Shown one piece after another: positions 1 to 64,000 of a DNA stretch of 64,000 bases. This stretch comes from Scyliorhinus canicula (taxonomy: Eukaryota). Location: positions 14,590,439 to 14,654,438 of the forward strand of contig NC_052169.1 in the NCBI RefSeq assembly GCF_902713615.1. The letters are read 5' to 3'. The notes under the pieces were generated by a model that was given only the letters and a program-made list of their open reading frames with translations, searched no databases and was not told the origin of the DNA. The position numbers were made by a program, and so were the translations under genes. Numbering within the stretch: position 1 is the stretch's first letter; the number at the start of each line of letters is the position of its first letter.

Positions 1-1440
1 CCCTATGTTCTTACGTCCATTTGCTTCAGAATTTGCCAGCTCTTGTCCAGCTCTGATAGCCACAGTACTAGATGTGGCTGATCGAGTTAAGTTTCTGGTC
101 ACTGATGACCCTTGCCAGAACGTACGAGGGGAGATTGGGTCGGTTAGGATTGTATTCACTGGAGCTCAGAGGAATGGAAATGTGGGGGATAGCTCAGAAA
201 CCTATAAAATTCTAACAGGACTGGAAGATTGCAGGAAGGATGTTCCCAATCGTGGGGGGGCGTCCAGATCCAGGGGTCACGGTCTGAGGATACGGGATAG
301 ACCGGCGTTTGATAGGGTTCCCCACGGTAGGCTATTGCAGAAAATACGGAGGTATGGGATTCAGCGTGATTTAGCAGTTTGGATCAGAAATTGGCTCGCT
401 GATAGACGACAAAGGGTGGTGGTTGATGGGAAATGTTCAGACTGGAGTCCAGTTACTAGTGGTGCACCACAAGGATCTGTTTTGGGGCCACTGCTGTTTG
501 TCATTTTTATTAATGACCTGGAGGAGGGCGTAGAAGGATGGGTGAGTAAATTTGCAGTTGACACGAAAGTCGGTGAAGTTGTGGACAGTGCGGAAGGATG
601 TTACAAGTTACAGAGGGACATAGATAAGCTGCAGAGCTGGGCTGAGAGGTGGCAAATGGAGTTTAATGCAGAAAAGTATGAGGTGATTCACTTTGGAAGG
701 AATAACAGGAAGACAGAGTATTGGGCGAATGGTAAGATTCTTGGTAGTGTGGATGAGCAGAGAGATTTCGGTGTCCATGTACATAGATCCCTGAAAGTTG
801 CCACCCAGGTAGAGAGGGTTGTTAAGAAGGCGTACGGTGTGCTGGCTTTTATTGGTAGAGGAATTGAGTTTCGGAGCCATGAGGTCATGTTGCAGTTGTA
901 CAAAACTCTGGTGCAGCCGCATTTGGAGTATTGCGTGCAATTCTGGTCACCGCATTATAGGAAGGATGTGGAAGCATTGGAAAGGGTGCAGAGGAGATTA
1001 ATCAGGATGTTGCCTGGTATGGAGGGAAGATCTTGAGGGAAGGCTGAGGGACTTGAGGCTGTTTTTGTTAGAGAGAAGGTGGTTAAGAGGTGACTTAGTC
1101 GAGGCACACAAGATGATCAGAGGATTAGATAGGGTGGACAGTGAGAGTCTTTTTCCTCGGATGGTGATGTCTAGCACAAGGGGACATAGCTTTAAATTGA
1201 GGGGAGATAGATATAGGGCAGATGTCAGAGGTAGGTTCTTTACTCAGAGAGTAGGAAAGGCGTGGAAGCCCCACCTCCAACAGTAGTGGCCTCGCCAACA
1301 CTAAGGGCATTCAAATGGTCATTGGATAGACATATGGATGATAAGAGAATAGTGCAGATGGGCTTTAGAGTGGTTTCACAGGTCGGCGCTACATCGAGGG
1401 CCGAAGGGCCTGTACAGCAATGTAACGTTCTATGTTCTAT
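1..1440 (+). mobile_element. CR1 LINE 3' part (RT domain and 3' tail)
   Basis: ORF 5-1036 has AFDRVPH, GAPQGSVLGPLLF, FAVDTKVG and the CR1 C-terminus LYKTLVQPHLEYCVQFWSP; (TTCTATG)-type tail near 1430. Confidence 0.92.
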
Positions 1441-1442
1441 TT

Positions 1443-1702
1443 AGGACAGAGCTGAGGAGCAATGTCTTCAGCCAGTAGTGGGCCTGGGGAATTCATTACC
1501 ACGGAGGTAGTGGAGGCCAAAACATGGTATGTTTTTCAGAAGCAGTTCGATATGACACCTGGGGTGAAGGGGATCAAAGGATATGGGTGGAAGGCGGGAT
1601 CAGGCTATTGATTTGCATGATCAGCCATGATCATAGTGAATGGCGGAGCAGGCTCGAAGGGCCGAATGGCCCCCTCCTGCTCCTATTTTTCATGTTCCTC
1701 TG
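1443..1702 (+). mobile_element. CR1 LINE 3' end fragment
   Basis: Typical CR1 3' end: gatcagccatgatcat..gaatggcggagcaggctcgaagggccgaatgg. Confidence 0.75.
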
Positions 1703-1767
1703 TTGATGGTGGGGCATTCGACAGTGGCAATGATAATGTGAACGGGGAATGGTGAGACATTCTCTTT

Positions 1768-2096
1768 ATAGAATTTTATTTTTTACGGTGCAGAAGGAGG
1801 CCATTCGGCCCATCGAGTATGCACCGACCCTTAGAAAGAGCACCCTATCTAAGGCCATAACGCTACCCTGTCCCCGTAATCCCATCTAACCTTTTTTTGG
1901 ACACTAAGGACAATTTAGCATGGCCGATCACCTAACCTGCACGTCTTTCGGGACTTGTGGGAGGAAACTGGAGCACCCGGAGGAAACCCACGCAGACACA
2001 GGGAGAACGTGCAGACTCCAAACAGACAGTGACCCAAGCCGGGAAGTGAACAGGGGACTCTGGCGCTGTGAAGCAACTGTGCTAACCACTGTGCCC
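1768..2096 (-). mobile_element. HE1-like V-SINE, CR1-type tail
   Basis: Reverse complement of tRNA-like head, V-domain (gggtttcctccgggtgctcc) and gatgggccgaatggcctccttctgcac tail. Confidence 0.88.
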
Positions 2097-2532
2097 CCAC
2101 CCCTTTCTCTTGTGAGAAATCGTCATTACCTGGCACTTGGGCAGTGCGAATGTTACTTGCCACGGGATTTAGAAAGCTGCATTCTATCATGAAAGCAGGG
2201 TGGTTTGTGTTCAAAACTGAGTGGTGAAGTATTTTCTGAACTTGCATCATCCCTGTTCTGAAATACTAGACAGCAGTACGGTTTTTGTGTTCTGCACCAC
2301 AGCTAAACGCCAAGTGCCTCCGATTGTGATTCCAATTCATTTATCAAATTGTCAGTTCGCTTCTCGGTAAATTTGTTCCTTCGGAATTGCATTATCGTTT
2401 CGCCAAGAGAAAAACTGAAATAAAGAACAGACTGCGCCCTCCATATCGTATCATTCACAAGCTCAGAGAGTGCCCCAAAGCACTGTATTGTCAGTCAGGA
2501 GTGTAGTCACTGCTGTAACTCAATGCGATACA

Positions 2533-2822
2533 GGTACGGTAGCACAGTGGTTAGCATTATTGCTTCACAGCGCCAAGTTCAATTCCCGTCTTGGGTCACT
2601 GTCGTGCGGATTCGGCACGTTCTCCCCATATCTGCGTGGGTTTCCTCCGGGTGCTCCGGTTTCCTCCCACAAGTTCCGAAAGACGTGCATGTTCGGTGAA
2701 TTGTACATTCTGAATTCTTCCTCTGTGTACCCGAACAGGCGCCTGACTGTGGCAACTAGGGGCTTATCACAGTAACTTCATTGTAGCCTACTTGTGACAC
2801 TAAAGTTTATTATTATTATTAT
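2533..2822 (+). mobile_element. V-SINE with alternative tail (tail-c, (ATT)n end)
   Basis: Head and V-domain followed by cccgaacaggcgcc..cacagtaacttcattg..cctacttgtgacac..attatt. Confidence 0.85.
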
Positions 2823-2983
2823 CAGTGATCCCCTCTTTTGTACCATTCTTGGGATGTGGGCTTTACTGACAAGAGCAACTTTTGACTGTCCTCAAGATGA
2901 ATGTGAGCCGCTTTCTCGAACCATAGCAGGTTCTTGTGGTATAAATAATCCCACAGTGCTGTTAGGCATCAAGTTCCAGAATT

Positions 2984-3284
2984 TAGCACAGTGGTTAGCA
3001 CTGTTGCTTTGCAACGCCAGGGTCCCAGGTATAATTTCCGCTTGGGTCGCTGTCTGTGCGGAGCCTGCACGTTCTCCCCGTGTCTACGTGGGTTTCCTCC
3101 GGGTGCTCCGGTTTCCTCCCACAAGTCCCGAAAGACGTGCTTGTTAGGCGAATTGGACATTCTGAATTCTCCCTCTTGTGTACCCGAACAGGCGCCGGAA
3201 TGTGGCGACGAGGGAATTTTCACAGTAACTTCAATGCAGTGTTAATGTAAGCCTACTTGTGACACTAATGAAGATTATTATTAT
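2984..3284 (+). mobile_element. V-SINE with tail-c
   Basis: Same structure as 2533-2822. Confidence 0.85.
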
Positions 3285-3511
3285 TTAAAAAAAATAAATT
3301 TAGAGTACCCAATTATTTTTTTCCCAATTAAGGGGCAATTTAGCGTGGCCAATCCACCTAACCTGCATATCTTTGGGTTGTGGGGGTGAAACCCACACAG
3401 ACACGGGGAGAATGTGCAAACTCCACACGGACAGTGACCCGAGCCGGGATTGAACCTGGGACCTGAGCGCCGTGAGGCAGCAGTGCTCACCTCTGCACCG
3501 CCGTGCTGCCC
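3285..3511 (-). mobile_element. Short V-SINE subfamily (A-rich end)
   Basis: Head, shortened V-domain (gggtttcacccccacaacc) and gggtactctaaattt end. Confidence 0.85.
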
Positions 3512-3639
3512 CTTCCTCAGTGTTTTGAGATGCCTGCTGCAGGTTGTCATCGAGCTGTAGAGGTTTACAGCACAAAAGAGGCACTTCGACCCATTATGTG
3601 CACGCTGGCCATCAAGACCTATCCAAATCCAATTTTCCA

Positions 3640-4140
3640 GCACTCGGTCAATAGCCTTGTTTGCTATGGCTTTTCAAATACTCACCTCAGTACTTCCTCG
3701 GCGTTGTGAGGGTTCCAGTCTCCAAGGTACTGAGTTTGGGTTCCCACCATCCTCTGGTGCAAAATGATTTTCCTCAAATCCCCTCTAATATCTCCTGCCC
3801 TTCCCTTAAATCTATGCCCCCTGGTTAGTGACTCCTTTACTAAGGGGAAACATTTCATCTTATCTACCCTATCTATGTCCCTCGTTATTTTGTACACCTC
3901 AGACCCCCCTCAGCCTTCTCTGCAGTAAGGAGAACAACCCCAGCCTAACCAGCCTGCCTTCAGAGCTGTAACATTCCATCCCAGGCAACATCCTGGTCAA
4001 TCTCCTCTGCACCCTCTCCAGTGCAATCACATCCTTCCTATAGTGTGGTGACCAGAACAGCACACAGTGCTCTAGCTGTGGCCTAACGAGTGATTTATAC
4101 AGCTCCATCATAACCTCCCTGCTCCATAGGTTCTGTGCCT
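3640..4140 (-). mobile_element. Older CR1 LINE 3' fragment
   Basis: Minus frame LYKSLVRPQLEHCVLFWSPHYRKDVIALERVQRR and degraded downstream sequence. Confidence 0.8.
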
Positions 4141-4156
4141 CAGGTAAGAAAAGCAT

Positions 4157-4935
4157 GCTATGGACCAAGAGGTTGAGTAGACTGGGACTGTACTCGTTGG
4201 AATTTAGAAGGATGAGGGGGGGTTTTATAGAAACATATAAAATTATGAAGGGAATAGATAGGATAGATGCGGGCAGGTTGTTTCCACTGGCGGGTGAAAG
4301 CAGAACTAGGGGGCATAGCCTCAAAATAAGGGGAAGTAGATTTAGGACTGAGTTTAGGAGGAACTTCTTCACCCAAAGAGTTGTGAATCTATGGAATTCC
4401 TTGCCCAGTGAAGCAGTTGAGGCTCCTTCATTAAATGCTTTCAAGATAAAGATAGATAGTTTTTTGAAGAATAAAGGGATTAAGGGTTAGAACATAGAAC
4501 AGTACAGCACAGAACAGGCCCTTCGGCCCTCGATGTTGTGCCGAACAATGATCACCCTACTTAAACCCACGTAACCCGTAGACCCATAACCCAACAATCC
4601 CCCCATTAACCTTACACTACGGGCAATTTAGCATGGCCAATCCACCTAACCCGCACATCTTTGGACTGTGGGAGGAAACCGGAGCACCCGGAGGAAACCC
4701 ACGCACACACGGGGAGGACGTGCAGACTCCACACAGACAGTGACCCAGCCGGGAATCGAACCTGGGACCCTGGAGCTGTGAAGCATTGATGCTAACCACC
4801 ATGCTACCGTGAGGCCCCATGGTGTTCGGGCCAGAAAGTGGAGCTGAGTCCACAAAAGATCAGCCATAATCTCATTGAATGGCGGAGCAGGCTCAAGGGG
4901 CCAGATGGCCGACTCCTGCTCCTAGTTCTTATGCC
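4157..4935 (+). mobile_element. CR1 LINE 3' end, split by a V-SINE
   Basis: ORF 4155-4490 RLGLYSLEFRRMRG..FFTQRVVNLWNSLP; the tail resumes at 4819. Confidence 0.88.
4489..4818 (-). mobile_element. Young V-SINE ((TTCTATG)n tail)
   Basis: Near-identical to copies at 34299-34636 and 42196-42468. Confidence 0.9.
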
Positions 4936-6317
4936 TTTTTAACTACCTTATATACCTGTCCAAGTCCCTGAAGCACATAGGAACAGAGGGATCACTTTCG
5001 CCAGGTAAACCGTATCCTAGTCCTGGGGTTTGTGATTCAAATTGTCCTATCTTCCGCTGGCCAAAGACTGAACTAGTCACATTGGAGGTGATGGTGAATT
5101 TTGTTGCCTTCATCGAGAGTAGGCCTGATGGTAAGTAGTCCACAGATTCACCACTCTCTGGCTGAAGAAATTCCTCCTCATCTCTGTTTTAAAGGATCGT
5201 CCCTTTAGTCTCAGATGGTGTCCTCTGCTTCTAGTTTTGTCATGGGCTAGTCAAAGGCCCATTGACTCTCAGCTGGTCCAAACGATCCCCGTAGCGGACA
5301 AGGCCATAAAACCCCACCCATGGTCACATGACAACATTTAAGGGTAGAATTAGACTGGTCACTCAAACGCATTCTTATCCATTATCCAATTACTATTGAC
5401 ACTCCTCCAAAGGAGAGGAGGTTTGACATGGGAAGATGGATGACGTTTCTTTGGAGTTGATGTTTGTCAAAGATAACAAGCCCCGAGATAAAAGATCGAA
5501 CCTTTGTCAATCCGTCGTGGGAACCTGGATAAACCGATTCCTGGCAGTCCACCGTTCGAGGACAGTTCTTGTTCCGCACCAGAGGAGTGGGTCAGTCACT
5601 GGGAGGCAGATTGATTCCCATTCAATTTAAAATTCCCTGAAGGGCAGGGAAGGGTCCTGATGGACACGTGAGGAAAAACTTCCCAGTTTCCTGATCTGGT
5701 AATCTAGGAGGTTGTACTCGATTAAACTCCAATAGTACGTCACTTCTGTTTGTAGCCATCTGGGATGGCCACTCACAACCAGGAACAGGGAAGGTCGCAA
5801 AGCATAGGGGGAAAAATGGACAATGCGAGATTCAGGCAGGCTCAGAGCCTGAATGTGTATTTGCAAGTGAGGAATCCAGACGGTATCGAAACCCCTGACC
5901 GATTAGCATTTTGATGGCCCATCTCTGCCAGACAAAGGACTGATACTTGAGCGACCGATACAGTCTCAGACATTTCGGCGCCACTCCCTGTACTAGGGAA
6001 GCGTAAACAACAGGGTCAATGACTGCTTGGGACACGCCCAGCCATCCAGGCACCCTCCCATTTATTGGTTCGAATCGAACGCAAAGATCAGGAATCACCC
6101 AATTAGTGGGGTCCAAACTGAAGGACCGCCCAAAAGAGCACGAAAACCCCCAAGTATAAGAAGAGAGACCACCATATGTTCGGCCTCTCTTGGACCTGGC
6201 GCTCCGGCCACGTCTATCTCCAATCGCAGCCCCACCAGAAGCCAGTTCAAGTTCAACTCCCGCTACCAGACGGATGAGCCCAGCTGAGCAGCAGTTACTT
6301 CTACAGACACGATAGAT

Positions 6318-6663
6318 CAGGGGTGGGCAAACTACGGCCCGCGGGCCGCAAGGTCTTTATGCGGCCCACCAAGTCATAAAAAAAAAATTTTTTTTTTAAG
6401 GTTAATGGGGGGGGGGGGGGCTGTTGGGTTACTTACTGGTATAGGTTGGATACGTTGACTTGAGTAGGGTGATCATTGCTCGGCACAACATCGAGGGTCG
6501 AAGGGCCCGTTCTGTGCTGTACTGTTCTATGTTCTACGTTCTACATGAGGCGCCCAGAATCATAACCGGGTGAAGTAATTATTTTACTTAATATACTATG
6601 CGGCCCTTTAAAATTGTGAATTTCTGAATGTGGCCCTTGCACGGAAAAGTTTGCCCACCCCTG
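6318..6663. mobile_element. hAT-superfamily MITE
   Basis: Perfect 16-bp TIR CAGGGGTGGGCAAACT (6318-6333 / 6648-6663) and perfect 8-bp TSD CGATAGAT (6310-6317 / 6664-6671). Confidence 0.93.
6408..6543 (+). mobile_element. 5'-truncated V-SINE 3' end nested in the MITE
   Basis: gggtgatcattgctcggcacaacatcgagggtcgaaggg..ttctatgttcta tail. Confidence 0.8.
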
Positions 6664-6996
6664 CGATAGATCCAGAATCGAACAACGGCCACTGTTCTTC
6701 TGACCTAAGCCTGAAGTTAAGTACAGGTTGTCATAGTCAATAGGTGTAGTTTAACTAGTAGTGTTTGTGTTGCATGATTAATTGTGTGTGCAAATAAAGT
6801 ACCATTGACCTTGAACTAACTAACTGGTGTTTGGCTCTTTGATCGATATCCGGTTGAACCTTGTGGTGGTATCATTGATACCTGGCGACTCTGAGCAATA
6901 GAATATTGATATCCACAGAAAGGAGGGAGGGAGGGCAAACTCACTGACTGCCATATTTACAGTACGTAAAAAAAGGCAACACGTTAGGCACTCCCA

Positions 6997-7157
6997 CGGC
7001 GGGATTCTCCGATTGTCCTGCCACGTGTTTCTCGGCGGCGCGCCGTTCGCTGGCAGCAGGATTCCATTTTCCCGACGCTTCTCAATAGGATTTCCCATTG
7101 AAGCCACTCCCCACGCCACTGGGAAACGCACGGGTAGGGAAAAGGAGAATCCAAGGA
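6997..7157. mobile_element. Harbinger-like MITE
   Basis: GGCGGGATTCTCC..GGAGAATCC termini; shared core gtcaat..gatttcccattgaagcc as in 24246, 42811 and 61995. Confidence 0.65.
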
Positions 7158-7415
7158 GCCAAACGATTCCAGCTCGCATGTCAAGGTACTGGAGTAAAAG
7201 GAAAGTTCAAGAATTGAGTAAAATCAAAAACTGGGATAAAATAAAGAATTGGATGAAAGCGGGCTAGGTATGAGTGCAGTTGTCTGAAGGCCTTGTTGAT
7301 ATGCAACTTAGCATTGCAGTAGGTGTTTAGCTAAGAGATCAAGGGGAGCGAATAATGGTGCATAGAAATAGGTGATAGGACTGTAGAAGAGGTGAGTTTG
7401 AAGTGGACGGATAAT

Positions 7416-7730
7416 ATAGAACATGCAGTGCAGAAGGAGGCCATTCGACCCATCGAGTCTGCACCGACCCATTTAAGCCCTCACTTCCACCCTGTCCCCA
7501 TAACCCAATAACCCCTGCTCACCTTTTTCTTTGGTCACTAAGGGCAATTTATCATGGCTAATCCACCTAACCTGCACGTCTTTGGACTGTGGGAAGAAAC
7601 CGGAGGACTTGGAGGAAACCCTCGCAGACACGGGGAGAACGTGCAGACTCCGCACAGACAGTGACCCAAGCCGGGAATCGAACCTGGGACCCTGGTGGTG
7701 TGAAGCCACAGTGCTAACCACTGTGCTACC
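7416..7730 (-). mobile_element. V-SINE, CR1-type tail
   Basis: Head, V-domain and tail on the minus strand. Confidence 0.88.
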
Positions 7731-7813
7731 ATCAATATAATTGATGCCGACAGACCAAAAGCCTGGTCCAAAGGGTTAGCTAGTTAGGGGAACATCAAAG
7801 GAGGGAAACGATA

Positions 7814-7998
7814 GGCGGGTTTACTGACCACCCCGCTGCGTGTTTTTCGGCAGTGGAGGCGGCCCGCCAGCAGAGGCTACCGACCCCGCCGTTGTGAACG
7901 GGATTTCCCGGTGACGGCACCCCTCGTGGCCGGGGAATCTGTGCGCTGGCGTGGACCCGAAATCTCCCGCCTGCGTGAACAGCCGGTAAATCCCGCCC
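7814..7998. mobile_element. Harbinger-like MITE (diverged)
   Basis: ggcgggtttac / gtaaatcccgccc inverted termini; related core. Confidence 0.55.
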
Positions 7999-8352
7999 CA
8001 TATATCCATAGCATGGTAACTGCGCACAGGCGGAGGAGAGGAGGAAGAGAGTTGGTAAGCAGTTACTGCTCTTGCCACACCCAGCTGTACGAGAATGGAA
8101 GACTCTCGCGAAAACAAGTTGGTGCTAAAAGCTGCTGTTTTAAAAACTCTCAAAGAGACGGGACGCTACACCGAACTGAAGAATGGTTTTTCCAAACTGA
8201 GAGAGAAATTATGGGTGATAATTATATACTGGATTTAGCTCATAGTGTATTATAATATTGGATGTTGATCAGCAACATAGATAGCTGGGAACAGCTGTTA
8301 ACTTCAAGAGATCGCGTGTGTAGGGCCATTATTGCAGTTAAGTACTTTCTTG

Positions 8353-8906
8353 TGTCATGTGAGAGTGCCTTTAAGAAATGGATGTTTAAGCAATGTACCT
8401 TTAAGAAATGCAGTGATGTCAGAGCGTGAGTGGAGCTGGGCTTTTAGCTCAGCCATTTTGAAGTTTTTAGTTTCAGTTTGAGAGAGCAGCTGAAAAGTAC
8501 CTGGCTGGTTTGCTGAGAGCTGCAGGAAGGAAAAGAGTTGGTCTGGTGATTTCTGCAAATCCAAAGACTATAAATATATTGAATGCAACCTGTTGTGCTC
8601 CTATTCTTTACGGGTTGCAATCTTTTGGATGTGTAAAGGAACAGTTTTCAGGATTGGGTAGTGTTGTATTATTTTCGGGGTTATCTTTGAAGTAAGGGGT
8701 GTTTATCCAATGTTTATTTGAAAAGGTTAATTTGAGTTCATGGAATAAACATTGTTTTGTTTAAAAAAAAACACGTGTCCATAATTGTAATACCACACCT
8801 AGGGAACAAGACTTCAAAAGCAACAATCCATTAAAGGGGAGGGGGGGGGGGGTTGGTTGGACCCCATGATACATTTTGAGGTTCTGAAAACACCTCTCCC
8901 ATTACA
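8353..8906 (+). mobile_element. Solo LTR (Gypsy-type 4-bp TSD)
   Basis: TG..CA ends, CTTG on both sides (8349-8352 / 8907-8910), internal TATAAA and AATAAA. Confidence 0.8.
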
Positions 8907-9699
8907 CTTGTTGTATTTTTGTTAAGTTAATAAATATTCTTTATTAATAGATTACAACAGGACTGGATTGTTCCTCAAGTTTGCATATCTTTCCTCACAT
9001 TGCATCAAATTGAAAATATATACCACGAAGAATCGATGTTCCACGTTACCCTTCTGGGTTTCGGGATACCCTTGCATTTTAACATCAGCAGGGTTCTTAA
9101 CACTCGGCTTTACTTCTTCCCAAACTCTGCCTCCGCTTTCTGCGCCGAAGCATGGAGGGTCTGAACTTGTGAGGCAAGAGACTGCAATCCACGTGGAGCA
9201 AGTCGAAATTCCACCCAAGAGGATTTCTCAGTGGTTTGTTTTGGGGACTCTTAATTTCGCCAATGGGCTTACCAAACCCTTAGATGATCAAAATGAGAAG
9301 CAGTGTTGCAAATGATTCATAAAGAATGTGGATGTGATGCTATCATTCAAACTAATGAGGGTAAATATTCCCCTCCAGCCTGTCTTTCTCTTTGTGGAAG
9401 AATTTCACCCCTTTGGATAACTCTGAAACTCCGTATGTAATTCAGAACTGATTCTTTAATTTTTCACACCAGCTGGGGCTCTGATTTACCCATTAAGCAA
9501 ATGGTGATGTACATATGTTGTCTAAACATCATGATGCAAGACCCTTTTCCCTTCCTTCTGCCAAAGTTAGACATTAAACTAGTGCGCAACTCTGAATGCA
9601 GCTGCTACTGTCCAAGTTTCCATCGGTGAGACCATGCAGTCAAGGAAATTCAGCCTCCGATTTTTGGGTAAACATTCACTGAGGCGGAGTTTAAGGCAC

Positions 9700-9957
9700 T
9701 CAACAACGCCGAACTCCCACTGTTTGTACCTGTAAAGACTTGTTTACCTGTAAAGACTCACATTTCCAATCAGTAATTACCTTGTAATTGTGTTTCTCCT
9801 ATCTCTGCTGTGTATGTGAACCTACCTCTACGTCACCTGATGAAGGAGCTGCGCTCCGAGAGCTAGTGATTCCAAATAAACCTGTTGGGACTTTAACCTG
9901 GTGTTGAGAGACTTCTTACTGTGCCCACCCCAGTCCAACACCGGCATCTCCACATCA
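9700..9957 (+). mobile_element. Penelope-like element terminal repeat (family A) with hammerhead-like motif
   Basis: Homologous to 63030-63264 and 20433-20629; CTGATGA core at 9837-9843. Confidence 0.75.
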
Positions 9958-10389
9958 GGTTTCCAATAGAAGACTTCATGCATAAGTTGGCGCTCAATTG
10001 GCAGGTTAACGCAGCGTTGAAGCTGATGTCAAGTTTAAGAAGTGTAGGAACAGTACTTCCTGGAGTTTCTGCTGCCATCTTATTCGATTGAGGCTGATCT
10101 CCATCTTAACTCCATCCACCCACGTGGGTTTGGTCATCCTTCTCTGCCTAACAAAAAGCTTACAAATTCAGGTTGGACATTTTCAACTCATCTCCCATCC
10201 TCAACAGCCTTTTTGGTGTGAGGCGTGATCCAGATTTCCCTTTGACCATCCTTTGAGTGAAGAAGTACTTTCTTCCATCACCCCTGAATGGCTCTACTTT
10301 TAAGGGAGTGCTTACATCATCTACCCTGCATCGATCCTCCTCCTGGTGGGTGGCGAGCAGCGGTTGCAGAATGACCAGGTTCGTGGCCA

Positions 10390-10831
10390 CGCATGCGCTC
10401 GACGGTGGCTTGTGGCGGCTGTGCCGTACAACACGGCGCCGGCTGCGCGTGGACCCGGCCTGCCAAAAACTGCCCCCTTGTAACCCCCCCTCGCCACCCC
10501 CGGACCACACTCCCACCAGTCCCCGCCGAAGCCTCCCCCGCTGCCGGCAGAATGTCTCCCCACCCCCCCGGCTGTGGCGGTGCTTGACTCAGTCGGCAGC
10601 CGCCAAGCAGGGTCCCTGAAAGTGGAGAGGACACGCGCCCCACGCCATCGGGGACTCGGCCCATTGGGGGCGGAGCATGGGGGAGGGACAACCCAAGGCC
10701 GGCCACATACGCTGTTTCTGAGGGTACGGAGCATCGGAAAAACGACTCCGCCCCCGATTCCAGCGTAAAAACGCATTCTCCGGCCGATTGCCGAACACGA
10801 TTTTGGCGCCGACGATCGGAGAATCCAGCCC
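10390..10831. mobile_element. GC-rich non-autonomous Harbinger-like element fragment
   Basis: Ends in GGAGAATCCAGCCC (10818-10831), the exact reverse complement of the TIR at 61995. Confidence 0.55.
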
Positions 10832-12377
10832 TATACGTCTTGAAAGAAAGTGATCAATTACTGCAATTCCTACAATCCTAATAACTCCGATAGATCAAAG
10901 GAAATAGTCCTCCATCTTGAGAAAAAGGGGAAACCTTGGCCCCACACCCTTTCTAGTGTGGACCTCTGCCCATTTGCTGAGCATTACACACTGAATGACT
11001 TCCTTGCCCTTTGTACTGCACCTGACCTTAGCAAAACAGAAACAGGCTCTGGCCTACATTACTAGGCCCAACCTGGAGCACACAATGTCTCAAAAATAAA
11101 AACAGGCATCAAAACTCATTTTATTGGGTTTCTTATTCAAATAAAATAAATATCTTCACTCCAAACTCTCAAAAATATCTCCTGAGGATCTTGTATTTTG
11201 AAGATTAAACAGTGATGGCGACATCCTCCAAGTTGCCGTCAAAATCAGTATTAAAGTGCTAACTGTTGGCGCACCAGGGAAGACATTATACACTGCATGC
11301 ATGATTCTCATAAAGGATTAAAATCTAGGCACCACAAACTCTGCAAAGGCCTCTTCAGGTGTCAAGTCAGTAACTGTCACTGTGCAGGAATAAGCCAATT
11401 TATCACTCAAATTGCCTTCGCCAAAATTAGCAGCGCATCCGATATCCAGAACCTGTACAAGATTTACGATGGGGACGTTGCAAAGATTAATGAATGGTGT
11501 GAGCAGCCAGAAGCGCAGCCCACAAGGGCAAACGAATGTATTGACAAAGGTACCAGCTTCTCGGGTGATATGAAGATGTTTGCTGTGATTACAACCTCCA
11601 GACGAGGAAATAAAGGTAGCTGTAAATAAGGACTACATTTGATAACAGAGCTAAATAATTCTGCTGTACCTGTGTTTGCATTTAATCGTGGTGATCAGTT
11701 ATATTATTTGACCTGGAATAAGCCAGCCCATTCATCACTGGATTCTAGACCAGGACACCAAAAGGCTGTGACTGAGTACGGCATGGTACAAATCCGACAG
11801 ATAAATGCTCAGATTCACCCTGTCCCCAAACCGCTGAGCCCTGAAGAATCAAGATCACACACTGTATTAACTTTAGAAGAATATAGAGGTTTAGGGGGAA
11901 AGGGTAGGAAAATGGAATTCAAGAAGTTGAGCCCCAGCAGAGATACATAATTGCTTCATTCTATATGCAGGTTTTGTGGATCTTTAAGCACACTAATTGA
12001 TAGCGAATGCATTATCTTACTGTGCTCGATCAAGTTGGGTAGATTTACAAGAGAACTCAATGCTACATCTGTCTCCGGAACGATGCTGGGCGATATCATT
12101 TCTCATGGGACCTCAACCCAAAGACATCTCCGACCCACAGCACCCCATGACCACCGCCATGGGCAGGGTAAGGAGTCAACTGCCGACAATCTGATCCTCA
12201 CCGACCAACTGGCCATGCCAAGGAGTCGGAGTTGCTCTGGCAACATGCACTTTCGATACTTGCTATATATTGGGATATTGGATAGTGATGGCCGAGTCTC
12301 CATCGGGTGATCGGACAGGGATTAGAGAACCCCAAAGTGTATCATGGAGTTCACCTGACCCACAACTTTTTATAGAT

Positions 12378-12892
12378 TGTGATATGGGGAGCACACGGCC
12401 CACTCTACAGGTGTGGTACAGCAGATATGGAAAAGTATTTTTTAAAGCAAAACAATGTTTATTCTAATGAACTCAAGTTAACCTTTTTAAAACATACAGT
12501 GAACATCTTAGCAACCATCAATTCAAATACAACCCCCAAAGAATACAACACTAAGTAATCCTTAATAACTTCCCAAACAACATCCGAAAGACAAAAGAAA
12601 CACCTTTTAGCAGAAGCACATCAGGTTTACATTCACGACCGAAAACATTTATAATTCTGGATTCACCAAATGATCAAGAGATAGCCTTTTCATTGCAGAC
12701 AGATCAACAGTACACCTGCTTTGTCTGGCTTCAGCTCCAACACTGAAATGAAACAAAAAAAAACACAGACACACCCAGCTTTTCTCAAAGTGAAACTAAA
12801 AAGCAGAACCAGAGCTCAGCTCCACCCACACTCTGACATCACTGCAGTAACATGAGCAGGCAGACATTTCTTAAAGTGACATTCTCATGACA
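12378..12892 (-). mobile_element. Solo LTR, same family as 8353-8906
   Basis: Reverse complement starts tgtcatgagaatgtcactttaagaaatg versus tgtcatgtgagagtgcctttaagaaatg; imperfect GAT(T) flanks. Confidence 0.75.
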
Positions 12893-13121
12893 GATTGAAC
12901 CCGAATCTCTCCCACTCTTACCATCTGCCAGTGACACATGTCGGAAGGAGTAATAAGTTGGTACTCAACCTGTTTGGCCACGTGATGAACGCACCTTGCT
13001 TGCTCATCAAGTCTTGGGGTGGGACCCGACCCCCGAGGCTCTGGCTCAGAGTAAAGGACACTAACCTACTGCACCGCAAAGCCACGATTATGATATGGCA
13101 AAGTATTAACATAATAGTAAG

Positions 13122-13388
13122 TTATTATTGTTACAAGTAGGCTTACATTAACACCGCAATGAAGTTACTGTGAAAAGTCCACTCTGGCGCCTGTTTGGGT
13201 ACACTGAGGGAGAATTCAGAATGTCCAATTCACCTGACAGCACATTTTTCGGGACTTGTGGGAGGAAACCGGAGCACCCGGAGACACAGGGGGGAATGTG
13301 GAGACTCCGCACAGACAGTGACCCAAGCCGGGAATCGCACCCGGGACCCTGGCGCTTTGAAGCAACAGTGCTAACCAATGTGCTACCA
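13122..13388 (-). mobile_element. V-SINE with tail-c
   Basis: Reverse of head, V-domain and cttttcacagtaacttcattg tail. Confidence 0.85.
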
Positions 13389-13692
13389 TGAAGAGATGTT
13401 TACGGAAGAGGAAAACCATTTGTTCCATTTTAACATACAGATGGAGAAAAAAAAGGCGCACCTGACGAGCGATGCAAGTGATTTTCAAATGATCTGAAAG
13501 TTCCCACTTTGAATATTTGGAGCCCAATCAGGTTTCTGATCACTGCGCGAATGAAGAATAGCCTCGCTGATTCAGTAGTTTGAAACCATATTCCATTGCC
13601 CTACTCTCAAAATTTAAAGTGATGGATTTACATTGTCCATTCCCTTAACTGGGTCCGAGATCTTTGTAAAGATCCAGCTCTCTTGAAGATAG

Positions 13693-14220
13693 TGTCACAA
13701 CACCCTGGGCTGGTGCACGGTCAACTCCAGCCCCACTTGATCCGGTCGCAACACAATTGAAGGAACAAATAATTTTCAGAAAAATACCCCAAAGTCTTTG
13801 ACCTTGCCTGCCCAATAATTACAGTCACTAGGTTGGTAAGTTTAAACACAATTACTGTTTATTTGTAACAAGAACTACAATGAGATATGCAGCAAATACA
13901 ACTGGTTAACTATTATCTCATTCCTAATTCTCTGCTTTAACTTACCCCCCACCCTCTACACACAAACACACAAGACAAAAAACAGAGGGGAAGAGAGGGG
14001 GTGAATATGAATAAGTAAAAGGGAAGAACAATCTTTGCTTCAGGTGGTTGTCTTTAACACTGTCCTTCAAACCAGGCATTGAGGTTGAAATTTCTGCTTT
14101 CCAGTCTGTAATGGTTTTCACTGTAGATTCATTCAGGTCTCTGCAGTTTCAGACACTCAGAAGAAGAGAGAGAGCAAGAGGGAGGAGAGCAAGAGAGAGC
14201 AGTCCTTTTCTCTTGTGTGT
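13693..14220 (-). mobile_element. LTR-like fragment
   Basis: Starts TGTCACA with LTR-like composition; right end interrupted by a SINE head. Confidence 0.35.
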
Positions 14221-14280
14221 CCAGGAGACCTCGGCGTCATGAGACAGCAGTGCTAACCACTGGGCCACCGTGCTGCCCAG

Positions 14281-14685
14281 GCTGGGACCTTTTTCTCGGG
14301 AGTGTAGGAGGCTTAGGGACGATCTTATAGAGGTCTATAAAATAATGAGGGGCACCGATAAGGTGGAGGTACCTTTTCCCAAAGGTGGAGGAGTCTCGGA
14401 CTAGAGGGCATAGGTTTCAGGTGAGAGCAGAGATACAAAAAGGCCCACAGGGGCAATTTGTTCACACACAGGGTGGTGTGTGTCTGGAACGAGCTGTCAG
14501 AGGCAGTAGTAGAGGAGGGTATAATTTTGTCTTTTAAAAAGCAATTAGACAGTTATATGGGAAAGCAGGGTATAGAGGGATATGGGCCAATTGCGGGCAA
14601 TCGGGACTAGCTCAGTGGTTAAAAACTGGGCAGCATGGACAAGTTGGGCCGAAGGGCCTGTTTTCATGCTGTAAACATCTATGAC
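14281..14685 (+). mobile_element. CR1 LINE 3' fragment
   Basis: ggaggcttagggacgatcttatagagg..ttgggccgaagggcctgttttcatgctgta tail. Confidence 0.8.
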
Positions 14686-14962
14686 TCAACTCTGCGTTCC
14701 TTAGGTCCCTGTAAATCAACCCACTCAGACAGGATTCTATCACCACCTGTTACCCTGCAGAATACGGCCTTTTGGCCAATTCATTACCAGCCAATCGAAG
14801 CGAGTCCCACCCCATCTCTCGGGTGCCGGGAAGTCTGGGCTTTGTTGCCCAAGGCTAGCAGCACGATATACTTCAGTGCAATTTTTGACTACCTCATTCT
14901 CTCTGCTGCTTGACTTAAAGATCATGTCCATCGAGAACCGAGGGGTCAAAATGTTAACGACG

Positions 14963-15195
14963 TTAAAAAAAAATTAAATTTGGAGTACCCAATTATTTAT
15001 TTTTTTCCAATTAAGGGCCAATTTAGCATGGCCAATCCAACTACCATGCACATCTTTTTGGGTTGTGGGTGTGAAACCCACGCAGACACGGGGAGAATGT
15101 GCAAACTCCACACGGACAGTGACCCAGGGCCGGGATTTGAACCAGGGTTCTCAGCGCCGCAGTCCCAGTGCAAACCACTGCGCCACATGCCGCCC
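14963..15195 (-). mobile_element. Short V-SINE subfamily
   Basis: Same structure as 3285-3511. Confidence 0.85.
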
Positions 15196-15943
15196 TAATA
15201 ACGGCAAAAATAAAGGAAGGGGAAATAAAGGAATCAACAGGTAGGACCATTACAGTAGGTCATTTAAGAGTTTACATCAATTGTAAAGGGATCAATTGTA
15301 ATTTTCGTGTAAGTTTCAAGGAGGGTTTTAAAGGTGGAATGAGAGCTGGAGGGGTGGAGAGGTTTAAAATGTTCATAATTTGAAACTACCTCGACGTACC
15401 CTCTGACTTTAACATTGGAGCTAATGGTCAACTGAGATTGACAACAGTAGATTGCAGCCTTTGGATTGGATTTTCGTGGGCATTCTCCCATTGCAGGGCG
15501 CTTTTTGGCCGTGGTCAGGGGATCACATAAATTACGAGAGATGACAGGCCCACGGTCTGGGCAGAAGGGATTTACCAGTACGGTACCGGGGTTCAGGGAC
15601 TGCAGTTACATAGAAGAGATTGGACAGGCTGGAGATTCTGTCCTTCACACAGACAAGAATGAATAGATTTGATAGGAGGTTCAAAACCATGGATGGCTCT
15701 GACAGACTAAGGATGGGTAAACTGTTTCCAGTGGTAGAATAGTCAGTTACCAGAGGACACCTGGGCGGGGTGTTCTTTCAGAGCGCTGGTGCAGACTCGA
15801 TGGGCCAAATGGCCTCATTGTAAGTTTCTATGGACACTGTTGCAAGGCCCTGAATTTTCCGAACACTCTGATTGTGGGAACAGAGACAGGCGGAGCCCAA
15901 AGATCCTTAAGCCAATCAACATGCCGGCTTCCTGAGCCCATTT

Positions 15944-16291
15944 GGGGCAGCACGGTAGCATTGTGGTTAGCACAATTGCTTCACAGCTCCAGGGTCCCAG
16001 GTTCGATTCCCGGTTTGGGTCACTGGCTGTGCGGAGACTGCAAGTTCTCCCCGTGTCTGCGTGGGTTTCCCCGGGTGCTCCGGTTTCCTCCCACAGTCCA
16101 AAGATGTGCAGGTTAGGTGGATTGGCCCTGCTAAATTGCCCTTAGTGTCCAAAATTGCCCTTAGAGTTGGGTGGGGTTACTGGGTTATGGGGATAGGGTG
16201 GAGGTGTTGACTTGGGTAGGGTGCTCTTTCCAAGAGCCGGTGCAGACTCGATGGGCCGAATGGCCTCCTTCTGCACTGTAAATTCTATGAA
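15944..16291 (+). mobile_element. Full-length V-SINE
   Basis: gggcagcacggtagcattgtggttagc head (box A/B), V-domain and aaattctatga tail. Confidence 0.92.
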
Positions 16292-16315
16292 CATTCCTGT
16301 TGTTCAGCTTCAGTT

Positions 16316-18886
16316 GTTCAAGGGTAGCAGCGAGAGCAGTAACCAGGGGGCTGTCAAGAGGTAGTTTCCCGCTTTAAAAACTTACCTTACAGGAGAAGCG
16401 GCCTATTTTTTTTTTTTCCAGAGTTTTTTTTGTTTCAGAGCAGCAGGAAACCGGAAGTCGGCCGTGGGGATTTCTGGGAAAGTGTGCAGTACCTGTATAT
16501 AAGTTGGGTGGTTGATAAACCCGAGACACTACACTTGTAGTGTCCCTCATCCTCCCACCTCCTCTAACCTAAGGGGATGAGTGAATATCAGGTAAGCTCT
16601 TCCTTTCTTTTTCTTGTTTTATCTAGAGGGGATGGCAGGGAAGGCAGTGCAATGTTCCTCCTGCAGAATGTTTGAGGTGAGGGACGCCGTCAGTGTCCCT
16701 GCTGATTTCACCTGTGGGAAGTGCAGCCATCTCCAGCTCCTCAGAAACTGTGTTAGGGAACTGGAGCTGGAGTTGGATGAACTTCGGATTATTCGGGAGG
16801 TGGAGGTGGTCATAGATAGAAGCTTCAGGGATGTAGTTACTCCGAAGAATGAAGATAGATGAGTGACAGTGAGAGGGGCTGGGAGGAAGCAGTCAGTACA
16901 GGGATCCCCTGTGGTCATTCCTCTTAGTAACAAGTATACCGCTTTGGATACTGGTGGGGGATGGGGGACTTACCAGGGGCAAGCCATTGGGTACAGGTCT
17001 CTGGCACAGAGTCTGTCCCTGTTGCTCAGAAGGGAAGGGGGGAGAGGAGAAGAGCATTAGTCATTGGAGATTCCATAGTCAGGGGGATAGATAGGAAATT
17101 CTGTGGGAACGAGAGAGACTCTCGGTTGGTGTGTTGCCTCCCAGGTGCCAGGGTCCGTGATGTCTCAGATCGTGTTTTCGGGATCCTTAAGGGGGAGGGG
17201 GAGCAGCCCCAAGTCGTGGTCCACATAGGCACCAACGACATAGGTAGGAAAAGGGATAGGGATGTAAGGCAGGAATTCAGGGATCTAGGGTGGAAACTTG
17301 GAGCTAGAACAAACGGAGTTATTATCTCTGGGTTGTTACCCGTGCCATGTGCTAGCGAAACAAGGAATAGGGAGAGAGAGCAGTTGAACACGTGGCTACA
17401 GGGATGGTGCAGGAGGGAGGGTTTCAGATACCTGGATAATTGGGGCTCCTTCTGGGGTAGGTGGGACCTCTACAAATGGGACGGTCTACACCTGGACCAG
17501 AGAGGTACCAATATCCTGAGGGGGGAAATTTGCTAATGCACTTCGGGAGGGTTTCAACTAGTTCGGCAGGGGATTGGGAACCTGAATTGTCGCTCCAGTA
17601 CACAAGAAGCTGAGAATAGTGAGGTCATGAGTAAGGTTTCAAGGTTGCAGAAGTGTACCGGCAGGCAGGAAGGTGGTTTAAAGTGTGTCTACTTCAACAC
17701 CAGGAGCATCCAGAATAAGGTGGGTGAACTTGCAGCATGGGTTGGTACCTGGGACTTCGATGTTGTGGCCGTTTCGGAGGCATGGCTAGAACAGGGACAG
17801 GAATGGTTGTTGAAGGTTCCGGGGTTTAGATATTTCAGTAAGCTCAGGGAAGGTGGTAAAGAGAGGGAGGGGTGGCATTGTTAGTCAAGGACAGTATTAC
17901 AGTGGCAGAAAGGACATTTGATGAGGACTCGTCGACTGAGGTAGTATGGGCTGAGGTTGGAAACAGGAAAGGAGAGGTCACCCTGTTAGGGATTTTCGAT
18001 AGGCCTCCGAAAAGGTCCAGAGATGTAGAGGAAAGGATTGCAAAGATGATTCTGGATAGGAGCGAAAGTAACAGGGTAGTTGTTATGGGGGACTTTAACT
18101 TTCCAAATATTGAAATGAAAATTGCTTATTGTCACGAGTAGGCTTCAATTAAGTTACTGTGAAAAGCCCCTAGTCGCCACATTCCGGCGCCTGTATGGGA
18201 AGGCTGGTACGGGAATCGAACCGTGCTGCTGGCCTGCTTTAAAAGCCAGCGATTTAGCCTGGTGAGCTAAACCAGCCCTATTGACTGGAAACGCTATAGA
18301 TCGAGTACTTTAGATGGGTCCGTTTTTGTCCAATGTGTGCAGGAGGGTTTCCAGACACAGTATGCAGATAGGCCAACAAGAGGCGAGGCCACATTGGATT
18401 TGGTACTGGGTAGTGAACCAGGACAGGTGCTAGATTTGGAGGTAGGTGAGCACTTTGGTGATAGTGACCACAATTCAGTTACATTTACTTAAGTGATGGA
18501 AAGGGATAGGTATATACCGCAGGGCAAGAGTTATAGCTGGGGGAAAGGCAATTATGATGCGATGAGGCAAGACCTAGGATGCATAGGCTGGGTTAGGAAA
18601 CTGCAGGGGATGGGCACAATTGAAATGTGGAGCATGTTCAAGGAACAGCTACTGCGTGTCCTTGATAAGTATGTACCTGTCAGGCAGGGAGGAAGTGATC
18701 GAGCGAGGGAACCGTGGTTAACTAAAGCAGTTGAATCACATGTCAAGAGGAAGAAGGAGGCTTATGTAAAGATGAGACGTGGAGGTTCGGTTAGGGCGCT
18801 CAAGAGTTACAAGTTAGCTAGGAAGGACCTAAAGAGAGAGCTAAGAAGAGCCAGGAGACATGAGAAGTCTTTGGCAGGTAGGATCT
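16316..18886 (+). mobile_element. CR1 LINE 5' half: 5'UTR, ORF1 (Zn-finger and SGNH/GDSL esterase), ORF2 APE endonuclease; RT missing
   Basis: ORF1 AVQCSSCRMF..CGKC, VIGDSIVRG, HIGTNDI, DGLHL. ORF2 YFNTRSI, AVSEAWL, VMGDFNFPNI, SDHN. Stops and frameshifts present; homology ends abruptly at 18886. Confidence 0.92.
18114..18278 (-). mobile_element. Short (~165 bp) tRNA-SINE lacking the V-domain (SINE-B)
   Basis: GGGCTGGTTTAGCTCA head, GGTTCGATTCCC box B, tail-c; 6-bp TSD TATTGA (18108-18113 / 18279-18284) splits CR1 FPNIDW. Confidence 0.9.
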
Positions 18887-19503
18887 AGTGTGCACATGAT
18901 GGGCCACACAACCCCTCACGTTGTCTTTTCAATTCTGACTCTGATGTCAAGATAAAGCAGGAGGAAGGAAGGTCACATTTGAATGAGCAGCTTTTGAGCT
19001 CGTCAAACAGGTCCTTGATTAATTCTGCCCTGGTGCAGATGAGGCCATTTGAACAGCTTTAATTCACAGTTCAATGTGAAAATTTTCATGCTCATTTAAG
19101 CCAGTAAGAGTCAATGATGATGTGAAAATCCCACCAATGACCGCAAGGTCATTAATGAATTTATTAAAGTTAATGTTGCATAATGTGTGTATTTATGATT
19201 TGATGCCTTTTTCCTCACATGGTTCCTACCCCTGCTTAAGGCCAACATGATGCGTGTACCATTCCCTCCCTATCGAAGGTAAGTGGAACAATCCACTTTT
19301 TTCTCTCTCTGTGGCAATAAGCAGTCCACCTTTTTCCAGCATTCACTTGTGCAACAGTTGCGTTTATGATGTTGATTTCACAACAGTAAAACATCCCGAG
19401 ATGTTCAGACCATAAAACGTCATTCACCACCCTGACTTGGAAATATATCGCCGTTCCTTCACTGTCGCTGGGGCAACATCCAGAAATTCCCCCCCTAACA
19501 GCC

Positions 19504-19823
19504 CGGTAGCATTGTGGATAGCACAATCGCTTCACAGCTCCAGGGTCCCAGGTTCGATTCCGGCTTGGGTCACTGTCTGTGCGGAGTCTGCACATCCTCC
19601 CCGTGCCTGCGTGGGTTTCCTCCGGGTGCTCCGGTTTCCTCCCACAGTCCAAAGATGTGCAGGTTAGGTGGATTGGACATGATAAATTGCCCTTAGTGTT
19701 GGGTGGGGTTACTGGGTTATGGGGATAGGGTGGAGGTGTTAACCTTGGGTAGGGTGCTGTTTCCAGGAGCCGATGCAGACTCGGTGGGCCAAATGGCCTC
19801 CTTCTGCACTGTAAATTCTATGA
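19504..19823 (+). mobile_element. V-SINE inserted in a LINE tail
   Basis: Splits a 3' fragment (about 19370-19960) of the LINE family seen at 59135-60592. Confidence 0.88.
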
Positions 19824-20436
19824 ACAGCACAGTGGGTGTACCTACACCTCCGGGACTGCAGCGGGTTCAAGAAGGCAACTCACCGCCACCACCTTCTGAA
19901 GGACAACTTGGGATGGGCAATAAATGCCGGCCTAACCAACATCCCATAAATGAATTTGGAAAAATTTCACGGCACCCTCCTCAGTTCCCACCCCTTCGCA
20001 GTGTCAAAATGCCAATGTCCCGGCACTGCCAGGTTGGCACATCTGGTCTCCCGTTTTTGGAAATCAGTAGTGCTTCCCGTTGGCTTTACATTGCGGCAGC
20101 AGGCGTGAGAATTGAAGGGCCCCGGTAAATTTGGTTGACAGCAGAGTCTGCATATTGGAACTGAAATATACTAACCTAGTTCACGGCCAGCAGCGACGTG
20201 AACCAGATTATGTCTCTAGCCAGGGGCAGGAAGAAAGGGCATCACCACATCAAAACCAGTTAAGTGCTTTCTGCTGTGAAAAAAAGAGGAAGTGAAAGCA
20301 CTTAGCTCCTAGGTGTTCATAAACATAGTGGTTAGCTTCACAGCATGGTACTTGAGATGCAGTCTAGCATGATGGAAAATAAAAATAAATAATCCAGATA
20401 CCTGACATTCTAGAAGCAATTACTCTGTCAAGAAGA

Positions 20437-20629
20437 AGTCTTACAACACCAGGTTAAAGTCCAACAGGTTTGTTTCAAACACGAGCTTTCGGAGCACGGC
20501 TCCTTCTTCAGGTGAAGGAGCCGTGCTCCGAAAGCTCGTGTTTGAAACAAACCTGTTGGACTTTAACCTGGTGTTGTAAGACTTCTTACTGTGCTCACCC
20601 CAGTCCAACGCCGGCATCTCCACATCATG
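20437..20629. mobile_element. Penelope-like terminal-repeat insertion arranged as a perfect inverted repeat
   Basis: 74-bp perfect arms 20433-20506 / 20514-20587, 7-nt spacer TTCAGGT; TCTGTCAAGAAGA at 20424-20436 and 20630-20642. Confidence 0.85.
20481..20515 (-). ncRNA. Minimal type I hammerhead ribozyme motif
   Basis: Minus strand TCAC-CUGAAGA-A-GGAGC(CGU)GCUCC-GAAA-GCUC-GUG; core intact, palindromic AGCU helix III, predicted cleavage after C20483. Activity untested. Confidence 0.65.
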
Positions 20630-20829
20630 TCTGTCAAGAAGAGCTTACTAAAAGCTTTAAATCTTTAAAAGTGAAGAGAAGTCTCGCAGATTAAAGGGTC
20701 TGAGGGGGTTTAAAGCCTTGCGATGTGCTTTTGCTTTCTTTGAACTAACAGCTGCTGATTTCGACACTTCTGTCTGAAGGTGTGAGGGACAGGTAAGTGA
20801 ATAAGCGGTGATCTTTCATTGTTTCTGCC

Positions 20830-21309
20830 TGGACTACTCTTTAGTTTCCAAGCAGGAGTGACTGATGGTAGCATTCTATGATACGGCGGGTCTGATGATT
20901 GGGTTTCATCGGGGATCATAGGGGGGTCTCTGATTGTGGGGGCGGGGGGTCTGGTGGGCGGCCATGGAGGAGTCAGGTCACCCTCATGTGTGCGTGCTGT
21001 TGGGGGAGGGGGGTTAACAAAGTAATTCCCATGTTGGTGGAGGGAGGATGTCCCCACTTGCCAGAGGGTGAGGGAAGGATTTGCATTGTGGCCGGGGGGG
21101 GGGGGGGGGGGGGGGGGGGGTTTAGCTGCCACCAGTCCGCTGCTGCCATTTTGAGCGGACAGCCTGATAACAAGATTTAGAACGGAACCCTGGGAGCTCA
21201 CCGTCATACATGAATTTGCTTGTCGAGGGGGAGTGCCTCTCCTGGGCACTGGTCCTAGTGCCGGCGCAGACCAGGGTGAACATAGTCTCCCAAACGGAGA
21301 ATCCTGCCC
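20830..21309. mobile_element. G-rich non-autonomous Harbinger-like element
   Basis: Ends in GGAGAATCCTGCCC (21296-21309); long G run near 21090-21120. Confidence 0.5.
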
Positions 21310-22594
21310 CAAGTGTCACTTCGGACGGGAAAACCAGTCCGGAACCCGTCGTTTGTCCTGGCGGGATTCCCATCGCAATTATCCCGCATTCAGTCATTAT
21401 TTTGGAGCCTGGGATGAAACCCGGGCGAGAAAGTGATGCGCGGGACCCGAAGACACAGCGAGGCCGGCTCCGCAGGAAAAACTGGGAACCGAGGTCCTGT
21501 TGGCACCATCGCCGTGATGGAGAGTGCCAAGGGTGTCCTGCAGGGTGTTTTTTACTCGTTCGAGGGACGCTGGCTGAGCCAGCGCTTGCTGCCCATCCCT
21601 AATTGCCCTTGAGGGGACAGTTAAGAGTCAACCACATGGCTGTGGGCTTGGAGTCACACGTAGGCCAGACCGGGTAAGGATGGCAGATTTCCTTCTCTAA
21701 AGGACACCTGATCTCAAGCTGAGAGTGTAGCCTCCCTCCCGCTCCAAGGTTCACTGGCACTGTGGCCTGGCCAAAGTGTCTCCCTTCAGGCCCCGCCCTC
21801 CACTAGCCAGCATCGAACACCCCCCCAAACTTCGGCACCAGCCCCTCCCCCCCCCCCGCAAAGTCAGTGATTCCCCACTAAGGGGAAATCCACCCCCCCC
21901 CCCCCCCCCCACCGTTTCATGTCTGACCCTCAATCCCCCCACCCCGCTTTTATGGCCATTTACCCCTTTCAGTCCCCACCCCTTGGCAGTGCCAGTGCAC
22001 TGCCCTGCCCTGTCCCCCTTCTGGTACGCCAAAGGCCTCCATGCCCCCTGGCGTGGTCAGCATGCCCGGTCTCCATTGGTGGAGGCCAGCAGTGATCCCT
22101 GCCAGCCTCGTACTTCGCCAGCGGGAGGGGGGGGGAATCCCAGGATCCGGGCGACTCCGACCTCAAATGGTCCGAGCGCATTTAAATAAACAAGGAGAAT
22201 GGTGGAGTCGACACTTCTCGCCAGAGTCTATTTGCTCGCCGGACGGCCCAGAAGACAGGCCTTTCTTTCAATTTGCGGCCACTCTTGCGCAGAATTCCTC
22301 CTCCTCTTCTTTATTTCGCCCTCCCCACCGGAGTTCCTGCTTTAATTTTAATAAACTCCAAAGGCTGTATGACTGACCAAGTGGATGATGTAGCCGTTCA
22401 TTTGCCAGACCAGCAGAGCAGCAAGTGAGGAAAGAAAGCTAGGCGTATCACTGACAGGCGGAATCGGTAGTGTCACTTCTAGTGTGCTGTTTATACTGCC
22501 ATACTTCATTGAACGTTAATATCTCACACCATATGCTCAGGCAGGACAGCCGCAGAGCGCCTGCTAAAAAGCTGTCAAATTTACTGTTAAGTCA

Positions 22595-22930
22595 AAGGGA
22601 GAACTTGTATTTATGCACCACCTTCCACGACCTCGGGATGTCCCAATGTTTTATAGGTAATACTCGGTGACATATCGGCCTTGTTCCTGTGCAAGAAAAC
22701 GAGGCAGCCAGTTTCTGCGCTCCCAAAAAACTGCAAATTGGTAACTAGGTATTCCACTTACTTTGTGACTTTCGTTGGGACCAATTATTGACTCGGACAG
22801 CCCAGGGCTCCCTCCTTCTTTACTTTGAAATGGTGCCGCGGAATCTCTGACATTCACCTCGACCAGGCCGCAGTTTAGTGCCTCCTCCTGGAAGACGGGA
22901 CAGTGCAGCATTCCTACAGCACCGCACTGG
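22595..22930 (-). mobile_element. DeuSINE (SacSINE1-like), diverged
   Basis: Reverse strand gctgcactgtc..ttccaggaggaggcactaaactgcggcc..gattccgcggcacc resembles the recalled Deu-domain; tail gtggaaggtggtgcataaatacaag. Confidence 0.6.
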
Positions 22931-22944
22931 AGCGCAAAGAACAA

Positions 22945-23268
22945 TACGACACAGGAACAGACCCTTCGGCCCTCCAAGCTTGCGGCGACCATGGTACCTG
23001 CCTTAAACTAAAATTGTATGCGCTTACAGAGTCCGTATCCTTCCATTCCCACCCCATTCATGTATTTGTCTAGATGCCCCTTAAATGCCACAATTGTACC
23101 TGCTCCCACCACCTCCCCAGGCAACGTGTTCCATACATTTACCACCTCCTGTGTAAAAGAACTTGCCTCGCACATCTGTTCTAAACTTTTCCTCACGCAC
23201 TTTAAACCTATGTCCCCTAGAACCTGACTCTCCAACCCTGGGAAAGAGTATCTGACTGTCCGCCATGA
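22945..23268 (-). mobile_element. CR1 LINE 3' fragment
   Basis: FTQEVVNVWNTLP..FKGHLDKYM on the minus strand plus tail. Confidence 0.8.
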
Positions 23269-23382
23269 TGCTCACGCCCTCAAGTCTTAGGAGCAGGATT
23301 CAAACCCTGAACCTTCAAGAGCCAGGGGCGGGTGTGCTGCTGAATGAGCCACAGTGCTGACCTGACATATTTTTTTAAGCTG

Positions 23383-23570
23383 AGGTCTGGTTTAGCACAG
23401 CGGGCTAAATAGCTGGCTTGTAATGCAGAACAAGGCCAGCGGCGTGGGTTCAATTCCCGTACCGGCCTCCCCAAACAGGCGGCGGAATGTGGCGACTAGG
23501 GGCTTTTCACAGTAACTTCACTGAAGCCTACTTGTGACAATAAGCCGCGATTATTATTATTATATTATTA
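23383..23570 (+). mobile_element. SINE-B
   Basis: ggtttagcacag..gggttcaattcccgtacc head, tail-c and (ATT)n. Confidence 0.85.
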
Positions 23571-23820
23571 TCGCAGGATTTTGTGGAAAACAAATTACAA
23601 ACAACAGCCGAGTTAGGATCAGACCCCAATGTTTGTTAAGATACTGGGCAAGAAGCCCAAACACTCTTATAAAAATTTGTTAAATTGTGAAGAAAGGATA
23701 CTTTGCTCGAGGAGTGATTCAACCGACAGATACGTATGTGTTATATTGAAACAAACCTTATTATCAACACAGGATTAAACTACATTAACAGCACAGAAAA
23801 TAGCTTTTCAATTAACAATT

Positions 23821-36431: not shown

Positions 36432-36958
36432 CCCCCACAACCAAAAGATGCACCAACTTCTGCAGATGCACCATAGAAAACATTCTTTCTGGTTGTATCA
36501 CAGCTTGGTATGGATCCTGCTCTGCCCAAGACCGCTGGAAATTGCAAAATGTCATGAATGTAGCCCAGTCCGTCATGCAAACCAGCCTCCCATCCATTGA
36601 CTCTATCTATAATTCCTGCTGCCTCAGAAAGGCAGCCAGCATAGTTAAGGACCCCACGCACCCCGGACATATTCTCTTCCACTTTCTTCCGTCAGGGAAA
36701 AGATACCAAAGTTTGAGGTCACGTACCAACCGACTCAAGAACAGCTTCTTCCCTACTGCCATCAGACTTTTGAATGGACCTACCTCGTATTAAGTGGATC
36801 TTTTCTCTGCACCTTGCCATAACTATAACATTATATTCTGCAGTCTCGCCTTCCTTCCCGATGTACGGTATGCATTGTTTATACAGCATGCAAGAAACAA
36901 TACTTTTCACTGTATACTAATGCATCTGACAATAATAAATCAAATCAAAAAAAGATCA
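36432..36958 (+). mobile_element. Rex1/Babar-type LINE 3' end
   Basis: NFCRCTIENILSGCITAWYG..DPTHPGH.LF..LPSGKRYQSL..RT.RLKNSFFPTAIRLLN; (CAAAT)n tail. Confidence 0.82.
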
Positions 36959-36960
36959 AA

Positions 36961-37290
36961 TCATAGAATTCCAGTGCAGAAGGAGGCCATTTGGCACATC
37001 GGATCTGCACCAGCCTTTGGAAAGAGCCCCCTACCTAAGTCCACACCTCTACCCTATCCCCGTAACCCCACCCAACCTTTTTGCGCACCAAGGGGCAATT
37101 TAGCATGGCCAATCCACCTAACCTGCACGTCTTTGGACTGAGGGAGGAAACCGGAGCACCCGGAGGAAACTCACGCAGACAGGGGGAGAACGTGCGGACT
37201 CCGCACAGACAGTGACCCAAGCCGGGAGTCGAACCTTGGACCCTGGAGCTGTGAAGCAACTGTGCTAACCACTGTGCTACCGTGCCACCC
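36961..37290 (-). mobile_element. V-SINE
   Basis: Head, V-domain and tail. Confidence 0.88.
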
Positions 37291-37983
37291 TCAAGAACAT
37301 TGCCGTGGCTGTGGAGTCGCAGGCCAGACCGGTTAGGGATGGCAGATTTCCTTCCCGAATAGGCATTAGTCAACCAGGTGGGTTTTTAAAAAAACAATCA
37401 GTGATGGTTTTGTGATCCACAATTGCTGAGAATACCCGTTTTTGAAAATGAACTGAATTCAAATTCCGCCAGGTCCTTTGGTGGGACTTGACCAGAAATT
37501 GAAACATAATCCTCTCGTCCAATGACGTGGCCACTATCTCACCATCACCACCACCCCAAGCCAGTCGTTCTCCTCTCCATCTGTTTGCAAACCTCTGAAA
37601 ACTCTACATTCCTCGAACTCTGACCCCTTCTGCATTGCTGATTTCCAACACCTCCACCATTGGCAGTCTTCAGCTGCTGAGGTCCTAAGCACAGAAATTC
37701 CCTCCATTGACGTCTCTGCTCCTCTCGTTCTTTATATCAAGTCATGCAGGTTAGGTGGATTGGCCAGGCTGAATTGTCCCTTAATTAGAGAGAAAATAAT
37801 TGGGTATTCTAAATTTATAAAAAATAAGACGGAGGGAGCGGATTCCATATTGTGGGCTCAGCTACCTATTTTGGAGACAGAGAGGGAGGGGCCACAGACT
37901 CTTCTGAAACCAATAAAATGGCGGCATTGTCGGCTCGGGGGCCACTGGCGGGCTGTTGACGTCACAATACCATGGCGCCGTAC

Positions 37984-38325
37984 CTGCCAGTTGGAGCTCA
38001 ATGGGAGCGCTGAAGTGTTCTTCGATCCTCACAAAGCAGGTGAAGCTGCCCTCGTCCTCGATTCTCACGTGCCTCAGAAGCAAGGAGGCGTTCCCCTTTG
38101 CCAGCTCGTCGGGGAAGAGCGCCGTCCTGTTCACGAAGCTGTCCGCCTGCTGGTCCTGCCGCAGCGAGTACTTGTGCACCATCTGGCGAGTCTCGGTGAG
38201 CTGCCATATGACACTGAGGTCGCCCAGGGAGAAGTTGACGTCCGTGCTGAAGGAACAGTTCAGGGTGACGTCTTTGCCAAATATGGCAATCACGGGGACT
38301 TCCGGAACTTGGATCGTCAAGTCTC
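37984..38325 (-). CDS. CD276: CD276/B7-H3 IgV-domain exon (342 nt, phase 1-1)
   Basis: Translates (G)DLTIQVPEVPVIAIFGKDVTLNCSF...WQLTETRQMVH...VNRTALFPDELAKGNASLLLRHVRIEDEGSFTCFV...LQLA. This is colinear with recalled mammalian B7-H3 IgV (VQVPEDPVVA..WQLTDTKQLVH..ANRTALFPDLLAQGNASL..DEGSFTCFV). Acceptor tctctcccAG at 38327-38326; donor GT at 37983-37982. Confidence 0.96.
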
Positions 38326-38357
38326 CTGGGAGAGAAACAAAATGAAAAAAGATCAAT

Positions 38358-39670
38358 TTACACAGATGACTTGGAGTTGGGGACCAAGGGCAATGCGTCC
38401 AAGTTTGCAGGCGACACTAAGATGAGTGGTAAAGCAAAAAGTGCAGAAGATACCGGAGGTGTGCAGAGGGATTTGGATAGGTTAAATGAATGGGCTAGGG
38501 TCTGCCAGATGGAATGCAATGTTGACAAATGTGAGGTTATCCATTTAGGTAGGAATAATAGCAAAAGGGATTATTATTTAAATGATAAAATATTAAAACA
38601 TGCCGCTGTGCAGAGAGACCTGGGTGTGCTAGTGCATGAGTCGCAAAAAGTTGGTTTACAGGTGCAACACGGGCAGCACAGTAGCATTGTGGATAGCACA
38701 ATTGCTTCACAGCTCCAGGGTCCCAGGTTCGATTCCGGCTTGGATCACTGTCTGTGTGTATTCTGCACATCCTCCCCGTGTGTGCGTGGGTTTCCTCCGG
38801 GTGCTCCGGTTTCCTCCCACAGTCCAAAGACGTGCAGGTTAGGTGGATTGGCCATGATAAATTGCCCTTGGTGTCCAAAATTGCCATTAGTGTTGGGTGG
38901 GATTACTGGGTTATGGGGATAGGGTGGAGGTGTTGGCCTTGGGTAGGGTGCTCTTTCCAAGAGCCGGTGCAGACTTGATGGGCCGAATGGCCTCCTTCTG
39001 CACAGTAAATTCTATGATTCTGTAACAGGTGATTAAGAAGGCAAATGGAGTTTTGTCCTTCATTGCTAGAGGGATGGAGTTTAAGACGAGGGAGGTTATG
39101 CTGCAATTGTATGAGGTGTTAGTGAGGCCACACCTGGAGTATTGTGTTCAGTTTTGGTCTCCTTACCTGAGAAAGGACGTACTGGCGCTGGACGGTGAGC
39201 AGAGGAGATTCACTAGGTTAATCCCAGAGCTGAAGGGGTTGGATTACGAGGAGAGGTTGAGTAGACTGGGACTGTACACGTTGGAATTTAGAAGGATGAG
39301 GGGGGATCTTATAGAAACATACCAAATTATGAAGGGAATAGATAGAATAGATGCAGGCAGGTTGTTTCCACTGGCGGGTGAAAGCAGAACTAGGGGGCAT
39401 AGCCTCAAAATAATGGGAAGTAGATTTAGGACTGAGTTTAGGAGGAACTTCTTCACCCAAAGGGTTGTGAATCTATGGAATTCCTTGCCCAGTGAAGCAG
39501 TTGAGGCTCCTTCATTAAATGTTTTTAAGATAAAGATAGATAGTTTTTTGAACAATAAGGGGATTAAGGGTTATGGTGTTCGGGCTGGAAAGTGGAGTGA
39601 GTCCAAAAAAGATCAGCCATGATCTTATTGAATGGTGGAGCAGGCTCGAGGGGCCAGATGGCCGACTCCT
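38358..39670 (+). mobile_element. CR1 LINE RT and 3' end, split by a V-SINE
   Basis: KFAGDTKMSG..QRDLGVLVHESQK, then IKKANG..LVRPHLEYCVQFWSP..tail. Confidence 0.9.
38671..39020 (+). mobile_element. Full-length V-SINE
   Basis: Inserted in CR1 RT; AACA duplicated at flanks. Confidence 0.9.
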
Positions 39671-39671
39671 G

Positions 39672-40230
39672 AGGAGCATAAAGTGGGAACAATTGTTCTC
39701 GGGGAAATGCACAACAGTAAACAGATTGTTTCAGGAGCACTTGCTGCGAGTGCTGAATAATTTTGTCCCATTGAGATGAGGAAGGAATTGTAAGGTGAAG
39801 GAGCCTTGGATGACAAGAGAAGTGGAGCTTCTAGTCAAGAGGAAGAAGGAAGCTTGCTTAAGGTTGAGGAAGCGAGGATCTGACTCGGCTCTGGAGGGTT
39901 ACAAGGTAGCCAGGAAGGAACTCAAAAATGGACTGAGGAGAGCTAGAAGGGGGCGTGAAAAAGCCCTGGCAGGAAGGATTAGGAAAAACCCCAAGGCGTT
40001 CTACACTTATGTGAGAAATAAGGGGATAATCAGAGTGAGAGTAGGGTCAATCAGGGATAGTGGAGCGAACTTGTGCCCAGAGTCTGAGGAGATGTGAAGG
40101 CCAGAAATGAATACTTTGCTTCAGTATACACTAGAGAGAGGGACCTTGTTGCTCATGAGAACAGTGTGAACCAGGTTAATAGACTAAAATAGGTTGATAT
40201 TAAGAAGGAGAATGTGGTGGAAATTTTGTC
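39672..40230 (+). mobile_element. CR1 ORF2 internal fragment
   Basis: EPWMTREVELLVKRKKEA..NPKAFYTYVRNK. Confidence 0.85.
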
Positions 40231-40231
40231 A

Positions 40232-40590
40232 GGATACACCCAGTTCCCTAACACCGTCTCTGAGGAGCTGGAGTTGGGTGCACTTCCCGCAGGTATCGTC
40301 AGCGGGGACACCGGTGGTATCCCTCACCACCCACATCCTACAGGAGGAGCATGCAACTGCCCTAGCCTCCATCCCCTCTGATCTGAATTCACAAAGAGAT
40401 TTAAAGGGGAAAAAAAAAGATTACACACCCGTTAGGCCCTTTAAAAAAAGATATATACTGCTGCTACTCTCCCAAGTGAACCCTCGAAAATTGATGATTC
40501 TGTGAAAAGAATGATAACTTACTGACCCCAAAAAACAAAACAAACAAAAAAATAAAATTTTTAAAAATTAAAAAATTATTATTACATAGA
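40232..40590 (-). mobile_element. CR1 5'UTR / ORF1 N-terminus (inverted)
   Basis: Minus frame MEARAVACSSCRMWVVRDTTGVPADDTCGKCTQLQLL, homologous to ORF1 near 16630. Confidence 0.78.
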
Positions 40591-40679
40591 AGATAGGAGC
40601 AGGAGGAGGCCTTTTGGCCCTTTGAACCTGCTCCACCATTTATCACGATCATGGCTGATCGTCTAACTCAATATCCTAT

Positions 40680-41015
40680 GGTTGCACGGTAGCACAGTGG
40701 TTAGCACTGTTGCTTCACAGCTCCTGGGTCGCGGGTTTGATTCCTGGCTTGGGTCACTGTCTGTGCGGAGTCTGCACATCCTCCCCATGTCTGCGTGGGT
40801 TTCCTCCGGGTGCTCCGGTTTCCTCACACAGTCCAAAGATGTGCAGGTTAGGTGGATTGGCCATGATAAATCGCCCTTAGTGTCCAATGGGGTTGGGTGG
40901 GGTTATTGGGTTACGGGTATGGGGCGGAGGTGTGGGCTTAAGTGGGGTGCTCTTTCCAAGGGCCGGTGCAGGCTCGATGGGTCGAATGGCCTCCTTCTGC
41001 ACTGTAAATTCTATG
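40680..41015 (+). mobile_element. V-SINE
   Basis: Head, V-domain and tail. Confidence 0.88.
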
Positions 41016-41789
41016 TCTATATGTCTAAATCGAATCCGGTTTTCTCCCCATAGCCTTTGATACCATTCACCCCATGTGCTATATCCAGCCGCTTCTTGAA
41101 CATATTCAATGATAAAAATAACATCCCAATACTCTCCACCCACCCGAAAAGCCCGCATTTGGGAAAGATGATAAAATCAGAAAAGAAAAACAAGGCTGAT
41201 TTGGGGTGGGGAAAATAAACAATCTGGAAAATTCCTCTCCAACACAAACTTGCCAAGGTCACTCCGTCGCTGATCTACAAAGTCCGTCGCTAGACGTTCT
41301 ACAAAGCGGAAGCAGCAAAATGCATTAATCAGGTTCTGAAATACAGTCTTTTACAGGTGCAAATGTTAGATAGGTTTATTTAAATGTAAAAGCAAAACAT
41401 GCAGCACTAATTATCAATGCTGTTCAACTCTGGAACAGTGAATATGATCCAAGCACTGATGTTACTGACAAAGCATTTATTTCTTTGTCCTTACTCGGAT
41501 CATTCTGTCCTTTGCATCTGGGCCATGTCCTGCTTTATTCACTCTTGATAGCTAGTTTAATTATTCATACAGACAGAAGCACTCAACCCATCATGAATTC
41601 ATCTCGACTTCCAAAGGCCCGACAGAGGCAGCTTTCAATGCCATACAATTTTCATGAACCACCGAGCTTCATCCAGCAACGGGACCCAATGGGTTCCCAG
41701 CGAGCAGACTGACGACAGACTGTCATGGTTAACAAGAGCATGTTCAAGTAAGTAATAAACAATAGAGAGGCAAAAACTCGGTTATCAGA

Positions 41790-41897
41790 GCACCACACTC
41801 CAGGGACTTGGAACAGGTAAGCTGGGCTGACTCGCCAGTGCAATGCTGAAGGAGTGCCACACTGCTAGAGGTGTCGTCTCACAAATGAGCTGTTAAA
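41790..41897 (+). mobile_element. DeuSINE 5' part (continues at 42713-42750, 43620-43740, 43985-44040)
   Basis: gagtgccacactgctagaggtgtcgtctcacaaatgagctgttaaac|cgaggccc resembles the recalled Deu-domain; TAAAC duplicated around the CR1 insertion. Confidence 0.6.
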
Positions 41898-42712
41898 CAT
41901 TTGGAGTACTGTGTGCAGTTCTGGTCGCCTCATTTTAGGAAGGATGTGGAAACTTTGGGAAAGGTGCAAAGGAGAATTACCAGGATGTTGCCTGGAATGG
42001 AGAGTAGGTCATACGAGGACAGGTTGAGGGTGCTGGGCCTTTTCTCATTAGAACGGAGAAGGATGAGGGGCGACTTGATAGAGGTTTATAAGATGATCAG
42101 GAGACTAGATAGAATAGACAGTCAGAGACTTTTTCCCCGGGTGGGACAAACTATGACAAGGGGTCATAAATTTAAGGTGAATGGGGGAAGATATAGAACA
42201 TAGAACAGTACAGCATAGAACAGGCCCTTCGGCCCTCGATGTTGTGCCGAGCAATGATCACCCTACTTAAACCCACGTAACCCGTATACCCGTAACCCAA
42301 CAATCCCCCCATTAACCTTACACTACGGGCAATTTAGCATGGCCAATCCACCTAACCCGCACATCTTTGGATTGTGGGAGGAAACCGGAGCACCCGGAGG
42401 AAACCCACGCACACACGGGGAGGACGTGCAGACTCCACACAGACAGTGACCCAGCCGGGAATCGAATATAGGAGGGATGTCAGAGGTAGGTTCTTTACCC
42501 AGAGAGTAGTGGGGCCATGGAATGCACTGCCTGTGGAAGTAGTTGAGTCGGAAACATTAGGGACCTTCAAGCGGCTATTGGATGGGTACATGGATTAGGG
42601 TAGAATAATGGGGTGTAGATGAATTTGTTCTTAATCTAGGACAAAAGTTCGGCACAACATCATGGGCCGAAGGGCCTGTTCTGTGCTGTATTTTTCTATG
42701 TTCTATGTTCTA
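41898..42712 (+). mobile_element. CR1 LINE 3' end, split by a V-SINE
   Basis: EYCVQFWSPHFRKD..FFTQRVVGPWNALP and (TTCTATG)n tail. Confidence 0.9.
42196..42468 (-). mobile_element. 5'-truncated young V-SINE
   Basis: Truncated at box B; ATATAG duplicated at flanks. Confidence 0.88.
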
Positions 42713-42810
42713 AACCGAGGCCCTGTCTGTGGTGATGTGCATGTACCTTTAAGGTCAGCCAAGTAGGGATGGATTTTAACCTGCTGTCCATCACCGTCAA
42801 TCCCGAGAAA

Positions 42811-42981
42811 GGGCGGGGCTTTCTGCTCAGCTCTCCGCGGTGGAGATGGTCCGCCATTGGCCAGCGGCGGGATCCTCCAGTCCCGCTGTTGTCAATGGGG
42901 TTTCCCATTGACCCGCGGTGGGGGTGCGCCATCGTCAAGACCGGAGGATCCTGCTGGCGTTAACGACCAGGAATTTCCAGC
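42811..42981. mobile_element. Harbinger-like MITE
   Basis: gggcggggctttc / ggaatttccagcc termini and shared core. Confidence 0.55.
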
Positions 42982-43164
42982 CATAACCTCAAGAGTCTGC
43001 AGACAGAACAGAACAGCAGTCCTACAGGTCAGACATAACCTCCCAGTTACCATCATATGTATGGAGTCTTATCTTTAAATAAAGAACACACATGATTGTT
43101 TTACCAATCCTGTCGGGTAATTGGTAAGTTTGCAACAAACCAAATAACACCACAGTTTGTGTCT

Positions 43165-43619
43165 CGTTATGCTCTTGGCATAGCATAAGCTGCTTCTTTG
43201 AAGTTCACTCTGACAAAGGAAGGTTCAGACGTGGAGATAACTTCAACACGTTTATTAAACTATTTACAATTCTCCTACTCGGATTCGCCTCTACTTGTAA
43301 TCCTTCTATAGCTACTCAGACTGACGAACCAGTCTGCTACAATCCACGTGGTGGGTGTGATGTTGAATCAACCCTGTGTCTGTACTCACTGAGAGTCTCC
43401 ACTGGAAAGAGGAAGATCATGTGTGCTGTGCTCTTTATATATGGGTTGGTGTAATGCCCCCCCTGTGGTAGTGTCACCTCTGTGTGTATCGTGAATGCCC
43501 ATTGGTTGTGTCCTATCTTACTGACCTATTGGTTGAATGTCTGTGTGTCATGTCTCTGGTGCTCCCTCTAGTGTCTAGCTAGTCTACGTGTATTTACATT
43601 AACCCCTTGTCTATCTACA
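43165..43619 (-). mobile_element. Solo LTR-like element
   Basis: (C/T)GTTATG..TACA ends; minus-strand AATAAA and TATATAA; no clean TSD. Confidence 0.5.
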
Positions 43620-43754
43620 GTGATGCATATCACCACAGTTTGCTCCCTCAGATGGGCATTAAAGGTCCCATGGGACTATTAAGCACTGGGGCATTCAACC
43701 TGGTCTCCTGGTCAACATTTATCCTTCAACCAACACCAGGAGAACAAGCAATCT

Positions 43755-43981
43755 TTTTTTTTTATAAATTTAGAGTACCCAATTATTTTTTCCAATTAAG
43801 GGGCAATTTAGAGTGGCCAATCCACCTATCCTGCACATCTTTTGGATTGTGGGGGCGAAACCTACGCAGACACGGTGAGAATGTGCAAACTCCACACGGA
43901 CAGTGACCCAGGGCCGGGATTCGAACCCAGGTCCTCAGTGCCGGAGGCAACACTGCTAACCACTGTGCCACCGTGCTGCCC
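43755..43981 (-). mobile_element. Short V-SINE subfamily
   Basis: Same structure as 3285-3511. Confidence 0.85.
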
Positions 43982-44044
43982 TTGAGAACAGGCAATCTTA
44001 TTATTATATTGCTATTGATGGGAGCTTGCCACATGTAAATGGGT

Positions 44045-44562
44045 TGGATTTGATTTGTTTATTGTCACGTGTACCGAGGTACAGAGAAAAGTATTGTTCT
44101 GCGGACAGTCCAAACAGATCATTCCATACATGAAAAAAACATAGGACACACAATAAATACACAATGTAAATACATAGACATCGGATGAAGCACACCAAGT
44201 GTGGTACTGCTCAGTAGAGAAGGTGGGTGGAGAGATCAGCTCAGTCCATAAGAGGGTCGTTCAGAAGTCTGGTAACAGCGGCGAAGAAGCTATTTTTGAA
44301 CCTGCTTGTGCATGGTCTCAGACTTTTGTATCCCCTGCCCGGTGGATGAGGTTGGAAGAGTGAGTAAGCTGGGTGGGAGGGGTCTTTGATTATGCTGCCC
44401 GCTTTCCCCAGGCAGCGGGAGGTGTAGATGGAGTCAATGGATGGGAGGCGGGTTCGTGTGACGGACTGGGCTGTGTTTACGACTCTCTGTAGTTTCTTAC
44501 GATCCTGGGCCAAGCAGTTGCCATACCAGGCTGTGATGCAGCCAGAGAGGATGCTTCCTACG
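44045..44562 (-). mobile_element. Rex1/Babar-type LINE 3' end
   Basis: SILSGCITAWYGNC..DRKKLQRVV..DPSHPAYSLF..FKNSFF; tail gtacctcggtacacgtgacaataaacaaatc. Confidence 0.82.
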
Positions 44563-44914
44563 TTAATTGGATGACTAAGCTTTAAGAGTACTTTATTGGC
44601 AGGAAAGCAGTGTGTGGCATCCTGAGATTGTGATAGGCACCACATAAATGCAGGACTTTCTTTCCTCTGGGGACCATCACACGGGAGTTGCCCAGGCTTT
44701 TTTTTCCCCCCCCAAGATTTACGATCCTAAGAATTGTTTGAAAGACCCCTCCAAGGAACAATGTGTCACAAATCTATAACTCGCTGGTCGCAGCCAGTAC
44801 AATGTGGATTTGAATGCTCATCCTGGGAGACACCAAGTAGTGATCCTGGGCTTCATCCTCGAGCCTGTGTTGAGCTTTTTCAGAGAAGTGTACGAGACCA
44901 AAGTCAGAGAGGAA

Positions 44915-45190
44915 CCAAAAGAGAAAATGCTGGAAAATCTCAGCAGGTCTGGCAGCATCTGTAGGGAGAGAAAAGAGCCAACGTTTCGAGTCCAGATGAC
45001 CCTTTGTCAAAGTTAGAGGTCAGAGTGGAAATGAGAGAGAACTAAAATGGCACTTGGCTGAAAGCTCAGCGCCAAATTTTCAAAACCGAATGGAGGTGTG
45101 CCGCAAAGCGCTCACCCAGCCGGTGTTTAGTCTCTCCCAAGCAGAGCAGGCTGCATCGCGGGCAGGGAATACAGTGTACTAAACTGCAAG
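44915..45190 (-). mobile_element. Penelope-like element remnant (family B): GIY-YIG and terminal repeat
   Basis: Minus frame LVHCIPCPRCSLLCLGETKHRLGERFAAHL (GIY-YIG signature), followed by ttgacaaagggtcatctggactcgaaacgtt. Confidence 0.75.
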
Positions 45191-45761
45191 AGGTACGGGG
45201 CTGAATTACAAATTAATCTGCCCATGGAGGGCCAAGGGGCACAGGTGCCGGTTATCGGCTCTTGGAGAGCAAGGAACGCCGATCGGAACATCAACCTCAA
45301 GAGGGTCACAAGCCAAACTGCGCAGCATCTCCAGTCTAGGCATAATGGAAGGCTGCCAGGCATGATGGGACCTGCAATTCATAGACGGTCTACACTCTAC
45401 GTACGAGAGTCCATCGGCCAGCAAAATGGAGAATGGGGACATCAGCAGTTTAGATCGGAGTTGTGACAAGAGCTGGGTTAAAAGGCAAAAATCGTGTGCA
45501 GCACGCAAGAAAGGGATCATCTCGTCAACAGGCTTTGTGATGGGTCACCCATGCAGCAACGTGAAAGGGCTTACCTTCTCACCTCAGGTCATTGCTGATT
45601 AAGTGTGGATTATCTTCTCCTGCATTGAGCCTTCACGTTTCAGAGCCGGCTGGCCCATCGCGCCGATTCTGGTTCCGAGAGCAACCCAAAGCCAAGGCCA
45701 TTGCCAAGCACCCCCCGCATTTTACATGCTTATCTCATTTCCCCTTTAAGGAGCAACAGGA

Positions 45762-46492
45762 CTAAAAGTACTGCGCTAATGGTAAGATTCTTGGCAGTGT
45801 GGATGAGCAGAGAGATCTTGGTGTCCATGTACATAGATCCCTGAAAGTTGCCACCCAGGTTGATAGGGTTAAGAAGGCGTACGGTGCGTTAGCTTTTATT
45901 GGGAGAGGGATTGAGTTTCGGAGCCATGAGGTCATGATGCAGCTGTACAAAACGCTGGTGCGGCCACATTTGGAGTATTGCGTGCAGTTCTGGTCGCTGC
46001 ATTATAGGAAGGTACAGAGGAGATTTATCAGGATGTTGCCTGGTATGGAGGGAAGATCTTATGAGGAAAGGCTGAGGGACTTGAGGCCGTTTTCGTTAGC
46101 GAGAAGAAGGTTAAGAGGTGACTTAGTAGAGGGATACAAGATGATCAGAGGATTAGATAGGGCGGACAGTCAGGATGGACAGTAGATAGGGTGGACAGTC
46201 ACCATTCCTCGGATGGTTATGTCCAGCACGAGGGGACATAGCTTTAAATTGAGGGGAGATAGATATAGGACAGATGTCAGAGGCAGGTTTTTACTCAGAG
46301 AGTAGTAAGGGCGTGGAATGCCCTGCCTGCAACAGTAGTGGACTCGCCAACATTAAGGGCATTTAAATGGTCATTGGATAAACATATGGATGATAAGGGA
46401 ATAGTGTAGATGGGCTTTAGAGGGGTTTCACAGGTTGGCGCAACATTGAGGGCCGAAGGGCCTGTACTGCGCTGTAATGTTCTATGTTCTAT
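45762..46492 (+). mobile_element. CR1 LINE 3' end
   Basis: QRDLGVHVHRSLKV..LVRPHLEYCVQFW; same subfamily as 1-1440. Confidence 0.9.
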
Positions 46493-47220
46493 GTCTCTCC
46501 CCAACACTGAGAAAATCAAACCATGTTTGGACAGCTCTCACTGCCAAAAGAATTTGCTCCTTGCCCCCCCCCTCTCTTTGAAACATCACGCAAGATGGCC
46601 ACTCGGCCCATTGTATCAATGCTTTCCCTGAAAGGAAAATAACATTCGGTGTTTCAAAACTGAAACATGCCACTGCAGTGAAACTTACGAAGTAGTCTCC
46701 ATTTTTATTTCGTACAAAGCCGATTCTTCAGAAATGCTACGCTTTAAACGGAGCATGGATATTTAGTTGAACGTCACGTACGAACAGCACTGTTTGTTAT
46801 TTTTAATGCTTTATCCGGCCGCGGATTGCTATGCCTGCAAAGGTTACCAGGGTATAAGTGGCAGATATTCCAGCCCATTATCAGAGGTTCACTGTCCTCA
46901 CCATTTCACCGTTGCGAGTGCAATATTCCCGAAAGCAGCAGAGGTATTTTCTTTCCCTCATTGCATTTTGATGAAAGAGCTGAAGTGCAATTATTGACCG
47001 TTCAAAGTACACAGTCGATGTGAGGCTTTTATCAATAAAGCTAATCATGTCGTGGGGCACCGGGCAAGGTCATTTGTCTGAGTCAAAACCGGTTGTCTTG
47101 GCTTCGCACAGACTCCCGTCCATTACTCGACGGATCTACACCTCCGTTTCCGCTCACGCTTTAATCCCCATGCCCTTAACTTTTTACACAGGGTGTGGGA
47201 GAGAGTGGGAAAGTAATGAT

Positions 47221-47393
47221 AAATGAAAATCGCTTATTGTCACGAGTAGGCTTCAATGAAGTTACTGTGAAAAGCCCCTAGTCGCCACATTCCGGCGCCT
47301 GTTCGGGGAGGCTGGTACGGGAATCGAACCGTGCTGCTGGCCTGCCTTGGTCTGCTTTAAAAGCCAGCGATATAGCTTAGTGAGCTAAACCAG
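47221..47393 (-). mobile_element. SINE-B
   Basis: Nearly identical to 27207-27394 in reverse. Confidence 0.9.
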
Positions 47394-47414
47394 TTGGTGG
47401 ACTTCCCCATTTTT

Positions 47415-48075
47415 GGACTGATGAGACAGTGGCGCAGTGCTATTATCACTGGACTAGTAATCCAGAGACCCAGGTAAATGCTCTGAGGGTCCCAGGTTCG
47501 AATCCCAGCACGACAGAGAGTCACATTTGAGCTCCATAAAAATCTAGAATTAAAAAATGGTGAAACCATTGTCAATTATTATAATAATACTAATCTTTAT
47601 TGTCATAAGTAGGCTTACATTAACACTGCAATGAAGTTACTGTGAAAATCCCCTAGTCGCCACATTCCGGCGCCTGTTCGGGTACACGGAGGGAGAATTC
47701 AGAATGTCCAATTCACCGAACCAGCACGTCTTTCGGGACTTGTGGGAGGAAACGGGAGCACCCGGAGGAAACCCACCCAGACACGGGGGGAACGTGCAGA
47801 CTCCACACCAACTGACCCAAGCTGGGAATCGAACCTGGGACCCTGGAGCTGTGAAGCAACAGTGCTAACCACTATGTTACCCATCTGGTTAAAAACCCAT
47901 CTGGTTCACTAATGTCCTTTAGGGAAGGGAATCTCCCGTCCTTACCCGGTCTGGCCTACATGTGACTCCAGACCCACAGCGATGTGGTTGACTCTGAACT
48001 GCCCCCTGAAAATGGCCTCACAAGCCACTTAGCAATCAGGGATGGACAATAAATGCTGACATTGCCAGCAATGCC
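47415..48075 (+). mobile_element. tRNA-SINE family D, split by a tail-c V-SINE (47582-47880, minus)
   Basis: Head gtggcgcagtg..ggttcgaatccc, body gggaagggaatct..ctggcctacatgtgactcc, tail gggatggacaataaatgctg. Confidence 0.7.
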
Positions 48076-48204
48076 CATGGAGTGTAAATTATTATGTTTT
48101 TAAATCTACATGTTCCAGACAGGGGTCATTTTGGCCATTCTGCCTGGCTTTCCCCCGTGGCTGCGTGTAGATCTGAGAGGCGGTGGTGACGGAGCCCTTT
48201 TTGA

Positions 48205-48535
48205 ATGGGTCTGGAGTTACATGTAGGACAGCAGATTTCCTTCCCGAAGGAACATTAGTGAACGAGATGGGTGTTTACAACAATGGTTGGCCACCATTAG
48301 AATTTTAATTCCGGGTTTTAAAGAGCAGCTTTTCTGAAAAATGGGGATTTCTACTTCGCGATAAATAAAAATGGAGACTTTTATCGTAAGCTTCACTGCA
48401 GTGACCATGTTTCTGTTTTTAAACGCCAAATGTTTGACTCAAATTTCACCATCTGCCGTGGTGGGATTCGAACCTGGGTCCCCAGACCCTGGTCTGAGGT
48501 ACTACTCCAGTGACAATACCATTACGCCACCACCT
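48205..48535 (-). mobile_element. tRNA-SINE family D
   Basis: Reverse homolog of 47415-48075. Confidence 0.65.
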
Positions 48536-48594
48536 TTCCTATGGGGTGTCTGCCTGGGCACACAACACCTTTTGCAGTTGGTGGACGCCATCTT

Positions 48595-48816
48595 TTTTCT
48601 TAATTTAGTGTACACAATTCATTTTTTTCCAATTCAGGGGCAATTTAGCCTGGCCAATCAACCTACCCTGCACATCTTTGGGTTGTGGGGGCGAAACCCA
48701 CACAGACACAGGGAGAATGTGCAAACTCCACACGGACAGTGACCCAGAGTCGGGCTCGAACCTGGGACCTTGGCGCCGTGAAGCAGCGGTGCTAACCACT
48801 GCGCCACCGCGCTGCC
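48595..48816 (-). mobile_element. Short V-SINE subfamily
   Basis: Same structure as 3285-3511. Confidence 0.85.
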
Positions 48817-49379
48817 CTCGTGGATGCCGTCTTTGACAACAGGAACGGCATCAATCCCGATGCCTCTTTTCACCCTCACGCACAATGTGAAATTTATGGA
48901 TGACGCTCCCATGGGAGTCTTCCTTTGAACTAGCACAGGCAGAGGAGTTTACCTTCACTAGGATCAACAGGAGGCCATGAACAGCAGGATGGGTAATGGG
49001 TCAGAGCGGTCAATGACGATTCAAGCAGGAAGGAAACTCCGTGTAGAAAAAGCCATTATGATCTCACGTCTGCATGTGGATAACTATATTCCTGAGATGA
49101 GAGAGAAAGATATTGCGCCAAACGGTCAAGAGATAACAAATATTGTGGGAAGGCAATGGAAATATAATGAGGTCAAGGTTGTCTGGGCAATCCCTCAAGC
49201 TGGCAGTGAATACACTCCGATTCGAACCAGTGCAAGGACAAATAAGTCAGCAGGCTTGCTCGCTCCCCAGTTGCCTGAATGGTATAAGTGTTTCATATTC
49301 AGGTTACTGGACGGCTGACGATGGTTTCTAAAGAAAGTTAAAGAGTGTGGGGGTCTTTGCGAATGACCCGACTGCCAGT

Positions 49380-49800
49380 TGGTCACCGCACTCGCAGTGT
49401 TGCTGCCCCTCTCAGTGCTCCCTTGCGAGCAATGCTTCTTCACTCAGCTCACCCGACGGCAGAATTAACCCTTCCGCCCGGGCCCCAGCCTTCACCTTCG
49501 CTCTGAACGGCGGCTCTCGGGAAGGGACACGGATAAACGCTCGAAAGAGAGAAAACAAAAACGTCGCAGGGGCCCTGTGAAAGGAACCCGGGAGCGGAAC
49601 CAATCGGATTGCTGCTCTGGCGCGGATTCACTAGGCCCATTGGCCTCGTTCGGTGCTGAACGATTCTGTGGCCAGACTGAGCTGGGCGCCTGCCCGACCC
49701 GGAAGCAACTTAAACGGCGAGTGAAGACGTCGGGAGTGTGCACGTTCGACAGGCACAGGTGCAAATCGGAATCGCACCCGCCGACAATTAAAGGACCAAT
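49380..49800 (-). promoter_or_regulatory. CpG island; candidate CD276 promoter and non-coding first exon
   Basis: Dense CpG in non-repeat sequence. CCAAT motifs near 49600 (+) and 49640 (-), ETS-like CCGGAAGC near 49700, and a minus-strand donor CGG|GTGAGC at 49453/49452. Lies 11 kb upstream of the IgV exon. Assignment to CD276 is inference. Confidence 0.5.
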
Positions 49801-50293
49801 TCAGGCCGCTAAAAGTCCCATTTGCAGGGATTTCGGGCTGCCTGTGCACCTTTTACTTCAACGGACTGGCAAAATGGGTGGGCAGCCAGTACTTTTTTTT
49901 TCCCATTTCCTCAAAAGGCTCCCGGGGCAGCAGGTTTCTCTGTGGGAGGGCTCGCAGCTGTGTGATTATACAGATTTCCTCGAGTTTCCTCGATATTGGT
50001 TAGCCTTTGAGGCATGACTTCGAGCAGTTCAGGACTTCCTGAAAGGAAGGTCTCCATGGGGATTGGAGGAAAGTGTTCCACCATTGGTAAAGCACCGGTC
50101 CTCTGCATCTGCTTCAATGGGGATCCGTGTACTTCAGCTGGTGGGACGTCATTCGAAGAAGAAGAGAAGATCATGAGGGCGAGGAGCCCAGTGAGCACAG
50201 TCAGCATCCTGCAAGAGGTGAGATACACGCTCAGTTTGGTTCAGGGCCAGCAGGGAGGCCAAGACGGAAGGGGACGGCACAGATGCCACTATC

Positions 50294-50523
50294 AGAGTCG
50301 ACAGGCAGCGCACCAATTACCTGCAATGGTCTGAGCTCCAGTACCACAGGAAATTTCGCCTCTCCGGGGACACAGTAACAACCCTTTGCGACAGGATTGC
50401 CTCCAACTGCATGAGGGGTCACCCCATGTCGGTGGCATTGAAGGTCACAGTTGCCCTCAACCTCTACACCTCTGGTTCACTTCAGAGTTCAGGGAGGGAT
50501 CTATGCGTTGTCCCTCCATCAGT

Positions 50524-50555
<32 letters not shown>

Positions 50556-50950
50556 TCAAGCTCATGGCTGATAACACCTGCAGACACGCCCACACTTCCA
50601 TCAACCGGACAGATGGGGGCAGCCAAGCGGAGAGAGCGCGAGGGACCGCGGCGATGGCTGGATATCCCCACATCCAGGGTGCCGTAGAGGTAGCCATGTG
50701 GCCGGCAGGGTGCCGGGGGGGGGAGAGCGAGGAGCTTTCATCAACGTGAAGGGGTACCCTTCAGTGCATGTGGTGATTGTTTGTGACTACAGGACACAGA
50801 TTCCACAAGTCTGTGTCCATTATCCAGGGAACTCAGATGATTCGTGCATCGTGCGGCACTCCCAGGTTGTTCGTGACTTCTGGCCAGGTTAGATGGGTAT
50901 CTCCTGGGTGACCAGGGCTATCCCCGTGAAGAGGTGGCTGATGACCCCAC
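50294..50950 (+). pseudogene. Decayed PIF/Harbinger (HARBI1-like) DDE transposase
   Basis: RVDRQR..FRLSGDTV..GHPMSVALKVTVALNLYTSGSLQ..; FINVKGYPS..VCD..YPGNSDDS; GYLLGDQGYP/VKRWLMTP. Frameshifts and a (CA)n expansion at 50524-50552. Confidence 0.85.
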
Positions 50951-50968
50951 ACTGTCTATATGACGGGG

Positions 50969-51335
50969 TGTAATATGTGCGACTCAAACCTTGGTTACTG
51001 ATGAGGTCTTCTGAATCTCGATGAAGAAGACTCAAACTCGTCCAGTGGTAACAAAAGGTTTATTGAGCAACTACAACAATAATTGTGTGAGTTCGTTACT
51101 TTAACCTTGATACTAGTGATAAGGTCAACAATCTAACTACAGTCGCTAGATGTGACTCCACTAACCATCTGAACTAATCTGATACTGCCCTGGTCACAGT
51201 ACACCCAAAAAGAGAGGGAGAGAGGCCCAATGTGGTTTCTTTTACACCCCTGTTGGTCCGACCTTCTGGTGATCATGTGATGCTACTGATTACACATTAA
51301 CCCCTTATGTACATGCGCACACAGAGATCACTACA
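50969..51335 (-). mobile_element. Solo LTR-like element
   Basis: TGTAAT..ACTACA ends; minus-strand AATAAA; no clean TSD. Confidence 0.45.
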
Positions 51336-51625
51336 GGAATATTTGGATTCTGTTCTGTGCTTGTATGAAGTCACGTAAACATTTCCTTTAGTTGAGTAGA
51401 CTGGATTGGCGGTACCTCTTTGTACACTGTCCAGATGCTGCACAGGCTGGTCAGCTGAGCGCTTTGGTATCGAGCAGCATTTTTGGGTTGGGCTCGAGAG
51501 GAAATGTCGATTGCGAGTGCTTGTCTGAGTCGGCCTCCATGCCTTGGATACCCAGCTGAAGGTTCGCTGGATCAAAGCATCGCACGTGTCCCTGCCCCCC
51601 CCCCCCCCCCCCCTCCTGAATGTAC

Positions 51626-51732
51626 CGTACCAGCCTCCCCGAACAGGCGCCGGAATGTGGCGACTAGGGGCTTTTCACAGTAACTTCATTGAAGCCTACT
51701 CGTGACAATAAGCGATTTTCATTTTCATTTCA
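51626..51732 (+). mobile_element. 5'-truncated SINE-B
   Basis: cgtaccagcctccccgaacaggcgcc, tail-c and (TTTCA)n. Confidence 0.85.
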
Positions 51733-54180
51733 TGTTTCTATCGTCTACCTCGCAGTCCTCACCCTGTGTGTTCCCAGGCTCATCCTCTGGCCTGTCACTG
51801 GAGTCATCCTCCCTGGCCTGGGACCTACCTCACTCTCCTCAGCCTCTACTGGGATCTCCTCTTTGTCAGAGTTCGATTTTGCAGGGTGCAGCATGTTGCA
51901 ATTATCAGGGATAATCGCTGTGGCGGATTTTGCAATGATCCCCCGATGTTAAGTATCAGAAGCGTATCTCTCCGCCACCATTCTCGTGGATGCATGGCCC
52001 CTGTTGTATCTCTCCTCTGTCTCAGTTTTTGAGCATCCAGCATCTGCCACCCTTATGCACGTCACCAGAGGCTGGTCATCAGTTGGGGGCATGGTCCATC
52101 AGTGCTCCCACTGTCGGTCGCCTGGACCTCTCTGCCTCTGCCACTTCCTCACCTGAGGGTGGTGTGCCCTCACCATTGTGCACTACCCATGGAGATGTAG
52201 AAGTCAATATTTTTGCCGCTTCTGGACTGTGGTAGAAAGATTCAACAATGCCCGTTCAGAAAACATAACAAGACTTTATTTAACGAACAGACTGTAGTTT
52301 ATGGCTGAAAGTTGAGGTCGGACAGCAGGGAGTGTCTCTGCTGATTCCTACTCAAGTCCGCGCTTTCACAGAGAATCAGCTCAGTATTTATACATTATCA
52401 GAATCAGGATTACGTGACTACAGCTTGGTCAGGAATTCGATCAGAAGTGCAAACATAAGCAATATCATAAAACAGGCATCACCTTGCTGACCTTTCCGGA
52501 CTCTGTCCCGTCACTCAGATCATTATTCAGTCCTTTGATGGAATGTTTAAGAGTCGGAGGAGATTTGTTTCTTCCTGGCCTTATCTTGCCGTATTTAGAC
52601 TGCTTTAGGTTATGACAAGTTTAGTCTTATCAGAATTTACGGATTCATTTCGGATCAGCTTGACCTTCTCTGATCTTATTCAGGCTTTAGGTCATGCGGA
52701 GTCAGCTTTTCTTACATTGTACCCAGTAGTTGACCAGTTTTCCCATCATGCCATTATTTACTTTGTACAACACCACAGGGAGGATGACCCAATGCCCTTC
52801 AACGTGTGAGTAACTGCGCTGGTGCCTGGCACTGAAATACAGCGTGATGCAGGTGCAGGAGCGATGTCTTCCTGGGTGCCTAATGGGGTGTCCTCGGGGC
52901 TGCCTGCAGCTAATGCGGTTAGCTCATCAGTGGAAGGAAGGCACATTATCAGTGTTTTCAATCATCATCGTCACTATACATGCTAGGTGGTATGCTGAGA
53001 CAATGGAGAGATGCTGCAGGGTGCCATTCTGCATTGGAGCTTCAGCGGGCATTCTGACAGGGAAGCCCCACTGATTAGAGGGGCCTGTGAATTCTCCCGT
53101 GTCTGCACCACTCCCATCTGGGACCTACACACTGACCTTCATCCAAGACCCATTCCCAGGGCCAGAGGAGAGAATTGGCAAACCAACTCCAGAGTATCAT
53201 TACCCTTCCTAGTCAGGACCAGCAGACCGCGGACATCGTGCCCATTGACCTCAGCAGCCACCTCGGGTCCTGGTCTTCCGGGTCAGGTGAAGTGGTCTTC
53301 TCCTCCCGGCACAGGGCATCAGGGTGTCGCGCCTGGCACTCACCTCCTAGCACCAGACAGTGACAGGCACTCATCTGTGAAACAGAGCCCACCCGACAAG
53401 CCCCCCCCCATCTTCCATGGCCGCCTGGCGTTGATGACATTCCTGGAGTTCCTGCTCTTCAGCCACACAGCGCCCTCTGCCTCCCTCAAAACTCAGGGCC
53501 TTCATTACCTGGGGTACTTTTGTATTGACAATGAGATCGCGAGTGGGGGGGGGGGGGTTTCACATCACTTCCGAGTGCGGCTCAAAGGCAAAATTCATGC
53601 CTGTGGATTCTATGATCGAGTCTGTTGCTATGACTGTCGGTCACCAGCAGAGGCAGTCTAAAGCTGCTCTGTGGAAGCTCCTTCCCTCTCACAAAACACC
53701 AGAGCTGTGGCTTCATGCTTCTCGTAAAGAACTCAAGAGTTTGAACCTTTCCTCATTTCTGGAACAGTGTGCGTATTCAAAGTCGATATATATTATTTGA
53801 CAAATTACTTGACGCGTAGCTTTTGCTTCTGTATAATTAGCTCATTTGTAAAGAAATGCACCATTAATTTTAGCCTGAATGTATCGTCGAACAGTGACTG
53901 CCTTTCAAAGAGAACAGTAGATTACAGTGAGCTGCCACGTAGCAACATTATGTGATAGAAAAAGTCAGAACTCGCCCTGGGACATGCAATTTCATTCGAG
54001 CCGACCCTGACATTGCAAGTTTCACTAGGGATACGGGGCTAATGATGGAAATTGCCTATTTTCGCTGTGAACATGAGTTAATGGTTTTGGGAAGGAGCCC
54101 AAAGTGCAAGAAACAGTGCCTGAATTTAAGGATTCAAGTAATGGAGAGATTCGCACAAACCAACTTAAATGTGAAGTAAA

Positions 54181-54515
54181 TGGGCAGCACGGTAGCATTG
54201 TGGTTAGCACAATTGCTTCACAGTTCCAGGGTCCCAGGTTCGATTCCTGGCTTGGGTCACTGTCTGTGCGGAGTCTGCACGTTCTCCCAGTGTGTGCGTG
54301 GGTTTCCTCCGGGTGCTCCGGCTTCTTCCCACAGTCCAAAGATGTGCAGGTTAGGTGGTTTGGCCATGCTAAATTGTCCTTAGTATCCAAAATTGCCCTT
54401 AGTGTTGGGTGAGGTTACTGGGTAATGGGGATAGGGTGGTGTGGGCTTTCCAAGAGCCAGTGCAGACTTGATGGGCCGAATGGCCTCCTGCTGCACTGTA
54501 AATTCTACGAATCTA
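54181..54515 (+). mobile_element. Full-length V-SINE
   Basis: Same structure as 15944-16291. Confidence 0.9.
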
Positions 54516-54519
54516 GATC

Positions 54520-54910
54520 AAAAGGAGGTCTGATTAGTAAGTTCACAGACAACACAAAAATTGGTGGAGTTGCGGATAGTGAAGTTGATGGTCAGAGGAT
54601 ACAGCAGGATACAAAATGGTGGAAGTCTTGGGCGGAGAAATGGCAGATGGAGTTTAACCCGGGCAAGTGTGAGGTAATGCACTTTGGAAGGTCCAATGCA
54701 TGTAGGAATTACACAATAAATGGTAGAACTCTTGCGAGTTCTGACAGGCAGAGAGATCTGGGCGTGCATGTCCACAGGTCACTGAAAGTGGCAACGCATG
54801 TGGATAAGGTGGTCAAGTAGGCATGCGGCATGCTGGCCTTCATCAGTCGGGGCGTTGAATATAAAAATTGGCAAACCATGTTGCAGCTGTACAGGACCTT
54901 AGTTAGGCCT

Positions 54911-54942
<32 letters not shown>

Positions 54943-55572
54943 ACACTACCAGAAGGATGTGGATGCTTTGGAGAGGGTACAGATTCCCGTAACAGCCTCC
55001 CCGAACAGGCGCCGGAATGTGGCGACTAGGGGCTTTTCACAGTAACTTCATTGAAGCCTACTCGTGACAATAAGCGATTTTCATTTCATTTCAGAAGCGG
55101 TTTACTAGGATGTTGCCTGGTATGGAGGGCATTAGCTATGAAGAGAGGTTAGATAAACTCGGTCTGTTCTCACTTCAACGACAGAGGTTGAGAGGCGACC
55201 TGATAGAGGTCTACAAAATAATGAGTGGCATGGACAGAGTGGATAGTCAGATGCTCTTTCCTAGGGTAGGAGAGTCAGGTACTAGGGAACATAAGTTTAA
55301 AGTGTGTGGGGAAAAGTTTAGAACTGATGTGCGAGGCAATTTTTTTTTTTTTTTTTACACAGAGGGTGGCAAATATATGTAACACGCTGGCTAGGGAGGT
55401 GGTAGGAGCAGGTACGATAGCGGCATTTAAGGGTTATCTAGACAAATCTACGAATAGGGTGGGAATGGAAGGATACAGACTCAGTTACGTGCATACAATT
55501 TTAGTTTAGGCAGGTACCATGGTCAGCGCAGGCTTGTAAGGCCGAAGGGCCTGTTCCTGTGCTGTATTGTTC
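54520..55572 (+). mobile_element. CR1 LINE RT and 3' end, split by SINE-B
   Basis: SKFTDNTKIGG..KWQMEFNPGKC..LVRPHLEYCVQFWSP and tail. Confidence 0.9.
54983..55091 (+). mobile_element. 5'-truncated SINE-B
   Basis: Interrupts CR1 LERVQ|KR; CAGA duplicated at flanks. Confidence 0.85.
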
Positions 55573-56566
55573 TTTGTGGTGTAACCACCTGTCACAGAAT
55601 AACTGAGAAGAAAGGACAAAGTACGGGAGAACTGATTCGTCGATTTGGACCATGAACACAGACTGGGGATCAGAAGTGCAAAATTAACAAGCATTAAGCA
55701 CAATTTAAGACAAGAATTATTATTTTTTTTCCTCACAGAACAGTGGGCATGTGGAACAGACACCAAGCAAACGCAGTTAATACCATGTTAATTAGGCACA
55801 AAGAAAACAGCTGCCGAAACATCTGGGGAGGAGTGGAATTGAGGTTTAGAAAGGATAAGTATTCTCTGTGCATTGGATGCTCGGTGGAGCATAGAGGCGT
55901 CTGAACTCTGAGTAACGCAAATACCATGACAGGAAAGGCAAGGATGAATACTGTCAGACGCAGTGGGATCTGTTTCAACTAATCACTCCCTGTAGTGACT
56001 CATATTAGTACAGCGTTTTGAAATATTTGGTACACATGCCTTGCCCGATAATGGACAACATACGGATCTGGGTGTAGAAGAGTGTGCACCAAATTTATCC
56101 AGATCAGTGAGAAGGAAGATGAAAAATAACAGCCCTAACACCAATTCCGATAAGACTCCATGATTGACTGCTCCAATCCGGAACACCAACCATTGATAAC
56201 TGCCTTCTCTCTACGCAAAAATTGCAATTTCTTTTCATCCAACAAGTCTAAATCTTGCTTAGTCATATGTTTGGGCATCATTTTGTCAGAGGATTGTTTT
56301 TCCTGAGCCCCACCAATGCAACTGGATGACCGCCCAGCACCCGCTTTATATCTTGGACCAGAAACGGGACCAGTGGGTGAAACAAGTTATTGCCTTTGCC
56401 AAAGATGAGATGATTACCTGACAAGGAGAGACTGGGCCTATATTTTCTGGAGATGGCCTATTTTTGTTGGTGAACCTTAGGAATGCTCAACCCCAGCGGA
56501 CATTCAGTCTTCGAGTACATCTGAGACTAATACATCTTTGGCAATAAAGGATGGCAATAAAGAGCG

Positions 56567-56850
56567 GCCTGGTGGCACAGTGGTTAGCACTGCTGCCTCA
56601 AAAGTGCGAGAGACCTGGGTTCCAGCCTTGCGTGTGGAGTTTGCACATTTTCCAGTGTCTGCATGGGTTTCCTCCGGGTGCTCTGGTTTCCTCCCCCAGT
56701 CCAGCGACGTGCAGATTAGGTGGGTTGGCCATGCTAAAATTGTCCCAAAAAGTGTCTAAAGTTTAGATGGGGATAGATGCGGGGCAGTGGGCCTCTTTCG
56801 AAGGGGCGGTGCAGACCCGATGGGCCGAATGACCTCCTTCTGCACTGTAA
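56567..56850 (+). mobile_element. V-SINE (diverged)
   Basis: Head, V-domain and tail. Confidence 0.8.
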
Positions 56851-56878
56851 AATAAATAAAAGTTGCCATAGTCCCAGA

Positions 56879-57197
56879 CGAGGCCTGGATAGAGTGGACA
56901 TGGAGAGGATGTTTCCACTTGTAGGAAAAACTAGAACCAGAGGGCACAATCTCAGACTAAAGGGACGATCCTTTAAAAAAGAGATGAGGAGGAATTTCTT
57001 CAGCCAGAGGGTGGTGAATCTGTGGAACTCTTTGCCGCCGAAGGCTGTGGAGGCCAAATCACTGAGCATCTTTAAGGCGGAGATGGATAGGTTCTTGATT
57101 AATCTGCGGAGAATGGGGATGAGAAAAATATCAGCCATGATTGAATGGCGGAGCAGACTCGATGGGCCGAGTGGCCTAATTCTGGTCCTATGTCTTA
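56879..57197 (+). mobile_element. CR1 LINE 3' end
   Basis: Same subfamily as 29030-29420. Confidence 0.85.
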
Positions 57198-57214
57198 CGG
57201 CCTTATTATCCTGC

Positions 57215-57405
57215 TTTCTCCTTTGAGGGGGGAGAGCTGACTGGTGGCGATTTTACCTGAGGATCACCACACCTCAGGCGAGGGGCAAGGTTGAGAAGTC
57301 GGGAATCTTCATGAATAACTGCAGCAGGAATGGGATTTGAACACGCGCTGCTGGACTTGCTCGGCATCACACACCAGCTGTCCAGCCAACTGAGCTAAAC
57401 CCACC
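57215..57405 (-). mobile_element. tRNA-SINE family C (head shared with SINE-B; tail remnant at 56858-56878)
   Basis: ggtttagctcagttggctggacagctgg..gttcaaatccc head; body caaccttgcccctcgcctgaggtgtggtg. Confidence 0.65.
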
Positions 57406-58039
57406 CCCATTCTGCACTGGAGGGATTCTATGATTCGATGTTTGGAGAGATGGGAAGCCAAAGTCTAAGATGAGGCAAGATCTTATTTAATTGCGAAGCA
57501 GGCACGCAATAGGACCTACACCTATTTTTCATGTCCTAATGTGTGTAGAAGCCACATCGAGATCCCCAATAACACTGTCTGTCAAAGTAATCTTACAAAT
57601 TGTCTCCAATGATCCTTCTTAATAATTTGCCTATATGTAAAGTCAAGCCAATAGGGCCTGATGTTTCCTGGATTTGATTTATTGATATAAATTATTGGAA
57701 TTAATTAAATATATTGATGGGCTCTCTCCCCCAGTCCGTGAGCGAATTCGCAGATCCCAAAGAATCATTAGAGTTTGTGCAAATGACTTAATAACCAGCC
57801 TCCGGCAGACAGATCAGTTTTAGAAGCTGCAATTCTAGGAAGGACCGCTTCCAGGTTCACTTCAAAATGCTCAACTTTGCCATCTTTACCCAGCTTGTTA
57901 TCTTGGCAGCCTGGCATCATTTTCAACAGTGAGGAGCTGTGCGAATTTACCATTTTACCCACGTTTTGTGGGCCTCCAGCAGAATCAGCCCTCTAAAATC
58001 CCACAATAGCAATCAAAGGCCTCTCCACAAGAACGTAAC

Positions 58040-58376
58040 GACTAGGAGCAGGAGTAGGCCATCTGGCCCCCTCAAGCCTGCTCCACCATTCAATAAGATG
58101 GTGGCTGATCTTTTTGTGGACTCATTTCCACTTACCCGCCCGCTCACCATAACCCTTAATTCCTTTACTGTTCAAAAATCTATCTTTGCCTTAAAAACAT
58201 TCAACGAGGTAGCCTCAACTGCTTCACTGGGCAGGGAACTCCACAGATTCACAACCCTTTGGGTGAAGACTTTCCTCCTTAACTTAGTCCTAAATCTGCT
58301 CCCCCTTATTTTGAGGCTATGCCCCCGAGTTCTAGTTTCACCCGCCAGTGGAAACAACCTCCCTGCTTCTATCTTC
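58040..58376 (-). mobile_element. CR1 LINE 3' end
   Basis: KIEAGRLFPLAGE..FTQRVVNLWSSLP on the minus strand. Confidence 0.88.
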
Positions 58377-58578
58377 ACTAGCTTTGATTTTTGTAGAGGT
58401 GCGAAAGTCCTTGCTATTGTGACAACACCCATTAACCACCCTGCTCTCTATCACCCTTTTGGGTGCAAGAGAACAGTTTATGTTCCCCTCCATCTGGTTT
58501 GACATAGCCTCAATCCCCAGGCAGTAGACTAGGAAAACAAAACCCACTTTTGGACGTGGTACAGTTTGTTTGGGTTTT

Positions 58579-58927
58579 GGGCAGCACGGTAGCATTGTGG
58601 TTAGCACAATTGCTTCACAGCTCCAGGGTCCCAGGTTCGATTCCCAGCTTGGGTCACTGTCTGTGCGGAGTCTGCACATCCTCGCCGTGTGTGCGCGGGT
58701 TTCCTCCGGGTGCTCCGGTTTCCTCCCACAGTCCAAAGATGTGCAGGTTAGGTGGATTGGCCACGCTAAATTGCCCTTAGTGTCCAAAATTGCCCTTAGT
58801 GTTGGGTGGGGTTACTGGGTTATGGGAATAGGGTGGAGGTGTTGACCTTGGATAGGGTACTCTTTCCAAGAGCTGGTGCAGACTCGTTGGGCCGAATGGC
58901 TTCCTTCTGCACTGTGAATTCTATGAT
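58579..58927 (+). mobile_element. Full-length V-SINE
   Basis: Same structure as 15944-16291. Confidence 0.92.
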
Positions 58928-59134
58928 GAACATGGCTTTATTTTAACCTTTGGAACAATATGGTTTCTTGGCGTCAGCATTTATTATCTGTATTACTGCC
59001 ATTACTACATTGATTTGAAAATTTGCTTTTCAAATCCTTTTTCTGGTCTTGCTCCTCCCTATTTCCTTAACACCGTCCAGTCCCACAACCTATACTGCAC
59101 CAAATCTGGTCGCTTACACATCACCAAATTTTAA

Positions 59135-60592
59135 AGGCAATCAAGCCTAGGGGCAAAGCATGAAAATTGCTCCAGAACCTGCCACACACCTAACCAAGCT
59201 GTTTTAGTACGTCTGCAATACTGGCATCTACCCAGCAATGTGGGAAATTGGCCAGCTATGTTCCTAACACAAAAAGCAGGACAAATCCAACCTGGCCAAT
59301 TGCCGCTCTATCAGTCTACTCTCAATCATCAATCAAGCGATGGAAGGGGTCACAAATAGTGTTACCAAGTGGCACTTGCTTAGCAATAACCTGCTCATGG
59401 ACACTCAGTTTGGGTTCCACTAGGGTAACTCAGCTCCTGACCTCAGGCCTTGCTTCAAACATGGAAAAAAGAGCTGAACTTCAGAGATAAGTTGAGAGTG
59501 ACTGCCCTTGACATCAAGGCAGCATTTGATCAAGTATGGCATCAAGGAGCCCTAGCAAAACTGGAAAACTCTCCGCTGATTGGAGTCATACCTAGCGGAA
59601 ATGGTTGTGGTTGTTGGTGGCGTCATCTCAGTCCTGGGACATCACTGCAGGAGTTCCTCAGGATAGTGTCCCAGGCCCAACCATCTTCAGCTGCTTCATC
59701 AATGACCACCCTTCCATCACAAGGTCAGAAGTGGGGATGTTTGCAGATGACTGCACAATGTTCAGCACCATTCGCGACTCTTCAGATAATGAAGCAGTCC
59801 ATGTCCAAATGCAGCAAGACCTGGGCAATATCCAGGCTTGGGCTGACAAGTGGCAAGTTACATTTGTGCCACACAACTGCCGGGCAATGACCATCTCCAA
59901 CCAGAGAGGATCTAACCATCGCCCTTGACATTCAATGGCATTACCATCCTTGAATCCCCCACAATCAACATCCAGGGGGTTACCATTGACCAGTAACTGA
60001 ACTGGACAAGCCACATTAATACTGTGGCTACCAGAGCAGGTCAGAGACTAGGAATCCTATGGCAAGTAACTCACCTCCTGACCCCCAAACCCTGTCCACC
60101 ATCTACAAGGCACAAGTCAGGAGTGTAATGGAATACTCTCCACTTGCTTGGATGAGAGCAGCTCCAACAACACTCAAGAAGCTCAACACCATCCAGGACA
60201 AAACAGCCCCGCTTGATTGCTCCCCTTCCACAAACATTCACTCCCTCCACCACCATCGCACAATAGCAGTAGTGTGTACCATCTACAAGATGCACTGCAG
60301 GAACTTAGCCATCGCCTTCCAAACCCACGACCACTACCATCTGGAAGGACAAGAGTAACAGATGCCTGGGAATCCCAGCACCTGGAGGCTCACCTCACCA
60401 CCCTGTCAAGGAAATATATCGCCGCTCCTTCATTGCAGCTGGGTCAAAATCCTGGAACATCCTGCCTAACAGCACAGTGGGTGTACCTACACCTCAGGGA
60501 CTGCAGCGGTTCAAGAAGGCAGCTCACCACCACCTTCTTATTGGCAACGAGGGATGGGCAATGAATGTTGGCCTAGCCAGCGAAGCCCATAA
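59135..60592 (+). mobile_element. Distinct CR1/L2-group LINE, RT and 3' end
   Basis: ALDIKAAFDQVWH, GVPQDSVPGPTIF, FADDC, IYKAQVRSVMEY; tail gggatgggcaatgaatgttggcctagccagcg. Confidence 0.85.
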
Positions 60593-61024
60593 CCTATTAA
60601 AAAAATGAATTATAAAAAAGTCCTCCATTTAAGCTCTCCACCTCCTTCCCTCTCTCTTCTCCATTTCATTGCTCCTTAAACCTACCTCTTTTACCACGCT
60701 GTTGATCATCTCTTCCAGCAGCTCTTTCGTTGACTCGGTACATACTTCATTGGATAACACTGCCGTGAGGCAATTTGGAAAGTGTTACCATGGTGAAGGT
60801 GTCATAAAAATGGAAGTTGTTGCTTTATTTAGGTCACCCAATCAAGCTTATCTCGACCTATCTGCCATCTCTGAAAAAGGAACCTGGTCTTTGCCTTAAA
60901 AAGTCAACAACACTGGTCTCGTTGTTTAAACTCAAGGCCGCCCGGCCTTGCGGTCAGCGGTAAGGTCGAGGCCCAGGCTGCAGCCTGACCATTTGGTGCT
61001 GCAGTTTTAGGCACAGGATGCAAG

Positions 61025-61255
61025 CATCTGGTGGCGCAGTGATTAGCACCGCCGCCACACAGCGCCGAGGACCCGGGTTCGATCCCGCCCCAGGTCACTG
61101 TCCATGTGGAATTTGCACATTCTCCCCATGTCTGCGTGGGTCTCACCCCCACAACCCAAAAAGATGTGCAGGGCAGATGGATTGGCCATGCTAAATTTCC
61201 CCTTGATTGGGAAAAAAAAGAATTGGCTCCTCTAAATTTATATACTTTTAAAAAA
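61025..61255 (+). mobile_element. Short V-SINE subfamily
   Basis: Head, short V-domain and A-rich end. Confidence 0.82.
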
Positions 61256-61394
61256 GGATACAAGCATCCACAAAGAGTCACAAAGAGCGGGTCGAGGCAC
61301 CCTTACCCAGTATGGCCTACATGTGACTCCAGACCCATAGCAATGTGGTCTTAAATGCCCCTCCGAAATGACCTAGCAAGCCAGACCGTTCAAG

Positions 61395-61710
61395 AGTGGC
61401 ACTGTGGTTAACATGTCTGCCACCACAGGTTCAATTCCGGCCTCGGGTGATTGTCTGTGTGGAACTTGCGCCTTCTCCCCGTGTGTGCGTGGGTTTCCTC
61501 CGGGTACTCCGGTTTCCTCCCACAAGTCCAAAGATGTGCAGGTTAGGTGGATTGGCGGTGCTAAATTTCCCCTCAGTGTCCAAAAGGTTAGGTGGGGTTA
61601 CGGGGATAAAGTGGGCGGGCACGGGCCTAGGTAGGGAGCTCTTCCAGAGGGTCGGTGCAGACTCGATGGGCCAAATAGCCTCCTTCTGCACTGTAGATTC
61701 TATGATTCCA
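61395..61710 (+). mobile_element. V-SINE
   Basis: Head, V-domain and tail. Confidence 0.82.
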
Positions 61711-61994
61711 TGAAGAATTAGGAGTAGGCAATAAGTGCTGGTTCTTCCAGTGATGCCTACATCCTCTGAATGAATGAAAAAAATAGCTTGATGACCTTTC
61801 ATTCTATCTCTCCCTCGCCACATGTGCTCCAGACCTGCTGGGTATTTCCAGTTCTTTCTGCTTTTATTTCAGATTTCCAGCCTCCACAGCATAAATCATT
61901 ACTTGCGTTGTCAGAATTATAAGGGTGTGTGAATTCGACACCAAATGTTTGCTCCTTTGGATTCAAGCCGTCCTGATTCATTCTTGAAGACTCT

Positions 61995-62161
61995 GGGCTG
62001 GATTCTCCGTTCCCCAAGTCGTGTGTTTGCCTGGGGGGGGGGGCAGGGTTCAGTCTTCCCGCCGCTTGTCAATAGAATTTCCCATTGAAGCCACTCCACG
62101 CTGCCGGGAAACCCACGGGCGGGGGTGCGCTACCAGTCCCAAAGGCCGGAGAATTCAGGCC
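61995..62161. mobile_element. Harbinger-like MITE with TSD
   Basis: 14-bp TIR GGGCTGGATTCTCC / GGAGAATTCAGGCC (2 mismatches), flanked by TCT on both sides. Confidence 0.75.
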
Positions 62162-62667
62162 TCTGTAACCCTCTTCAGTTGACTAGGCCTCTGCTCAACT
62201 GGCCATGACCTTGCGAGTCTTTCGGGTCAACATGAGAGAATCTTCGCCTCCCAGCCATGTAAATAGACCAGCTTGGTCGCCTATCAAGAAAGGTGACTTC
62301 TGGAGCCCTGCAAGAGGGTCAATGATGTTCTTTCATCAATGCCTGCTGACAAGTGCTGTGAGGATATGAGAAACGAGCACAATAAGCACACAGGAACAGA
62401 TTGGTGTCTTCACTTGGGCAGTTTCCCAGAACTTTGGCTGTCAAGTTTTCACAACTGGTGCAATAAATCAAAAGATACTAAAGGTTTATTCATACTTAAT
62501 TTTAGATTAAATTTCAAGAGCAGGAACAGGGGCAGGGACAAACTGGTCAAAGGGAAATTCTGGGCACAGATCAGGAAGCTCTTCTCACACACACACACAA
62601 ACACACATACAGGAAAGGATGTCCCGAAGTGTGGTACATTGGCGAGACCACGAAGGCGCTGCGACAA

Positions 62668-63264
62668 TGAATGAACGGACATCGCGCGACAATCACCAGC
62701 CAGGAATATTCCCTCCCAGTCGGGCAACACTTCAGCAGTCAAGGGCATTCAGCCTCTGATCTCCGGGTAAGCGTTCACCAAGGCGGCCTTCAGGACCCGC
62801 GACAACGCAGAATCGCCGAGCAGAAACTTATAGCCAAGTTCCGCATGATATACCTTCAATTCACAGTGAGGCAGAGAGAGCGAGTGAACAGTAGGCTTTA
62901 TTAGTCATGAACTTGCCTAGCCAGAGTCAGTAGAGTGCGGCCTCAACCGGGACCTGGGATTCATGTCGCATTACATTCATCCCCCGCCATCTGGCCCGGG
63001 CTTGCAAAATCCTACCAACTGTCCTGGCTTGAGACATTTCACATCTCTTTAACCTGGGGTTACCCCTATATCTGCATCTGTAAAGATTTAATAACCTGCA
63101 AATGCTCACTTTCTAAGCATTGTCTGGCATCTTTGACTTTATCTATATATGTGTTTCTGGAACATACCTCTTCATTCACCTGAGGAAGGAGCAGTGCTCC
63201 GAAAGCTAGTGTTTGAAACAAACCTGTTGGATTTTATCCTGGTGTTGTAAGACTTCTTACTGTG
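62668..63264 (+). mobile_element. Penelope-like element 3' end (family A): GIY-YIG C-terminus and terminal repeat
   Basis: MNGHR..LPVGQHF..GHSASDLRV..QRRIAEQKLIAKFR, an insert of about 90 bp, then ECGLNRDLGFMSHY, then the hammerhead-bearing repeat. Confidence 0.85.
63177..63211 (+). ncRNA. Minimal type I hammerhead ribozyme motif
   Basis: CAC-CUGAGGA-A-GGAGC(AGU)GCUCC-GAAA-GCUA-GUG; helix I CAC/GUG, palindromic AGCU helix III. Activity untested. Confidence 0.65.

Positions 63265-63267
<3 letters not shown>

Positions 63268-63307
<40 letters not shown>
63268..63307. repeat. (CA)n microsatellite
   Basis: Seen directly in sequence. Confidence 0.95.
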
Positions 63308-63309
<2 letters not shown>

Positions 63310-64000
63310 TGTAGAGAGTAGACTTCCAGTTACAGTCCCAAGGAAAAACCTGGGATCACTGAAGACACGATTCAATGCTGTGGGGAAGAGAGTGCAGTTT
63401 AAGGGTGCTTGCTGGATTAAGTTAGATGAGCTGAATCTGTAAGGACTTTGGATAGCAGAGATCTATTATTAACCCCCTTAAGAAATCGAACATTAAAGCA
63501 AAGCCCTGGAGATGCTGATATAAAGATCTGAAATAAAAAGAGAAAATGGATTAATTGTGGGTATGGAAGCCTGTTTGTTCAGTGGCCATTTTTTTTGCAG
63601 CAATTCAGCTCAGCTGATGGAAATTTGCGACTGAGGAGAGATCGGATAGGCGACGGTTGTTTTCCTTAGAACAGAGGTGACTAAGGAGTGTCTTAATTCA
63701 CAATGAATAGCACTTAGGGAAATGTCAGCAAAGAACTATGCTGAAGCTGCTCAAACAGATGCTACACCAGCTGGCCTGTCAAACAAAGTAGTCCAGCAGA
63801 GTATTTTCTCAAACAATCACTGACAGAGGAGCCAGTTTGTATTTAAAGAGGGGCAGATTTTTTTTAAACTCCAGATCATGACAATTAAACGGGTCTTCTC
63901 CACCCTGTTTACATCTATTTCATAAAATCATAACCTCCACAGTGCGGCATCTGAGCAACCCCACACCTCCACCCTGTCCCCATAACTCAGTAATCCCACC

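What the first reader, a model, noticed from the sequence alone, without database searches (positions are those of the whole stretch)
51671..51711. SINE tail-c mirrors the Rex1/Babar LINE 3' hairpin with a compensatory change: probable Rex1-mobilised SINEs
Seen: the Rex1/Babar ends (36903-36933; reverse of 44058-44092) give a combined pattern CTTTTCAC-TGTA..TACA-C-GTGACAATAA. Tail-c reads CTTTTCAC-AGTA-ACTTCATTGAAGCC-TACT-C-GTGACAATAA. Both fold as TCAC/GTGA, a bulged pyrimidine, then a stem whose first pair is T-A in the LINE and A-T in the SINE. The V-SINE version only lengthens the apical stem. Established: stringent LINEs recognise a 3' stem-loop, and HE1 V-SINEs are partnered with the CR1-type HER1. 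Inference: a V-SINE subfamily and SINE-B have switched to Rex1/Babar machinery, a partnership I do not recall being described in sharks. The LINE pattern rests on only two diverged copies.
Basis: partly seen in the sequence, partly recalled or inferred. Interest (0 to 1): 0.7.

Follow-up and report, generated by a model that had tools for sequence, protein, structure and literature searches.

The report
Shark SINE tail mimics Rex1 end
Two families of short jumping elements in this shark-like genome end in a small hairpin that closely matches the conserved 3' end of Rex1/Babar LINEs, so they probably borrow that LINE's copying enzyme; this is a new example of a well-known kind of parasitism, not a new mechanism.

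Summary
Tail-c sits at 51671-51711 exactly as quoted. It ends 11 SINE copies in the window: 6 of a short tRNA-like SINE and 5 of a V-domain SINE. Two 5'-truncated LINE copies end in the quoted relative of it. Public contigs of two species show that the LINE family's majority letter restores the TCAC/GTGA stem.

The likeness is well above chance: local alignment scores 32 against 12.7±2.4 for shuffles (0/5000), while CR1 tails in the window score at background. A covariance model built only from Rex1-type LINE tails ranks ten tail-c ends directly after its own training sequences. Across 17 LINE tails from sharks and distant fish the hairpin shows compensatory changes.

The LINE family carries RVT_1, the PF09004 motif, the Rex1 primer peptide FSSAFNT and 5-7-nt terminal repeats.

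The partnership itself remains an inference:
- Only about 41 nt are LINE-like.
- The apex and terminal repeats differ.
- No LINE with the exact tail-c was found among nine shark copies.
- A competing fold exists.
- L2 and RTE tails could not be tested.

A Rex1-tailed SINE is already listed for a sea anemone. First readers of this scan noted the same idea on several other pieces of this genome.

The parts
51671..51711 (+). Tail-c hairpin of the finding: lower stem TCAC/GTGA, bulged C, AGTA/TACT, apical CTTC/GAAG, then CAATAA
   Evidence: Matched end to end by the LINE-only models R1 and R2.
51625..51734 (+). 5'-truncated copy of the short tRNA-like SINE ('SINE-B'): the last ~110 nt only, including the (ATTTC)n-type terminal repeat; preceded by a poly-C run
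   Evidence: Alignment A1. 100% identical over 100 nt to 47221-47320.
47221..47394 (-). Full-length SINE-B copy: tRNA-like head with B box GGTTCGATTCC, the shared ~85-nt tail module, tail-c hairpin at 47234-47274
   Evidence: Very high contig depth in all four runs.
27210..27395 (+). Full-length SINE-B copy; tail-c at 27329-27369; (ATTTC)n end
23386..23570 (+). Full-length SINE-B copy; tail-c at 23503-23543 with a bulged T and an (ATT)n end
18113..18276 (-). Full-length SINE-B copy; tail-c at 18126-18166
54987..55092 (+). 5'-truncated SINE-B copy; tail-c at 55033-55073
47575..47881 (-). V-domain SINE with the long tail-c (47597-47650); A at 47606 on the element strand is G in the genome-wide majority
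32532..32830 (+). V-domain SINE with the long tail-c (32766-32818); the one copy whose minimum-energy fold shows the LINE-like stem with a lengthened apex
2982..3290 (+). V-domain SINE with the long tail-c (3217-3268)
13085..13387 (-). V-domain SINE with the long tail-c (13125-13177); has an internal deletion
2538..2825 (+). V-domain SINE with the short tail-c (2763-2803, CTTATCAC variant) and an (ATT)n end
36392..36955 (+). 5'-truncated Rex1/Babar-type LINE copy: ORF C-terminus 36392-36793, 3' UTR, terminal hairpin 36903-36935, (AAATC)n-type end
44045..44645 (-). 5'-truncated Rex1/Babar-type LINE copy of a second subfamily: ORF C-terminus 44241-44645, 3' UTR, terminal hairpin 44059-44093, (AAATC)n end
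46410..46494 (+). CR1-type LINE 3' end, used as a positive control: shares ~55 nt and the TGTTCTA repeat with the 'tail-b' V-SINEs, but has no likeness to tail-c

Best explanation
Tail-c is a Rex1/Babar-type 3'-terminal recognition hairpin carried by two Pol III-type SINE families: a ~165-bp tRNA-like SINE and a subfamily of V-domain SINEs.

Proposed mechanism:
1. The SINE RNA ends in UUUUCAC, a stem, a bulged pyrimidine, GUGACAAUAA and a short tandem repeat.
2. This is the architecture that ends Rex1/Babar LINE RNAs.
3. The Rex1-lineage reverse transcriptase/endonuclease binds that hairpin in trans and copies the SINE into a nicked target, starting in the terminal repeat.

The V-SINE subfamily arose from CR1-tailed (HE1-like) V-SINEs by replacement of the last ~40 nt. 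The two SINE families share ~85-97 nt, more than the LINE-like part. So at least one of them took the tail from the other SINE, or both took it from a LINE subfamily not sampled here.

Shown here: the sequence and architecture match, conservation and covariation of the hairpin in LINE tails, Rex1 hallmarks of the LINE family, and high copy number and youth of the SINEs.

Inferred: RT binding, trans-mobilisation and the order of the tail exchanges.
For: - Exact anatomy.
- Genome-wide majority letter restores TCAC in the LINE end.
- SINE against Rex1 tail scores 32, or 26 for the other subfamily, against a null of ~13-14±2.5 (0/5000 and 1/5000). Against CR1 tails it scores 12-20.5 (p 0.03-0.5).
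- Model R1, built from 11 LINE tails with no SINE, was searched over both strands of the whole window with filters off. It ranks ten tail-c ends directly after its two training hits, each aligned to the full model (13-20 bits, E 0.07-2.9). The shark-only model R2 gives 20.1 bits, E about 0.06.
- Minimum-energy folds of individual LINE tails from sharks and from 41-62%-identical fish relatives give the same 4-bp lower stem, 3' bulge and upper stem.
- Covariation in LINE tails: 88.5% of cells paired against 76.5±2.3, score 0.44 against 0.21 (0/500), slid controls at most 48%. With 17 LINE and 3 SINE rows: 92.4% against 80.3±1.4.
- Lower-stem variants TCAC/GTGA, TCAT/ATGA, TCGC/GCGA and TCAG/CTGA.
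- LINE family relatives have RVT_1, PF09004, a C-terminus homologous to the window ORFs, and DFSSAFNTI, the peptide encoded by the Rex1 primer RTX1-F1.
- A conserved 3' UTR followed by 5-7-nt repeats matches the published Rex1 description (PMC6274825, PMC4635592).
- SINE ends have no A-tail and no target duplications of 6 nt or more, and two copies are 5'-truncated. This fits CR1-group-type rather than L1-type insertion.
Against: - Only ~41 nt is LINE-like. The 45-50 nt upstream, shared by both SINE families, has no likeness to five Rex1 3' UTRs.
- None of nine shark-type LINE tails has the A-T first upper pair or the tail-c apex.
- Terminal repeats differ: LINE (AAATC)n; SINE (ATTTC)n or (ATT)n. 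The CR1/V-SINE control pair shares ~55 nt and the same repeat.
- Whole-window E-values of the model hits are marginal one by one, and the copies are not independent.
- With upstream context, the SINE's minimum-energy fold uses a competing GGGGCUU/AAGCCU helix, and z-scores are near 0.
- The 5' arm also has weak likeness to V-SINE body or CR1-tail sequence.
- L2, RTE and other LINE tails of this genome were not available.
Confidence: 0.6

Rival explanations
1. The true partner is a LINE subfamily not sampled here, whose 3' UTR contains the whole ~90-nt module, including the 45-50 nt upstream of the hairpin and an (ATTTC)n or (ATT)n end. It may be another Rex1/Babar lineage or a different CR1-group clade. 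The Rex1 copies seen here would then be only cousins of the source.
For: - Both SINE families share 85-97 nt, but only 41 nt resemble the sampled Rex1 tails.
- The apex, the first upper pair and the terminal repeat of tail-c are absent from all nine shark LINE tails.
- The CR1/V-SINE control pair shows how long a genuine shared tail usually is.
Against: - The hairpin flanks UUUC...GAC(A)AUAAA are a hallmark of every Rex1-type tail recovered, including distant fish relatives. A source outside Rex1/Babar is therefore unlikely.
- SINE-to-SINE tail transfer also explains the longer shared module (PMC5499810).
- Terminal repeats vary even within SINE-B and among Rex1 lineages.
Confidence: 0.25
2. 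The likeness is partly chance or convergence. On this reading tail-c evolved from the V-SINE's own body or CR1-type tail and is still mobilised by CR1 (HER1-like) LINEs, which dominate this genome.
For: - The 5' arm CTTTTCACAGTAA has weak likeness to the CR1 tail (CTTCTGCACTGTAAA) and to the V-SINE body segment GGGTGCTCTTTCCAAGAG.
- The V-SINE tail-c module against tail-a scores 21-23 against a null of ~14.5-15±2.4, p 0.007-0.03.
- CR1 copies are far more frequent than Rex1 in the window.
Against: - SINE-B against CR1 tails scores at background, while against Rex1 tails it is 0/5000.
- The 3' arm TAC-CGTGACAATAA has no CR1 counterpart.
- Models built from Rex1 tails find no CR1-tailed SINE.
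- Tail-c lacks the CR1 GGCC/GGCC hairpin and the TTCTATG-type repeats.
Confidence: 0.1
3. Tail-c SINEs are mobilised by a relaxed, L1-type LINE, and the hairpin plays no part.
For: L1/Tx1-type ORF2 sequences occur in shark-like contigs. An earlier scan note mentions A-tailed V-SINE forms.
Against: No A-tail and no target-site duplication of 6 nt or more at any of nine inspected tail-c copies. All copies end in hairpin plus short tandem repeat.
Confidence: 0.03

Closest known systems
HE1 V-SINE / HER1 LINE pair of sharks and rays (Ogiwara et al. 1999, as tabulated in PMC3747384)
   Same: Same host group and the same V-domain SINE body. The principle is the same: the SINE's 3' end copies the LINE's 3' end. 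CR1-tailed V-SINEs and matching CR1 LINE ends are present in this window.
   Different: Tail-c replaces the CR1-type end with a Rex1-type hairpin. The shared stretch is ~41 nt, not ~55 nt, and the terminal repeat is not shared.
UnaSINE1 / UnaL2 of eel (stringent recognition of a 3' stem-loop plus terminal repeats; reviewed in PMC3747384)
   Same: It works like this: a short conserved 3' stem-loop followed by a short tandem repeat is what the LINE enzyme recognises, and a SINE carrying it is mobilised in trans.
   Different: The LINE clade differs (L2, not Rex1). The UnaL2 case was shown experimentally, whereas here it is inferred. Rfam's library gave no match to tail-c or to the LINE ends.
SINE2-5_NV / Rex1-24_NV of the sea anemone Nematostella (Repbase pair listed in PMC3747384)
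   Same: A tRNA-type SINE paired with a Rex1-clade LINE through its 3' end.
   Different: The host is a cnidarian, with no V-domain. I could not compare sequences because Repbase is not available here. SINEBase's LINE-derived regions cover only Bov-B, CR1 and two L2 types (PMC3531059).
CmiSINE / SacSINE1-CM tail sharing in elephant shark (PMC5499810)
   Same: Two unrelated SINE heads share a 3' module longer than the stretch that is homologous to the LINE tail. That paper takes this as evidence for SINE-to-SINE tail transfer.
   Different: The partner there is an L2 LINE. Here the LINE-like part is Rex1-type and much shorter.

Membership tests
Rex1/Babar LINE (for the two LINE ends at 36392-36955 and 44045-44645) | Reverse transcriptase with Rex1-type conserved motifs | tested here: inconclusive
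   Both window copies are truncated and lack the RT. Relatives that share their C-terminal region (44-52% identity: L013, L014, L018, L020) carry RVT_1 and DFSSAFNTI, the peptide encoded by the Rex1-specific primer RTX1-F1. P0054, 74% identical to the window ORF, has the RVT_1 end directly before PF09004. The primers do not match at DNA level.
Rex1/Babar LINE (for the two LINE ends at 36392-36955 and 44045-44645) | Conserved 3' untranslated end followed by tandem oligonucleotide repeats of 5-7 nt, variable in sequence | tested here: met
   The UUUC-stem-GAC(A)AUAAA end is conserved in 17 tails. It is followed by repeats based on AAATC, CTTGA, ACCTTGA, TTTGAC or ATTTG units. This matches the description in PMC6274825 and PMC4635592.
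Rex1/Babar LINE (for the two LINE ends at 36392-36955 and 44045-44645) | Phylogenetic placement of the RT inside the Rex1 clade, apart from CR1 and L2 | not testable with these tools
   No reference Rex1, CR1 or L2 protein set (Repbase/Dfam) is on hand. The CR1-type ORFs in the window (LEYCVQFWSP type) are clearly different from this C-terminus.
Rex1/Babar LINE (for the two LINE ends at 36392-36955 and 44045-44645) | AP endonuclease upstream of the RT and no ORF1 | not tested
   No full-length copy was recovered. The long ORF upstream in L001 is an unrelated L1-type element.
LINE-dependent (stringent-type) SINE with a LINE-derived 3' end | Pol III-type head (tRNA-like, A and B boxes) | tested here: inconclusive
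   The SINE-B head has a cloverleaf-like layout and a canonical B box GGTTCGATTCC. The V-SINE head is the usual tRNA-like one. ARAGORN and Rfam do not call a tRNA in either.
LINE-dependent (stringent-type) SINE with a LINE-derived 3' end | 3' end homologous to the 3' end of a LINE in the same genome | tested here: met
   25 of 27 flank and stem-base letters are identical, with the same architecture. Local alignment gives 0/5000 shuffles as high. The LINE-only models retrieve the SINE ends. The homology is limited to ~41 nt.
LINE-dependent (stringent-type) SINE with a LINE-derived 3' end | Same terminal tandem repeat as the partner LINE | tested here: not met
   The LINE ends in (AAATC)n in nine shark-type copies. 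SINE-B ends in (ATTTC)n or (ATT)n, and the V-SINE form in (ATT)n. Published descriptions say Rex1 repeats vary between lineages.
LINE-dependent (stringent-type) SINE with a LINE-derived 3' end | Mobilisation in trans by the partner's protein | not testable with these tools
   This needs a retrotransposition assay.
V-SINE superfamily (for the long-tail copies) | Conserved central V-domain after a tRNA-like head | tested here: met
   The 34-nt V-core matches with 0-6 mismatches in all five tail-c V copies and in 18 CR1-tailed copies. The bodies align up to ~95 columns after the start of the V-core.

The most novel reading that the evidence does not exclude
Rex1/Babar LINEs, from sharks to teleost-like fish, would be recognised by their own enzyme through one deeply conserved 3' stem-loop: UUUC, a 4-bp stem, a 3' bulge, an upper stem, then GAC(A)AUAAA and a 5-7-nt repeat. 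Shark SINEs, including a lineage of the ancient V-SINEs that left its CR1 partner, would have hijacked it. These would be the first Rex1-dependent SINEs described in a vertebrate, and they would give a defined RNA element for testing Rex1 recognition.
Probability: 0.5. Interest if true: 0.5.

Novelty: new member of a known kind. Interest (0 to 1): 0.4.

Why it matters
SINE-LINE partnerships are known mainly for L1, L2, CR1 and RTE/Bov-B. In the papers I could search, Rex1 appears as a partner only once, in a Repbase-derived table for a sea anemone.

If shark SINEs ride on Rex1, three things follow:
- It extends tail-mediated parasitism to a further LINE clade in vertebrates.
- It gives a clean case of an old SINE superfamily (V-SINE) changing helper by swapping ~40 nt.
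- It defines a small, covarying RNA hairpin as the candidate recognition element of Rex1, a LINE noted for frequent horizontal transfer.

It would also improve repeat annotation of shark genomes, where these SINEs are very abundant. It does not reveal a new mechanism.

Tried and rejected
- Thermodynamics as support for the SINE hairpin: only the bare 41-mer is clearly better than shuffles (z -2.7). With flanks a competing helix wins and z is about 0. I therefore rest the case on comparison, not energy.
- Likeness of the SINE module upstream of the hairpin to Rex1 3' UTRs: none.
- Likeness of tail-c to CR1 tails: background for SINE-B, and weak for the V-SINE module because the V bodies are related.
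- Rfam families such as the UnaL2 3' element: no match.
- tRNA callers on the SINE heads: no call.
- Target-site duplications: none of 6 nt or more.
- Rex1 PCR primers at DNA level on the fetched loci: no match; only the encoded peptide of the forward primer matches.
- L001 as a source of the Rex1 RT: its long ORF is an L1-type element, and the contig looks chimeric.
- Viral-contig scans for tail-c and for the LINE C-terminus: nothing.
- Literature terms 'tRNA-Rex', 'SINE Rex' and 'Rex1 tail': no TE paper uses them.
- The 9-fold higher contig depth of the LINE hairpin over the adjacent UTR first suggested further SINEs with the exact Rex1 tail. The ORF bins are equally deep, so variable UTRs among Rex1 subfamilies explain it.
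- The tRNA-Leu plus Rex1-tail arrangement in L029 was not used as evidence. A T5 terminator lies between the two, and only one copy is known.

Full report
**Observation.** The window contains no N.

The same tail, 95-100% identical, ends five more copies of a short SINE: 18126-, 23503+, 27329+, 47234-, 55033+. A version with 12 extra apical bases ends four V-domain SINE copies: 3217+, 13125-, 32766+, 47597-. One further V-SINE copy carries the short form (2763-2803).

- The short SINE ('SINE-B', ~165 bp) is a tRNA-like head with a canonical B box joined to an ~85-nt tail module.
- Four SINE-B copies are full length. Two, including the one at the finding, are 5'-truncated.
- The copies at 51625-51724 and 47221-47320 are 100% identical over 100 nt, so the family is young.

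The two LINE ends lie at 36903-36935 (+) and 44059-44093 (-). Each is preceded by ~133 codons of a conserved C-terminus ending in ...RLKNSFFP.AIRLLN and by a 110-150-nt 3' UTR.

**Is the LINE pattern a family property?** I laid the contigs of four public runs, from two coded organisms, on 44000-47720.

- About 99% of the depth at 44085 reads the letter that turns CTC into CAC on the element strand.
- No other majority difference is listed inside the hairpin. Only the best-supported rows were shown, so lower-share variants cannot be excluded.
- At 47606 the V-SINE copy's A is G in the majority, which restores GTGACAATAA.
- Seven further shark-type LINE tails came from environmental assemblies that carry shark-like host DNA (L028, L029 twice, L030, L032, L033, L034). 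All show CTTTTCAC, TGTA, a 4-6-nt apex, TACA, one bulged base (C, T or G), GTGACAATAA and then (AAATC)n.

**Is the likeness more than chance, and is it specific?**

- Local alignment of the SINE-B end with the LINE consensus end scores 32 against 12.7±2.4 for dinucleotide shuffles (0/5000). Against the other subfamily it scores 26 (1/5000).
- Against the CR1-type LINE tails of the window it scores 12-20.5, at background.
- In a short-word BLAST of the 41-mer against the window, the best hit outside SINE copies is the LINE end at 44059-44073.
- I then built covariance model R1 from 11 LINE tails only and searched both strands of the whole window with filters off. After the two training LINE ends, the next ten hits are all tail-c SINE ends. 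Each is aligned to the full model at 13-20 bits, E 0.07-2.9. Only three weaker hits (E 4.6-8.9) lie elsewhere.
- Shark-only model R2 gives 20.1 bits, E about 0.06, for SINE-B.
- One by one these E-values are marginal, and the copies are not independent. But the hits fall exactly on SINE 3' ends next to the terminal repeat, a search space of a few hundred bases rather than 128 kb.

**The hairpin in LINE tails.** A search of metagenome contigs with an alignment of the C-terminal region returned 26 loci at 41-62% identity. Those with a recognisable 3' end share AAGAATTTC(R), a stem-loop of 25-45 nt, (Y)GAC(W)AATAAA and a 5-7-nt repeat.

- Minimum-energy folds made sequence by sequence give the same architecture: a 4-bp lower stem starting at the last T of TTTC, a single bulged base on the 3' side, and an upper stem.
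- The lower stem covaries: TCAC/GTGA, TCAT/ATGA, TCGC/GCGA, TCAG/CTGA.
- On the MAFFT alignment of 11 LINE tails, 88.5% of cells pair against 76.5±2.3 in shuffles. Six of nine pairs show changes on both sides. The covariation score is 0.44 against 0.21 (0/500), and slid controls pair at 48% or less.
- With 17 distinct LINE rows and three SINE rows aligned to the model, 92.4% pair against 80.3±1.4. That alignment leans towards the structure.

**What the LINE is.**

- The window copies lack the RT.
- Relatives that share their C-terminus carry RVT_1, then the 42-residue PF09004 motif, then the region homologous to the window ORFs.
- Four of these relatives have DFSSAFNTI. FSSAFNT is the peptide encoded by the Rex1-specific primer RTX1-F1 (PMC4635592).
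- Published descriptions of Rex1 give a conserved 3' untranslated end followed by 5-7-nt repeats of variable sequence (PMC6274825, PMC4635592). That is what these tails show.
- A tree with reference sequences could not be made. Membership in Rex1/Babar is therefore well supported but not proven.

**Limits of the partnership claim.**

- Both SINE families share 85-97 nt, but only the last ~41 nt resemble the LINE. The 50 nt upstream have no likeness to five Rex1 3' UTRs.
- No shark LINE tail has the A-T pair or the tail-c apex.
- The LINE repeat is (AAATC)n. SINE-B has (ATTTC)n, or in one copy (ATT)n. The V-SINE form has (ATT)n.
- By contrast, the CR1 LINE ends at 46410-46494 and 1360-1445 share ~55 nt and the same repeat with the 'tail-b' V-SINEs.
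- With its upstream Gs, the SINE RNA can form a competing GGGGCUU/AAGCCU helix that wins in the minimum-energy fold. The long form shows the LINE-like fold in one copy of four.
- The 5' arm also resembles, weakly, CR1-tail and V-body sequence.
- L2 and RTE ends were not available in the window. Its LINEs are CR1 subfamilies, Rex1 and Penelope, plus a GDSL-esterase ORF of the kind that, from memory, forms ORF1 of some CR1/L2-type LINEs.
- Tail-c copies have no A-tails and no target duplications of 6 nt or more. This argues against L1-type mobilisation.

**Most likely explanation.** Tail-c is a Rex1/Babar-type recognition hairpin, and a Rex1-lineage enzyme mobilises the two SINE families (confidence 0.6).

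- The V-SINE subfamily shares head, V-domain and early body with the CR1-tailed V-SINEs and differs at the end. This fits a change of helper by tail replacement, a process described for other SINEs (PMC5499810).
- The shared module is longer than the LINE-like part. So at least one SINE took the tail from the other, or both copied a Rex1 subfamily not sampled here. That second option is the main rival (0.25).

**Novelty.**

- Sharing of LINE 3' ends by SINEs, stringent recognition of a 3' stem-loop and tail exchange are all established (PMC3747384, PMC5499810).
- That review's table pairs HE1 V-SINEs with HER1 in sharks. It lists one Rex1 partner, for a sea anemone SINE.
- SINEBase's LINE-derived regions cover Bov-B, CR1 and L2 only.
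- My searches found no Rex1-tailed SINE in sharks or other vertebrates.
- This is therefore a new member of a known kind.
- First readers of this scan noted the same idea on several other pieces of this genome. One follow-up on V-SINE tail swapping judged it a known process. I did not use these notes as evidence.

Noticed in passing
L029:1090-1320 (-): An intact tRNA-Leu(TAA) called by ARAGORN (1234-1315) is followed after 15 nt, including a T5 run, by ~130 nt of Rex1 3' UTR, the hairpin and (AAATC)n. This is either a 5'-truncated LINE copy that landed beside a tRNA gene or a nascent tRNA-plus-Rex1-tail SINE. The same hairpin plus 45 nt of flank recurs at L029:76-158, so the contig may be partly misassembled. 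The head is absent from the window.
   Followed up: partly
window 1360-1445 and 46410-46494: Two CR1-type LINE copies end in GAGGGCCGAAGGGCCTGTAC... plus (TGTTCTA)n. This is the same end as the 'tail-b' V-SINEs at 4667, 34494 and 42373, and serves as an internal positive control for SINE/LINE tail sharing of ~55 nt including the repeat.
   Followed up: partly
window 44000-44650: Summed contig depth of the Rex1 terminal hairpin (~715,000 in run X1) and of the ORF C-terminus is about 9 times that of the 3' UTR 20 nt upstream (~83,000). Several Rex1 subfamilies seem to share the ORF end and hairpin but differ in the UTR.
   Followed up: partly
window 16961-17536 (+): A 191-codon ORF with a GDSL-lipase/esterase domain (Pfam E 5e-12). 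From memory, this is the kind of domain found in ORF1 of some CR1/L2-type LINEs. Its element was not delimited.
   Followed up: no
L001: This environmental contig joins an L1-type ORF2 end (CCHC-type C-terminus), a Rex1 C-terminal fragment whose tail breaks off inside the hairpin, and OmpA-family genes. It is probably a chimeric assembly of host and bacterial DNA.
   Followed up: partly
window 51594-51614: A run of about 20 C lies directly upstream of the 5'-truncated SINE-B copy at the finding. Its origin was not examined.
   Followed up: no
window 23386-23570 and 2538-2825: Hairpin form and terminal repeat are not tied to the SINE head. One SINE-B copy has a bulged T and an (ATT)n end like the V-SINE form, and one V-SINE copy has the short hairpin. 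This suggests repeated exchange or conversion between the two families.
   Followed up: partly
window 51661-51700 (and all tail-c copies): The four Gs before CTTTTCAC can pair with AAGCCU in the 3' half of the apex (GGGGCUU/AAGCCU). This helix excludes the LINE-like fold and could act as an alternative conformation.
   Followed up: partly
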